The translations under genes and the position numbers were made by a program. A stretch of DNA of 60,047 nt, filler included, from Circinaria calcarea (lineage: Eukaryota): NCBI GenBank assembly GCA_051942165.1. It is 8 parts of 8 records of this genome, joined end to end, with 100 filler letters (N's around TTAATTAATTAA, not from the genome) between each part and the next. Parts side by side here need not be neighbours in the genome. Positions count along the whole stretch, not along the records: positions 1 to 7,425 come from JAVECS010001331.1; 7 more parts are not named here. One strand, given 5' to 3'. The notes beneath the pieces are model-generated. The model saw nothing but the letters and a program-made list of their open reading frames with translations. It was not told where the DNA came from and did not search any database. Position 1 is the first letter of the stretch. Each line of letters starts with the position of its first letter. Positions 1-60,047 of this stretch are shown here, piece after piece.

Positions 1-802
1 GACGAAGGGAGGGTTGGGGGGTGGAGGTGAAGGGTAAGGAAGGCTCCACAACTCCCTGGAGGGCAATAATCAGCAGACGAATACGGCGAAATCCAAATCA
101 ATACCAGTCTCAGCCAAAGGATTCGACGATCAAGCGTAAAGCCCCCGAAGTACACCAAAGAAAGGATCGGCCATGAACAGGTCAACTTCCCACGATAATG
201 GCGTCCGAAGTGGAAGGGACTGTGTAAGTTCAGCGGGAAACCATACATAGCTATTTCCCCTCTCGAAATAGACCGGTTCTACATCAGGCATAGTTAGGCA
301 GGTAAATAGAGAACAAGAGATGGGGTTATGAGGGCTAGACCACTACGTCCTGATGAAGATGGGGCCTGGGAGGATATGCACCTACCTGTGCTAGAAGCAT
401 GGTCGGTCTAGTATAGAAGATGGGGTAGTCGATTAGATACTTGTAATACCAAGGACACAGGTAAAGGCAGAGGCACAGGGTTTTCAAGATATATTTTAAG
501 ATAGCGTAGATATATACGTTATTGGATGTATAGAAGCTATCTAGCAAACAAAAAACCAACCAGCCACCAATATGCCAGTTCCTTTGCTACTCCCATTGTC
601 AACCACGCATAGCGTGTTAATCTGCTAGAGATCTCGGAGGTTCATTGCAAGGACATATACCTCACCTTACCCAATAATACTAGAAGGGTTTTCTGCTTGC
701 ACGCACCTCATCGAACGAAATCTGTGACGAGTATCAGCTATCACGGCTCCTCGCTGAAAAATGTGTGCAAACATTGGCAGAAATAGAAAGTGGAGCGGGG
801 GG

Positions 803-898
803 GTAATCAGTTCTCCAAGGTGAAATTAGGTGTTTTTCTTCAATGAAGTTGGGTTCTCGGAAAGAACACAGCGAATTGTTTTGGGATTCATCATGTAA
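803..898 (-). ncRNA. Box C/D snoRNA, U55/SNORD55-like; predicted dual guide for 25S Cm and 5.8S Am
   Basis: Box C ATGATGA 894-888, D' CCGA 860-857, C' TTGAAGA 843-837, D CTGA 810-807. D guide TTCACCTTGGAGA is antisense to LSU UCUCCAAGGUGAA. D' guide TTCGCTGTGTTCTT is antisense to 5.8S AAGAACGCAGCGAA with one G-U pair. Confidence 0.85.
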
Positions 899-1151
899 AG
901 ATTATTAAATATTGACCAGGGGGGGAGGGGGGAAGCTTACCGCTAATCGTTCAGCGGTTTAGTCTGTCCAAAAGGTTAGGTTTAGTTCCGCATCTGGTTT
1001 GAAAAACGCCGAGGAGTTAGTACAGCTGCACGAGATGATGAACTGGTGAAACTCCATAGCGGGCGGTAACAGGCCATTTGTGAAATCAGGCTCTAGGAAG
1101 GGTTGTTAACAAGGTTGACCCGGATGGATGAGGGAGAGGCCAGACAAACCA

Positions 1152-1255
1152 TTAAATCAGTATTTTCAGTGTTTGGTACGTTCATCACCAGACGAATGCC
1201 CTCGTTACAAGGCGGTTGTCGGTTCAAACAGTGTGAATGGTGTTCATCATTTTAA
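1152..1255 (-). ncRNA. snR51: Box C/D snoRNA, snR51-like (25S Um2729 and Um2724, yeast numbering)
   Basis: Box C ATGATGA 1250-1244, D' TTGA 1227-1224, C' GTGATGA 1188-1182, D CTGA 1160-1157, terminal TTAAA/TTTAA stem. Guides ATTCACACTG and ACACTGAAAAT are antisense to 25S GAUUUUCAGUGUGAAU. It is third in the order snR41-snR70-snR51. Confidence 0.85.
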
Positions 1256-1385
1256 AGAAAGTGGCCGTTGTTCAAGTAACGTAGGACGACGGGAAGAATG
1301 TACCTAGACAACATAGCAGATCAGTATACGAAACCTGCTATGAAACTTCTTGCGGTGGAATATGGCAAGTGTAGGTGTAGATGTG

Positions 1386-1525
1386 TTGATCAGCTGACGA
1401 GTTCTCAACAAGTACTTCTCCCGCCAAAAGCATCCACCAAGGTCTGTAACGCCTCGGCTTTGTATGGGTGCAGTGAGAAAGAGTACGCAGTCTGTCCGCC
1501 CGTTCGTTCAAAGTTCTTCATGTAT
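1386..1525 (-). ncRNA. snR70: Box C/D snoRNA snR70 (18S Cm1639)
   Basis: Box C ATGAAGA 1521-1515, guide ACGGGCGG followed by D' CAGA 1494-1491, D CTGA 1393-1390. The fifth nucleotide upstream of D' pairs with the C of CACCGC*CCGUC. It lies between snR41 and the snR51-like RNA, as in yeast. Confidence 0.8.
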
Positions 1526-1642
1526 TGCGTAGTACTAGGGAGGGAGTTGGTATGGGACGAGAGCTAATTACCTGCAGATGGTGTAGATATGTTAGCAGTG
1601 TTTCATTCGACTTTTGTGGTGCATTGGGAGGATTTCTCAGTC

Positions 1643-1737
1643 GGTGTCAGACAAGGCTGAAACTTTGTAAGAGACAGAATCGACATTGATTGTTCAGATT
1701 GAGGAATGCCTTTCCGCGTCGTATTGTCATCACACAA
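1643..1737 (-). ncRNA. snR41: Box C/D snoRNA snR41 (18S Gm1126)
   Basis: Box C GTGATGA 1733-1727, D' CTGA 1697-1694, D CTGA 1650-1647, short terminal stem. D guide AAGTTTCAGCCTTG is antisense to 18S CAAG*GCUGAAACUU. The D' guide GGCATTCCTC is unassigned. Confidence 0.88.
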
Positions 1738-1896
1738 GAGGGCAAGGTGTAAAGAAGCTTGGATAGGCCATACCTTAATAATGCATCATATTGGAGGTTT
1801 ACAGCACGATCGTTAATAACCTAGATAACTGCGATTCACCGTCAGCTCTTCGGCTCGAAATGAAGAAGTTGTAAAGCGCATGTTATGTTCTTGGGA

Positions 1897-1979
1897 AACA
1901 TCAGAGTAATTCTAGAGTAATGTTGATCATTCATGACGCTATATGATTTGGATTGTTCATGTAAAAGCTCATCTTGTGT
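1897..1979 (-). ncRNA. Box C/D snoRNA, U45/SNORD45-like (18S Am, equivalent to human Am159)
   Basis: Box C variant AAGATGA 1975-1969 and D CTGA 1904-1901. Guide CTCTAGAATTAC is antisense to 18S GUAA*UUCUAGAG. It lies inside intron 2010-1829. Confidence 0.78.
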
Positions 1980-2470
1980 AGCAATGTCATTGGAATAGGG
2001 AGAGACGTACGGTATGAAAACTAAATAGGACATGTTGATGTTGCAGCGTTATTGCACAATATTTGGAGGTTGAGAAAATTGGAAAGTCGACGATTTGTTA
2101 AAAGACCAAGACTATACTAGTGTGTCGGTTCTCGGATAAATACATGCTTCCGAATCCCTACGAGTCGCTCTACTCCGTAGCCTAGTAACTAAAACGGCAC
2201 AGACTGCAAAGAAGCAGATTATAGTAAAGAAGCTTCTTTAATTAGGGGTAACTCTCTTCTCAAAGTGAACCAAAGCCTTTCTAGCAATGCACTGGGCACA
2301 CTGACATTCATTATAACCGACGTAGCCACCTGGATATCCCTAACTCCGATTCGATGCAGCTGTGTACTGTACTCCAGAGACTTAGGCCTTTTAAGATACC
2401 TTACCTTAGCTCATTTGTAGTCTTCGGGAGCGTTCCCATCTGACTTCGAACTTGTGGTGAAGAGTTATGC

Positions 2471-4154
2471 CTAGGCAAGATCTTCTGCAACCTCCATCTC
2501 CTCGCCCTCCTCATCATCCTCAATCTCTGCGTCTCCCCCATCTCCATCTTCCACAAACACATTCTCTATTCCCACCTCTTTGAGCCTGGCTTGCATTTCC
2601 TCTCTCCTCTTATCCTGCCACCGCTGCAACGCCGCCGCGGCATGTACCTTGAAGCCAAAGATCCTGGGTTCATACCTCGAAATGGACTTATCCGGTATCA
2701 GGGCAGGGTAAACTTGAAAGAGTATGTTCTGGAAAGAGGAACCGAAATAGGCCCCATCGATGGTGGCATGGCGGGATGATTTCGGGTTGTATAGGTCTTC
2801 ACACTTTGCGCAGTATAGCTTTACGGTTTGAACATGAGGGAGATCGGCCATGCCGGTAGGGAGCAGATGCTCGGATTTGCAGTCGACTCGAGGGCATTTA
2901 CCAAAGTCGCCTTTCTTGAACTTCTCTAGCTTTACAAGAAGTAATTAGGCAAAGGCACCAACAAGGAAAGTGTGAACGTACCATCTTTGCTAGGCCCCTC
3001 GTTGTAGTAATATATCGAGCATGTACCAGGCCATAGAGATGTCTGGCAGACTTTTCTATCGTCTCCCGCATCTCGTCGTCGCAATCAAGATCGAAGACAT
3101 CTGTCACAAGATCTAAAGCATATTGGTAGTACTGAACATCGGTATTCAATCCAGTCAAATTGAAGCGGTCTGTCAGGTAGTCTTCGTCGATCTCACAGAA
3201 GTATTCATTGCCACGAGAAGATATAAACTGCGCCAGTAAAATTAGCTCAAGATCCCAACAACGCAGGCATGAAATTAGATACAGTCGAAAGAATGAAAAG
3301 GTGAAAATTTGAGGATTGACTAAAGAGAGCTTGAACGAGAGTAACATGCGTATGGTGCCATTGATTTTGGTATTGATCTTCGCGCACATTACTCCCACCC
3401 GGTGTATCTCGCCCTTGAGAGAAAGGTCGAAGTAGAAGACATTATGGCTCAAGCAGAATCATGTTGCCATACCCAGTGCTTGTACGGGTTGTAAAGGCTT
3501 ATAGACTCAAAGCCTTTCACTCGGTTATCCATACGTAGTAGTGCTCCGCCGAGGTTCTTTGCTCGACCGATAGTGACGATTGCCGACGAGGAACCATCGA
3601 TCTGTGATTGTTGAATAGTAGGAGCATGGTTTGATCGATGAACAGGGCACTCCCCAAGGCCATTCCCAAGCAAAAGCCGGTAAGGATCTGCTTTTTCGTC
3701 TACTTCTCTGATTGTAAACCGCTTTGAAGGCTTGAACAGGTGACTGACATCTGGGCAAGGGTGATGTCCCTGGCCTGCGGAAGGCTCGGAGGCCATCGGT
3801 CGTTGTTTTGGTCCGACGCATGGCCTCTTCTCTGGTTCATCATCGTCCTCCTTTTCTTTCGAAACCTCTTGGCTCGAGGACGAGGTGTCAAAGTGCTCAA
3901 CGAATGAAGACACGACAGAGGTAGTAACACCATCGGCCAGAAGGATCGACTTGGTCATCCTGAAAGATTTGAAAAAATACTGCAACTAATACATACCCCG
4001 CAGAGAACCTGTGTATTGAGATAGATGCTATGGAAAGAAGAGATCGAAGAGACGCAGATCTGAGTAAGCCGAATCAAAATAAGAAAGCTCGACCTACCCA
4101 GTCTCTCCAGTAACTCGTATAGTCACTATCCGTTTGGCTATTGAAGTCATCCAT
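2471..4154 (-). CDS. CKB2: Casein kinase II regulatory subunit beta (Ckb2-type), about 253 aa
   Basis: Exons 4154-4098 (MDDFNSQTDSDYTSYWRDW), 3227-2982 (FISSRGNEYFCEIDEDY..DRFNLTGL..LYGLVHARY) and 2929-2471 (FGKCPRVDC..KLYCAKC..IDGAYFG). CK2 beta zinc-ribbon motifs are present. Confidence 0.95.
3473..3979 (-). CDS. Putative alternative (first or cassette) coding exon within CK2 beta intron 1
   Basis: Stop-free frame with ATG at 3958 and a CAG acceptor ending at 3980. It ends ...LYNPYKHW at a phase-0 GTATGG donor (3472), in frame with exon 2. Confidence 0.6.
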
Positions 4155-4610
4155 CTTTGAATATCACTACCTCTGCGGCACTCGAAGGACTTTTCGAACA
4201 ATCCCCTATGAAATCTCCCTCCACATTTGTTCTCTAATATATCAGCGCATGATAGATGGGTTCAGATTGTGACTATGGTGGATCGAAAGATGTTTGCCTG
4301 CAAAGTAGTTCGGGTTGGTAGGGCTGACGGCTACGCCACAAGAAAAGGGAGTCTCACGCATGGGCACATTTACTGGCTATAACATAAACAAAGCTATTCG
4401 TCGTTATAATTGGCATATTTATAACATGAAGTTAATTACAGTACTAAAATAATTACATTCATCGCTGTCTCTTATTTCCTAAAGGTTCACCAATACAAAA
4501 ATTGAGGCCCCAATAGCAGATAGGAGGGCTGCTTTGGCTCATTCTCCGGTCGCTACATACATCTAACATTACATTTTTTGTTGCTATTCTATGTCGACTT
4601 CAATTACAGC

Positions 4611-7425
4611 TTATTCAGATCGCGATGAGAAGTAATCCTCGGGATCCTGGCTATCCTGCGGTGATACGCCAGTACTCCTAAGGTCTTCACTATCAGCGCC
4701 TGCCTCGTTTGCTTTGCCATTCTTAACCGCAGTCGGGCTGTATTCAGTATCGTGACCCTTTGGCCGAGGTGTGTTCAAGTTGACTGCTTGTGCATGAGAT
4801 AGATCGTTGAAGCTATTAGCAGGGCTGACTTTTAGGTTGATTCTCTCCATGGCCTCCCGCAATCTGAGACCCGACTCATCAAGCGCCATAAGGAACCGGG
4901 CAAGCTCTTTGCAAAGGTCCCAATCCCCAGCTGCTTTCGCCTTCTGAAAAAGCCGTATGCATTGTTCTGAGCTTGATTCAAGTTCTTCGAATGTATGTAA
5001 TACCAACAAGTATCCGCCTGCTGTCTTCAAAAGGCCTTTTTGTAAAGATTCCTCAAAGAGCTCTTGAGGTGGCGGTAGGTATGCGAATAGCGTACGCCAA
5101 GAGCGGACTTCAGTCTTTCGTGTGCATTGCACAAGGATGTCAAGATAGTCGGGAAAAGACGAGAGAAATGACAAAACCGAGGGCAGCAAGGCATGGTCCT
5201 TTGAAGGTGACGATTCTACTTCAGCGTCCAGCACCGTGTGAAGCAAGACCTCAAGAGCATGCGAATAGTACGGAAGCTGCCGATAATGACAGGATAGATT
5301 CAGAGCGGCAGTGGAGTCGTTTGTGGAAATATAATGATGAAGTATTGGGGGTAGGAATAGTTGTGTCTTCACGTCAGTTAGCCACTACGCTATCTTTTCA
5401 CGGAAATCACATACCCTGATAGTGAAGCGGAAGAAGGCAAAATATACATCACGACGCTGAACCAAGTCCAGATCAATACCTATGATAACTCCTTTTTTGA
5501 GTGCAATAGATGCAGGGTAAAAGTCTGTTGAAATGGATATTGGTAACTGTACGTCTTTGCCTCCTTCTGAAGATGGAGATTTCAAAAGATCCTGAATGTC
5601 GGTCCAACAATGGGTTTGTCGCCCATCAAAGTACCACAGCGAGTCTCGTAGCCCAGTCTCGGTCTGTACGCTGTCATCATCATTATTATCGTTGTTGCTC
5701 TCTTCTAATCTTGAATTCTCAATAGTAGTTGGCGGGATGTATTGGTCTCGTGTGAAGATGAAATACTCGACATCATATGCCACGATTCGCATATCATATT
5801 TCAAAGCACCATCATCATCTTTTGATGGTTGAAGCAAAACAAGCTTCGCATCGACAAGGAAAAGTACGGAAGCGTGGACAACGTCTTGGGATGGATCTCC
5901 ATCAACTGCCTGATGTCAACGCCAGCCACAAATAGGAAGAAAACGTACTAACATAGTTGGTAATCCGGGATAAACCATGTAACAGCACGAACACGGGCGG
6001 GTGCTCGCACAATGCCATGTAGGCCAATCTGGCCCATTTGCACAAGCTGCACGGCAGCGTTGGAAGCAGTAATCACATAATGATAGAGTATATTTTCTTG
6101 GGTATAGACCAGTAACGAGTCATCTCCGATCCGTGATGTTACCACTATAGGTGCGGGAAACTGCTCAGCGAAGACCAAGGAAGGTTTATTGAGTCCAAGC
6201 TCCCGCGAATAGAGATGTAACTAATACGGTTCAGCAAGTGCTATGAAGGACGTGCTATGTAAGATTTACTCACCTCATAACTTTCACCCACCTCCAAGGC
6301 AGCAATGAGTATATGCTCATGCCAGCACATACCACCCCGCACCGCGAATGCATTCTCAGCGTCGATATCATCAAATGTCTTCCATCGTCCACTATTAACA
6401 CTGTAGTGTGCGAGACCTCGCCGCCCCGCTACGGCAATATACCGACCGTCTGGCGAGACGGTAGCGCAACGAATAGGTTGCTGCCTTGCTAGATATAATG
6501 CTGGGATCTGCACCTGATGCCATAAAGATGGGTCTGCTGAAATGGGAACAAGGTTTGGTAAATCATGACCTCGATATAACATTAGAGATGAGGCAGTGTG
6601 AAGTAACATTCGTGAAAGGTTGGCAGCACTGAAGCAGCCTGTTACAGCGCTTTTCGCCAGCTCCATAACCCATATCCTACTTTCATTCGGAATAGTGAAT
6701 ATTATTTCAGACCCCCCACTAGTCCAGTGTGCGGACTGAATGCCGGTGAGCCAGCAGTCATCGTTGTCCTGAGATATTGCTAAGTCTGAACCAAAACTAC
6801 TGGCCCCTTGCTTTCCATAAACACTCCATATGACCCAGCCCCTCTCGTAGCAAACGAACAGGCAGTACCCATCAGGTGAGTAAGCTATGGAGGTAATGGG
6901 TCCTGTGGTCGACAGTGAAGCCGGAGGTGCCAAAGTATGTGAAATGGGAATATTTCCGACGTAATCTTTGGCAGTGTATACATGAACCGCTCCGTTGGCA
7001 CAGCCTATAGCAAGCAACGAAAATCTTGCATTGATGGCGCCTTTTGTAGCTGATGTATCTTCTTGACTTGGTGCGTGAAAGCCATATCCGCGGAATATTT
7101 TTTTCGATGTATCCGGTTCCTGGCGAGTCCCTGAACCTTTTTGGACAGCATACGCTCGACCATCGCTTGTGATGAAAATGTACAGACTCATCGCTCGATC
7201 ATATATCATATCCAGAATGTTGCTCTTCTTGTTCATCCATGGCATCCGGTTCAGAAGTTCAGTAGCTGTCTGGGCTCCATTGTTATCTGGCGTCCAGCGT
7301 ATGCATTGTACCGCTGCAGGCCTCTTCGTGGCTACTACGAGCTCGTCCTCTAGTGCCAGCACCTTATCGATCCCAGCATCTATTTTGATGATCATCCGAA
7401 ACCGAATATTAACCTCGCGCTGGCC
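4611..7425 (-). CDS. RIC1: Ric1 (Ric1-Rgp1 GEF subunit), 5'-truncated by the contig end
   Basis: WD-like N-terminal part (SPDGRYIAVAGRRGLAHYS..GRWK) and RIC1 domain (CTRKTEVRSWRTLF..KTAGGYLLVL..DWDLCKELARFL). Three introns link the ORFs at 6241-7395, 5948-6178, 5385-5837 and 4611-5372. Confidence 0.9.
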
Positions 7426-7525
7426 NNNNNNNNNNNNNNNNNNNNNNNNNNNNNNNNNNNNNNNNNNNNTTAATTAATTAANNNNNNNNNNNNNNNNNNN
7501 NNNNNNNNNNNNNNNNNNNNNNNNN
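7426..7525. other. Artificial contig linker
   Basis: 44 N + TTAATTAATTAA (stop codons in all six frames) + 44 N. Confidence 0.99.
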
Positions 7526-7756
7526 GGGCTGTTCCTGGGGGAGTTGCTGGGGGGAGGGAAAAGAGTATGCGGAGTTTTTAGAAAACCCCCCGTCCCTCCC
7601 TCGTCTCGGACTTTTTGGTTGAGGGGTAACTTCCGTACCTAAACAACACCGTATGGATAATAGGAGTTTCCGGTTCCACAGTGATGACAGTAATGCTTGG
7701 CTTGGTTTTCTACCCACCGCCAAAACCAAAACCAAAACCAAAACCAAAAACCAACC

Positions 7757-8735
7757 ATGTCCGCCAGACTAAACCGTCGTTTCCTCGGAATCAAACCGGC
7801 AACCAGGTAGCCCGTCCCCGCGGACCCCTTGCCCAAACGCAGAATCTTTCCCAAGCTCAAGCCAGCCTCACTTCCTTCCAGGGCCACCGCTCTGTAGCCA
7901 GCAACTACCTCCGTCTGCCAGGCTGGACCGTCCGTGGCATCACACGCCATCCCAGCAAAACCATCCATTACTCGCCTTACCGCCCAGAGCGTTAACATAC
8001 TCCGCGCCGACATCAACGACACAGCCTCCCTAGTCGCAGCTTTCTAAGGGCTTATGCTATTTCCGCAGTCACAGGCTTCTGGACCGCGTTTTTCGGTGCC
8101 GAGAGTCAAGCTTTGGCGGCGGGAAAGGGGGCGCGGAAGTGGGGCGACAGCAAGTATACGTGGGTGTACCATTCCGAGAGCAAAGCACTGGTAGTGGAGT
8201 GTATCCGTAGGGAGCTACCAGCGTTGGCAGAGGAAATGCCGACGGTTCAGATTGGCAATTGTACTACGAAGTGGAAGCTTTTCACGGCGTTTGGGCCGAG
8301 AAGGTAATGGGGTTTCCTGTTTCATGCGAGGAACGCTGACTGCATGTAGTAACGTCATGGGAGCTTTGTACTAAAAGTTCTTCATGCGTCCCCTGGAAAG
8401 ATGTCATTGGGTATGGAAGTCCGATCAGCAATAATGACTTTGTGAGGTCATGGTCAAGTATTCTCAATGTACAGGAAGTGTTCAAGCAATTTTCCAAGAA
8501 AGAGTTTGCTGAAGGATTCCGAGATGAGATGGGAAAAAAAAGCAGAGGCATTAGAGTGCGCTGTGGGTTTTGGCCTTTGCCGGTGGTGATCCTAGTGTCG
8601 TGCACCCGAAAGAAGTGAGTACGAATATTTCCGTACCAATGGAGCTTTTATCATAATCGAAATCGATCAACTGTCAAGCTTGGAGTTGAGTTGCCAATAA
8701 CCAGTATGGGGGAATACATCAAGGGCGAATATTAG
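7757..8735 (+). pseudogene. NmrA/HSCARG-like NAD(P)-binding pseudogene
   Basis: Fragments across frames: TGNQ|G.SVA..YL.LPGWTVRGITR, RADINDTASLVAAF*, AYAISAVTGFW, KYTWVYHSESKA, GGDPSVVHPKE|LGV. Several frameshifts and stops. Confidence 0.75.
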
Positions 8736-9243
8736 ACATTAATCCTCAGGCTCAGCACCCAATGTAACTATGAGTAGAAATGCCACAAGGAAAGACTGGT
8801 TCGAGATTTAAAAAAAATTGAAAGGAGATACTCCTCAAGTTCCAAGTTCATTTGTCGCAGCTCGAGGCCTTAATTGAAAAGCTTTCCCAGAGGAACCAAA
8901 CCACCCATTTCTTGCTTGATAATCGAACATCTTGCCTAGAGTGTATCCTCTAAGATCTCAGAGTGACGTGACAGCTGATATGTCCAAGGAACTGGAGTCA
9001 TGATTGTAATCGGAAGTTCGCATTTGGAAGAACTCTCAAGTTTCGCAAACCTGACTAATGCCATGCACCAATACTTATCGACTGTGGTGCAAAAACAAGT
9101 AATGAAACACGTCAGACAAGGGAGATATAATAGCAAATAGTGGGTATCTTCATGGAATAGAGAATAGCGGGCAGTGAAATGTAGGATGGCGGAACCACCA
9201 GGAATGATAAGAAAAGCATGCCATCCATTGAGAGGGGTGCGCT

Positions 9244-9671
9244 TCATTCTCCGCTCTGCTTCCATTCGAATTCTAATCGGCTATGTCAACGCTGTCTTAT
9301 GTGGTATGCCATCATGAAAGACTTACTCTGCCTACACATCGGACATAGACCTTTCGATGAGTCTTGTTGGATCCAGGTAAGTAGGCAGTGCTACGAACAG
9401 TAAGCGTCCTGACATCAAAGTTGTGTAATATAGATACTAACCATATGAAAGGAGTGACCACACTTTCCGATGACTGCGCGAATGGTAAGCGTTGAAGGAC
9501 CTAAAGATGGACCTTCACAGAGAACTCACGCAGGGTACAATCATCACCGGGGTACTTGCAAGTCGGACAAGTCCCATCGAACTGCACCCGACATATTCCA
9601 CAAACATCATCCTCTGGCATGTCCCATCGCCATGACGCCACCCCGTTCCACTGCTTGATAACCACCTTCAT
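9244..9671 (-). CDS. APC11: Anaphase-promoting complex subunit 11 (RING-H2)
   Basis: Exons 9671-9530, 9473-9442, 9390-9327 and 9272-9244 give MKVVIKQWNGVASWRW..CGICRVQFDGTCPTCKYPGDDC..CGHSFHMHCLLTWI..CPMCRQKFEWK. Confidence 0.95.
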
Positions 9672-10018
9672 GGTTTCAGCCGAGCTCACTCTAGGGCCGT
9701 CCAAAACTAATAGTTTCCTTGAGAGCTTGCTCCTGCCTGCGAGATAGACCTTTTCAGGACGTAGTAACTCTACTGTTCGAGTTTCGGCTTTGGCGAGTCA
9801 AATGAAGCACATGTTCGGAACTGGATCTGTCCACGGCGTTTTGTTTATTAGATCTGTAGCTTGTTCGCTTAAAATAATCCTACTATCTTATCTAATCAGA
9901 TGTCTCTGAGACGAGTGACAAGCCATTTAGAGACTCTATTCCCCGTACCCGAAGTGAGCATATTGTTTGCTGCACTGGATGAGTGAGAGTATGAGGATGC
10001 CATGACGAGAACACAGTC

Positions 10019-11100
10019 ATGACATTGATTTTATTGCGCCGAGCTTGCTTCAGAAGCTCTGTCAAACCAATATTCTCTACTCCAACCCCCTTCATGCGTC
10101 AAAGGTCTACTAGTGCGCTGCTGCCCTCATACTTGGTAACACCCAAAGAGCTCTGGGAGGCCCTTGACACAAATGCTTCAAGGGAGACCACTAGTACACG
10201 ATTGATTCCTCTGTGTGCCTCCTGGTTCTTGCCCAATGACCCAAAAGGGCGGACGGGCCAGCAAGTGTTCCAAGAGAAGAGGATTCCTTCAGCACGTTTC
10301 TTTGATCTTGACGCTGTCAAAGATCATGAATCTCCCTACCCACATATGCTACCAACGGCGGAAGCATTCGCAGAAGCTATGAAAGACCTGGGCATACGAA
10401 AGGATGATGAAATCGTTGTTTACGATACGCAAGAGCTGGGAATATTCAGTGCTCCACGCGTCGGATGGACCCTCAAAGTGTTTGGTCATCCTAAAGTCCA
10501 TATTCTAAATAACTTCCGAGTATGGGTGGAACAAGGCTACCCTACAGAGACTGGGGATCTCCATACAATCACCGAGGACAAAAGCAATTATCCTATTCCC
10601 GATTTCAATCCGGATATGGTTGTCAAATTTGCAGAGGTAAAACAGATCGCAAGGGAATACGGCAAAGAGGGGGCAGAGAAGATTCAGGTATTGGATGCCA
10701 GAAGCAAAGGACGTTGGGCAGGCACCGAACCTGAACCCCGGCCGGGTCTACCGAGTGGTCATATACCGGGAAGTTTCAGTGTCCCAGTCACTGATTTGTT
10801 GGATCCAGTGAACAAGACACTACTTCCTGGAAATGACTTGAAGAAGGTCTTTGAGAGTAAAGGGATTGACCCAGCACAGCCCATTATAAGCAGCTGTGGT
10901 ACTGGAGTGACTGCTGCTGTGATTGATGCTGCACTTCACGAGGCAGACTTTGGCAAAGTCCAGGACAGGAGATTGTACGATGGCAGCTGGACGTAAGTAC
11001 TGTCATCCCGAATCTATGGGTAAATGCTAACGTGCGACACAGCGAATGGGCGCAACGTGCTTCGGAGGCCGACGGTCTAATCAAGAAAGAGACAATATGA
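10019..11100 (+). CDS. TUM1: Thiosulfate/3-mercaptopyruvate sulfurtransferase (tandem rhodanese)
   Basis: RIPSARFFDLD..PHMLP, DARSKGRW.GTEPEPR..GHIPGS, active site CGTGVT, LYDGSWTEW after intron 10993-11042. The N-terminus resembles a mitochondrial targeting peptide. Confidence 0.92.
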
Positions 11101-11988
11101 GCACATGACTATACGATGCTGTTGTTGGACGGATAGATTTTGAAGTGGCTGGTAGGGCTAAGCTGGAGTACATAGGATGGTCTGGTCGACTTCTGTGTTG
11201 ATATTTATACTTGTAGATACCCTTATATCAACTGTACCAACAACTATGTGATGAGAGATATACTGACCATCGATCAATGTGACTTCCCCATATGTTCATA
11301 TCTGATCTGCCATCAAGGGTGCAAGATAGGTCAGATTTAACGAAGCAGAAAACCTCTCCATAGATGATAACGTAGTTGCATATTGTTGCAACACTAACTT
11401 TAGGCCTCAGATCTCCCCATGTATCTCCTCACGAAAAAGGCCTCGAAGATTGGATCCTTCTACGGAGTACTTTTCGAAACGTCGCGTAAAATGTCAACAT
11501 CACAAATTGAAAATCAGAAAGTACAATAGCACCGCCAAACGGGCCGATGCACGTGGCAATCGACCTAAAAAGTTAGTGGCCTACTCTCGGACGACTCTGC
11601 TGCAAATCTTCACACGCTCCATGACCCGACAGTCAAGAACGATATCCAAGCTTATGAGTCCAACCATCTTACGAAACTTGGGTCATCCTAATGCTCTCAT
11701 CCCCTCCCTCCGCCAACAGCCTCTTGGGACTCCGGGAGGTTAGAGAGATCGTTCAAGATGACCAGCAGGCCAGCTTCATCTTACGGAAGTCTTAACACAA
11801 GTATGCCTTTACTTTCCGTCCTCCCTTCCTCCCTTTGCCCATCGTCGGCGAACCAGATGTTCGTTTGGTGTTGATCACGTCCGTGTCTCTGGTTGGTAGC
11901 CATCTCACCCTCAATAGGTCCTGCCAATGGGCTTGCCCACATTGCTTTACCGTGTCCATGAACTAGATTATGCTTTGCTTGCAACGAC

Positions 11989-14378
11989 ATGACTACCAAC
12001 ATGGAGAACCTTACTTGCGTCGTTGACGCTGCCACTCTGGTTGACAACATCCACGAGATTAAGAAATGGGTCTATGATGGCTATATACGCCTACACATCC
12101 CCACTAGTAGTACGTTCTCAACTTCTGTCAAAAACTGGCACCTGCTCATGTTCTTTAAAAGCCTTCGAGTTGGTCGAGCAGCTCTATCAATCCTCAATCG
12201 TACCAAAGGAAGCACCAAAGGAGCCTCCTCCAAAAAGGTCATCATCCAAGGCAGTGGCGCGCAAGGAACAACCTCCATTCGATATCAATCCTCGAGTTGC
12301 ACGAGAGTTCCTCCTACGAGCGCAGTCTGAAGTAGATGGCAGCATAACCTTTCAACGGCCCAATGAGCAATTCACACAATGGAAGGAAGAAGAGGAGTCG
12401 GCATTGAAAGTCGAGCAGCCTCCTGAGGAGCGTCCTACTAGCTTTGCCCAGGCACTACTTCGGAAACTAAATATTTCAGATGGGGGTGATGGAACAAATG
12501 GCTCCAAAGGTTTGTGAGATTCCACGTTTGTCCTGACTGGAAGCTAAATATGTGTTAGCTTTAGCAAAGCCAAGGCTTGTGGCTAGGGATGCTGCTACAC
12601 CCAAGTCACCTTGGAAATACCACAAAGTTCCGACAGTCTCTACCGAGGGGGTGCCAGTATCTATCAAACCATTACTTAGCTGTATACTTTGGCGACTCCA
12701 CGAATACGAGAATAATCCACTCATGCCCGATTTATTTGTCCTTCTCTCGGACGATCATGAAACTAGTACAGTCGTGCAGAAGTTAGGTATCCCTATCAAA
12801 AGTACCAATGCTCTCTATGAGTCATTACAGAATCGGCGGAATTACCAGGACGAACGGGATATTGTGGGCCAGTTGGAAAAGGAGTTTGCGGTCAAGAAAA
12901 GAGAGCGGCCAACAGAGACAATAGGTGAAAGTCCGAAGACGGCTGGGGAAAAACTGCTTTCTGATGCCTGCGCAGACACGTGCACTGGAAGTGAAGTTAC
13001 TACGACTACGCATAGCGAAAGACCTAATGATAAGATTGTATCTGAGATTACGATGGACGGTGAGGACAAGGGGCAAATTAGTCCGATCAAAGAACTTGAA
13101 GACAACAAGGACGAAGCCAACCGCTCGGAGAAGCAGCCAGGAGACGACAAATCTGTAAAGCTGAATGGTGGCGTCAAGCATGAAAGCAGCGAAAACGCAG
13201 GAGTGAAATCTAATAATGATTCTACCAGCTCATCTGATATTTTGCTTAATGGTCCTTCCATTGTGGTTGAGGACCAGCAAGCATATCTAGAGCCTGCGAC
13301 AGATGGTATTATTGGGCATAACAAGATAAACGGAGAAAAAGCAATTATAGAGGGACACCCGGATCACATGCAAACAGCAAACGTTCAAGTCGCTGGCAAT
13401 CTGGGTATTACTGCTGAAACAGGTGAGGACAGTGAGGACAGTGACGATGATGAAGTTGTTGTGTTCGATCCCAAGTCACGGAGATCCTCAGGCATACCTA
13501 AAGTGCCGACAGAGCCAACAAAGCCTGCTACCACTCCAATCAGCTATCTCAAGGCCTTGGAATCTGGCTTACCGAGGAAACCCATTGAATCATTTAAGTC
13601 AACTGCTATCGCAACGCCACCTCAAACTCCTCGGCCGGATTTGTTCAAGCCTGAAACTCTGTCGGAGACTCAAGTTGAAACCCCAGCCGGGAAACGTCCT
13701 TCAAGTTCAGGTGTCGGCACAGCTCGCAAACCCCCTTCAGCTCAGGTTCGGCATCCTAAGCGTCATTCGGGCCACGTACAATATCCGCCGGCTATCGTTT
13801 CTAATTTGCAAGATCAGATTGCCGTCCAGGTTCAAGTCCAAACACCTGCTCTAGTCCCTTCCCAAATCCAACGTCGACCTACACCTGTCCCTCAGCCGCA
13901 AGCCGAGAACCAGAACGAAAATAGCCATCTAAGCCAACCGGATAGTGATGTTCAGGATCAAGGTCCGACCGTTCTTCCGAACGATATACTGAGTGCCGTC
14001 CAGCCTCCGGCGCAAAGTGTGATTCAGAGTCAATTTCAAAGGGTCGATCAACCTAAGAGTCACCATCCCTCCCAGCGTTCTACTCAATACGCCGTCCACC
14101 GGTTCGACCAAGCATCAGGAGGCGTGCGGAGACAAGTCCACAAACAACCAACTTCTCAACCTACAGTCATAGATCCTGACGCGTTTGATCGCTCTTATAT
14201 TATCAAGCCTCGACCCCATACCCCCAATGGTATCTCCAACGGTAATCACCGTGTCCCCTCTCCCCGACTGAGTCCACGGCGAGCTGCGGGGACGCCTGAA
14301 GCTGAAGTTGACTTTGTGCTTAAATCAGGAGCACCGAGGGCCGCTACAAGAGGGAGAGGGAAGTTGTGGGTACCGTAG
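11989..14378 (+). CDS. PIN-like domain protein with a long disordered C-terminus
   Basis: N-terminal CVVDAATLVDNI..IRLHIP, then LFVLLSDD. Two introns (about 12110-12161 and 12510-12560). C-terminus VDFVLKSGAPR..RGRGKLWVP. Confidence 0.65.
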
Positions 14379-14948
14379 GTATTACAACAAAGCGAATGGC
14401 CAAAAAGACAGCATTCCTTGGTTCAAAATGGAAATCCGAGGTGTTTAGAGCTGCCACGTGGGTTGGTTTTAATACTACGGATGGCAGGATCGACGGACAG
14501 GATACATTAGGTCATCATCTCCTTTGGCGAACTCCAGCTCAGTGAGCAAAGCCACTGGCTGATCGACCGGAGAAAGTGAGCTGCTTTCATCATAACACTA
14601 TTACAGATTGGTTTCACCCGGTGGAATGATGGATGCTTTGATAAGAAAAGGGATACGGAGGCTTTGATCCGGGGCTGGCCTGGGCTACTACAGATTGACA
14701 CAAGGTATCCGCAAGCAAAACGCTCGGATCAAGAGTCTCTGCATGAGCGAGCAGGGAACGGGGTCACGGGGGGGGGGAATGATTTCTTATTCTAAATTGG
14801 ACCAACCATGAAATTGTTCTCTGTCCCCTTGGCGTATTGCGTCGTGCTTTTTTTCCCCTAAGGCTTATTCGGGCCGTGTTTTTGTTCTTGTTCGTTTTTG
14901 TGTTCTTTCTTGTAGATCGGCAGGTAAATAATGAAACGAGGAAAGTGA

Positions 14949-15048
14949 NNNNNNNNNNNNNNNNNNNNNNNNNNNNNNNNNNNNNNNNNNNNTTAATTAA
15001 TTAANNNNNNNNNNNNNNNNNNNNNNNNNNNNNNNNNNNNNNNNNNNN
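14949..15048. other. Artificial contig linker
   Basis: 44 N + TTAATTAATTAA + 44 N. Confidence 0.99.
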
Positions 15049-15233
15049 TGACCATAGATGTTGGAAGAGACAACGCTAGGTTTTCCACGTCGTCGGATTT
15101 TATAGGCACGAGGGGACTGTGCCTTTGGAGCGGTGTCCTCCTGTTCTGGGGTCTTGGGCCCTTCGCCGTCGGTATAATGGAAAGTAAAATTGCGGGGAAG
15201 AGTGATGGATAATTGGGGTCGGCCCTTGGTCAT
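15049..15233 (-). CDS. N-terminal fragment of a hypothetical fungal protein, truncated at the contig end
   Basis: ATG at 15233, MTKGRPQLSITLPRNFTFHYTDGEGPKTPE, open to the linker. Confidence 0.55.
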
Positions 15234-18200
15234 GGTGACTGGTAGACGACTGGATCGTCCAAAAAGGGCTGCTAGCTGATCGGATGTATGCAGGCAGACG
15301 AGACTCTCACAATATGTGTCTCTGATTCTGAAGCTATCCACGTCTAAGCGTTAAGACGTGTCTTGATGTCAATCGAGAGGTGTAACTGTTAGATGATCTC
15401 TCCGCGCAAAATTAGGTAATGATCGTATGGTAGAGCCAATGTGTCTGTGAGCTTGGTAGTGGTTTGTAGGTATCTAAGCTAGCCCAAGGAGAAGTTCTCC
15501 TTGTGGTGATTAGGCCTGCGATGACGGTCTTCGCTCTAATTGTTCTGTCCTCTAGACGGTGCTACTCCTCTTGGATGAGCGGTGAATCGATCGAGTAGGT
15601 GCGGCTAATCCGGATCAGCTGGACATTGATTCACAGCAGTGGCTCCAGACACCGGCGAGGCTTAGCAATACAAGTGCTGGGTGTGTGAAGGTAGCAAGTC
15701 GAAGAGTCTGTCTCGCGTCGGTATGACGTTGGACAGAGCAGCGCAAAGCCACCTTTTGCTTGAGATGAGCAGCGACTGCTGGGGCAAGGTGCAAAGAGCA
15801 AAAGCTTGAGGATGAAGCACTGCTATGAAGCCGAGACAGGTTCTCTCTTAGCGCACCGAAAGAGCTCGTGAGCGTTTGGTAGTCGCGCAAGCTTTGGATG
15901 GATGGAGTGGAGGTTGAAAACGCGTGAGACGGCAGCCTTGGCGATCAAACGCGACTAGAGAGCAAAGTAGGGCGAAGAGGGTTCCCCTCCCAACCGGAAG
16001 ATGTGATGCGGTTTTAATGAGCGACAATCGAACAGGAGCAAGAGTGCGTCTGTAACGAAGGATCAACGTATCCCAATGAGGCGATGTGGTGGAGTGGAAA
16101 TAGAAGGCGAAGCGCGCAAAGCTGAGGTGGAGAGGTGAAAGGTGAGGGATGAGAGGTGGTGTGGTTGGGTTGGGGTTTGGGCCGATTCGCAGGGAGGAGG
16201 ACCAAAACTTCAAACGCCACTAAAATGTCCGTCGCGTCGGCCCACGCGCTAGTTTCAACCAGCACCTCTGGTACTCTGGTACGCAAAAATAGAAAAACCA
16301 TTTACGGAGAACCTTGGGTAGGGTTCGAAACAGGAACATGTGCATCTATCCACAGTGGTAAAGCCCTAGCCCGGTTCGAGGCCATGGCAGATAACGCGAC
16401 CTGCACCCGAGTGTTGTCATTCCTCCTCTTCACCTTCGGTTCTTGCTGTGCTGCGGCATTCCAAGAGGGGAAGGCTACCAATGCAAGAACACTCTACTCA
16501 CACTAGATTTGCAAGAAGGCCTAGACAGCGTGGGTAGACTAACTGCCGCCGAAGCCTGTACTCTGTATGGCGGCCCTTTCTCTCCTCCTCGCTTGGTCTT
16601 CTCGCTCGGAAGCGGGGTGCGGGGAGGAAGATAGAATACAATGCAGGGATCTGACCACGACGCGTTTTGGGAAAATTGGGAATACATGGTAACTCTTCCG
16701 TGTTGCGAACCGCTAAGCAAAACCCGGAACCGGAGTTTATCTCGTTTTAATCTTTCTACATGTACGATCAATCCCCGTTTCAGAGTAGCGGCTTACGTAC
16801 TACTGGCTTGTAGCCTTGGACACACCATTATTGAAGGCATATCCGCTAAGTTGGTAGAGTGGGCAGTACTCCTCTCACCAGACCGATCCGGTACCCGGCG
16901 GAGAGAAGACGGTTGGGAATGGAATATTCAAATACGAGAGCGACGGATGTTTTTGCCATTCTGGTGGTGCTATCTCAGATACTCATGCGATGCAGGCCAC
17001 GACGACATCCTAAGAGGTTAACCACCTACCGCAGTAAGCTGCGACGGAGCGGGGCGCGTCCATGTCGCTAAGGACTTGGATATACTGACCAACGAAGCCA
17101 TATCTGCACTTTTGCGCGTGTTGAAACAACCAAGGTTGTCCTGCGACGCCTGCGTTTCAGGGGTCGAATGGTTTTACGGCGTGTATCAATCTCACCTTGT
17201 ACCAGCCTATCAGGCTCTGCTGTACGCAAGAAATAAAGCGCTGATAACCACTATGGCTTTATGACAGGACTTACCTAAGGTGCAGTGGAAGCCGCTTTGC
17301 ATGTTATGCTTGGCGCTGGTCGCATCTGCTGATATGTATCTTGTTGGAATAAGTATGACATACAGGTGTAATGGGTTGCATTGCATGAGATGTCTCTATC
17401 CCATGGGCGCATTGATCAGTACATAGACAGAATTCTGAACAATATGGTAGCCCATGGAAAGCCCATACGCGAGTCGACCAAAGCAATAAACACGGTCTCC
17501 GCTTAACAATGTTGGCTTAACTGCCCCTTTTTCCAACTCGGTACTCGTTCCCCACAAGCGCATACTCCCCCATATATATATGCTCATACCCACACAGTAG
17601 CCATGGATATATTCCCTTAGATCCATATCGTAGCCGTGGGAGCCAGCTCATCAATCTAAAGGGTTCCAGGTAATAAGCTCTTAAACCATTCGCTTTATTG
17701 AAATTCACCCGTATACACCCAGTAGGCTTACCATAGCGTAAGTATCATCCAGAGGAAATGATTGTTAGCGCAGGAGGTTCTAGAATACTTTTTGCAACAG
17801 CTGCAGCAAGCCCCGAATGATGCGTCCAAAATTAAATAGAAAAGGCCGGAATTGATGTATCGGAGGATCTATTCAATGGGTTTTATATTTCCCTCTTCCA
17901 CCAGGGTTTTTACATACGGTTGTTGAGTGCAACCAGGGGGGGTTTATCGAAAACCCGTACTAAGGACTATCTCGCCTAGCGAAACCACAAGAATAAAGCA
18001 GCGCGGGGGGTTGTTGCCCATAATAGCCGGATCCAACAGGCCGTTTCACCCCAATATTCACCCTTTTGTCAATGGGAACCTTCACCGCGATTGCTTTTCC
18101 GACTGGTTTCCCCCGCCCATGGTGATCTGTGTTGTTATCGGGGCCGATTCTAATATCCCTCGGTGAATGCTCGGGTTTGATTTCATCCGTATTTATACAA

Positions 18201-18323
18201 TGTCACGCATCTATTTGGTACGGGGTCAATTATCCGGAATGTCACACGGCTTTGGTCCGGTCGGATCGTAGCTTTTTGTCTTTTCTCAGGAGAGGTGGGT
18301 AATCCTTTTTGCTTTATATACAC

Positions 18324-19981
18324 CTATTCAATTCTATTATTCAACCAGGGGTCGTCAAGAAGCTCTTTGGCTGTCTTCCTATGCTCTGGTACCCACTGAA
18401 GCATAGAGGTCATGAAGTTTACAAAGAGCTCCTTTTTTTTCCCTTCGAGGCTTCCTTCCAATTGCTCCAGGCTAGTGCGACCCGGCATGGGCACAGTGTC
18501 CCGCCAGTTTCCTAAGAACCCATGCTCAGCTGCCGGATTCATGAGCATATCAATAAGACACACACCATCGTCATCGAAAAATTCGGCGCTCCTTTTGCCA
18601 CGTTCAATTAACTCTGCAGGCGGCGGCCCAATCAAGGCGATCATCTCTGCGAGATGGGCACGAGTTGAATATGCTTTCCTATCCGGGTCCCGGCCAGAGA
18701 ATAGAGTCCTTCCTTCGAATAAGTCCCATATCTTTTCAACGTGAGCATTTCAATTTATTTTCGCGCATGGCTGTGAACTACAACTTACCATAACGCCAAC
18801 GTTCCATATGTCAATACTATAACTCCACTTCATTTCTAGCAGAACCTCCGGTGATCTATAGAGGGATGGCCCAGCTTTCCGCATGTTATCAGCGTCCCCC
18901 TTCACTGCGGATCCGAAATCTGACAGGATAGGTTCACCCGTAGGCGGCCATCCAAACAGCCGGGAGGCATAAACAATGGAGTCTTCAACCTGCTTGCGGG
19001 GCGACGGATACTTCAGTTCCTGATCGACGAAGCTGTTAAGCATGGATCTGTCATCAATCTCCAACAGAATATTATTGACGCTGATGTCTTTAGATGTCTA
19101 TAATCAGCAAGAACCCGCAGCAGCATCACAAGCTTAGAATCATACCTGTATGAATAACTTTCCTATCTGTGTGCAAGTAATCAAGCGCTTGAAGCAGACA
19201 ATAGACAGTGGCTCTAAGTAGCTGCTCTGTAAATTTCTGGCGGTAGGGATTCCGGACCATCATATCTCTTAAGCTACCCCAAAGTGGGATGTGGACAAGG
19301 CAATGATGTTCGCCTCCGGCTCTGGGTATCTTGAAAGAGTCTAAAGCTGTCCTGACAAAGCGCTTCCCAATGTGAGATGGATTACCTTTGCTAAGATGCT
19401 CATACATGTCGATTTCTCCGTCATTCTGATGGTCGCGTGTGAAGACTTTTAGGGCCACATGTCGATGAGCTCTGTGGCGGTATTAGCAAAGACCAAGTAA
19501 TATTATCTAGCATTTTGACTATTGATCTTCGATTCTCTCAATCCAAACAATCTACATCACGCCTCTCAACGTTGGGATTATGGTCCAGGGGCTTGAGGGC
19601 CAGCATTGCGATAAAGAGACGAACAAATTGCCAGGTCAGAGACCGGAACTGTGGAGCTATATTCGCGTAACATGTAATAGACTTGATGCTGGACATCGAA
19701 ATCTAAAAAGCAGAATGAGAATCAATTGCTTACTCCAAGTTTCGCGCTAACCAGACTGTCGACGAGACTCCAAACCCAAGCTTGCCAACAACCTGATATT
19801 TCGAAGCGAACACATCTCCTATGCGTACAGGGTAGTATTTCCCGGTCGCATAGTCCTCGAATGCTTCCTCTTCCAGCTTTTGAGCGGCGCCGACAAACTC
19901 ATAATTCGTGTTCAGGAAAGAGATTGGTGGAGAAGGAGCTCTCCTGGTACAGTTTCTCGCCCATCGTAACATGGTAGTCAT
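18324..19981 (-). CDS. SRPK-like (CMGC) Ser/Thr protein kinase
   Basis: YYPVRIGDVF..YQVVGKLGFGVSSTVWLAR, VALKV, VIHT|DISVNNIL, ILSDFGSA, YRSPEV, IDIWNVG, RKTAKELLDDPWL. Multi-exon. Confidence 0.9.
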
Positions 19982-20942
19982 GGTTCAAGCCCTCGAAGAC
20001 GACATTCCAAAGGAGAGAATGTCCAGTGAAACAACGTGATGACAACGTGATGTCAACTGAAGGAAAAGATATATGGAAGCGGCATATATTCGCTTACAAG
20101 CCGATACTAACCTCATCGGGTAATTAACCCTAGCATGGCGGGCGGCTTCCGAGGCAAGCTTGGGAAGGAATTACACTAAGTAACACCAAATGCTCTGCAG
20201 ATGTCGGAAGCCTCCTCGAGAGACGGAAGTGCCAAGGCCTAGAACTATTGGAATTCCCGCCCTGACGCCGCTTCTTGTGGATGTCAACTCCGTCCTTCGT
20301 TGCGGTTTTGCATTCCAAGCGGTACCTATTTACAACACCTACGCGTTCGACGTCGAATGTCCCAACGACTACCGCCGAGGCAGAGGAACCGAAACAGAAT
20401 CCTCACTTGGCCTTTCCATTCAACACTGAGCAGGATTAGCATGTTCCCCCCTGTTTGAGGCATGTACGGCTGGGTCATCTGGACGGGATTACACACCCCT
20501 ACGGCTCCATGTGAGATTACATCATGTGAACCTGGCTATACATTCGGTCTGATAAGATGGGGATTTTTACTATTTCAATATTCTGTCAACCTTCCAAGCA
20601 CTGGGATCAGCAATCTAACATTGCCAAAATTCCCCCACTTTCCAAACTCTAACTACCGGCCAGACATTGCATCTATTGCAACTGGGTAGCACTCGGCCCC
20701 GATTCAGCCTTTATGGAATCCCTTACAATTGGGACGTTAAACCTACTCGTTCACCAAATTCGTGCCAAGGGGACAAATTCTCCCATCTCTCGTCTTTGTA
20801 GATCTTCTCCTTCTTGCGAAAGTTTATGGTTTCACTTCCAGTTCCACCTCAATGACGATGGTCCTATGCAGAACTTACTGCATGGATTTCAGTACCTGAG
20901 CGGCCGAATAGTCGAAAAGGCAAAGGCAAAAAACATAATCAC

Positions 20943-21488
20943 TCAACAATTATACTTTAGAAAGAGACCTTCGCCGATCCCCTGTGGAACCGACATTGAG
21001 AGCGAGCTATTCGCAGCCGACATGCAAGCTCTGAAATACAGATTGCCGTTGCATGGAATAGTGCCAATAGGGACGTTGCTGACATTGGACCGTAGTTCCG
21101 CAACTCCGATATAGTTGCCCATGCTTGGAGCATCGTCCCAACAGCAAGTGGGAGATATCGCATCCTGCAACTCCCAGACAGCGACCGCGTGACTGTCGGG
21201 GGCGAATCCACGAGACCGTGAAGGGAGATGAAGTTCGAGCTTGCACCCATAAGAGTTTTCGGGTATGGAAAAAGCCAAGAGGCAATCGGTCTGATTGCGT
21301 GGCTCCTGCCTCAAGATGATCTGTTTCGACTGATTGAAGTAAGTTGGAGAGGGCGAGTGAATAGGTACAATCAGCGAAGGGAAAGCCACCGTACAGGTGC
21401 CTAATGACCTTGAGGGATAGTGTCGAGGAGCCCCAGTGCACCAATTGAACGGGAGGAGTATGAAGAGCCAAAATAAGAGAATGTTCAT
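20943..21488 (-). CDS. Small secreted Cys-containing protein, But2 C-terminal domain-like
   Basis: Hydrophobic signal peptide MNILLFWLFILLPF, then FPSLIVPI..LAFSIPENSYGCKLEL..FLKYNC; 181 aa. Confidence 0.6.
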   Translation of the reverse strand: MNILLFWLFILLPFNWCTGAPRHYPSRSLGTCTVAFPSLIVPIHSPSPTYFNQSKQIILRQEPRNQTDCLLAFSIPENSYGCKLELHLPSRSRGFAPDSHAVAVWELQDAISPTCCWDDAPSMGNYIGVAELRSNVSNVPIGTIPCNGNLYFRACMSAANSSLSMSVPQGIGEGLFLKYNC

Positions 21489-22031
21489 CCACTAGCGAAA
21501 AAAAACGTGCAAACTTTCTTGGAGCTCAACAACCGCTGATCACAAACCTTCGGTCAGCTGATCGCCTGGGATTCGTGAAAGCTTAAGGGGAGGTTGCACA
21601 ACATGGGACCATAGAGCGGCTTTTATACTGTGCCAACCCTTCAACCACTCCGATACAGGACTGACAAAGTATCTTATGATATTAGCATAGGGACCTCATA
21701 AGAGACTCAGACTGATTTCAGTATTGGTCACACGGATCATGTTTATCGTTGCCAAGCAGGCTCTTTTGGCATGTTTGCCACTTAGCAGTACGGCCCGGAG
21801 CCGTTTTCTGATCTTGACAAAAGACGCTTCCTATTAGCGAAGGCGGCAGAGATGCAGTATTCGAAATTATCGGTCCTCTCTAGTTTTGCTGTACCACTAG
21901 CCGGCTGCAGAACACTGTATATTTTGAGATCATACGTGTAGAACACGACAGATTAGACTTTTTTTTGCGTATACACAAAATATACACATGATATCCACTC
22001 ATCCAAGTCTTTTAGAAACATCATATCATAC

Positions 22032-22470
22032 CTAGATCCCTTCCTCCCTCTTCATCCTCTGACTCTCCACCAAAGTTCTTATCAATTCCAACGCCACCGT
22101 CCTTCCCTTGAGCACATCCTCCTCTTCCGCTTCCCCGGGGACATGTAGAAACATCACCGGTCTCTCGCCCTTCGGATCCCGCCGCCAGTACTCGACCAGG
22201 CCGGTGTAGTAGATGAAATCGCAGAGATAATGGCCCGCATCATCCGACCGGCGAATATCTTCTTCCTACATGTTGCCGAAGCTGAATTAGCATAGCCCTT
22301 CATTCCATTCCGGCCTTAACCCTATCCCTTTGTATATCAGACGAGAACGAGGAAAGAAACCCCCCACCCCACTTTTTCTCCTCAGACTCACCAACAACCT
22401 CGCCTTGACTTTCTTCCACACCTCCCCAACCGGAAACCCCGTCTCCAGCACCTCCGGCGCCCCCTCATAC
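22032..22470 (-). CDS. Pyroglutamyl peptidase I (C15), 3' part only
   Basis: DIRRSDDAGHYLCDFIYY and VMFLHVP catalytic Cys/His motifs, one intron, stop at 22032-22034. Confidence 0.85.
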
Positions 22471-22570
22471 NNNNNNNNNNNNNNNNNNNNNNNNNNNNNN
22501 NNNNNNNNNNNNNNTTAATTAATTAANNNNNNNNNNNNNNNNNNNNNNNNNNNNNNNNNNNNNNNNNNNN
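22471..22570. other. Artificial contig linker
   Basis: 44 N + TTAATTAATTAA + 44 N. Confidence 0.99.
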
Positions 22571-23256
22571 GGCTTGGAGGGCGTGTTGCGGGTGGAGGGG
22601 GGATTGGTGAATGGTAAGGATTGCCCGTTTCGTTCGTGATGTGTGGGGAGAAACGGGGAAAAGGAGGTTTAAGTGGGATGGAAGTGGAAAGGGGTGCTGA
22701 CTTTGGTGTGGTGGTGGATAGAGATTAAAGGGTTAGATGGGGAGAGGAAAGCGCTGGTCTATGATAACTATTCCAAATTAATTACGGCAACCGAGACGAT
22801 ACGGAAGGTATGTTGTTGGGTTGGCTTGTCTGGATGACTATGAGGGGCGGGCGCTGATGGGAGCTTTGCTAGATGCGTACGAATATGGATCCTTTAACCC
22901 CGGCTACGTCGACCCTCACGCCGGCGATAGCCCATATTGCGGAAACGGCAGCTGCGATTGCGGATTCGCTGCGACATACAACAACAACTTCTGATACCTC
23001 TGGAAGGCTCAAGAGTGAGACGAAAGACAGCGTAGAGGAGAAGAGGAGACAGAAGGCTACGGTAAGGTGGGTCCTTGATAGCCCTCGCCGTTTACGTGGA
23101 AAAGTAGAAAAGGGCGAGAGGGATGCGGCGATGAAAGATTGGGACGAGGTTAGACGTCTCTTGGATAAGTGGGAGGGTACTGTTGGAGTCGATCAAGTGC
23201 GGGAACAGTGTGAAAGAGCAATGGAGAACAGCAGTCATGACAGTAAGGAAACCTGA
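22571..23256 (+). CDS. VPS51: Vps51 (GARP subunit), 5'-truncated
   Basis: EIKGLDGERKALVYDNYSKLITATETIRK|MRTNMDPL motif across two introns. Confidence 0.88.
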
Positions 23257-23511
23257 AGAAGAGTTGCGCATCTGCTATGACGATCGTAATCACGCAAGGC
23301 TACAATGTCTTATGCGGGTATACGTGTTTCTTGGATTCGAGGTTTCGAGACTTGATCAGGACTCCCCCAAGATCTAAATGGTTTGGAACACCTCAAAATT
23401 GCAACCATTGCCAACGCATCCACATCGGCAACGGGTTCGTCTTGCTTGCACTCGGCAAAACTGCCGGTCAAATTCCGCTCGCCAACACAGTCCATTACCC
23501 TGCAGCGGATA

Positions 23512-26500
23512 TCATACGAGCATTTTCCAGCCCCGCGCCATCCACGGTGCTAGCATAATCGCTCGCTGTGCATCGGCTAGGCGGGTTGTTCCTGCATAGG
23601 CTTCTGATAAGGCTTCAGTATTTAGCGATCCTCTGGGCGGGACCGTAGCCACCGCTGTTAGCAGTGCCATATCAGCAGGGTGTGTCTCTTCATTTATTAG
23701 ATCGGCCAATTGGCTCCATCCATGAGGCTGGAACGGTGTCAACATTACCGCTGTTCTTGCCTCTGCCGTTTCGGCGTGATCAGTTGAAGCCGCTATACCT
23801 CTTAAGACTTGCTCGATCTTACGACGTTGCTGGCTGTCTACCTCCTCAGCTACCCTCAGGGTTTGCAAATCAGCTGCAACGGCTTCGATGGTATCTTTGT
23901 CATCATCCAATAACGCAATGACACCGAGAAGAGTAATAGAGCCAACATGGCCGGGATGCTTCTCCACGCAGTCGAAGAGTTGCTCTCGTGCCACATCACG
24001 CTCCTCTTTACCTCCTTTTGCCCATAGAACCTGTGCGAGTACGCAAACTGTATCAGGGTTCGCTTTTGTCTCCTCTAGCGCTGTTCGAAACATTGTGATT
24101 GCTTGGTCAATCTCTCCAGTATAGTGGTACGCTAGTCCTGCAGTGAGATGCGCCGATAATCGATATTTCCGACGCGCCAAGGGGTCGGGAGTGCCGCTGT
24201 CTTCATCGGCAGACAGATCTAAACAAGTTTCGGCGTTCTCCGCTGCCGCCGCAAAGTCAAGAACAGCAAGCTGAACGCGGGCTAGATCTGCTTTGGCTTG
24301 GGCAAAATGTGCGAGCGCCTCAGGAGATTCGGTAACCTCATACTCAGCTTCGACACTGTTGCAAACTGAGGTCAACACGGCTATCGCCTGAGGATAGTTA
24401 CCTATTCGCTCTGCGAAGAGAGAGGATAGGTGTTGAAGGATGACATCCGAACTAGCCTGGGACTTCAGCTGATGAAGTGCAAAGAGGGGCTGTATGAGAT
24501 CGAAGAGCTGATTGGTAGAGGCTTGAGAAGACAGAAGATGATCGAACGTCGACAATGAGTATTGCCGTTTCGCGATTAGTGATGACGAGTCAGAAATCTC
24601 AAACGCATGTGTGAATAAGCTTTGAGCCTCTTTTGCTTCTCCTAACAGCAGGGCTAGGATTGCCTGACCAAGCCAGGCATGAGCATAATCGGGATCAGCT
24701 GATTGTGCTCGTGTAAATGCGTCGTTTGCAAGCTGATAATCACTTTGAAGGAGATAAAGTGTGCCCAGATTCGTCCAAGCCCTGGCTGACTTGTCATTCA
24801 AGTATAGACTTCTGATAAAAGCATGCTGTGAGACCTTTGGATTCAACTGTGTTGTTACAATTCCAAGAGCATTCCAGAATTCCGAATTGCTGGCCTCCAA
24901 TTCTATGGCTCTTTTGAAACATCGAACAGAAGCCCGGAGGTACTTGACCGATTTCTTCCTCGAACCTGTTCTTAGGTCTCCAGTCAAACATACATGAGCT
25001 TTGTACTCGGTCCAACCCAGATTGAACCATGCCACTGCCTTGGCATAGATATCGTTAGCACAGACGTGAACGGCCCGTTTGTGGGCAAGAATGGCACTGC
25101 TCATGCATGAGGTGATGGATGTAGGCTTGCCATTCGTGTTTGATAGTTCCATGAGAGTTGCATATCCTATGTCGTCAACGTCGGCCAACAATCCATACAT
25201 TTCTGAGTTCGCCCCAAGCTCAAGCATTGAGTACACCTCTTCCGCAGGAAAATCAGGGACATAAGCCTGTACCCAAAAGAACATCGCACAGGCATCACCA
25301 ACAGCTTTCCACAGGTTGAAGGTTTTGGCACGATGCCCAGCTATGTTTTCAGCAATTCGGAACGATTCAATTGCGCTGCTTACAGCCCGTCCAAAGAATC
25401 CTAACTCAATGCTCCGCCATGCACTCTCAACATGTGTTTGAAGTAAGGCAATGGAAACGCCAAACTCGTTGGGCCTCGAGGCTAGTACAGCTTCATATCC
25501 CGCAATAGCCTTACCAAAGTCACCCAATTCTCTTCTAACATTAGCAAGCATATAGTTAGAGAACCATGTGTCATCTGGATTAACTCGGTCGACATTGCTG
25601 TCGAGCTTTTGCGCTTGCTCGAAAGCCCTTGTTGCTGCAATATACCGCCCGGAATTGTGATAACCTTCACCAAGCCCAACCCAGCAGTGGAAATCCTCAG
25701 GAGATATTCGAAGTGCTGACTGGAAAGAGACTATGCTTTTGGCATAATCCTGGTTGTTGAGCTGCACGACACCTAGAGCGGCGAAGGGCCAACTGAGCCC
25801 CTTCCTTTTAGAACCAGGAGGAGGCCTGACTCTTCCGGACTCAACGACACGTTGAGCTACGACTTCAACTAGATCCCACTCTGCTTGATCGGCGAACGCC
25901 CTTGCAAGGCGCTCGGCGGCTTCAACCTCTGATGCGGATAGCTCGAATGCCTTTTGAAAGCACTTCCGAGCGCGTTTCTTATCTCTAGCATAGTCAGCAT
26001 AGTATATACCAAGACTTGTGTACGCCGGTGCATAATTCAAGTTTGCCTGCAACGACGATAGGAAGCGGGCGTAAGCTCCATTTCGATCTTTACGCGCAGA
26101 CTTTGAAGTATCCAAATTCCACAAGCATACCCCAATGCGATACAGTGTTTGTGATTTTAGTTCTTTGGTACGCACGTCAGATGCATTCATCTCCTTCACA
26201 CAGGATTCGAGCTCATGTAGACCTGCCTCATTATCACCGTTGAGAGCCGTGCACCATGCCTTTTCCGCTTTTATTTTGACATCTGGACTGCGCTTCAAGG
26301 CACGATCTAGGAAATCTGCCGCACCCTGATAATCCTCTTCCTCCTCAAGAATCAGACCTACACCGATGAGAGCCGATGTATCCTGCGGTTTACGTAGAAG
26401 GATATCCTCGAAAAGTGCTCTAGCTTCAGGGTGGTTCCGAGGGGCTTCGTGTTGAACAAGGGCTGTACCTAGTATGAGGTTGACGGCATCACGAGTGTCT

Positions 26501-27821
26501 CGAAATGGCAATCCAGAGATTTCGGTTTCTAGGGCTATTAGATCCCGAGCCTTCTTTGCAGCATCAACTGCGCTCGAATACTCTTCCAAGTAAAGGAAAT
26601 ATTCTCCCACAAGACGCTGTGACATTACTGATGTTGAGCTTTCTTCCACACCTTCGGTCATCAGGAGTAATCGATCATCAGTGTTCATTAACGATGACCC
26701 GTCTTCTTGGTTTTCTTCCGTATCGGCGATCTTGTCGGGCTTAGGGAATGGAGAAATCTCACTCTGAAGATAAGCCCTTAGTACCTTACTCAATCCATCG
26801 TCCGGAAACAGCTCCGTATATTCTCGCAATAATCCGGAATCCCATTCTTCTACTTTTTCTGCATCCTTCCATTCAAGGACAATCCTCCACGCCAGTGCAA
26901 AAGGATGCTTTAAAATTACGAGGCCTTGCGCAAGCTTCTGCACTTGCTCACGTTTCTCCAACTTCCGCTGATATGGAAGTACTAACAGCGTGTCATAGGC
27001 ACGCTGTAACAGCTTCTCCTCGTATAAACGACGCAACTCGTCATCACCGGTCCAATCGATGATGCAGTTATAAAGATGCTCCAGGTTGCTACCTTCCAAG
27101 ACCTCCCTCTTGACCTCGGCCGTGACTTGGGCAATCTTGGCTCCTAGTCTTGTACGACGCTCTCCAATCTCCTTGTAGATCCGTTCCTTCTCTTCAGCCT
27201 CGACAATCTCCACCACTTTCGTATACGTGTAGGCTGGATTTGGTACTCGCCCTTCAAGAAAGTCGTACAAGGAACTAGTTGGTAGCATCACCTCCAGTGC
27301 CTCCTTGTATTGCGTTCTTGTACCGTGCATTTTTGCGTATCCAACGTACTTGTCCACTACAGTCTGACACCGGGTCTTATCATCCCTGTATCCTCCCGTC
27401 TATCAGCCGGAGCCCTTCTTCACCTCTCCAGATACCGAATCCGAGCCACATACAATCCCATGAAGATCTCTGCCAGCCGTATAGCTGCTGTCCGGTACTC
27501 ATTGAGCTTCTTGCCAGCCTGCTTTTCATAAAGAGCGATGAGCCCTTGCCAAACCAAAGGATCCTTTGGTTTGATATCAGTGGCCCTACTGTAAACCTTC
27601 TCGGATTCGTCGACTTTGTCCTGCTTGTCAAGCGCAAGACCCAGGAAAACATGTCTACAACCTTTTAGTTTCATGAATAAGTAAGACAGCACGAGGACGA
27701 ACGCATGATAATTCTTGGGATCTATTTCAAGCACCTTTTCGGCATGTTTGACGGCTTCATCGTATTGATGTGCATCTAAAGCAGCTTTGGCAGCCTTCAG
27801 AGCAACTTTAGTAGTGGACAT
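23512..27821 (-). CDS. SKI3: Ski3/TTC37 TPR subunit of the SKI complex
   Basis: MSTTKVALKAAK..IDPKNY, LVWQGL, a TPR-rich 1281-aa ORF (KKRARKCFQKAFEL..; QRAIMLAPW). Two introns near the 5' end. Confidence 0.92.
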
Positions 27822-28318
27822 ATTGGAGCCGTTTGCTCAATGAGCTCGACTTTTGCAAATGACTGCGCCGGCTGCGTGAAAGTCAACTTGCTTTCCAATG
27901 CACCTTAAGACTCCGGCCAGCCAAAGCCTAAAAGTAAGATAATTACTATGATTGTTTGACGAGCTCCGTCAACAGTGAAATGTTTATCGGCAATTTTATG
28001 ATAATGGCCAATACACCCAAATCAGATGATCGACCGCGAGGTATGAAGACCATCACACGTCATGAGCCCAGAGTAACCTTACCTACTTAAATCGACACAC
28101 GACCGTATACACACACTCTATTCGTATCCCTTATCCATCTATATCTTGTGCTCTTAACCAGTACGCATCATCTGTCGTAACCAGCCAGTCGCTGATAAAC
28201 TTCCACTCGTACAGTTGTGACTCGAGAGCGAACAACCAAGCGAGCATCAGAGAGATCGTGGCGTCAATACTCAGCCGGATTCTTTTCGGACTCCTCTACC
28301 TAAAGTGTTACCAATACG

Positions 28319-29990
28319 ATGGCGCCTCTCCGATTGCGAGTCGAGGGCAGAGTATTTCGGGACTCTAAGAATCGGGAGGTTACATTAAGGGGCATCAACT
28401 GTGCTGGCGACTCCAAAAACCCTTCTACACCGGACTTACCTTCGCATCTTCTAGAACACTTTTTTGAGGGTGATGATGTTTCCTTCGTGGGGAGACCTTT
28501 CTCCGTTGATGAAGCCCACGTGCATTTTTCGAGACTAAAGAGATTTGGCTATAACACTTTGAGATATATCTTCACCTGGGAGGCGGTTGAACATTCTGGA
28601 CCGGGACGATACGACGAGGAATGGATACAACATACAATCCAAGTGTTGAGGATAGCCAAGGATTATGGATTCTATATCATCATGGACCCTCATCAGGATG
28701 TATGGTCGAGGTTTACTGGCGGGTCTGGCGCTCCTCTGTGGACACTCTACGCCGTTGGCTTAGATCCGCATAAGTTCGCTGCTACCCAAGCTGCTATGGT
28801 GCACAGTACCTCCAAGGACCCTGCGAGCTATCCGAAAATGATATGGTCGACCAACTATACTCGCCTGGCATGTCAGGTGCTCTTCACCTTGTTCTTCGCA
28901 GGTCGGGATTTCGCACCGAAAGCAATTATTAACGGTAAAAACATCCAAGACTACCTTCAAGAACACTTTCTTAACGCTTGTCGGCACCTTGCGCAACGCA
29001 TACATGAGGCGGGGGATCTCGAGAATGAAGTAGTGATTGGCTGGGAAAGTATGAACGAGCCCAATAGGGGTTTGGTAGGCTGGTCGGATCTGTCTACAAT
29101 TCCAACCGAGCAGAAGCTACAAAAGGGTACTTCTCCAACAGCTTGGCAAGCTATCCTGACAGGATCAGGCAGAGCGTGTGAGATTGATACCTGGGATTTT
29201 GGGGGCCTTGGACCATACAAATCAGGCACTGAGCTGGTCGACCCGAAGGGCGAATCAGCATGGCTATCTGCTGACTATGACGATTCAAGATATGACTGGA
29301 AGCGAGATCCGGGCTGGAAACTTGGAGAGTGCCTTTGGGCGCAACATGGTATCTGGGACCCAGCGAGTGATCAGTTATTGAAGAAGGACTATTTTGCAAG
29401 GCATCCGCAAACCGGAAAGAAGATTGATTATGAATACTTTACGAACACTTACTTCATGGAGCATTATAGAAAGTATCGAGTCGCTTTAGGGGCCGTGCAT
29501 TCGTATGCTATATTTTTCTGCCAACCGCCGGTACTGGAGATACCACCCTTATTGAAGGGTACCGCAGATGATGATCCAAATATGGTCTATGCCCCTCATT
29601 ACTACGACGGTGTGACATTAATGACAAAGAAATGGTAAGCCTATGCAAATATGAAAATCCCTGTACCCAGTATAGCTAACCAAAGTCAAGGAACCGATTC
29701 TGGAATGTTGATGTCTTTGGATTACTACGCGGGAGGTACTATTCTCCAGCTTTCGCTATCAAGATCGGTGAGACAGCGATCAGGAACTGCCTTCGCGATC
29801 AGTTGTCTGCAATGAGGAAAGAAGGCATAGATTTCATGGGGAACCATCCATGCGTATTCACGGAGATTGGGATTCCCTACGACATGGATGACAAGTATGC
29901 CTACAAGACCGGCGACTACACCAGCCAGATATCCGCCATGGATGCCAATCATTTTGCACTGGAGGGTTGTGGTGCGAACGGATTCACTCT
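28319..29990 (+). CDS. GH5 endoglycoceramidase-related / steryl-beta-glucosidase (Egh1/EGCrP2-like), 3'-truncated
   Basis: LRGINCAGDSK, VSFVGRPF, WEAVEH.GPG.YD, DPHQDVWSR, acid/base motif MNEP, nucleophile motif FTEIGIPYDM. Intron at about 29636-29690. Confidence 0.88.
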
Positions 29991-30090
29991 NNNNNNNNNN
30001 NNNNNNNNNNNNNNNNNNNNNNNNNNNNNNNNNNTTAATTAATTAANNNNNNNNNNNNNNNNNNNNNNNNNNNNNNNNNNNNNNNNNNNN
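29991..30090. other. Artificial contig linker
   Basis: 44 N + TTAATTAATTAA + 44 N. Confidence 0.99.
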
Positions 30091-31984
30091 CCCAACAGCG
30101 GGATTGCATATTTGAAAGGTAGTTCTAAAAAGTAAGTCGATCTCTGGTCTTTCTTAGGATCCGAGACGCGAAGCGCTTTTCTTTGATATCCAAAGCGATT
30201 CCATTCATCGGCAAGTAGCATGGCAGTGTAAAGACCGTTATAGGCGAGATATAGGATTGATAGTAGCAGTTGGGGTAAATTCGCAATCAGAACGTTAGCG
30301 ATCAGTCCAGTTGTACCGACAGAAGGGACTCTCCAGCCAACAACCATAGCCTTAGCCGTTACGGCACCAAAGCCGATTTTCCAGAGCGCTCCCACACTAA
30401 GCGGGCTGTCCTCTGAATGAATAGAATACCCAGCGAACACACTCAACAATGCTAAAGTCACTATAAACCTAGGCAAATATTAGTAAGTAATTCCCTAGTA
30501 AATAGATATGTCCTCACAAAAAATTGCAAGCCATCCACCTCGTTTCGGATGCTCCATGTAACCACCGTCGAGAAGGTGCATGCCACTTTCTGGATCTCAA
30601 AAGTGGCCATAAATAGACGAAACCCGAATGATTTGTAGATTGGCAGTCAGCTACTGAGGTGAGGCATCTGCCTTGCGTATATACATCTGGAGAATCTAAA
30701 AAGGAAGCAACAGCGTCACCAATGGTAATTAAGGGTGGCTTTCTGTAAGCAAAAAGTACCGTCACCATCGAGATCGCCTTCAAGAAATTGCATAAAATCA
30801 CCACGATCATGATTTGGATGCTGAATTGAACTTTACATTGCTCGTCTACCTGCTGACTTAAGCAATACCCAATCTTTACAGATGAACTCCAGTATACAGT
30901 CCATCCACTTGTATTGGTAGCGATGATACCACTGGGATACCCGCATCGAGTTGGCTCATAGCCGTAACCAGAGGAAGTACTATTGATCCAGTAGTGGGTG
31001 TTACTTCCAGTATGTTCGTCTGTAGTCGAGATATTATACCTAATAACCTCGTTGGAGCCGATGCAGGCTGTTTCAGAAACCAACACGACATCTCGCCGGC
31101 GTGTAATAAACTCTTGGCTGTATTCCCGGATACATTCTTTGTTTTCAAGCCTCTCCATTGTATTCAAACGATTGAGAGTACCTATAGCGAGATCATCTGA
31201 ACTTATCTCTTCGAAGTCGCTGTGAACAGCATAATTATTTGCCTTTTCATATCCGCTCACGTTCTGTGCATTGTCGCTTTTGATAAACGATTCGGGGGCA
31301 GTGACAACCATGTATTCGTTTGTTACTATTGTGGAGAAAACCGCTGAGTTATACCTAGGGAATTCGTTAGATACAAACCTTGCCGAATGATGTGAATAAA
31401 TGTAATATCAGATATAGCAACCAAATTCGAATCTCAACTAGTGGAAACTAAAATAAGGCTTACATGAGATGCATTAAAACAGAGCTGCATCCAAGACACC
31501 ACCACAAAACCAGCCGTTTTTTGCCCAATCGCCATATATTACGAATGCCTGGGATGCCAATATCAAGCCAAGTGTGTTTTGCATGCGCTATATTTACGTC
31601 CTCTCGGGTTGGCGATGAGAGACATTGCATAGCATAATTACTTGCCCCGAGTAAAAGAGCACTTAGAGCATTAATGGCCAATTGTATCCAAAGCGTCAAT
31701 GACTTTGATTTCGTGCAGCTGCCTTGGTAGATTATACCGAATCCATCGGATGTGTCGAATGTTCTCTGTCCCCATACCGCAACACTAACGTTGATAAGGA
31801 GAACGACCGTGGATATTGTTGCACCGGTCAACACCCCAGCTCGCCATCCGTTAGGAAATTTACGACCCCATCTTTGTATGCCAGAAACCGGGCGCGGTGG
31901 TAGTGGCTTCGAGCTTAAGAGGTTATTGTCCCTTAAAAGTGGTACACTTGGATAACCGGGTAGATCGCGGACAGAGTAATGCAT
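30091..31984 (-). CDS. DUF6536-type multi-pass membrane protein, 3'-truncated
   Basis: LAINALSALLLGASNYAMQCLSSPTREDV..AH..WLDIG, TIGDAVASFL..PD, ANLPQLLLS..RSTYFL. Three exons. Confidence 0.8.
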
Positions 31985-33683
31985 TGGGCTGCTTTCACAT
32001 CGTTAGCCCAAAGCCAGGTTATAAACACGGAATCGTGGAGCCAACTTATAAGGTTTCAGCTCTGTCAGAGAATCCTCACCAAAGTGAGCGTTTGCAGGAC
32101 AAATACGGTCATACTCTGAATGAGAGACCATGGCGTGTCTGCTTAATCTGGGTAGTTTGTTGAGAGCATGGGGAAAGACCAGCTCTTAAGCATGACTAGC
32201 AAATTAATAGAACTTAACACAACAGCAAGACAGTGGCCGAGGCTCCTAACACACCGGCTGTACAGCCCGGCGGCGACATCATACCTGCCTAGTCTCTATC
32301 TATCAAAGACTATACAACTGACAGGATTCCTTGTCCGTAACACCGCTCTTGTTCATCGCCCAATTGTTTTCGATTATTTTATGCGGAAGGCATCCTGCAT
32401 GAATGGCACGGCCCTCCGATATTTGAAGCCTGCCAGACAAGGCCGAGCACTGCCATCGAGGCTGGAAGAACATGTCAAGGCTCTCTTCAGCCTTCTTCTC
32501 GATGCAGGTTACTTGGTAGAGATTGGTTCCCGGGATACCCGTTACATGCTACCGGGGCGTACTTCTCATGGGTTTGCACAGCAAAGCTTACGAAGCCGAG
32601 CTGAGTGTCATGGAATCCAGTGCCTCATGCACAAATTCTCCTGTACAATGTAGGAAGTATTACTTCCCATGTGATCGATGCACCAAGCAGGTTGACGAAG
32701 TTTATTACGCCGTGATGGGCTAAGCCCGTTCCGTAATTCTATTCCTAGAAAACACCATACGAGCTCGAAAGTTCAGGTGTACTTTGCCCATGCAGCATCT
32801 CCTTGAATACCGAGAGGATCTGACGGATAGTTTTACCGTATGCTGGGGTTTCTTTGCCACCCCAGAATATCTTGATAAAGGCTTAATCGACGGGCTGGTT
32901 CTTTACGGGAGTACGGAGTACTCAAATTCTCCTATTCCCAACCGCTTACTACATGATTCCCACTCAGCTATAAACCGTTTTTCTCCTCGCTTTGGCACGT
33001 GCTCTGGCTTGCTCTCCGACTGGAACCCAGCATACTTTTCACTACCGGCAACCGCGACTCCCATTCATCTCGAAGGAAACGGTTTATCCAAAGCTTGTGC
33101 CACCTTCATCAGACCTACCCTGTCAGTCCCTGTTAGGCAAAATTGGCTGATGGGGAAAAACACCGTCAAAATCCATAATTATCACAATGGCACATTTGCC
33201 TAATTGAACTTTCATCGCAACGCGACCCTCCCGTCAACCTCGAGACTTGGACTCGACGGAGGCCTACAGCATATACCATCCTAGATATATTCGCTATGTA
33301 ACCAAAAGCCTTGATTTCATCCTCTTCGCATCCTTGTTAGATGATACTAATATGAATGGTCAATAGCTATCTAGTACAGTTCTCGAGTCCTTCGTCCAGA
33401 CATCCTGCACCAATCGCACTAATGATCCACACGACCTTAGCAGCTATACAAACGACATGACTTCCTGTTCAACTTACGTATAAAAAAGTTGATCCATCAT
33501 TATGCTTCATGCAATATCCTCCACCACAGTCTTCACAGGTTCTCTGCGTTGCTTTGTTACATTCCTGACACAGTTTACCACACTCGAAGCAGTCGCGCTG
33601 GAAAAATCCCTCGTCAGCGTCCTTTCCTCGAAATTATTGTCGTGGTATTGCCCCAGACTGAGCTCTCTAGCATCAATCGAGTT

Positions 33684-34973
33684 CTAGCCCCACATGCCGC
33701 CTTCCCCTGCTCCAACCAGCATCTCCTGTACAAGGCAATCTTCAACGCAAAGGCCGTTATGTACCTTGATACCCATGAGTCCTTTCCTTTCCCTGTTCTC
33801 CAACTGCTGCATGTAGGTATATGTCCCAGTCTGCGGGATCTCGTAACAATTCTCACACCAAAACTTCTTACACCCTTCACAGTAACGGTTGGATATGCAG
33901 CCCTCACATCGTGCAAGGAAGGGTATATCGGTAGTAGATACACCATGAGCGGAAACCCTTTGAGCAGCAGTGACACGGGATGAGTGTAATGGTGGTGGTG
34001 AAAGAAGTGGAAGATCATATGGAGTGGTTTCACCTCCATATCGGGCCAGACCTTCGGGTGCGGAATGACAGACTTGGCAGCCAGTACGTCCTAGAGCAAT
34101 GGTTGCAATCTCTGGCCGCCCCGTCTTCTCATGGTAAGGTCCTCGGCATAGGACTGCATCAAAAGCTATGATGCTTTGACAAAGGCGCAAAGTCTCTGCC
34201 CATTCAATGGCACTTGCATTCACTGTTGCATGTAGCCTTATTACTTGCCCAGATGCTTCATACCACGAGTCTGGACTAGTCCTCAAAGCCGTTGACAGAG
34301 CCTGCTGCGATCGCTGATTCCATTGCATTCCCAACTGCGCACCGATTGACGTAGTAACACCGCGACCGGAAGAGTGAGTAATGTCTGAAGCAGGGTTGGG
34401 AACCGATTGTGCCGGAATTTCCATATCACCGAATAAATAGAGTCCTTTGAGTTTTGGGGTTCCGCTGGGTCGATCTCGGCGGACAGCGTATTTCAAGACT
34501 TGCATAAGCTTTGATGAATTCAAATTCTTGACCCTTCTAATCGAAAGGATACGAACGTTGTAGCTATTGTCGCAGATGATCTCATGAATGATGTCTGCCG
34601 TTACAGGGAACCCGTCCAAGACAAGGGTGTGAACATCTCGCAGGACACCCTTCCTTTGGAGAAAGGAGAAATTTCCTCGCAACGGTCCTGTAATGAATTC
34701 GTCTTCACTTAAGGCTTCATCCATGCGTACATTTCGCCAGACCTCGCCTCCAGCATCAATTGGAGCGAGAGAAACTCTGTGTTTGGTTCTCGACAAGTCC
34801 ACATAGCGAAAGACATTTGGCGTGTCATATATCAAACTTTTGAAGCATTTGGCAGTAGCTGCTAAGTGGAGCAAGCTAGATATTGGTAAATATGGACATG
34901 TCTGATATAGAATGAGAGTATTGGACAATAACTCCAGAAGGGAGACCGGAAGAGAGGAAGCATCAAACGCCAT
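33684..34973 (-). CDS. Conserved fungal protein with F-box-like N-terminus and Cys-rich C-terminus
   Basis: 429-aa ORF: LLELLSNTLILYQTCPYLP..LAAT..FRYVDLS, LVLDG, and CxxC clusters at the C-terminus. Confidence 0.7.
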   Translation of the reverse strand: MAFDASSLPVSLLELLSNTLILYQTCPYLPISSLLHLAATAKCFKSLIYDTPNVFRYVDLSRTKHRVSLAPIDAGGEVWRNVRMDEALSEDEFITGPLRGNFSFLQRKGVLRDVHTLVLDGFPVTADIIHEIICDNSYNVRILSIRRVKNLNSSKLMQVLKYAVRRDRPSGTPKLKGLYLFGDMEIPAQSVPNPASDITHSSGRGVTTSIGAQLGMQWNQRSQQALSTALRTSPDSWYEASGQVIRLHATVNASAIEWAETLRLCQSIIAFDAVLCRGPYHEKTGRPEIATIALGRTGCQVCHSAPEGLARYGGETTPYDLPLLSPPPLHSSRVTAAQRVSAHGVSTTDIPFLARCEGCISNRYCEGCKKFWCENCYEIPQTGTYTYMQQLENRERKGLMGIKVHNGLCVEDCLVQEMLVGAGEGGMWG

Positions 34974-35322
34974 CTCCGGCTATGGGAATGAAATCGACGA
35001 TACGCTGCGAGTAATATGAATACCTGAGATGTTGGATGTATTGAACGGATGGTTCTCAACATCCTAAGGTAAACAATCTTGGCGTAAAAGCGCCGCACAA
35101 TACGGGACTTGTAGTCCACCGTAAAAAGCCTTCCGTAGGCAGCTGTGAAACTGTTCTACCAGCCACAAGTCTTCTAAAATTTAACAATCTAACGTTCAAC
35201 CTCTAATAGACACCCAGACATTCGTCAATAAATAATTACGCGTTGGGCAGATACCTGAGCTTTCCGCTTGTCAAATTCCGGACCTGTTTCCCTCTGCTGC
35301 ACACCCTCCTCCATAGGCCACC

Positions 35323-36355
35323 ATGGCCCAATTCTATTCTCAATCAAATCCACAACAAAGCCCCTACTCCGCCCAGAACCTCCAATTCTACCCTTCCTCA
35401 TATGCCGCCCCCGTCTCCGGTCATTCTACTCCCGCGCAAGCCCAATACAATTCCTACGGCGGAAGCTCCGCTCAACAATCCAATCAAGCATATCCTAGCT
35501 CCAATTCAGGATATGGGTTCATGTCGTCGCCGAGCTTTGGCGCTCCATCACAAGGGGTCAGTGGGAGGATGGGAGAACAGGGAGGGCTGAGAACGGGATG
35601 GTTAGCTGCGTTTGGAACAGAAGGATATGAGGGGGAGCCGCCGTTGTTGGAGGAGTTGGGAGTGAACTTTGGGCATATCAAAGTCAAGGTGAGGGGCTTC
35701 GCGCTTTCACACCAGTTCAATGCCTCCAAGGTATACTCCAAGCTGACACCTTCCCACTTCAACCCAGACCCTCACGGTCCTCAACCCCATCGCCCGCATA
35801 GACCAACACATAATGGACGACTCCGACCTCGCCGGCCCCATCCTCTTCTTCGCCCTCTTCGGCGCCTTCCTCCTCCTCTCCGGAAAACTCCACTTCGGCT
35901 ACATCTATGGCCTAGCCGCCATCGGCTCCATCTCCCTGCATAACATCTTCGCCCTCATGTCGAACCCGCTCATCGACTCCGCCTCCATCGCGTCGCCCGG
36001 CATGATGGGCATGGGCCACCATGAGCACCAGCAGGAGACCATGGGCAGCGGGGACACGCTGACATTTTTCAAAAGCGCGAGTGTGCTGGGGTACTGTTTG
36101 CTGCCGCTCGTGTTGACGAGTTTGGTCGGGGTGGTGCTGCCGATGGATACGCTGGTGGGATATGTACTCACATGCGCGGCGGTGAGTTGGTGCACGTACA
36201 GCAGCAGCGGGATGTTTTGCGCCGTGGGGCGGATGAAGAGTATGCGGCCGTTAGTGGCATATCCGTTGATGTTATTCTACGTCGGGTTCGGGATTATGGG
36301 GATCTTCTCGAGTAGGGGGAGTGGGAGTTTGGCGGAGAAGGCCGGTGGTAGATGA
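35323..36355 (+). CDS. YIP1: Yip1 (ER-Golgi membrane protein)
   Basis: GWLAAFGT..EPPLLEELGVNFGHI, intron 35689-35767, MDDSDLAGP, SVLGYCLLP. Confidence 0.93.
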
Positions 36356-36744
36356 GATTTGGGGAACGGAATACGAGCAGATTTACAAGCGTATAGCTTC
36401 AAGTAGATAACGAGACTATGAATGACCCCTTGAATGAACGACTCCAAGGACAACGCCCTAATAAGATACTTGATACTAAACGTCAAAGTACAAGATGTAT
36501 GTATACTATCAACCGGCAGCCTCCTCGGCCCGAAATCAAATACTGCCTAATCGAGGTTTTCTGCACATCATCGTTGAACATCGAGGCATGATATACAACG
36601 GGAGGCCTCCGGAAACATATTCATTCTAAAATAATCTATCTATACACATGATACCAAACGCCAGTAACGGCTTCCCTCCTCTTTCAAACAGCCATTCTCA
36701 TAACCCATCACGGTTCTGCCCCAACGCCAACAACATGAGCATCT

Positions 36745-37509
36745 TCACCGACGCGCCGCCTCCGCTTTCGTGGGAGCCCAGTTCGCCAACCACGCCCTCG
36801 CCTTTGCCAAATCCCCATTCTCCGCCTCCAAGGCAGCAACGCACCACCGCAAGTCGTACCCAGCGCCTCTACCTCCACTCCCGCCGTCTGTGGCACTCCC
36901 GCCTTCAGCAGCAAGCATCTCGGCGAGTATCCGCCTCTTCTGACTGGCCTCGTCTGTACAAAAATGTAACGGGCTTCTTTGATCTTTTAGTTTCTCAAGG
37001 ACGGGCTTTGTTAGTGCCAAAGCCTCCTTCGAGCCTACTACCTGCTCGGGTCTTTCCAACTCAAGGTATTTACGCCCCGTTTTACAAAATTCATTCCTGC
37101 ACCAGTCTTTGCCGCATCCAGTGAGGAACTGCGTTAGATACCTTCGCTCCACTCGCCGCCTCAACGCTTTGCCTTCAGGATCGAACGAGGAGTTGTATAG
37201 TGGCCCAAAGCAGACATCGCAGAGACTTAGATCATTACGGCTAGGTTGCTGTCTCTTGATCTCCCCATTCGAACTCACACCGTCAAGCGTACGCCCGCAG
37301 TTAACATTCCTGCATATTCTCGGGGCGGGTCTGGATAGTCGTTCAAGGTCATGGTGCTTGAGATGCGTGGCCATATCGCGAAGTCGGATGATCTTGCCGC
37401 ACAAGTGACATTCGGTGGTTCGGGCTCCATCGCTCAGCTCGTGAGGCGTGAGACCCGAGAGGACGACTTCTGGATCTGAGGGGCTCGGATCATCGGGGCC
37501 TTGCTGAGG
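36745..37509 (-). CDS. C-terminus of a Ufd1-like zinc-finger protein with AZUL-like and UBA-like elements, 5'-truncated
   Basis: GLTPHELSDGARTTECHLC, RRYLTQFLTGCGKDWCRNEFCKTG (AZUL-like), WCVAALEAENGDLAKARAWL (UBA-like). The Ufd1 domain itself is not in the window. Confidence 0.7.
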   Translation of the reverse strand, partial: PQQGPDDPSPSDPEVVLSGLTPHELSDGARTTECHLCGKIIRLRDMATHLKHHDLERLSRPAPRICRNVNCGRTLDGVSSNGEIKRQQPSRNDLSLCDVCFGPLYNSSFDPEGKALRRRVERRYLTQFLTGCGKDWCRNEFCKTGRKYLELERPEQVVGSKEALALTKPVLEKLKDQRSPLHFCTDEASQKRRILAEMLAAEGGSATDGGSGGRGAGYDLRWCVAALEAENGDLAKARAWLANWAPTKAEAARR

Positions 37510-37609
37510 NNNNNNNNNNNNNNNNNNNNNNNNNNNNNNNNNNNNNNNNNNNNTTAATTAATTAANNNNNNNNNNNNNNNNNNNNNNNNNNNNNNNNNNN
37601 NNNNNNNNN
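37510..37609. other. Artificial contig linker
   Basis: 44 N + TTAATTAATTAA + 44 N. Confidence 0.99.
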
Positions 37610-39915
37610 CACAGGGACTGCCCAACCAGGTTCTGGAAATTTGCATGCGACGAAGGGAGTTGGGGATACGCAAGTCGCTCCGTGTAGAGCAAGGCTGAGT
37701 AGCGGAAGGATTCGGAAATATGCTCAAGGTCACGGCGGTTAACTTCGAGACTTGAAGAGCCCAGGGGCGCAGGAAGTAATGAGACATCGAGTCTCCACTC
37801 CTGTAATCTTTCCCTGATATCTGCCCATTCAGCCCAGAACGGAGTACGAGAGTCCATCTGGTTGACGTAGGCTTCGTCTTCTTCTAGAAGGTTTGCCCAA
37901 CCATTGCCATCCAATCGGCTGTAGTTCATACTGTAATAATCTTGCGTTTTAGGTAAAGGTTGTGGTTTGACCTTGGGGGTAGTATTGGAAGAGCTTTCTG
38001 CGACCGGTTTATTCTGGCTCAAGAGATTAAGGCGGCCGAGCCTCGAGATGGTTTGGAATAGTCGTCCATCACATCCTGCCAAATTTTCTAGAACCCACTC
38101 TTCATCCTCGAATACAAGCTCGTCGCTAGTGTCACCGTGAAATTGACCTTCACGATCATTAACTGTTGCCGTCATAGCATCGAACCATTTGAACATCGTA
38201 ATGAGCCAGTTTGTTTCTTTGGTATTGGTGCCAATATCGCCGCGCAATGCCAGTATCTTTTTGACTCCTGCAAATTGAGTCTTGAACTTGGCAACGCCAG
38301 TATCGCAAATGTGATACAGACATAGAACCAGTAAAGTTGCCAGAATCGAGTCGTCCTTTCGGCGAGATGGATCGGCGAGCTGACTGTTCAAAGTCCGGAT
38401 CGATTCGCCCTTGTGATGGAGCTCCTCCGCCGAAGGAACCCCCGGATTTGTGGACGGCGACGCTTCAAAACAGTAACTTGCATCATCATTTAAGAGGCTG
38501 TGAGCAATAGAAGACTTCCTGACAGAATGATCATGGGGTGTATCCGTAAGGGACGGGCGAGGCTGGGTAGCTGCGGATGGGTTGTGCTCTCGTCTCATCC
38601 GAAGATTACTTGCAGATAGTGCTGCAATCGCATGCTGTAGCGTCTCACTCTCCACTGCTAGGCGCAGGATGTGCGATCTATAGGGATTCGTTGGACCATC
38701 AAATGCGACGATGACGGGTGAAATGACTTTGTCATAGTAGTTTATGAGAAACCGCAAGCCTGGTGTGTTTCCCACAGTCAACGTTGGAATGGACCTCGCT
38801 ATAGCAAGCGCGGTCTCAATATCGTTGCCATGAGTCTGTGCATTCGGCACAAACAATTCATCTTGGACTGTGCCTGGATCGTCCATAACCTCATCGACGT
38901 CAGGCTCTGGTTCTTGGCCTTCGTGTATCGCATGGCCTGTTAGCAGATGATCCAAGGTATGGGCCACAATTGGATCTGCAAAAAAGCCTTCGTCTTCTTG
39001 AAAATCTTGGCTACTTCGGTCCGAACTCAGACTGGAACTCATTGCTTCCGAAGGCCAAGAACCAACATCCATTCCAGTGAAGAAATTACCTTCTATTGGA
39101 CTTGAATACATATCATGTTGTGGGTACCCTTTGTGAATTGGCATAGGCCCATCATATCCAACAAACGATGCGGCGACCGGCGAGCAATTAATCACGCCAT
39201 CATAGTGCTGCTCCCCACCCCAGCTATCAAAGACACCAGCAGTCATCGGTAATCCTCCGTGGTCTTGTATCTGCAACGCGGGCACATGTAGCGGTTCTAG
39301 AGAGTGGCGCCTCAGTCCCCGCTTGCCGATTGAACGTTGTTGATCGCGCAAAGTGCTTCTCCGGTGTGAGACGCTTGGCTGAGGCCAATGGAAGGTCGAA
39401 GAAGGCTGGCTGGCTGTTTGAATAGAGGTATTCGGATCCACATTCACGAACCCAAAAGCTGTAGACATTGACGCTTGCCTGCTGGAAGTCGGAGCTGAGA
39501 AATTATAATCTTTGGTGGCTTCCTTCTTGACGCCATTGCTCTTAGATTCCGTCTTTGTATTCGGAGTGCTCTTCCGACCCGTTCCTTTAGCTTCCTCTAC
39601 AGGGTCCACCTTCTTGCTCTTGGGGATAGGCAAGGCGAGGCCCCGCAATTTCCCCCGACTTGCAACGCCAACACCCCATGTCAACTGGGTTTTGTATCCT
39701 GAACAATCCTTTCCTCGATCCAAACACTGGGTGCAGTATGGCCTTCTTCTATCACAGGAGGTATGCCGATCTCGACAAGCAAAACAATCATCGGCCGCTC
39801 CCGTTGTCGGAGCTCTTCTTCGCCGCTTTCGAGGCGAGGTTGCGGGATTGGTCTCTGCAGAGACGGTGGTATCGACGGGAACGGTAGTATCAACAGGCTT
39901 TAGATTTGCGGCCAT
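37610..39915 (-). CDS. Zn(II)2Cys6 transcription factor, Acr-2-like, 3'-truncated
   Basis: RKRRRRAPTTGAADDCFAC..CDRRRPYCTQC..CSGYKTQLTWGVGVASRGKLRG plus a fungal-specific TF domain. Confidence 0.85.
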
Positions 39916-42900
39916 GGTGCTCTAGGTTGGAAAAATGATCGAATATCGTTTCGAACGTACGCTCTCTGGTACATATCCAGGACGACCGGGGGCTCCTTGG
40001 TTCTGTTATAAGTTTATTGTCAATCCTGTGCGAAGCCGAATTGATAGCATTGCCAACGACAGACGAAGTAACGCACAGGTAAACAACCACGAGAAGAACG
40101 AGAAGCCTCAGAAACGGGTATACCAGAGCATCTATCTTGTGAAGTTACTCGGCCATAGATGACGAAGGGGCGGACACCCTCTATCAAGTAGTCGCGGTCT
40201 GGGCAAATGCTTGTGTCACGGCCAGATGCATGGCTTGCTCCTTCGCTTGCTCCTCTTCCCCTCGATAGCGGAGCGCCTGCACGGGTGGCTTTCTAGACGA
40301 CGGCTGCGGAGTATCGCAAAGACATCAGTCAGAGGGCAAAACAGGCGACAACAGCTGGGTGGACGGTGATGGTCCCTGCACCCCGACCCAGGCAGGCGTG
40401 TGATTGGACGGACCCGGGCATGGGACCGGGCGTGGGCATGGTATGCTGCATACATTGTCGGTGCTAGCATCGTCTAGGGGGTGTGCAGCTATTTGAGTTA
40501 GGAGAGGAAGATGGACGGTGGTGGTGGGCAAAAGGAAAGTGGGAGGATGGAGGATGGGCCGTTCGGGCGTGTTTGATTGATGGACTTTGCGGAGTTCTTC
40601 CTCAGTTTGGCGAACTAGAGCATGCGCGTTGTTGCGAGCGAGAGACAGTAGAACGATTGAGATTGATTTCCCAGGGGAGACGGGGTTGTGCCTGCGTGGA
40701 TGCTGAACCCGACCGATGTGCCCGTGTGCGACACAACTATCTGCTGTGCATATCAGAGAGGCCGCCCCTTCCTATCATTTCCTCTGCCTGTGACCACCGG
40801 CGTCATGCTTTGGTCGGGAATGTCGAGGGATCGGCGCAGCTTCTACGGATTGACGGGGTAGGATGGAAGAGGCGAAGAAGGAAGAAGGCGGAGAATCTCG
40901 CTCGGTCGGTGCCAAGGTGAAGCCGAAGCGCTGCCTCTCGTCCTCTCACATTATTCCATTCAATCTTTGCCTCTTCACCCGTCGCCGAGTCGCCACCCTC
41001 CCCCCACCACCGGAGAATTTTGTGAATGCCTAGATCACAGCCGCTATCCCTCCATTTATCTCCCACCTTTGGGCGTTTGCATCTCGCTGGCCCCCTACGG
41101 AGGACCTCGTAGTCCTGGAGGAGAGCGTGGGAAGAGAAACCGGAGCGGGAAGGTTTACTCGATGCCGCTCAGACAAACGCGGGCCGTCTGGCAAATCAGA
41201 GGAATGTCTTTGTCTTAGTTTTAGTCTTAAGCCACGGCCGAATGCTTGTTATCGTGATCCCTGGTAAGCCTCCCGGCCAACTATGCCCTTGTGCTTGCAG
41301 TCTAATAATAAAGTACACCTTGCCTCCTACTCTCCCAGCGCATACTCGGTCCGTTCCCGACGAGGTTACCCCCCCCCTTCTCGCCAGCTGTGAATTCAAA
41401 ATGGAGGTCAGTACCTTTGCTAAGTGTTGGCCGTTCGGGTCACCCATTAGGGCCGACACAAGCCTCGTATAACCGAGTATCATGTCTCTCCGAGCCCCGT
41501 GCTCCTCTTCAACCAACCTTAACGGAGCCGCAAGGAATTATAGAATATCCGTCTCGGCAATTTCCGTTCATCAAATGTCCGGGTGTAATTCCAATCACTA
41601 CTTATCAGACTTGGAACAGAATAACGAGTAGAGAGTGAAATCCTTGGAGAAGCCCAGGGGGCTCTTGCCCCTGAACACTCGGACTCCAACGGCCCTCGGT
41701 TTCCAAGAGGGGTCCTTGGGAGCTGCGCGGTAGTCCCAAGCCCCAAGTGATGCCATTTACCTTAGGCACGCCATTCACTGGACTTAGATCCGGGGCTTAG
41801 GACTGTATCCGCCGTGCTCAGATTAAGTGTGGCCTAGTAGACATATCACAGGTTTTCTGGACCACCGGCCCCGACAGAAGCTCGCTTCGGTTAGAAATAG
41901 GTAAGCACTGATAGAGTCCACATTCGATGTCTTATTTTACCGGAGTACTTGTCGCTCCGTTAGTGAGATGGTAGTTTCCTTGGTATGCAGTCGATCCGCT
42001 CTTATCATTTGCCTGGAGGTCCATAACTGCTATTCTAGCATCGACGACTCTTCGATAAAGAGACGTCAGGGCCGAGTGCTAGAAGGAAATCGGAGTCCTC
42101 CGTAGACAAAGCTAATTCAATGCGAGGGCTCAATAGCATTGAACCTATGACCATCTTAGCTACACGAGCGCTTGTAGATGCCAGAGCTTTTGCTTGGCTC
42201 GACGGGAAGGTTGATCACCTGAACAGCTGGATAAGGTCCCTGAGCTCAAGGTAGCTCTCCGGCATACGAGGTAATTGAATTCCATCTCCATCAGAGTTGT
42301 ATGGCTCGAGAGCGAACCGGGTGCTTTGGATCAGAGTACCGCTTGTACGCTGAAAGCCTCAGAGTTACGCATTTTGCGGAGTATGGAACCAGACAGTCAG
42401 TGTCAGGCCCAATGCCAAGTCCGTTCCTTTGTCTCAGAAACTCAGACTGCTTTTGCTTCGCTGCCGCGTATTTTTCGGAATGGCTGTATGTAGTTAGTAG
42501 ATGCTAAAAATAGCGTGCGCGCGGATCGGAAAAACCTTTCTAGCGGAGTTAGTACGAAAGAAGTCTGAGGCCTCCGGAGCTTGCGGAGGTGGCACTGAGG
42601 CAACCGTTCCTGCATGTACGCTATTCGTACTCATGAATATCATGGCGCTGATGTAAGCAAACATCTGGACATTCAGCCTTACCACTCAGTCCACAAGCGA
42701 TGGGACATTGCTCTGTATGATGAACTTTACTACGAGTGGACCAGGACCCCCTCTAAAAATGAAAAGAGTAGAGCCATATGGCTTCATACCGACTTTTGAA
42801 TCAAAGAAGCCTTCTTACTCGCAGGATTGGCGACAGATGCACCGTTCACCCTCCTGATTTGTAAGAGAGAATATACGGTGAAGACCTAGTGTTGATGTGT

Positions 42901-44161
42901 GCACTTTTGGCCTGTCATCTCCAATGCCGTGGAGATGTTGGGGGAAAAGATACGAGAATGTAAGAATGTGGATGATAATGGGATGCCTTGATCGTCAGCA
43001 ATCTCCAAGTGGATGCGTGTTCACCAAATGATTTCAATGTTCTCGTCACGTTTGCGATGGACAGCCAATGCTGATACGCCACGACTTGACTCATAGGCCA
43101 CATTTTTTTATCCCCTAATATCTTGGCTTGTCATTCAGGTACCCCTGAAAGGAACCTTTACAGGTCCTTGAGCCACACACTTTTCGAGTTTGCTTTTTTT
43201 CTGATATGACAAGAGTACAAATGCCCTAGATGTTGCAATCTATTTCTGACGTATCGTCATGGATGATTTTATGAACTCTTTGATGAGAATAGTAAGATTG
43301 TTGATTGGTTAGGATGAGGCAGATATTGATCCGTGCATCATCACAGGCTTTAGGACGCTTTACCACGGCGAATGTCGGTACCAAAGAGGTGTCAGGCGGC
43401 TGGTAGTTCAGATGCAAAACCGCTCCCCCCGTCTTTCTTTCAATCGGGGGGTGACGGGACTAATTGAGCCTCTCTGTGTAACCACACAACTGCTGGCTAA
43501 CAACTCCACCTGCATAATCATGACACCAAGCTAGCCTCAATCGACTTCTATGAGTGGTCATAGCACTCGGCCGTTTTGTGTCAAACAGTAAATCCAATCA
43601 AACCCTAAAGGACTCGAACTCTAACGTGCTTCCTTAAAATGCCATAGTATGATTGCGGTACCTAGGCCTTCGTCAGCACTCGTCTCACCGTTAATCCTGT
43701 TCTACACCCTCTGTTTAAAAAGCTTCACCGATGCTGCTTTTTCATGGCAATCACGCGGAGAATATCCAAGACTTCGGCTGGTTACCTGATTTTTAGACTG
43801 CTGGCCTCGTACGACTAGTGACGGGCCTGATGGATGCACCGTGTACGCCTCAAGCAAAATGCTCTCTGCGAACGCAAAGATCTGCAAACCACGAACGCAG
43901 AATGCGATGGACGATGGCATAGCAGTGATCGTCTTATGGGTAGTATCCGCTTACCGTCCCTTAGTATAGGATAGTCCCGTAAGGCGTTCCTTGGTGAATT
44001 GGGCCACCATCATAGCAGGCTGCTATCATCATTTATCGCAAGACCAGTATCAACTTGGCTACTACAAATATGACCTCTACCTACCCTCTACAACTATCTC
44101 CTTCGCATCGGTTTCTCTTCTCCTCTCGACGACCTCGTTGCAACGATCCTGCTTCGTCACA

Positions 44162-44533
44162 ATGAGCCAACCCGCCCCAGGATACTTTACCTACAACTGC
44201 AAAAACTTCCAAACCCACAACTGCAAAGGAAAAGTCTTGGTGGCACAAACGGCGTGCAACGCATGTGTGGTAACTAGCCTGTTTTCTTCCAAGCTACCTT
44301 CCCCAAACCGTCGGTATTTTTGCTTACTTGGCACTAACAAGGCTGCTGGACGTGATAACCTCTACAACCCAAGAATCTGCTCAGAAGCACCAGACGTATC
44401 CGTCCCTATCATCCAATATGGACGTGTTTCCTATGTCAGAGTGAAGGAAGAGGACACGGCTCGCCTTTGGGAACCTGGTTTATTGCAAGAAGCATCGGAC
44501 ACTTCTACCGAATGTTACGTGCGTGAAGACTGA
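44162..44533 (+). CDS. Small hypothetical protein with an N-terminal C-x7-C..C-x2-C motif
   Basis: ATG at 44162, YNCKNFQTHNCKGKV..ACNACV|AAGR, and a 72-nt intron 44270-44341 with a CTAAC branch site. Confidence 0.55.
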   Translation: MSQPAPGYFTYNCKNFQTHNCKGKVLVAQTACNACVVTSLFSSKLPSPNRRYFCLLGTNKAAGRDNLYNPRICSEAPDVSVPIIQYGRVSYVRVKEEDTARLWEPGLLQEASDTSTECYVRED

Positions 44534-45028
44534 AACGAAAAACCATGAGTAAGAGCAGTTCGGCCGTATGATGATCAACACGGCAGTGGAAGACGGAAAC
44601 ATTTGCAGGAAATAGACTGAGAAATAACGGCACAATCAGTAGCAGGGGTTTTTGGGGATGAATGATGGACTTCTACATCAGGGTCAGGAATGAGCACACT
44701 TGTCTTACTTCACTTCCAGAAACGCTCAAAATCGTTCATTCTTCGAGTGTCAATTTCTGGGGGCGGGACAAACTAGATATATATAGAGCTGGAGAACACA
44801 AAAGCCATTACGCTCACACACATGAGATGATCGACAAAGCTTCCCGTCAAGGGTCTTGATTTGGGTAAACAGAAACATACTTAGACGATCTAATAAACTG
44901 ATCTCATCCAGGATAGGGGCATGATTTTTCTGAAGCATTTTCGAGAAAGTAAATGCTAATGAAGCTGCGTTCTACCTCAGCCCCTTTAGCTCGAACAATC
45001 CCTATTTTACAGAGAGAAGTCAATCACA

Positions 45029-45128
45029 NNNNNNNNNNNNNNNNNNNNNNNNNNNNNNNNNNNNNNNNNNNNTTAATTAATTAANNNNNNNNNNNNNNNN
45101 NNNNNNNNNNNNNNNNNNNNNNNNNNNN
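45029..45128. other. Artificial contig linker
   Basis: 44 N + TTAATTAATTAA + 44 N. Confidence 0.99.
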
Positions 45129-45835
45129 CTTTTATCCCCCGTTCCCATACCCATCCCCATCCTAATCCACCCCCAAACACCAGATGAAAGCCCAAAACTC
45201 AAAAGCCCAAAAGGCACACGGTCACTTTTCTTTCTCCCCCACCCTCTTCCCCTTCTTAGAAATCAAAACCAAAATCGAAAAATCAATGAGTAAAACGAAT
45301 TACGGTCACGAGAACGAGAACGATAGTTTGCACCCGTACACCACGGATACATAACATAATATAGCACGATTACCATCACTATCACCACTATCACCATCAT
45401 CACCATCACGGTGTGATAATTCCAAGAATATTCTAGAAACAAAAATAGGAACAAGAACAAGGATAAGAACTGAATGATTTTGATTCCGAAGCCCAGCCCG
45501 ACCACGATAGAATATACAATTCCCACTTTATTTCCACTCCATCCTACTCCTGTCAGCTCCACACTTTTATCCAGGTCTATCTATTTAGTATCGTATCATC
45601 TCTTCTACAACATAAATCTCAACTTATAAGATGTTATTCTATAGCGTGTCAGGAACAGCCAGCCCATCAGACCGATCGATCGATACATGATATATATATC
45701 TATGAACATGGACACGGGGGCCAAAATATATACTAGACTTTAACTTCTGCACCCAACGGAATTGCCTCCCGTCTATACGAGACAAATTCCCCTCCATTGA
45801 AGTGATAATAAATCTTTTTTAAAAAAGATAATCCC

Positions 45836-48800
45836 TTATCTCCCCTTCTCCCTTCCCCTCCTCCCAACATCCTCTCCCCATTGCACACTCCTTCCCTGAC
45901 TGACGGCTGGCGCATCCGCAAACCGAATCCCAGACGTTCTCATCCTGCCATTCCCAGGCTGACTGGGCTCCTCAATAGGTCTGTGATCCGGATCGGGTCT
46001 TCTCTCACCGCCATCGTCATCGCTATCGCTGTCTTTGCCGCCGTCTTCCTGCCGGAGGGCGGCCAAGCGACGCCTCCGTTCCGCATTGGTCTCGCCTGCT
46101 GAGGCCGAAGAACGCTCTCCGTGGTGAAGGATGGGTCCAGAAGCTGTATTGACAAGTTCTTGAGGAAGCGTTTGCCGAGTCAAGGGAGGTATGCGTTCAG
46201 TTCCGTCGTCGTCGGAGTCCCTCCGGGAAGATGCAAGGCGTCGGCGCCTTTGGGCGGCTGTCTCGGGTTGGCCGGCGGAATATTTGGAAAGGGTATCAGA
46301 GACGGAGTGAAAGGGAACGTCTTCGCCGTTGGAATCGACGAGAGTGAGTCCTTCGTCGCCAGCAGGACGATCTTCGTGAGTAGCCACTCTTTGGATCTGA
46401 GGCTGGCCCTGTTTACTGTCGGTTGTGTCGGGAAAAGGGAACGATTCACTTTGTTCAAGAGATGTTGGGAGTGCTTTTGAATGCTGTTGCTGCTTGGCTG
46501 TGTGATGTTCCTTGGCCTCTTGGAGCGCCTGCTGCTTAATATCGTCATGGACATCACTCTCCTGGAGAACTTCACAACGAGCTTTCGGATCCAGCTGCTG
46601 AATCTGCCTGATGAAGTCTGCTTTGCTCATGCGTCGACCACCCGCATTCACAGTAAAGCGAATTCGATCATCATCGTCATCAATTGCTGTTGGTTTGTTA
46701 CGTTTCTTGACTGCATCCTGGCCATATACTCCTCCAGGTGTAGCATCCCGGGATTCCCCGGATGCCACCCCTTTGTTACCAAGATGAGCCCAGGTACCTA
46801 CTCGATGCAGCCGATCTCGTACAGGCCCTGCATCCATAAAACTAACCCCTTTACCCGCCTGAGGACGTTTCTTTTCAGGGGTTGGAATATCGTACTTTTT
46901 GACAACTTCTCCGTCTTCATCTTCGACGATGATGGTGTTGCCATACTGGTATGCATGAGCTGGACCGCGACGATGCTCCGGAGTAGCTTTTGGTTTTGGA
47001 GTAACCCCACTATCTTTATGCTTGAATCCGTGCCAGTCACCCATTTTCTTCCTCAAGTTTCGATAGGCATGATTTGGATGCTCTAGGCCACTGGCGATAG
47101 CATGCTCGATTTCTTCGCCTTCGGTTTTTTCATGTTGATGGAACTTGCCTTTGGCGTATTCTCCTGAAGTATCCTTTTCCAGTGCCCTTTCAACATCGGC
47201 TACATGCTTTCTCTGCTGGTCCTCGGTCTCCCCATCAATTTTATGAGTATTTAATACAGTACCCTCCTCATCTTCAATTATTATCTCGTCGCCCTCTTGG
47301 TAAGTCTCAACCACAGGCTCGTTACGTCGTGCTCTATTCCTTTCGTTTTCTTGATTCTTGTTGACAACCTCCTGCATTTCCAGACCCTCTTGGGCGACAT
47401 CCTTTTCTCGAATCTCTGGCGATACATTTCCCTTTTCATCGACCGTATTAGACCCACTGCTGTTTTTGCGGCTAATGGGATTCGCTCTTCGTTGCGGAGT
47501 GATTGCCGACTGACTGATTGGTCCGCCGGGGCCGAGACCAGAATCCCATCTTTTTCGTCTTGATGTTGGGCGAAGACTCGAGGCTCGACTATTGTTGTTG
47601 CTGGGATTATCCTCTTCTTTCTGACGACGTAAGAAATTCCCAGGCAGGCCAACAGGAGGCAATGTGCCAGGTGGATACTCTGGGAGTTTCTCAGCGGACG
47701 TGTCGGTACTTTCGAAATCACCTTTGCCCTTGGACATTGAAGTTTTGGCGGTGGATTGGATCCTCGGGAGCCGATTCATCCACGAATGCCCATCCTCGTT
47801 AGCCTGAGTGTAGGACATTGTAAGGCTAAGCGTGTTGATACGTTTTCCCAACGTGAACACAGCGATAGAAGAACCATGAACAATTATCGAGGTAATGACC
47901 AAGAATGCCGTGATGGGCCAGATAACTTGTATAATGATATAGTTGTGTTCTCCTGGTCCAGGAAGAACAGCTAACGGTTCGGTAGTTTCGTGCTCTAATT
48001 CCGCCCTTGTGAGGATTGCGGCGAAAATTGCCCCTACACCAATCGGACCAAAGTGACCCGCGAACAAGGCTTCTCTCCAGTTCTTAATGTCCGGGACCAA
48101 TGGCTTCAGTGCCAACATGATCGGGATCCGGCGGAAAAAGACGACCAGAATAGCGATGACGACAAGTCGCCACGGAGTGATGCCTAGATCCGGTGCGTTG
48201 AATTGACTCCATGGGATAAGTGAACCCAAAAAGACAAAGTATGCCAGATTGAGGAGTAAATCGATAACGTTTGACACATGTGATTCCTCCGTCTTCTGAG
48301 TGAACCAACCGTCGTTACTAAACCCGACACCAGCGGCAAATCCCACGAGGAGATCGTCGAGGCCGAGTAAACTGCCAGACCCGGCACAGAATAGAGCCAA
48401 GACAAAGTAAAACACTAGGAAGCTCTCTCTATCGATGATTCCCTTGCTGTCCGCCCATTTAATGGCATGCCGGCCAAAGTATCCAATCAGCACCCCGTAC
48501 ACGGCCCCGAAGACACATTCGTACAAGATAGTAAAACAGATCCAATGGAATGCAACCTCGGATGCGTGGGGTCGATAGCGAAGGAGATAGAGCGACAGAT
48601 ATATGAAAGGGAATGCCATTCCATCGTTGCAGCCGGATTCGGCCGAGAGGAGATCTCGAAGATGCTTGGGGATCCGTTTGGCAAACTTGCCCTTTCCAAC
48701 CACCGACGAAGCCAGAACCGGATCGGTGGCGGTGACGCAAGCAGCAATGCATAGGCTTTCCAGCCATGTCAGGGGCTCTATCATCCACCAGATGAACAGA

Positions 48801-49156
48801 CTGGTGATCAGCCAGCCGTACGCCATGACAGGCACGAGCAAAAAGGTAACTGATCTCCAATGCCTCTCCATGTAGGCCTTTGGTAATTCCACCCCGATGG
48901 CGAAACATTGCACGACGAGAACGATGCGCGAGCACTCGAGCGTAATCAAATCTGCATTTCCCCATGATCTAGGGTCAAAGAGATTTGCCGCATGAGGTCC
49001 AAAGATGATGCCGCAGATGGTGGCGACGGTAGCTTCACCGATGTACAGCCGTTCCTTGACGAAAAGGGAAACCAACATGAACAGGCTGGTGAAGCCGCCA
49101 ATGATCATGTAGGCTACATGTGGCTTGTTGATTGAGAGTTGTTCCCATGCCGGCAT
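45836..49156 (-). CDS. NHA1: Plasma-membrane Na+(K+)/H+ antiporter
   Basis: 1106 aa: KERLYIGEA, TATDPVLAS, ESGCNDG, GHFGPIGVGA, VHGSS, and a long hydrophilic tail. Confidence 0.95.
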   Translation of the reverse strand: MPAWEQLSINKPHVAYMIIGGFTSLFMLVSLFVKERLYIGEATVATICGIIFGPHAANLFDPRSWGNADLITLECSRIVLVVQCFAIGVELPKAYMERHWRSVTFLLVPVMAYGWLITSLFIWWMIEPLTWLESLCIAACVTATDPVLASSVVGKGKFAKRIPKHLRDLLSAESGCNDGMAFPFIYLSLYLLRYRPHASEVAFHWICFTILYECVFGAVYGVLIGYFGRHAIKWADSKGIIDRESFLVFYFVLALFCAGSGSLLGLDDLLVGFAAGVGFSNDGWFTQKTEESHVSNVIDLLLNLAYFVFLGSLIPWSQFNAPDLGITPWRLVVIAILVVFFRRIPIMLALKPLVPDIKNWREALFAGHFGPIGVGAIFAAILTRAELEHETTEPLAVLPGPGEHNYIIIQVIWPITAFLVITSIIVHGSSIAVFTLGKRINTLSLTMSYTQANEDGHSWMNRLPRIQSTAKTSMSKGKGDFESTDTSAEKLPEYPPGTLPPVGLPGNFLRRQKEEDNPSNNNSRASSLRPTSRRKRWDSGLGPGGPISQSAITPQRRANPISRKNSSGSNTVDEKGNVSPEIREKDVAQEGLEMQEVVNKNQENERNRARRNEPVVETYQEGDEIIIEDEEGTVLNTHKIDGETEDQQRKHVADVERALEKDTSGEYAKGKFHQHEKTEGEEIEHAIASGLEHPNHAYRNLRKKMGDWHGFKHKDSGVTPKPKATPEHRRGPAHAYQYGNTIIVEDEDGEVVKKYDIPTPEKKRPQAGKGVSFMDAGPVRDRLHRVGTWAHLGNKGVASGESRDATPGGVYGQDAVKKRNKPTAIDDDDDRIRFTVNAGGRRMSKADFIRQIQQLDPKARCEVLQESDVHDDIKQQALQEAKEHHTAKQQQHSKALPTSLEQSESFPFPDTTDSKQGQPQIQRVATHEDRPAGDEGLTLVDSNGEDVPFHSVSDTLSKYSAGQPETAAQRRRRLASSRRDSDDDGTERIPPLTRQTLPQELVNTASGPILHHGERSSASAGETNAERRRRLAALRQEDGGKDSDSDDDGGERRPDPDHRPIEEPSQPGNGRMRTSGIRFADAPAVSQGRSVQWGEDVGRRGREKGR

Positions 49157-50803
49157 TTTGACCGTGTCTTGCGGTATCTTGTAGTGTAGATACAGTCTCC
49201 GGTGTCTTCCAGTTCAACTGTGTGTAGATGCTCTCAATTACGCGGATATCTCTGATATACCACTGATCTCTTCAAGGGCCAATGTCCCAATCGTTCGTTT
49301 CCCGCGCGTGGATCTCGTGAGACGGTCTCGAATTCATCCAGCCCTTGGTCTGCGCGGAATTGCCGCTTCAAGAGGCCGGAAGATGGGAACTGTTCTCGTA
49401 CGAGTAGGGCTTCCAGACGAAGTTCGCTGGCTTCTGCACCTCGTGCGGAGGTGAGGCACTGAAGATTGAAGGACGAGAACGGGAAGCAATGAGCAGCGGG
49501 AAGCGAGCGTGTAGAAGAGGGAACGAGGAAGAAGGAGAAGGAGAAGGCCTAGGGATTGCGAATTGCGGGTTGGATAGACCACGTAGCGGGGCAACTTCAG
49601 CCAAGTCGGCGGGCGATTTAAGTTTAGACCCGGGCCTTCCAAGTTTCTATGCTAAGGTCAACGAGACTCCTCCGTTCATAGACTCCAACCGGAACCCTCT
49701 CCGGTAACTGTAGCGGATCCCTTCTGTCAGGGAGAGGACTTGCTCCTGGAGGATGATATCTCGGTAATGCGGTGCGGGTGAGAGATATCTAACTTCCAAT
49801 CGAAAAATGAGACTTTTCCATCATACAGCAAAATAAACTGACAGCAGAACGTTCTCGCAGCAAGCGCCAAGCCGCTAAGGTCATCTCGGACAAGGATGCC
49901 GATATGATAAGCGAGGCCGGCCGTGCACAAAGTGCCGTGCACAAAGTCATTGCCGATCGAAGACAATCATGGTACAAAGTACTCCGTATAAGGGGTGTTC
50001 CGTTCCCACAATCTGTAGCTCGAGTCTTTCAATCTGGACTTCTATGCGTTCAAGGTCTTATGTGATTCAACGAAGCTATGCTTCCTGTGTGAGGAGTCCT
50101 CCCGTGCCATATTATTCTTTCCAGCAACGACTTCCGCTCAGCCCCGCCTCGTAAGGAGAACCGTTTGGCGCCAGCCGAGCCACTAGGCCTCTTTGGATGA
50201 GGCTTCTAGAACTACCGTGGAACTTTTCTGACTGCCCGGCATGAGACGTGGCGAAAACCGGGTTGGGATCTGCGTCGCCAAGCCACCGGCACTTATTGGC
50301 CGGGCATTGGCATTCGGGTCACGGGGTCATCTTTTGCAATGAGGGAGTCAAGTGTGGGAAGCAAACAGGATGAAGAGCCATGAGTGATCAAAGTCGGTTT
50401 TTGGATACTCCTACGCGCACGAGTATCCACCCCCTTCAAGCTTGGGTCTTTGACAGCTCGAGATCACTCTACTGTGGTACTTCACTGGAATTCTTTGGGC
50501 TTTCCATTCCTGCCCCGCGCAGAGATTCCACTACAGCATATGCAGCAACCAACTCCACACTCCCACCCTGAAACATTGGCCAAGGCCCAACCATAATCAC
50601 TCTTCCTTGATTGAAATCATTCATTCCTTCAGATCCGGATGATGCTTTTGGCTTCTGACGATTGTGTTGTCGATCCACCTCCGTCGTGGCCTAGGCGCCG
50701 TATGTTTCAAGCGGGTATTCCATCCCTTCCAATCTGAGTAACTGGATAAGCAGCCTCGGAGCCCATGGGAATTTGGTGAGGAGCCTAACCAACAAGCAAC
50801 ATA

Positions 50804-51547
50804 TCACTCCTCACACCCCGTGCAGTCTTCATCCCTCTTGTACGGACCCTTTTGATCTGCCAACGACCACCATTCATGAAACCGTGTTATATATGTTCCA
50901 TCAAGGAACTCCTCCTCATAAGCCCTCAATATCCTTCCACGGCGTTCACAATCTCTCTTCATCAGTTTGGCGGGCTCAAATGGGATTGGTCCACCACCAA
51001 TCTTAACTTCACTGATGCCGCCTATCGTCATTAACAGGCTGTGCAAATCTGAGAGCCTAGATAAATGGCTCTCGTAATCCTTTGGCTCGGCCGCGTTAAC
51101 GCTGATGGATGTTTTCAAAGTTCGTGTGCTGTGGCTGCCATTCCAAAAGGTCCCTTTACCATTCCAGATCAGATAGAGCAGCTTTGCTACCGGACTCCAA
51201 CTTCTACCAAAAACCTCCGAAACACTCATGACGAGCGTGACATGCCGCACACGCTGCAGCAATGTCCTGCTGAGGCGGGCAAAAATCTCATCCTGGGTCA
51301 CATCTTCCGTTCGGACGATCAAGTGTTGTTGATATAGAACCTCTTTGGCTTCGGCATGGATACACCGGCTGACCAATAATATTCCAGGTGTTCTCTTGTG
51401 ATCAGAGGGACTCCACTCTTTCCTGGCATAGTAACGTGGGAGATTGGTGGCGTAACCATACACCATATCCCGAATCTCCCTCGGCAGGCGCAGGAAGGGA
51501 AAGTAGGTCGGCATGACAGCAGCACCGTCAGTCTGAGACATAGTCAC
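50804..51547 (-). CDS. Hypothetical protein with an F-box-like 'FLRLPREIRDMVY' motif
   Basis: PFLRLPREIRDMVY..GILLVSRCIHAEAKEVLY. The start is uncertain and an upstream exon is possible. Confidence 0.65.
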   Translation of the reverse strand: MTMSQTDGAAVMPTYFPFLRLPREIRDMVYGYATNLPRYYARKEWSPSDHKRTPGILLVSRCIHAEAKEVLYQQHLIVRTEDVTQDEIFARLSRTLLQRVRHVTLVMSVSEVFGRSWSPVAKLLYLIWNGKGTFWNGSHSTRTLKTSISVNAAEPKDYESHLSRLSDLHSLLMTIGGISEVKIGGGPIPFEPAKLMKRDCERRGRILRAYEEEFLDGTYITRFHEWWSLADQKGPYKRDEDCTGCEE

Positions 51548-52222
51548 TCTCCCTCTAGCCAGCGTGTCTGCTCAGTAACTGTTAGCAGCTGCTACATAGT
51601 CCTATAACAGACGAACCGAAATGTTTAGAGTAAGAAATAAGAGTCGTACCTCAATTCTAAATGACTAATTGAATGTGGAATGAATCTCTAACTCAGAGTG
51701 TGTCATGAATGAATGAGTGGAAGGAGAGCTTTTTCCCCAAGAGTGGAAAAGATCTAGTGAATAAAATCGGGGTGCTTTAACCTTCTCGCTGGGCTCATTA
51801 GGGTGGCAATGGTGGGTGCAAGTAGCGCAAGTACCCACTCATGCGTATCCGTACTATAGAGTCCGAGAAGAAGAAACTGGAAGAGTCCGCCAGTACCATC
51901 AAAGATACCCCTCGATCCCAATGTAATGCTGTTTAATGAATTGAGGAGCCGAGAATGGTGTTCGGGAGTATTAGCAAAGAGGTCTGATTCACCAATTTTC
52001 CTTTAGCGAACATAATGTTCGGGTGTAAATTTAAGCATTAATGGTATAGATAGGGCTTGTGCTACATTACCCCCCCTTGCCCACTTTGACTAATTTCTAC
52101 CGGGACCATAATCCCCGACTCACTCAAACATCCACCCTACCCTCGACTTCTCGACCCGACCATCATTTTCCCCCATATTTGTAAAACTACCACATTGCCA
52201 GGTACATCCCCCCCCCCCGTTT

Positions 52223-52500
52223 CATGAACCCAAAAGCGACGGAATCCGGATCATATACGTAAAGGTATAAACCCCCCAGCCGCACCCTTTGCCTCCCTAC
52301 TCGCTCAGGTCGAGATCCAAAGTGCCGACGTCCCTCCATCCGGTATTCTCGTAGAGCCTGTGGGCTATGGGCGAAGACTTGACGTAGCAGACGAGGCCGG
52401 CCGCGTCGGGCTCGAGCGGCGCCGTGGCGAACCAAGGCGGAGCCGACGCCTTGCCGTTGGCTGAGGGGGCAGACGACGAGGAGGGTGTTGAGGACTAAGT
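52223..52500 (-). pseudogene. GNAT acetyltransferase 3' fragment, disrupted
   Basis: Motif A QRQGVGSALVRHG, then a frameshift to DAAGLVCYVKSSPIAHRLYENTGW..DLSE*GG. Confidence 0.65.
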
Positions 52501-52545
52501 AGTCGGAAAAGCAAATAATTAGCCTATGGGAGGGGGAGGAAAGGG

Positions 52546-52645
52546 NNNNNNNNNNNNNNNNNNNNNNNNNNNNNNNNNNNNNNNNNNNNTTAATTAATTA
52601 ANNNNNNNNNNNNNNNNNNNNNNNNNNNNNNNNNNNNNNNNNNNN
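52546..52645. other. Artificial contig linker
   Basis: 44 N + TTAATTAATTAA + 44 N. Confidence 0.99.
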
Positions 52646-52780
52646 AAGAGAAAAGAGAAAAGAGAAAAGAGAAAAGAGAAAAGAGAAAAGAGAAAAGAGA
52701 AAAGAGAAAAGAGAAAAGAGAAAAGAGAAAAGAGAAAAGAGAAAAGAGAAAAGAGAAAAGAGAAAAGAGAAAAGAGAAAA
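52646..52780. repeat. Heptanucleotide tandem repeat (AAGAGAA)n, about 19 copies, at a contig end
   Basis: Perfect 7-bp period seen directly. Confidence 0.97.
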
Positions 52781-53318
52781 AGATAAAGGGGGAGTGTGCT
52801 TGGATAGGTCAGTAAGGGACGGAAGGGAGAAGTTGATTGATTGAGAGGGGAAATAGGATGGGAGGAAGGGAGCAAAAGAATCGAGTTTACTTTATATAGC
52901 GCATAGGAAATTTCCAAAATCCGTATACGTACGTATAAACGGAGATGTTAATTTTTGGTTTGTACGCCCCGGAAGGAAGCCCTGGGGTAGGTAAGTAAAT
53001 ACAAAAAGGGTTTCGAGTAAAATAGGACGGACATGTCCCGCGAAATGGATAGAAACATGGATCACACTCTAATCGGCCCTGATATTGTGGACTATCTGAA
53101 AACTAGTTATTTGACAGTCATGCGGGTTTCATTCACAGCCAGTGGAGTGCATCTTATACCAGATCTGACCAAATATGTGTGTGATCGTTGGTTGGATATG
53201 TGGCCTTCTGGCAACCTATGGCCATAATGCCTAGTAGATCCCCATCCCCTTTTCAACGGGACCCTATCTATCCCAGACATATAAAGCTATCAGCGCGGCG
53301 GACCCTCAAGTTCCAAAC

Positions 53319-55012
53319 TCAAACAGAAGTTCTCCCTGCCGCCCTCCTAATCGCCATCTTGAAACTAATCCCCTTCATCCCCTTCCCCCCTTCCGCCTTC
53401 TTCCCCTGAAAAGCATCTTCAATCTCATCCAAGCTCTTCCCCATCGTCTCCGGCATGAATACCGCACACACCGCCGCCGTCACCAACGTACACCCCCCGA
53501 ACAAAAAGTACACCCCAAAACTGCTCTTTGCTAACAGAATTGGCGTCGCCAACGCTACTAAAAAGTTCGTCATCCAATTACTGCCGTGCGCCAGACTCGT
53601 CGCCGACGCCCGCGTGCGCTGCGGCTGGATCTCCGCGGCGTAAATCTTGATACCGACGGCCCAGGAGACGCAGTAAACGACGGCGAAAACGTAAATGGAG
53701 ACGATGACAACCCAGCGGCCAGCGCCGAAGGTGCCGTGCACGGCATTGCCCGCGTAAAGGCCGCCGATCAGGAGCATGATAGCGGCCATGAAGACGCCGC
53801 CGTAGATAGTGCTAGGGCGGCGGCCCCATTTGTCGGCGAGGAAGAGCGCGGGAATGGTCACGGCGAAGATGACGATGGCGGAGACGCCGGAGGCGAGGAA
53901 GGACGATGAGGAAGAACTGAGGCCCGCCTGTTGGAAGAGAAGGGGGGCATACTTGAGGGGTGGGGTTAATTAGTGGGTTGGAGGAAGTGGATCAGAGGGG
54001 TGCTTACGTAGAGAACGCCGTCGATGCCGCTGAGTTGTTGCATGCCCATCATGAAGACTGCGAGGCCGGTGCGGGTGCGTACGTCGCTGGAAAAGACGCT
54101 GAAGAAGCTCCGCTTGGTTGCAGGTTTCGGGGTGGGGTCTCGACTGGGAGAGTCAATCGAGTCTGCAACGCTGCGGATTTCAATGCCCGTGGTGTTATTT
54201 TGTTGATTCTCGACCTTTTCGCGCTCGGCGTGACCGATTTCGAGGACATCCCATGCTATAGATGCTTCCGATTGACGACCGCGGAGGGTTAACCATCTTG
54301 GAGAAGGAACAAGCCAGACGAAAGATGCTATAGAAAACACACCGGAAAGACAAGCTAAGATAACAAATGGAATGCGCCACGCAAGTGATGAATTGACGTT
54401 TGCTGTTCCATAACAGGTGAAGAACCCAACCACAAGACCGAGAGTGGTCAATAGCTGAGGACCCGTTGTTAGAGGACCTCTCTGACTCGGGGGTGAGATC
54501 TCGCAGATGTACCTGTTTATCATAAGTTGTATTCTCTCGCACGCATCGGATCAACATACACAACCAAAGTTCCCAGATACAACCCCTCGCCGGCCCCCTC
54601 AATGCACCTCCCAACAACAAACATAGCAATACTAACCGCACCCGCTTCCATCGCCGCTCCAATCCCAAATACCAGCGCCCCAATCGCAATTGCTGTCGGC
54701 CGGCCCAGCCGATCCGCCACTTTCCCCGCGAAGAAGGAGAAAATAGCCGCTGGGATCAGAACGGATGAGACGATCAGTCCGTGGATGGTCGGGGAGTTGG
54801 AGCCGAATTGGGCCGCAAAACTCTTCATGACAGTTACAGGGCCGATGATGCCCGTGTCCATCCTAAATAGACGCTCGATATCAGTAATTATATCGTAACA
54901 CGGTAGTAGATGGTCAGCGGGGGGCAGCCTACCCGAAAAGAAAGCCGCCGAATGAGCAGAGGATGCTGCTGAGGACATATCGCGGAAACCGAGGGCGGTG
55001 TAAAGGAAGCAT
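53319..55012 (-). CDS. MFS sugar-porter family transporter
   Basis: FGGFLFG|MDTGIIG, ADRLGR, YICEISP..RG, SPRWL, MQQLSGIDGVLY, ADKWGRR, PETMGKSL. Three introns. Confidence 0.92.
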
Positions 55013-55700
55013 GATGCAAATGACTGATCGATGTTATTTGTATTGAAGATTATCAGTTACCCATGGATAGTCGTATATTGAGTGAGGGAAAAGCAAGTGT
55101 CGCTGAGAGAAACGTGAACCCAAAGATAAGGAAACTCCCTATATTGCGTGATACGTGATATCTGGAGTAAGCTATTCACTACGGGCATGAACACGCGGTG
55201 TGATAGCCCAGTGAAGAAATAGGCTTAAAAGCTAGTGGAGATTCGGCCTAGCTAGTTTGGGGGCGGGAACTCGCCCTAAAGCCCGAAAACATTTTTTCTC
55301 CGTAAAGGCTGCCGGATACGGGAGTATACACGGCGGTCGTCAAAGCTGCCGCTTCGGGAAGTCCACATGACGTCCTTTTTAACTTTAGATATTGAAACTA
55401 TATCTCGAAATGGATATTAGACGCTTCTATTGAATCCTACTCAATCTCACCTAGTCAGACCCGATGACTCTTCTCCATAATCTGCCCGAAACCGTTCGTC
55501 GGGCAACCCAAAGCCACGCCGATAGTGGAGAACGATAGAAATATACTCATCAGGACAAGTTGATTCAAATCGAAAGGATGAGGTCAGAAATCGATGTCAA
55601 TGAAACTGCGCAGGTATATTAACCCCCTCCATGTGCGTACTTTATAGGCACTTTTGGTTATATCTGTGACCCTTGGTATCACAAACTTCTGCTTATCAAT

Positions 55701-57335
55701 ATGATTGTAATCATCTCTTTTTTCGTTGCCATATACGCTTTATACCTTGCACTGAACCCACTTATAGAGTACCTCTGCGACCCCAAAGGCCTTCGCAAAT
55801 ACCCCGAGCAAAACTGGCTTTCTGGGATCTCTAACCTCGCCTATGGATGGGAAGTCGGCCGTAAACACGCCGTCTTCCACACACGGCGCTTGCATAATGC
55901 TCTCATGAAGGATCCTGTTATACGCGTTGGCCCCAACTGGCTATCCTTTGGCAGTTCGCGCGCAGTCAACGACATCTACGGCTACAACTCGAGATGCGAA
56001 AAGGCCGCCATCTATTCGTCGTTGCAGGGCGGCGGGAAGCACCTCGTAAACATTGTCGACCGCACGGAGCACTCGCATCGTCGCCATATGGTCGCTGCCG
56101 CCTATGCTCCTAAGAAAATCGATATGTGGGCGCCTGATATAACAGATTCAACTGCTATGCTGTTGAAGCGCATGGATGGCATGTGTACGGCACCACTCTC
56201 ATCTGGCGGAAGTGTTGCGAAAGAGGACCTCAAGTTCGAGGGCATGCTCTGGAGCAACTTGTTCACGCTGGAAACGCTAGTTAAGATCGGCCTAAGCAAA
56301 GATATGCGGCTCCTCGAGGCTGGAAACGATAATTATGTGCTCAACGACCCTGACGGTACGGCAAGAACGGTAAGTTGCTATAAAAGCCTGCACGGGGGGT
56401 CGATGGCCACGTCGACTTTGATCTGGGACACCGATTGGTTTCCGTTGCTCAAGAAGGTAACCATGGCATTATCCCCATGGTACGCGAACAATTGGCAAAA
56501 CGGCGCGAACTGGAGAGCCATAGTGACCCAGCTTGTTATGGAGCGAATAGACCGATACAAGAATGGGGAGATCCTCGACGACTTGTTTCAGCCGACGATG
56601 GAAGACAAGAAGACAGGCACCGAACCTGAGATTAGCAATCAAGACAGAATTGCAGAAGCAGATCAGATGAGTATATCACCTGATGATGTCCATTTTGAGA
56701 AAGCAGAACTAACCACCCTAATAGTCAATGGCGGCTGTGATGGTCCCGCCATTTCGCTTGCTAACACACTTTATTACTTGGTGAAGAATCCACAAACACT
56801 CACCAGACTCCGCGAAGAACTCGACTCCGCTTTATCCCCGCTTGATTCCGTCGCTCCGTGGTCTAAAGTAAAGAATTGTGCCTACCTCCGTGCATGCATC
56901 GACGAGTCCATGCGGCTCTCTCCACCTGTCGCAACAGACCTTGCCCGCCGCACGCCACCCCAAGGGATCGAAATCGATGGGCAAATGGTTCCAGGCAACA
57001 CGATTGTGTCGATTTCGGCATACACTGCACAGCGCGACCCCGAGGTTTTTCCCGATCCCGAGGCATTTACGCCAGAACGCTGGCTGATCAGGGGTAGCGA
57101 TCGATTGAAAGATATGACGGCAGTATACATTCCCTTCAGTGCTGGTTCGAGGAGCTGTATTGGAAGGAACGTGACGATACTGATGCAGATGGTTTTCCTG
57201 GCGACTTTGTGTTATAGATATGACTTTGCGCTACCAAGTACGGAATGGGAGATGGATTGGGAGGACTATTTCAATTTATGGCCGAGGGAGTTGCCAATGA
57301 AAATCTGGCGAAGGGAGGTGAAGGCGTCAGCTTGA
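55701..57335 (+). CDS. Cytochrome P450 (benzoate 4-monooxygenase-like group, tentative)
   Basis: N-terminal TM anchor, DPKGLRKYP, ExxR (ESMR), PERW, heme motif FSAGSRSCIG. In-frame 54-nt intron 56671-56724. Confidence 0.93.
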   Translation: MIVIISFFVAIYALYLALNPLIEYLCDPKGLRKYPEQNWLSGISNLAYGWEVGRKHAVFHTRRLHNALMKDPVIRVGPNWLSFGSSRAVNDIYGYNSRCEKAAIYSSLQGGGKHLVNIVDRTEHSHRRHMVAAAYAPKKIDMWAPDITDSTAMLLKRMDGMCTAPLSSGGSVAKEDLKFEGMLWSNLFTLETLVKIGLSKDMRLLEAGNDNYVLNDPDGTARTVSCYKSLHGGSMATSTLIWDTDWFPLLKKVTMALSPWYANNWQNGANWRAIVTQLVMERIDRYKNGEILDDLFQPTMEDKKTGTEPEISNQDRIAEADQMSISPDDVHFEKAELTTLIVNGGCDGPAISLANTLYYLVKNPQTLTRLREELDSALSPLDSVAPWSKVKNCAYLRACIDESMRLSPPVATDLARRTPPQGIEIDGQMVPGNTIVSISAYTAQRDPEVFPDPEAFTPERWLIRGSDRLKDMTAVYIPFSAGSRSCIGRNVTILMQMVFLATLCYRYDFALPSTEWEMDWEDYFNLWPRELPMKIWRREVKASA

Positions 57336-57519
57336 TGAGATGGTTTCGAGGAGGTGTGTGCTGGGTGCATGAGTACAATTGTCTTTTTAGGAACGAGACG
57401 CAGTGAGCTCCAAATCGTGTGACGTCGAATATAGACGGAAAAGGGTTGTAGTAGCCATTGTACCCAGGCATTGACTAAAGACTTTTGTGGCTTCGGATCT
57501 ACAGACGGATTCCATTCAG

Positions 57520-59286
57520 TCAAAAACTCGCTTCAATAAATTGCTGCAACTTCTTCACTCTATTGCGCGTGTGAAAGCCTAGTTGGCTCTCGACGTCGTT
57601 TAATAGAGTCCAAATTCTAGTTTTCTTTGCAAGGCCGCGAATATGCTTAGCTGCTGCTCTGGCTTAGCTGGGGACAAAATTGACAAGGGCGATATCAACC
57701 GGACTTACCATAAAAGAGGGCTTGGGGCGAGAAAACTCGGACAGGAATCGGAATGTCGGAAATGGCGATGCTGGCGATCTGCGTGGCATGGTACTGAACC
57801 TGTATGTAGTATAGACTTATCAGATGTACAGTCATTGGTATGGAGTGCTGAGCTACTCGCCTGCAAGGTGTGGGATCGATCCTGGAAGTGGGGTTCCGCA
57901 TAGAGCAGGATGTGAGTGAGGTGGTAACAGATCATAGCAGCCGCTAGAGACTGATTATCACACAGAGATCTTCATCTTCACCATTCTATTTGGTCGTTGT
58001 AACTCCACTCACCAGAAGCAGGAACCGCAAAATACAATTTCGAAAAACCTTCCTCGGTCGCTTCTCCGTACTTGACACCTAGAAATGACATGGGCAACCC
58101 ATTATGCCACATATCCAGATCTCTTATCAGATCCCTCCTCTCGATTGCTGCTGACACAGGATCCGCTAGAGGGTCATTCGCATACGTCAAATCAATAGTC
58201 CTGGCCAACAGCCACAAAAGCTGATTCCCCAAAGCGTCTTCATCCGTCTCGCCCATCCGCCAAGTAACATTCCACTCTTTTGCACTCATTAATAGTGGGC
58301 TTTCGGTCAACAGTGCCACTACAATATCATGCCGGATATAGATCCAGAAATTTGCCCTATCAAGGCCTGTTGAGCGGGCACTGATTCCGTGCGTTTTGAT
58401 CAACATCATTGCCCCGAAGAAATGCCGCCGATGCTCCTGTCCCTGAGCGGCGATCATTTCATAGCTGCTTAGTAATATGGTTGCGGTTAGCGCATCATCT
58501 TGACTCTCTGTACTGCCCAAGAGCTTGATCAGCATGTGCAGAGCTTCACCGTAGTAGCGGACGGCCACTGGGTTCCAGATTTCCCCAGATACTAACAAGC
58601 TGAGATGTTTAGCACTGAAGGCACAAACACAATGCAACAAGAGTTCAGAAACAAGTACACGGCGGGTAACGTCACGTTGGTACGACGCTGTGTGATCGAA
58701 GAGGTCCATCCAGATCGCTACACCAGACTGATAGACTTGTAGGAGGTGTGCTATCTCTGGGGTTATGAGAACTGCTGGTGGTGGGATTGGATGTGCCGTT
58801 GACGACGATATTGACGGAACCTCCAGGAGTGAGGAGACAGAGGTGTTTAGAATTGACGATTCGTCGGAGCTGAGACTTGGCACGCGGAGGTTGAAGACGT
58901 CCCATGTGGAGGTGGGGGAATGGATGAGACTGGCATCGCTAAGATCGTTGCTGTCCCTGCGCGCTAGCGTGGGGGACTCGGTAGCCGTGCACCAGGCGGA
59001 GGGAGTAATGAATTCAGAAGCACGACAATGCAGCTGTAGGCGCTCGCAGTTGCTGCAGACCGGCTTCTTCTCGTCACAGCGGGTATGGCGGGATTTACAG
59101 GTGAAGCTAAAACAGTGAGCTAGGTGGATGGTAAATGTTTATCTATGCGAAGGGTTTGATCTGACCATCCTAAATGCCTCTTTTCAGTATGGTGTGGAGC
59201 GTAACGAAAGGGTACCTATGGGTGCTACCTGTTTTTCTCCGAGAGCTTCCTATGCGCTTTCGCTTACTCGAGGTACTGTCGTCCAT
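57520..59286 (-). CDS. Zn(II)2Cys6 transcription factor
   Basis: Exons 59286-59229, 59169-59166 (4 nt), 59106-58013, and three short 3' exons. RRKTGCFTCKSRHTRCDEKKPVCSNCERLQLHC; WMDLFD; stop at 57520-57522. Confidence 0.88.
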
Positions 59287-60047
59287 GGATCTACACACCT
59301 TCTGGTCGACTGCCTTCAGCCGTTATCGTTATAGAAAAGAGGATGCAAAGCATGAGGGCCCTACGTCTTCTATATGACTTCAATGATTAGGTAGAATCAC
59401 ACGCATTAAATGACTTCACAATGACAATGTAGAATCACAATTTCTATGTTTGTACGACCCGTCACCGCTTCTTTCTGTTATCTTAGCCACTTCCGCTAGC
59501 TCAGGAGGCCTAAGACTACGCAGAAAAAAGAAACATCATAGGGAAAAATTTACGTCTTCAATACTTTATACTGTATTACCGGAATACATATACAAATAAA
59601 TATCATAAAGTATAATATGTTATTTTCATAATAAAATCAGAAAATATATAAAAATCGTGATACATTATATTTTATACGGAAAAATGTCGTATCAGCGTAG
59701 CGGTAAAAATTCCCCCACTTCATGGCTTTTTTCGCCAGCTCCTACGCCCGCTCCTTCCGGTTTTGCACCTTCTCCTTGCGGATTAACGATGAGGATGAGG
59801 ATGAGGGTAACGATAAAGATAACGATGATGATGACGATGTAGTAGCAGCAGTCCCCTGTTTTCCCCAAACGAAGCCATGTGCACGGCCGGTGGAACCGGG
59901 TGCGGGTGCGGTTTTGGGTTTCGGGAATTTTGTAAACGCGGTGGTGGCAGGGGGGTAAGGATTAGGGGGGAAGTTAGTTGGGAAATAGGGAAGACACTGG
60001 GGATGTCGAGCGACGTACTGGTGACGTCGCCATGGGAGGGTGGACGA

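Follow-up and report, generated by a model that had tools for sequence, protein, structure and literature searches.

In Saccharomyces cerevisiae, the SNR41-SNR70-SNR51 unit is intronless and is processed by endonuclease cleavage. For Euascomycetes, Luo 2013 (PLoS One, PMC3596301) gives the order U45 (intron A), snR41 (intron I), snR70 (intron II), snR51 (intron III) and U55 (intron C), with the U45- and U55-associated introns inserted into the cluster in most of these fungi. According to the same description, two interior exons were lost, leaving three introns that abut, an intron B without a snoRNA separates the antisense element of snR51 from box D, and stepwise splicing was inferred from 42 EST products (PMC3596301). 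In Aspergillus fumigatus, Jöchl 2008 (PMC2377427) places Afu-455 together with Afu-277 and Afu-294 in a cluster between Afu1g09740 and Afu1g09760 and lists Gm1122 as the site of Afu-455, Um2706/Am97 as those of Afu-277 and Cm1851/Am43 as those of Afu-294; Afu-336, about 130 nt by northern, maps to the cluster interval. In Neurospora crassa, Liu 2009 (PMC2780460) describes CD17 as a double guide for 18S-Am154 by its D element (U45A/C) and 26S-Gm2875 by its D' element (HBII-210), CD9 as the guide for Gm1122, and CD6 as the guide for the snR51 LSU site. A guide for 25S-2724 is also assigned to snR51 (Canzler 2018).

We analysed a window of 60,047 nt (filler included) from Circinaria calcarea (GCA_051942165.1). 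Its minus strand very probably carries the filamentous-ascomycete form of the snR41-snR70-snR51 cluster ('cluster III') in a non-coding host gene of the UHG/GAS5 type, downstream of CK2-beta. The anatomy of the sequence, its conservation and its complementarity to rRNA are demonstrated below. The arrangement is real and ordinary and is already in print for Euascomycetes, and the locus, as one further case of it, therefore matters little for discovery. Its use lies in annotation: a non-coding host gene and its five snoRNAs can be placed where ORF-based annotation shows nothing, methylation sites can be predicted for all five snoRNAs, and three of these five cluster members are overlooked by covariance models.

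Five box C/D snoRNAs in predicted introns

The minus strand carries five box C/D snoRNAs between about 2010 and 720, each within a predicted intron, in the order U45-like, snR41-like, snR70-like, snR51-like and U55-like (Table 1). All five contain CUGA and a C box that is canonical or has one mismatch. In their offsets, the elements of the window and those of related loci follow the cluster III order of Luo 2013, U45 - snR41 - snR70 - snR51 - U55, on a single strand. A preliminary description of this DNA had proposed five minus-strand snoRNAs, one per intron, and the C/D boxes, splice signals, conserved blocks, Rfam matches and a shuffle control bear this out. The snR41-snR70-snR51 order that it reported recurs among related loci, and the extra members that it placed at the flanks, U45-like upstream and U55-like downstream, are real, both belonging to the Euascomycete cluster as described in Luo 2013 (PMC3596301). 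Its five snoRNA introns stand, but the total is six, one being nested in the snR51-like gene. Its lower limit of 587 is unsupported: the last conserved element ends at about 804, and the predicted 3' splice sites go no further than 754 or 722.

Table 1. Predicted features of the snoRNA cluster, in order of transcription
Feature	Position	Strand	Boxes or splice signals	Guides	Remarks
Intron A (predicted)	2010-1829	-	GTACGT 2010-2005; branch-like CTGAC 1845-1841; AG 1830-1829 or 1822-1821		
U45-like / Nc CD17-like double-guide box C/D snoRNA	~1979-1899	-	C-like AAGAUGA 1975-1969; D'-like CAUA 1945-1942; C' 1934-1927; D CUGA 1904-1901	D' guide 1959-1948, followed by AU and the D'-like box; D guide 1917-1905	In intron A; conserved block
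Exon 2 (predicted)	1828-1774	-			55 nt, or 47 nt with 3' splice site 1822-1821; unconserved
Intron I (predicted)	1773-1572	-	GTATGG 1773-1768; branch GCTAAC 1596-1591; AG 1573-1572		
snR41-like snoRNA	1737-1645	-	C GUGAUGA 1733-1727; CUGA 1697-1694 (D' side); D CUGA 1650-1647	D' guide 1711-1701, then AAU, then CUGA; D guide 1665-1651	In intron I; Rfam Afu_455 (RF01860), 73.6 bits vs gathering 48
Intron II (predicted)	1571-1304	-	GTAATT 1571-1566; branch-like ACTGAT 1325-1320; AG 1305-1304		
snR70-like snoRNA	~1525-1386	-	C AUGAAGA 1521-1515; D' CAGA 1494-1491; D CUGA 1393-1390	ACGGGCGG 1503-1496, followed by A and D' CAGA	In intron II; ~135 nt
Intron III (predicted)	1303-994	-	GTACAT 1303-1298; branch ACTAAC 1021-1016; AG 995-994		
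snR51-like snoRNA, 5' part	1254-1150	-	C AUGAUGA 1250-1244; UUGA 1227-1224; C' GUGAUGA 1188-1182; internal CUGA 1160-1157	D' guide 1238-1229, followed by U and UUGA; third guide 1172-1162, followed by A and the internal CUGA; 18S guide ACUGAUUUAAUG 1161-1150	In intron III; weak Rfam matches
Intron B (nested, predicted)	1149-1093	-	GTTTGT 1149-1144; branch-like TTAAC 1108-1104; AG 1094-1093		57 nt
snR51-like snoRNA, 3' part	1092-1084	-	Terminal D CUGA 1089-1086		AGC + D box + 2 nt
Exon 3 (predicted)	993-941	-			53 nt; unconserved
Intron C (predicted)	940-754	-	GTAAGC 940-935; AG 755-754		3' end uncertain
U55-like snoRNA	898-804	-	C AUGAUGA 894-888; D' CCGA 860-857; D CUGA 810-807	D' guide 875-861; D guide 824-812, followed by A and the D box	In intron C; Rfam Afu_294 (RF01506), 72.1 bits vs gathering 43
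Intron C, alternative 3' end	AG 723-722	-	Branch-like GCTGAT 738-733		

Introns were predicted from splice signals and from the conservation of those signals. At two places the exon has zero length: AG 1573-1572 abuts GT 1571-1570 between introns I and II, and AG 1305-1304 abuts GT 1303-1302 between introns II and III. Abutting YAG and GT mark the first junction in all 73 evaluable related loci, and abutting AG and GT, under a strict pattern, mark the second in 38 of 55. The window thus shows the loss of two interior exons and the intron-intron-intron succession of cluster III in Luo 2013. Since the introns of the snR41-, snR70- and snR51-like RNAs abut without an exon, their removal must be sequential or proceed via alternative acceptors. 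The abutting introns and the intron nested in the snR51-like gene had been overlooked in the preliminary description.

We infer host transcription, the order of splicing, the RNA ends and the rRNA methylations. RNA polymerase II would transcribe a single precursor, splicing would free the introns, and, once these had been debranched, exonucleases would cut each of them back to the box C/D core, giving five methylation guides. The start and end of the transcript are uncertain, and so is the choice of 3' splice site at two places (1829 or 1821; 754 or 722).

Predicted guides and a nested intron

Guides were compared with stand-in rRNAs, which are fungal rDNA fragments present as contaminants in bacterial assemblies and not the organism's own rRNA. 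The stand-in pieces came from three primer/motif scans and were delimited with Rfam; a sarcin-ricin-loop motif scan of the contigs gave 109 loci, none matching fungal LSU by blastn or a second motif. All ten guide elements find a site in the stand-ins with the target at the fifth nucleotide (N5), and the D/D' +5 register claimed in the preliminary description is therefore upheld; its guide length of 8-14 nt was close to the measured 8 to 15 nt. We scored the retention of each element, at two mismatches or fewer, in 44 long loci including the window.

The D guide of the U45-like RNA forms 12 Watson-Crick (WC) pairs and one GU pair with 18S, with N5 at A154 (stand-in L026) or A156 (L032), and its D' guide forms 12 WC pairs with the LSU A-loop region in all three LSU 3' stand-ins. 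The predicted targets correspond to N. crassa sites, the 18S A to Am154 and the A-loop-region G to Gm2875. Of the 44 long loci, 40 retain the A-loop element and 31 the D guide. That the U45-like site is not a recognized S. cerevisiae methylation, as had been suggested, agrees with Liu 2009 (PMC2780460), where 18S-Am154 of CD17 is given without an S. cerevisiae homologue. The D' box (CAUA) and the C box (AAGAUGA) are degenerate, GAUGA cores occur in related loci at the position of the C box, and no Rfam model matches this snoRNA at E<=10. The preliminary description had overlooked its second guide, to the A-loop region, along with the third guide of the snR51-like RNA.

The snR41-like D guide forms 14 WC pairs and one GU pair with N5 at 18S G1122 (L026), the site listed for Afu-455 (PMC2377427) and for N. 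crassa CD9 (PMC2780460). The D' guide is perfect solely to the 18S variant in L013 and has one mismatch to L026. From these duplexes, 18S G1122 and a second 18S site near 1568 are the predicted targets. The U55-like D guide forms 13 WC pairs, with N5 at LSU C1848 (L013, L012) or C1846 (L006), and its D' guide forms 13 WC and two GU pairs, with N5 at 5.8S A42 in all three stand-ins; we predict an LSU C near 1848 and 5.8S A42 as targets. Retention is 34 of 44 for the former guide and 25 of 44 for the latter.

The snR70-like guide forms 8 WC pairs with the 18S decoding-site strand, with N5 at C1634 (L026), a duplex of 8 bp only, and points to a decoding-site C as the putative target; it is retained in 38 of the 44 long loci. 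We found 48 distinct homologues of 128-139 nt. In an alignment of 47 sequences (the window plus 46 homologues, with L286 and L288 excluded), the C box, the guide and the 3' part are invariant. The interior forms a hairpin with a CGUACAA-type loop, and in its stem each pair has changed on both sides in 5 to 15 sequences. Two interior complementarities, 1453-1440 to 18S 1422-1435 and 1442-1425 to 18S 934-951, were rejected as guides because the stretch varies among relatives, lies in this covarying hairpin and is followed by no box. No Rfam model matches the snR70-like snoRNA. We think that Afu-336 may be its A. fumigatus counterpart.

The predicted targets of the snR51-like gene are two LSU uridines, 5 nt apart in the LSU 3' stand-ins, and one 18S A near 100. 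Its 18S guide is perfect to L032, with N5 at A101, and has two mismatches to L026. The D' guide is retained in 42 of the 44 long loci, the third guide in 26 and the 18S A100-type guide in 40. This last guide would adjoin its D box only once the nested intron is removed. As in Luo 2013, intron B separates the antisense element of snR51 from box D, and its excision yields AAUG-AGC-CUGA, the identical string found in seven related loci that have no intron at that place. A GT..AG intron of 46-68 nt that restores AAUG-NNN-CUGA is present in 41 of 51 evaluable loci. The intron takes three different positions across loci with an identical product. Specifically, its start in the window, GTTTGT, directly follows AAUG, and most related loci have it 2 nt further on, at GTATGT-type sites. 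AGCCTGA of the 3' part is conserved in the nine syntenic loci.

It is possible, although we hold it to be doubtful, that the nested intron switches between two D boxes, one gene giving two guide RNAs with different targets by splicing choice. With the intron retained, the RNA would end at the internal CUGA, measure about 100 nt and guide the two LSU uridines; with the intron removed, the terminal CUGA would adjoin the 18S guide in an RNA of about 114 nt directed to the 18S A100-type site. Each half of this proposal is already in print in what Luo 2013 and Canzler 2018 report on snR51. Our literature search found no paper testing intron-controlled D-box choice in snR51, and none on RiboMeth-seq of filamentous-fungus snoRNA targets. 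If the unspliced and spliced forms both accumulate, splicing of a tiny intron would set which rRNA position is methylated, and such a switch, if true, would offer a simple way for ribosome heterogeneity to arise in nature.

Published data on relatives also bear on a simpler course, in which the snR51-like RNA matures solely as the short unspliced form ending at the internal CUGA, the nested 'intron' is an ordinary host intron and the 18S A100-type guide is a relic. N. crassa CD6 was cloned as a 76-nt RNA, is given an LSU D' target only and is termed exon-encoded (PMC2780460), and the related loci L233 and L248 likewise measure 76 nt from C box to internal CUGA. In Canzler 2018, 25S-2724 is scored as a conserved snR51 D-box target in Onygenales and part of Dothideomycetes, which means that the internal CUGA is treated there as a D box. 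We nevertheless consider maturation of the short form alone unlikely, as AAUG-AGC-CUGA is kept despite three intron offsets and equals the uninterrupted gene of seven loci, the A100-type guide is retained so widely, and 18S Am97 was predicted for Afu-277, a 100-nt cDNA, in Jöchl 2008 (PMC2377427). At L266, the most Aspergillus-like locus as chosen by eye against the Afu_455 consensus, the RNA would measure 96 nt in its spliced form and 82 nt in the short one.

Host gene and conservation

CK2-beta is encoded on the same strand by an ORF whose end, at 2471, precedes the first 5' splice site by only about 460 nt, and the gene lies upstream in the same orientation in nine related loci. This would suit a protein-coding host, with the snoRNA introns forming part of the 3' untranslated region of the CK2-beta mRNA. 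However, of the 50 loci with at least 1500 nt upstream, 41 have the cluster but no CK2-beta there, indicating that the cluster is not dependent on CK2-beta, and homologous clusters are treated as intergenic or as non-coding hosts in Jöchl 2008 (PMC2377427) and Liu 2009 (PMC2780460). A TATAAT-like string (2314-2309) between CK2-beta and the cluster is partly conserved and is a weak argument in the same direction. We thus regard a shared CK2-beta transcript as very improbable and favor a separate, non-coding host. ATG ORFs in the predicted spliced host RNA, with transcript ends assumed, reach 15 aa at most, and host exons are poorly conserved (identity about 0.2-0.4 versus 0.6-0.96 in the snoRNAs among the nine syntenic relatives), in keeping with the ORF-less transcript of the preliminary description. 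As in UHG-type genes, the exons have no conserved ORF and the snoRNAs are the sole conserved parts.

The conservation profile against the nine CK2-beta-syntenic loci consists of five sharp blocks alone, with identity of 0.6-0.96 inside and about 0.15-0.4 outside. The snR41-like guide is present in 105 metagenome loci, and the U45-, snR70- and snR51-like elements are conserved blocks in these homologous clusters. An Infernal/Rfam check, proposed in the preliminary description, succeeded for two elements, which reach the gathering scores of Afu_455 and Afu_294 (Table 1), and fell short for the other three. The models for snR51 (RF01214, 27.7 vs 44 bits), snR41 (RF01218, 19.3 vs 50) and snR67 (RF01177, 22.5 vs 55) stay below gathering score, and the guide strings align in these weak matches. 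Yeast-type sequences underlie these three models, and an intron splits the snR51-like gene of the window.

Of the 13 CTGA in 2010-720, 4 follow, at N1/N2, a stretch that forms a duplex of 11 or more WC pairs with stand-in rRNA. In 500 local shuffles, the mean was 0.11 such boxes and the maximum was 2, so that none reached 4. This control replaced a whole-sequence shuffle at 9 or more WC pairs, which gave a mean of 0.44 boxes per shuffle and was too lenient. Although single ungapped 10-12 nt rRNA matches do arise by chance here (for example in exon 1, 2035-2023), several of them in non-conserved stretches, the idea that an intergenic region bears the C/D-like motifs and rRNA complementarities by chance retains practically no probability and is refuted by the two Rfam gathering scores, by element retention in related loci, by the shuffle control and by the conservation profile, the five blocks keeping their order across dozens of loci whereas the flanks do not.

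Comparison with known clusters

Mammalian hosts of the UHG/GAS5 type, like the window, have one snoRNA per intron and poorly conserved exons without a meaningful ORF, but their snoRNA content is different. To our knowledge, these genes have no zero-length exons and no intron inside a snoRNA. The S. cerevisiae SNR41-SNR70-SNR51 polycistron contains the middle three members in the order of the window, which has guide strings in common with the Rfam snR41 and snR51 consensus sequences; unlike the window, the polycistron lacks a U45-like or U55-like member, and the yeast snR41 D' guide string, taken from the Rfam snR41 alignment, is absent from the window.

N. crassa cluster III (CD17, CD9, CD6) has a UHG-like host with short ORFs only, and the first snoRNA of the window carries both CD17 guides. 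The table of Liu 2009 (PMC2780460) differs in that snR70, a U55-like member and an 18S A100-type target are unlisted and CD6 is exon-encoded. With the A. fumigatus cluster, the window shares the Afu_455 and Afu_294 families and the sites 18S Gm1122, a 26S C near 1850 and 5.8S A 42/43; as presented in Jöchl 2008, that cluster comprises three snoRNAs and is intergenic, without a host-gene/intron model, and the U45-like and snR70-like members are unnamed. The Euascomycete cluster III, as far as it is described in Luo 2013, is matched by the window in its order, its lost exons and its intron B, with nothing essential different.

Box C/D units and their host gene

Reading of the sequence together with a scan for box and splice motifs places five box C/D units on the minus strand from 2010 to about 720, each within a GT...branch...AG unit. 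The cluster reported in the preliminary description is confirmed by the motif scan, the Rfam matches and conserved blocks, the introns themselves being predicted, and its first interpretation is supported. Of the proposed covariance-model matches, those of the snR41-like and U55-like RNAs reach gathering thresholds in a scan of the whole window (Afu_455, 73.6 bits vs 48; Afu_294, 72.1 vs 43; both families are built on A. fumigatus RNAs). In a permissive scan of 200-2700 (E<=10), the snR51-like RNA stays below threshold against snR51 (27.7 vs 44) and snR67 (22.5 vs 55), and the U45-like and snR70-like units are without a match. The same scan gives sub-threshold matches to snR41 (19.3 vs 50), overlapping Afu_455, and to the plant family snoZ101, over Afu_294; in every sub-threshold match the letters that align are the guide strings.

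Positions of features in the window
Feature	Position	Strand	Basis
CK2-beta-like ORF pieces	2471-3452	minus	tblastn
TATAAT string	2314-2309	minus	
Exon 1 (predicted) complementarity	2035-2023	minus	
U45-like unit	~1979-1899	minus	boxes, splice motifs
Conserved block	1975-1901		nine loci
Afu_455 match (snR41-like)	1645-1737	minus	Rfam
Conserved block	1735-1646		nine loci
snR41-like D' guide	1711-1701	minus	
First junction, AG then GT	1573-1572, 1571-1570	minus	predicted sites
snR70-like unit	~1525-1386	minus	boxes, splice motifs
Conserved block	1523-1388		nine loci
snR70-like guide/box D pairing	~1502-1494 with 1398-1391		RNAalifold
Second junction, AG then GT	1305-1304, 1303-1302	minus	predicted sites
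snR51, snR67 matches	1142/1155-1254		Rfam, sub-threshold
Conserved block	1250-1150 with 1092-1086		nine loci
snR51-like extra guide	1172-1162	minus	
snR51-like nested GT...AG unit (57 nt)	1149-1093	minus	
snR51-like D box	1089-1086	minus	
Afu_294 match (U55-like)	804-898	minus	Rfam
Conserved block	898-806		nine loci

The host transcript had been described as lacking an ORF, and the predicted spliced RNA, its ends assumed, indeed contains no ATG-initiated ORF of more than 15 aa. A gene resembling CK2-beta (the casein kinase II regulatory subunit) ends 460 nt upstream; it lies in several ORF pieces and therefore has introns. Between its stop and the first host exon, a TATAAT string stands in a partly conserved patch and might serve as promoter of the host gene.

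A single scan of metagenomes, with the 18-nt snR41-like guide plus box as query, yielded at least 105 related loci. Among the matches listed, most long loci share the cluster elements and their order, which bears out the arrangement first described, and of the 50 listed loci with enough DNA upstream, 9 have CK2-beta there. In alignments of related loci, boxes and guides are conserved and the spacers vary; against the nine loci with CK2-beta upstream, the window forms five sharp conserved blocks, while exons and flanks have about 0.15-0.4 identity. Nearly all cluster elements are missing from three of the 44 loci used for element counts (L211, L218, L289), which represent another type of locus. 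In L211 and L218, one snoRNA about 85 nt upstream of the pattern searched for combines a U45-type 18S guide at D' (CTCTAGAATTAC plus a CTG-type box) with a snR41-type G1122 guide at D, the other cluster members being missing nearby; they look like a different lineage with the U45 and snR41 functions fused in one RNA.

Predicted rRNA targets

Targets were scored on stand-ins for the C. calcarea rRNA, namely fungal rDNA fragments that contaminate bacterial assemblies, fetched with two standard primers and one LSU motif and bounded with Rfam. They comprise 18S (L026 complete, L032 5' part, L013 3' part), 5.8S (L026, L012, L013) and LSU (5' two-thirds, L013, L012 and L006; 3' third, L191, L188 and L208). 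A sarcin-ricin motif scan for further rDNA returned archaeal and bacterial loci only. Among the stand-ins, the L013 18S has two ~230-nt insertions relative to other fungal 18S, and Rfam places a group I intron in the L173 LSU.

All ten guide elements match a site in these rRNAs with the paired nucleotide (N5) in +5 register. Antisense elements obeying this rule had been proposed, and the proposal holds for ten guides of 8-15 nt. When the 20 nt preceding each of 13 CTGA boxes were shuffled (500 trials), the number of boxes next to a guide with 11 or more Watson-Crick pairs averaged 0.11 (maximum 2, no trial reaching 4), vs 4 of 13 observed.

Guide elements, predicted targets in stand-in rRNAs and occurrence in related loci (44 loci including the window, each with 450 nt or more upstream and 1300 nt or more downstream, up to 2 mismatches, among matches listed; WC, Watson-Crick)
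Guide	Pairing	N5	Loci
U45-like D	12 WC + 1 GU	18S A154 (L026) / A156 (L032)	31/44
U45-like D'	12 WC	G in LSU A-loop region, 3/3 LSU 3' pieces	40/44
snR41-like D	14 WC + 1 GU	18S G1122 (stand-in numbering)	
snR41-like D'	11 WC to L013, 1 mismatch to L026	A in caacgAggaau	
snR70-like D'	8 WC	decoding-site C (C1634 of L026)	38/44
snR51-like D'	10 WC	LSU U	42/44
snR51-like third, before internal CUGA	11 WC	U five positions upstream of D' target	26/44
snR51-like 18S (A100-type)	12 WC to L032, 2 mismatches to L026	A101	40/44
U55-like D	13 WC	LSU C1848 (stand-in numbering)	34/44
U55-like D'	13 WC + 2 GU	5.8S A42 (stand-in numbering)	25/44

We take the yeast equivalents to be 18S G1126, C1639 and A100 and 25S U2724 and U2729, and likewise equate the sites with human ones. 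The predicted targets agree, as far as sequence pairing goes, with predictions in the available parts of published reports: Gm1122 for Afu-455, Um2706 and Am97 for Afu-277, and Cm1851 and 5.8S Am43 for Afu-294 (PMC2377427), and 18S-Am154 (D) and 26S-Gm2875 (D', HBII-210 type) for Nc CD17 (PMC2780460).

The snR41-like D' guide varies. Across 106 loci among the matches listed it reads GGCATTCCTC (64), GGAATTCCTC (9) or GGGATTCCTC (3), with 30 other or unreadable; the 18S site in stand-in fungal rDNAs reads GAGGAATTCC (8), GAGGAATGCC (3) or GAGGAATCCC (1). Every guide variant is perfectly complementary to one 18S variant, so that guide and target look as if they change together, loci and rRNAs being compared as separate sets. 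The Afu-455 and Nc CD9 target lists in the available parts of PMC2377427 and PMC2780460 do not include this 18S site.

Predicted exon 1 also has a 13-nt complementarity (12 Watson-Crick) to 18S 807-819 of L026; it has no adjoining box, is not conserved and is taken as chance.

Among the matches listed are 48 distinct homologues of the snR70-like unit, 128-139 nt long. In an alignment of 47 sequences (the window and 46 homologues, L286 and L288 left out), the C box, guide and 3' part are invariant, and there is an internal hairpin whose loop is of CGUACAA type; the four pairs of its stem are each changed on both sides in 5 to 15 sequences. RNAalifold also pairs the guide with the stretch before and into box D (alignment columns 26-34 with 135-142); these six pairs are all invariant, without covariation, and could be a self-masking fold or chance. 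In the available text of Jöchl et al. 2008, Afu-336, from the same intergenic interval as the A. fumigatus cluster, is a 'novel ncRNA' (28-nt cDNA, ~130 nt on northern blot) and is not called a snoRNA (PMC2377427). This size is compatible with the snR70-like RNA (~135 nt).

Predicted splicing and the interrupted snR51-like gene

Three features are absent from the preliminary description: abutting introns, an interrupted snR51-like gene and its extra guide. At two predicted junctions the AG of one intron directly adjoins the GT of the next, the first being that between the snR41 and snR70 introns. Among the matches listed, the first is kept in 73/73 evaluable related loci and the second, by strict pattern, in 38/55; several of the 17 loci that miss it have a close variant, for instance AAG|GT or a GC donor.

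The snR51-like 18S guide runs to 1150 and is followed by the nested GT...AG unit, then AGC and the D box. Removing this unit gives AAUG-AGC-CUGA, the spacing of the yeast snR51 Rfam consensus. Among the 51 evaluable loci in the matches listed, 41 have a nested intron of 46-68 nt, 7 have the uninterrupted string AATGAGCCTGA, and 3 are ambiguous by script; by eye, L243 and L246 have the donor one base earlier with the same product. The donor occupies three offsets (2 nt later than in the window in most loci, 1 nt earlier in two). Because the spliced product is constant despite these offsets, the comparison argues for selection on the spliced snR51-like RNA.

The extra guide precedes a CUGA that also belongs to the 18S guide, so a short form ending near 1155 is possible. 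In the available parts of the literature, the snR51 gene needs the nested splice according to Luo et al. 2013 (PMC3596301), and the internal CUGA is the D box of snR51/CD6 according to Canzler et al. and Liu et al. (PMC5824354, PMC2780460). The window and related loci allow both forms. Cloned Nc CD6 is 76 nt long, as is the stretch from C box to internal CUGA in the related loci L233 and L248; the 100-nt Afu-277 cDNA, with predicted 18S Am97, is nearer the spliced (96 nt) than the short form (82 nt) of L266, taken by eye against the Afu_455 consensus as the most Aspergillus-like locus. We regard both matches as coincidences and as proof of neither form. That one gene would give two guide RNAs through a splicing choice seems rather unlikely.

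Comparison with published clusters

In the available text of Luo et al. 2013, U45- and U55-associated introns of Euascomycetes are inserted into the snR41-snR70-snR51 cluster, two interior exons are lost to give an intron-intron-intron arrangement, intron B separates the snR51 antisense element from box D, and ESTs are consistent with stepwise 5'-to-3' removal (PMC3596301). The available parts of other reports describe the N. crassa CD17-CD9-CD6 cluster in a UHG-like host with short ORFs only (Liu et al. 2009, PMC2780460), CD_17 as a Pezizomycotina double guide and 25S-2724 as a conserved snR51 D-box target in Onygenales and part of Dothideomycetes (Canzler et al. 2018, PMC5824354), and the A. 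fumigatus cluster (Jöchl et al. 2008, PMC2377427). Together these descriptions make the anatomy of the locus known in every part, and the C. calcarea locus is an ordinary, already published kind of fungal snoRNA host gene.

Follow-up and report, generated by a model that had tools for sequence, protein, structure and literature searches.

The ckb2 gene of the lichen-forming fungus Circinaria calcarea, which encodes the beta-2 subunit of protein kinase CK2, carries in its 870-nt first intron a 162-codon reading frame (3958-3473, minus strand) that is probably coding. Our preferred explanation, to which we give about an even chance, is that this frame, fast-evolving and restricted to one lineage, serves as an alternative first exon that is spliced to exon 2, a cassette variant being included in that estimate. 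The window, i.e. the whole stretch of DNA that was analysed, is 60,047 nt long and joins eight parts of eight records of assembly GCA_051942165.1; ckb2 lies in the first part (positions 1 to 7,425, JAVECS010001331.1), and all positions count along the window. Circinaria belongs to the Megasporaceae, Pertusariales, Lecanoromycetes (taxonomy look-up), and no paper on the C. calcarea assembly was found in a literature search. A first-pass annotation had proposed a hidden alternative N-terminal exon within this intron, and the coordinates it gave for exon 1, intron 1, the ATG at 3958, the donor at 3472 and the CAG at 3980 all check on the minus strand.

The host gene is encoded on the minus strand in three exons, with a canonical product of 253 aa. 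Exon 1 (4154-4098; 57 nt, 19 codons, MDDFNSQTDSDYTSYWRDW) starts at ATG 4154, ends in YWRDW with phase 0 at its 3' end, and is supported by sequence, by RNA contigs from runs X1 and X2 that join it to 3227, and by the same peptide in orthologues. In the canonical transcript it is followed by intron 1 (4097-3228; GTAGGT...CAG, with a branch-like CTAAT motif at 3245-3241), whose RNA joint is found in X1 and X2, and by exon 2 (3227-2982; 246 nt, 82 codons), which holds the first part of the CK_II_beta domain and has RNA joints at both ends. Intron 2 (2981-2930; 52 nt) is supported by the joint 2929/2982 in one X1 contig, and exon 3 (2929-2471; 459 nt, 152 codons plus TAG) holds the remaining CK_II_beta domain and an acidic tail. 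Intron 1 had been described as more than ten times the typical size, and the figures agree (870 vs 52 nt), the basis being the single other RNA-supported intron. A RIC1 homologue lies upstream of ckb2 on the same strand and ends at 4611, which leaves approximately 450 nt for the RIC1 3' end and the ckb2 promoter.

The host gene belongs to Pfam family PF01214 (CK_II_beta; curated membership cut-off 27 bits), with matches in exon 2 (E 9.9e-25, 87.8 bits) and in the exon 3 frame (E 8.5e-36, 123.9 bits) and a score of 230.6 bits over profile positions 2-182 for the deposited protein P0006; human CK2 beta chains match at E 2.6e-67. Among named orthologues, the closest carry the annotation casein kinase II subunit beta-2 and come from Lecanoromycetes and other Pezizomycotina. 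With Pezizomycotina ckb2 models the gene shares the PF01214 match, the canonical 19-aa exon 1 and the intron position between W and F. The canonical peptide [YF]WR[DE]W directly precedes FISSRGNEYF in 74 of the best 120 of 1124 orthologue matches, 64 of these 74 having an N-terminus of at most 21 residues; nine of the 120 carry the canonical peptide with extra residues ahead of exon 2, and 37 are without it. In the orthologue comparison, the CK2 beta N-terminus is nearly identical across the Pezizomycotina.

RNA evidence was taken from runs X1 and X2, metatranscriptomes of one study, whose contigs are 90-99% like the window and hence stem from a relative. Each run has one contig that carries the 4098/3227 junction (an 870-nt skip, CT..AC on the plus strand), the shorter sides measuring 140 and 171 letters. 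Because these contigs join 4098 directly to 3227, the canonical 253-aa form is real, and it is the sole form with RNA support. The X1 and X2 contigs, which are those of a relative with minor forms dropped, show this canonical joint and neither 3473/3227 nor 4098/3979. No X1 or X2 contig lies on 3271-4074, and contigs of a relative cannot show absence there.

The exon proposed by the first-pass annotation is not hidden, since a deposited protein model already uses the intronic frame as exon 1. The NCBI entry 'MAG: hypothetical protein Q9187_005581 [Circinaria calcarea]' (P0006, 396 aa, 100% identical) equals the predicted 396-aa product residue for residue: the intronic frame (residues 1-162) is joined YKHW/FISSRG to exons 2 and 3, without the canonical 19-aa exon. 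It was the single match among 930 candidates in a search for longer proteins, and among 5.8 billion proteins no other was found that combines the spliced frame with CK2 beta. The depositors' gene finder thus picked precisely this exon and donor, which lends weak support to the preferred reading, since the model looks ab initio. With 37 of the best 120 orthologue models lacking the canonical peptide, a deposited model with another N-terminus is weak evidence. In many of these 37 models the residue ahead of exon 2 is Q, as if the CAG acceptor had been read through. Its tiny first exon and long first intron thus make ckb2 a recurrent annotation trap, given that the deposited 396-aa model omits an RNA-supported exon 1 and that so many orthologue models are without its peptide.

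By sequence, the intronic frame (P0001) has what an alternative first coding exon needs, i.e. a start codon, an open frame and an in-phase donor before the shared exon 2. It begins at ATG 3958 and runs for 162 codons (486 nt) to YNPYKHW, followed by a putative GTATGG splice donor (3472-3467) at phase 0, as exon 2 requires, where the deposited model splices. From stop to stop the frame spans 3985-3449 (178 codons), and it contains an in-frame CAG (3982-3980) that is a candidate acceptor for an exon beginning at 3979 (phase 0, 507 nt). The predicted products of 253, 396 and 422 aa are consistent with the exon lengths, following from 57 + 246 + 459 nt for the canonical form and from the use of 486 or 507 nt for the others. 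In the spliced product, Y159-K-H-W162 would fall on CK_II_beta profile positions 2-5, in place of W16-R-D-W19 of a canonical orthologue, and W162-F163 aligns with W12-F13 of solved human chains.

The length of the frame is unusual, and alone not decisive. When the intron was shuffled 5000 times with dinucleotides preserved, a frame of 178 codons arose 31 times on the sense strand and 38 times over six frames; all three sense frames are partly open here (178, 103 and 84 codons). Such figures leave room for a fortuitous or relict frame that is untranslated, lies in a long regulatory intron, was taken for an exon by ab initio gene prediction and happens to be open in the relatives that were found.

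A near-length protein search returned 44 candidates, among them four homologues (P0002-P0005; 165-204 aa) that cover 99-100% of the 162 residues with identities of 80, 55, 50 and 50%, respectively (BLASTP), or 80, 55, 51 and 51% in a MAFFT alignment. The sequences fall into two clades, one of the window and P0002 and the other of P0003-P0005, with between-clade identity of 0.48-0.55. The frame is open over its full length in all four homologues found, a count drawn from protein databases, which show intact ORFs only and in which relatives with a broken frame would be invisible. The three indels across the alignment (1, 1 and 5 codons) are all in frame. Conservation is concentrated at the N-terminus, where 19 of the 23 residues encoded by the first 23 codons (3958-3889; MTKSILLADGVTTSVVSSFVEHF) are invariant in the five sequences, vs 7/40 and 10/45 in the middle of the frame. 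The C-terminal end LYxPY[KR] is also kept in all five.

A neutral expectation was obtained by mutating window DNA to the observed identities, conditioned on no stops, in 300 runs. Approximately 0.30-0.34 substitutions per site were needed for the three distant relatives, at which each distant lineage should, under neutrality, have gained about six stop-creating changes; all four homologues are free of them. The observed mean BLOSUM62 score of mismatches was reached in 48, 10, 14 and 0 of the 300 simulations for P0002, P0003, P0004 and P0005, respectively, and replacements in the frame are milder than neutral. Single-base replacements number 34-36 at first codon positions vs 21.5-24.5 at second. 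The in-frame codon-usage score is 0.128, vs 0.148 +/- 0.041 in 36 true coding chunks of the window, whereas the other five frames score 0.016-0.085. Of 180 off-frame or antisense chunks 6% reach 0.128, as do 9% of 150 frames from ORF-poor segments. G+C content by codon position is 0.58/0.44/0.50 vs 0.555/0.441/0.493 in the long ORFs of the window. We hold with fair assurance that the intronic frame is coding.

These results weigh against an untranslated frame, under which neither the missing stops and in-frame indels, nor the conservative replacements, nor codon usage and GC periodicity that are gene-like in this frame only, nor the invariance at the first residues would be expected. In favour of an untranslated frame, conservation over most of its length does not exceed that of the flanking intron. 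The window and P0002 are 80% identical in the frame and agree at 29 of 33 positions in the tail after the donor; P0002 and P0005 are 48% identical in the frame and agree at 16 of 31 positions in the tail. Most of the frame therefore evolves about as fast as the post-donor stretch, so that amino-acid constraint is weak outside the two ends, and selection maintains mainly the open frame and both its ends, as in disordered linkers. Wrong first exons are also common in deposited ckb2 models, as the 37 of 120 noted above attest, and broken copies could not show up in protein databases.

Searches for a family or fold likewise leave some ground to an untranslated frame. At E up to 1, Pfam gave no family for the intronic frame and none for P0002 or P0005, and in the ESM Atlas only unnamed clusters came up, with a best score of 0.89 that falls short of the 0.9 level. 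When a profile built from the five sequences was run against 1.84 billion representatives, the matches were limited to the cluster of the clade itself and one repetitive surface protein from bacteria, which was taken as a compositional match and rejected as a homologue. DNA of relatives was sought in a JGI metagenome scan (215 pattern matches, none confirmed) and in a scan of prokaryote genome contigs (19 pattern matches, none confirmed). An AlphaFold2 model of the frame has a mean pLDDT of 39; the first-pass annotation's description of the roughly 160-aa extension as disordered is weakly indicated by this low-confidence fold. Rfam gave no matches at E up to 1 on 3100-4300, and the intron has no direct repeats and one 15-nt imperfect inverted pair. 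Taking both sides together, we regard an untranslated frame as unlikely, while keeping it as a serious candidate.

The coding evidence would serve equally well for a nested independent gene, with its own transcript inside the intron and unspliced to exon 2, whose product would be a 165-204-aa orphan with a variable C-terminal tail. The database homologues are all stand-alone ORFs, and near matches read through the donor, as genomic ORFs would. The frames of P0002 and P0005 run on for 32-35 codons, with the 16 of 31 identities given above and whole-codon gaps only. What separates a nested gene from an exon is the point at which openness ends. The codon after the last frame residue encodes V (GTN) in all five sequences, and the next is W (TGG) in four of five, so that conservation of the donor in relatives is seen at the protein level. 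Counted from this V codon, stops fall at codon 2 (P0003), 3 (P0004), 8 (window), 33 (P0002) and 36 (P0005), positions that look as in random sequence, and a nested gene would thus lack a conserved stop. Judged against P0002, the stretch after the putative donor (3466-3374) behaves as non-coding: on the same count the window has its stop at codon 8, and its frame shifts near codon 17. Both changes thus fall within 17 codons past the GT, and the preceding 162 codons show neither. This pattern fits an exon that ends at the donor better than a gene with its own stop. The conserved LYxPY[KR] end sits exactly at the in-phase GT, which also speaks against a nested gene, as does the lack of any family or fold in the Pfam, profile, AlphaFold2 and ESM Atlas searches. 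A same-strand gene that ends within an intron needs a polyadenylation site, and such a site would cut off the host transcript. On this evidence a nested gene is improbable.

Conservation of the frame and donor in related fungi, on which the first-pass annotation had made its proposal depend, is borne out by the four full-length homologues and by the GT codon in five of five sequences at the protein level. Its claim that both isoforms would read aromatic-x-x-W/F at the junction applies to the window and P0002 and fails in the three distant relatives, which end Y[KR]QR before the GT. At that putative junction, Y at residue -4 and a basic residue at -3 are kept in five of five sequences, and W at -1 is replaced by R in three of five.

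Inclusion of the frame as a cassette exon (3979-3473) after the canonical exon 1, a sub-variant of the preferred reading that would keep the acidic N-terminus, insert 169 residues and yield 422 aa, is very improbable: both junctions would be phase 0 and the frame is open from 3985, but no CTRAY-type branch motif is seen by eye in the 40 nt before 3980, a consensus-like GTATGT lies just upstream (3996-3991), M1 and the residues that follow are the best conserved and so fit a translation start better than an internal segment, and the insert would split the YWRDW/F junction that is contiguous in 74 of the 120 best orthologues.

Where the frame came from was approached through comparison with the rest of the gene and with other ckb2 models. 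Origin by duplication of exon 1 or of the 5' flank was rejected, as local alignments were no better than shuffles: the observed score was reached in 135 of 500 shuffles for DNA and 1536 of 2000 for protein, and in a further comparison in 295 of 300. Among 119 orthologues, 46 have N-terminal extensions of at least 12 non-canonical residues, and these showed no convincing similarity to the first 30 residues of the frame. The extension of P0017 beat 300 of 300 shuffles and was set aside, both because it is one of 46 comparisons and because nothing of the kind is seen in the flank of the window itself. Profile searching among the 42 longest ckb2 N-terminal extensions gave a best E of 0.025, and hhalign put the probability of a match between the frame and a Sticta ckb2 model at 0.6%. 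From these sequence comparisons, the extensions that other ckb2 models carry at their N-termini therefore seem to be unrelated to the Circinaria frame. In the preferred reading, the coding exon is confined to a few lichen-forming fungi close to Circinaria.

The preferred reading, an alternative first exon, joins these observations as follows. A transcript would start within intron 1 or, less likely, enter the frame via the CAG at 3980. Translation would begin at ATG 3958, and the GTATGG donor at 3472 would be spliced to the normal exon 2 acceptor at 3228. The resulting 396-aa subunit would have its universal 19-residue acidic N-terminus replaced by approximately 160 fast-evolving, probably unstructured residues, an arm that would carry the strictly conserved N-terminal motif of 20 residues and an LYxPY[KR] end abutting the CK2 beta fold. 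The short canonical 253-aa form is made as well. That transcription starts inside the intron and that the donor is used are our inferences, as is any consequence for CK2. Of the alternative N-terminal exon that the first-pass annotation had put forward, the coding-like frame, its gene-like codons and the end of openness at the donor all stand; the RNA contigs, on the other hand, show the canonical 4098/3227 joint only.

CK2 beta is among the most conserved eukaryotic regulatory proteins. If the preferred reading is true, a lineage-specific optional N-terminal domain in ckb2 would offer a clear natural example of how an exon is born in an essential gene that evolves slowly, and would give a handle on the re-targeting of CK2 in lichen fungi. 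Tentatively, and at somewhat less than an even chance, we suggest that the long isoform is an invention of the Circinaria group in a near-invariant gene, switchable, with a flexible arm whose conserved N-terminal motif would dock a lineage-specific partner or determine where CK2 resides or how it is turned over.

Alternative first exons and intronic promoters are a general eukaryotic mechanism for producing N-terminal isoforms. The Circinaria gene resembles such systems in that intron 1 supplies a further start codon and a putative donor in phase with it, which would share the exon 2 acceptor; those systems are defined by a second transcription start and junction reads, whereas the Circinaria case is known from sequence. 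Literature searches at the level of titles and listings returned no report of N-terminal isoforms of fungal CK2 beta. In Drosophila, alternative transcription and splicing of one CK2 beta gene give forms that share a conserved core, differ at one end and have different activity in vivo (PMC5374408). The fly isoforms differ in a C-terminal tail of approximately 15-20 aa and are proven by transcripts and rescue tests (PMC5374408), whereas the Circinaria difference would be N-terminal and much larger, and is predicted from sequence.

A closer likeness is offered by plants, in which an extra N-terminal region is likewise found on an otherwise standard CK2 beta (PMC3137599). The plant domain, approximately 90 aa long and constitutive, consists of short conserved motifs and is unlike any known domain; it is reported to reduce holoenzyme activity, to make the subunit more stable and to contain autophosphorylation sites (PMC3137599). 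The Circinaria region shows no sequence homology to it, with no Pfam match at E up to 1 and none in the profile search of 1.84 billion representatives. It differs from the plant domain in being approximately 160 aa long and in that it would be optional and would replace the acidic N-terminus. On the more tentative suggestion made above, the Circinaria exon would give fungi an equivalent of the N-terminal domain specific to plant CK2 beta, with the difference that promoter choice could switch it.

Directly upstream of the CK2 beta-2 gene (ckb2) and on the same minus strand lies a RIC1 homologue (4611-7425), which carries the RIC1 C-terminal solenoid domain (E 5e-67) as well as the second beta-propeller. 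The RIC1 homologue ends at 4611 and the ckb2 RNA contigs, which come from a relative 90-99% alike to the window, extend to 4267 at least, so the canonical ckb2 promoter is limited to approximately 340 nt. The coding exons and the same contigs differ by roughly 4-5%, with the differences placed at every third base, and the 5' untranslated region (window positions 4188-4231) is unlike the contigs at 10 of 44 positions, a difference that serves as a rough estimate of neutral divergence from this relative.

Within intron 1 (4097-3228, minus strand), inspection by eye revealed a tract rich in pyrimidines whose last bases are ATAG (the AG occupies 4029-4028) and, 3' of it, a consensus-like GTATGT (3996-3991), both on the minus strand. 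The ATAG-ended tract and the canonical donor, GTAGGT starting at 4097, would bound an intron of a typical 70 nt. Use of the AG at 4029-4028 together with the GTATGT at 3996-3991 would yield a putative, frame-shifting micro-exon of 31 nt.

Runs of N are located at 7426-7525, 14949-15048, 22471-22570, 29991-30090, 37510-37609, 45029-45128, and 52546-52645, each consisting of two 44-base runs with 12 bases between them. These pairs recur at a spacing of about 7.52 kb, and the sequence ahead of the first of them is 7425 nt long, exactly the length recorded in the database for the contig of the deposited 396-aa protein. The runs thus look like regular cutting or masking of the window rather than natural gaps.

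Failure to annotate the tiny first exon of ckb2 is common throughout Pezizomycotina. Among the best 120 of 1124 database matches to the ckb2 protein, the canonical 19-residue N-terminus, which ends YWRDW and is encoded here at 4154-4098, is missing from 37 entries, and in nine further entries it is present without adjoining exon 2. Three Pleosporales ckb2 models in this set, from Curvularia, Stemphylium, and Pyrenophora (P0094, P0111, and P0116), are alike just before exon 2 (e.g. ...LRSRWW.DY...). Residues of this kind stand after the canonical exon-1 peptide in two of the three models. In Pleosporales, too, the first intron of ckb2 may be conserved and readable in frame, or the gene may have an additional exon.
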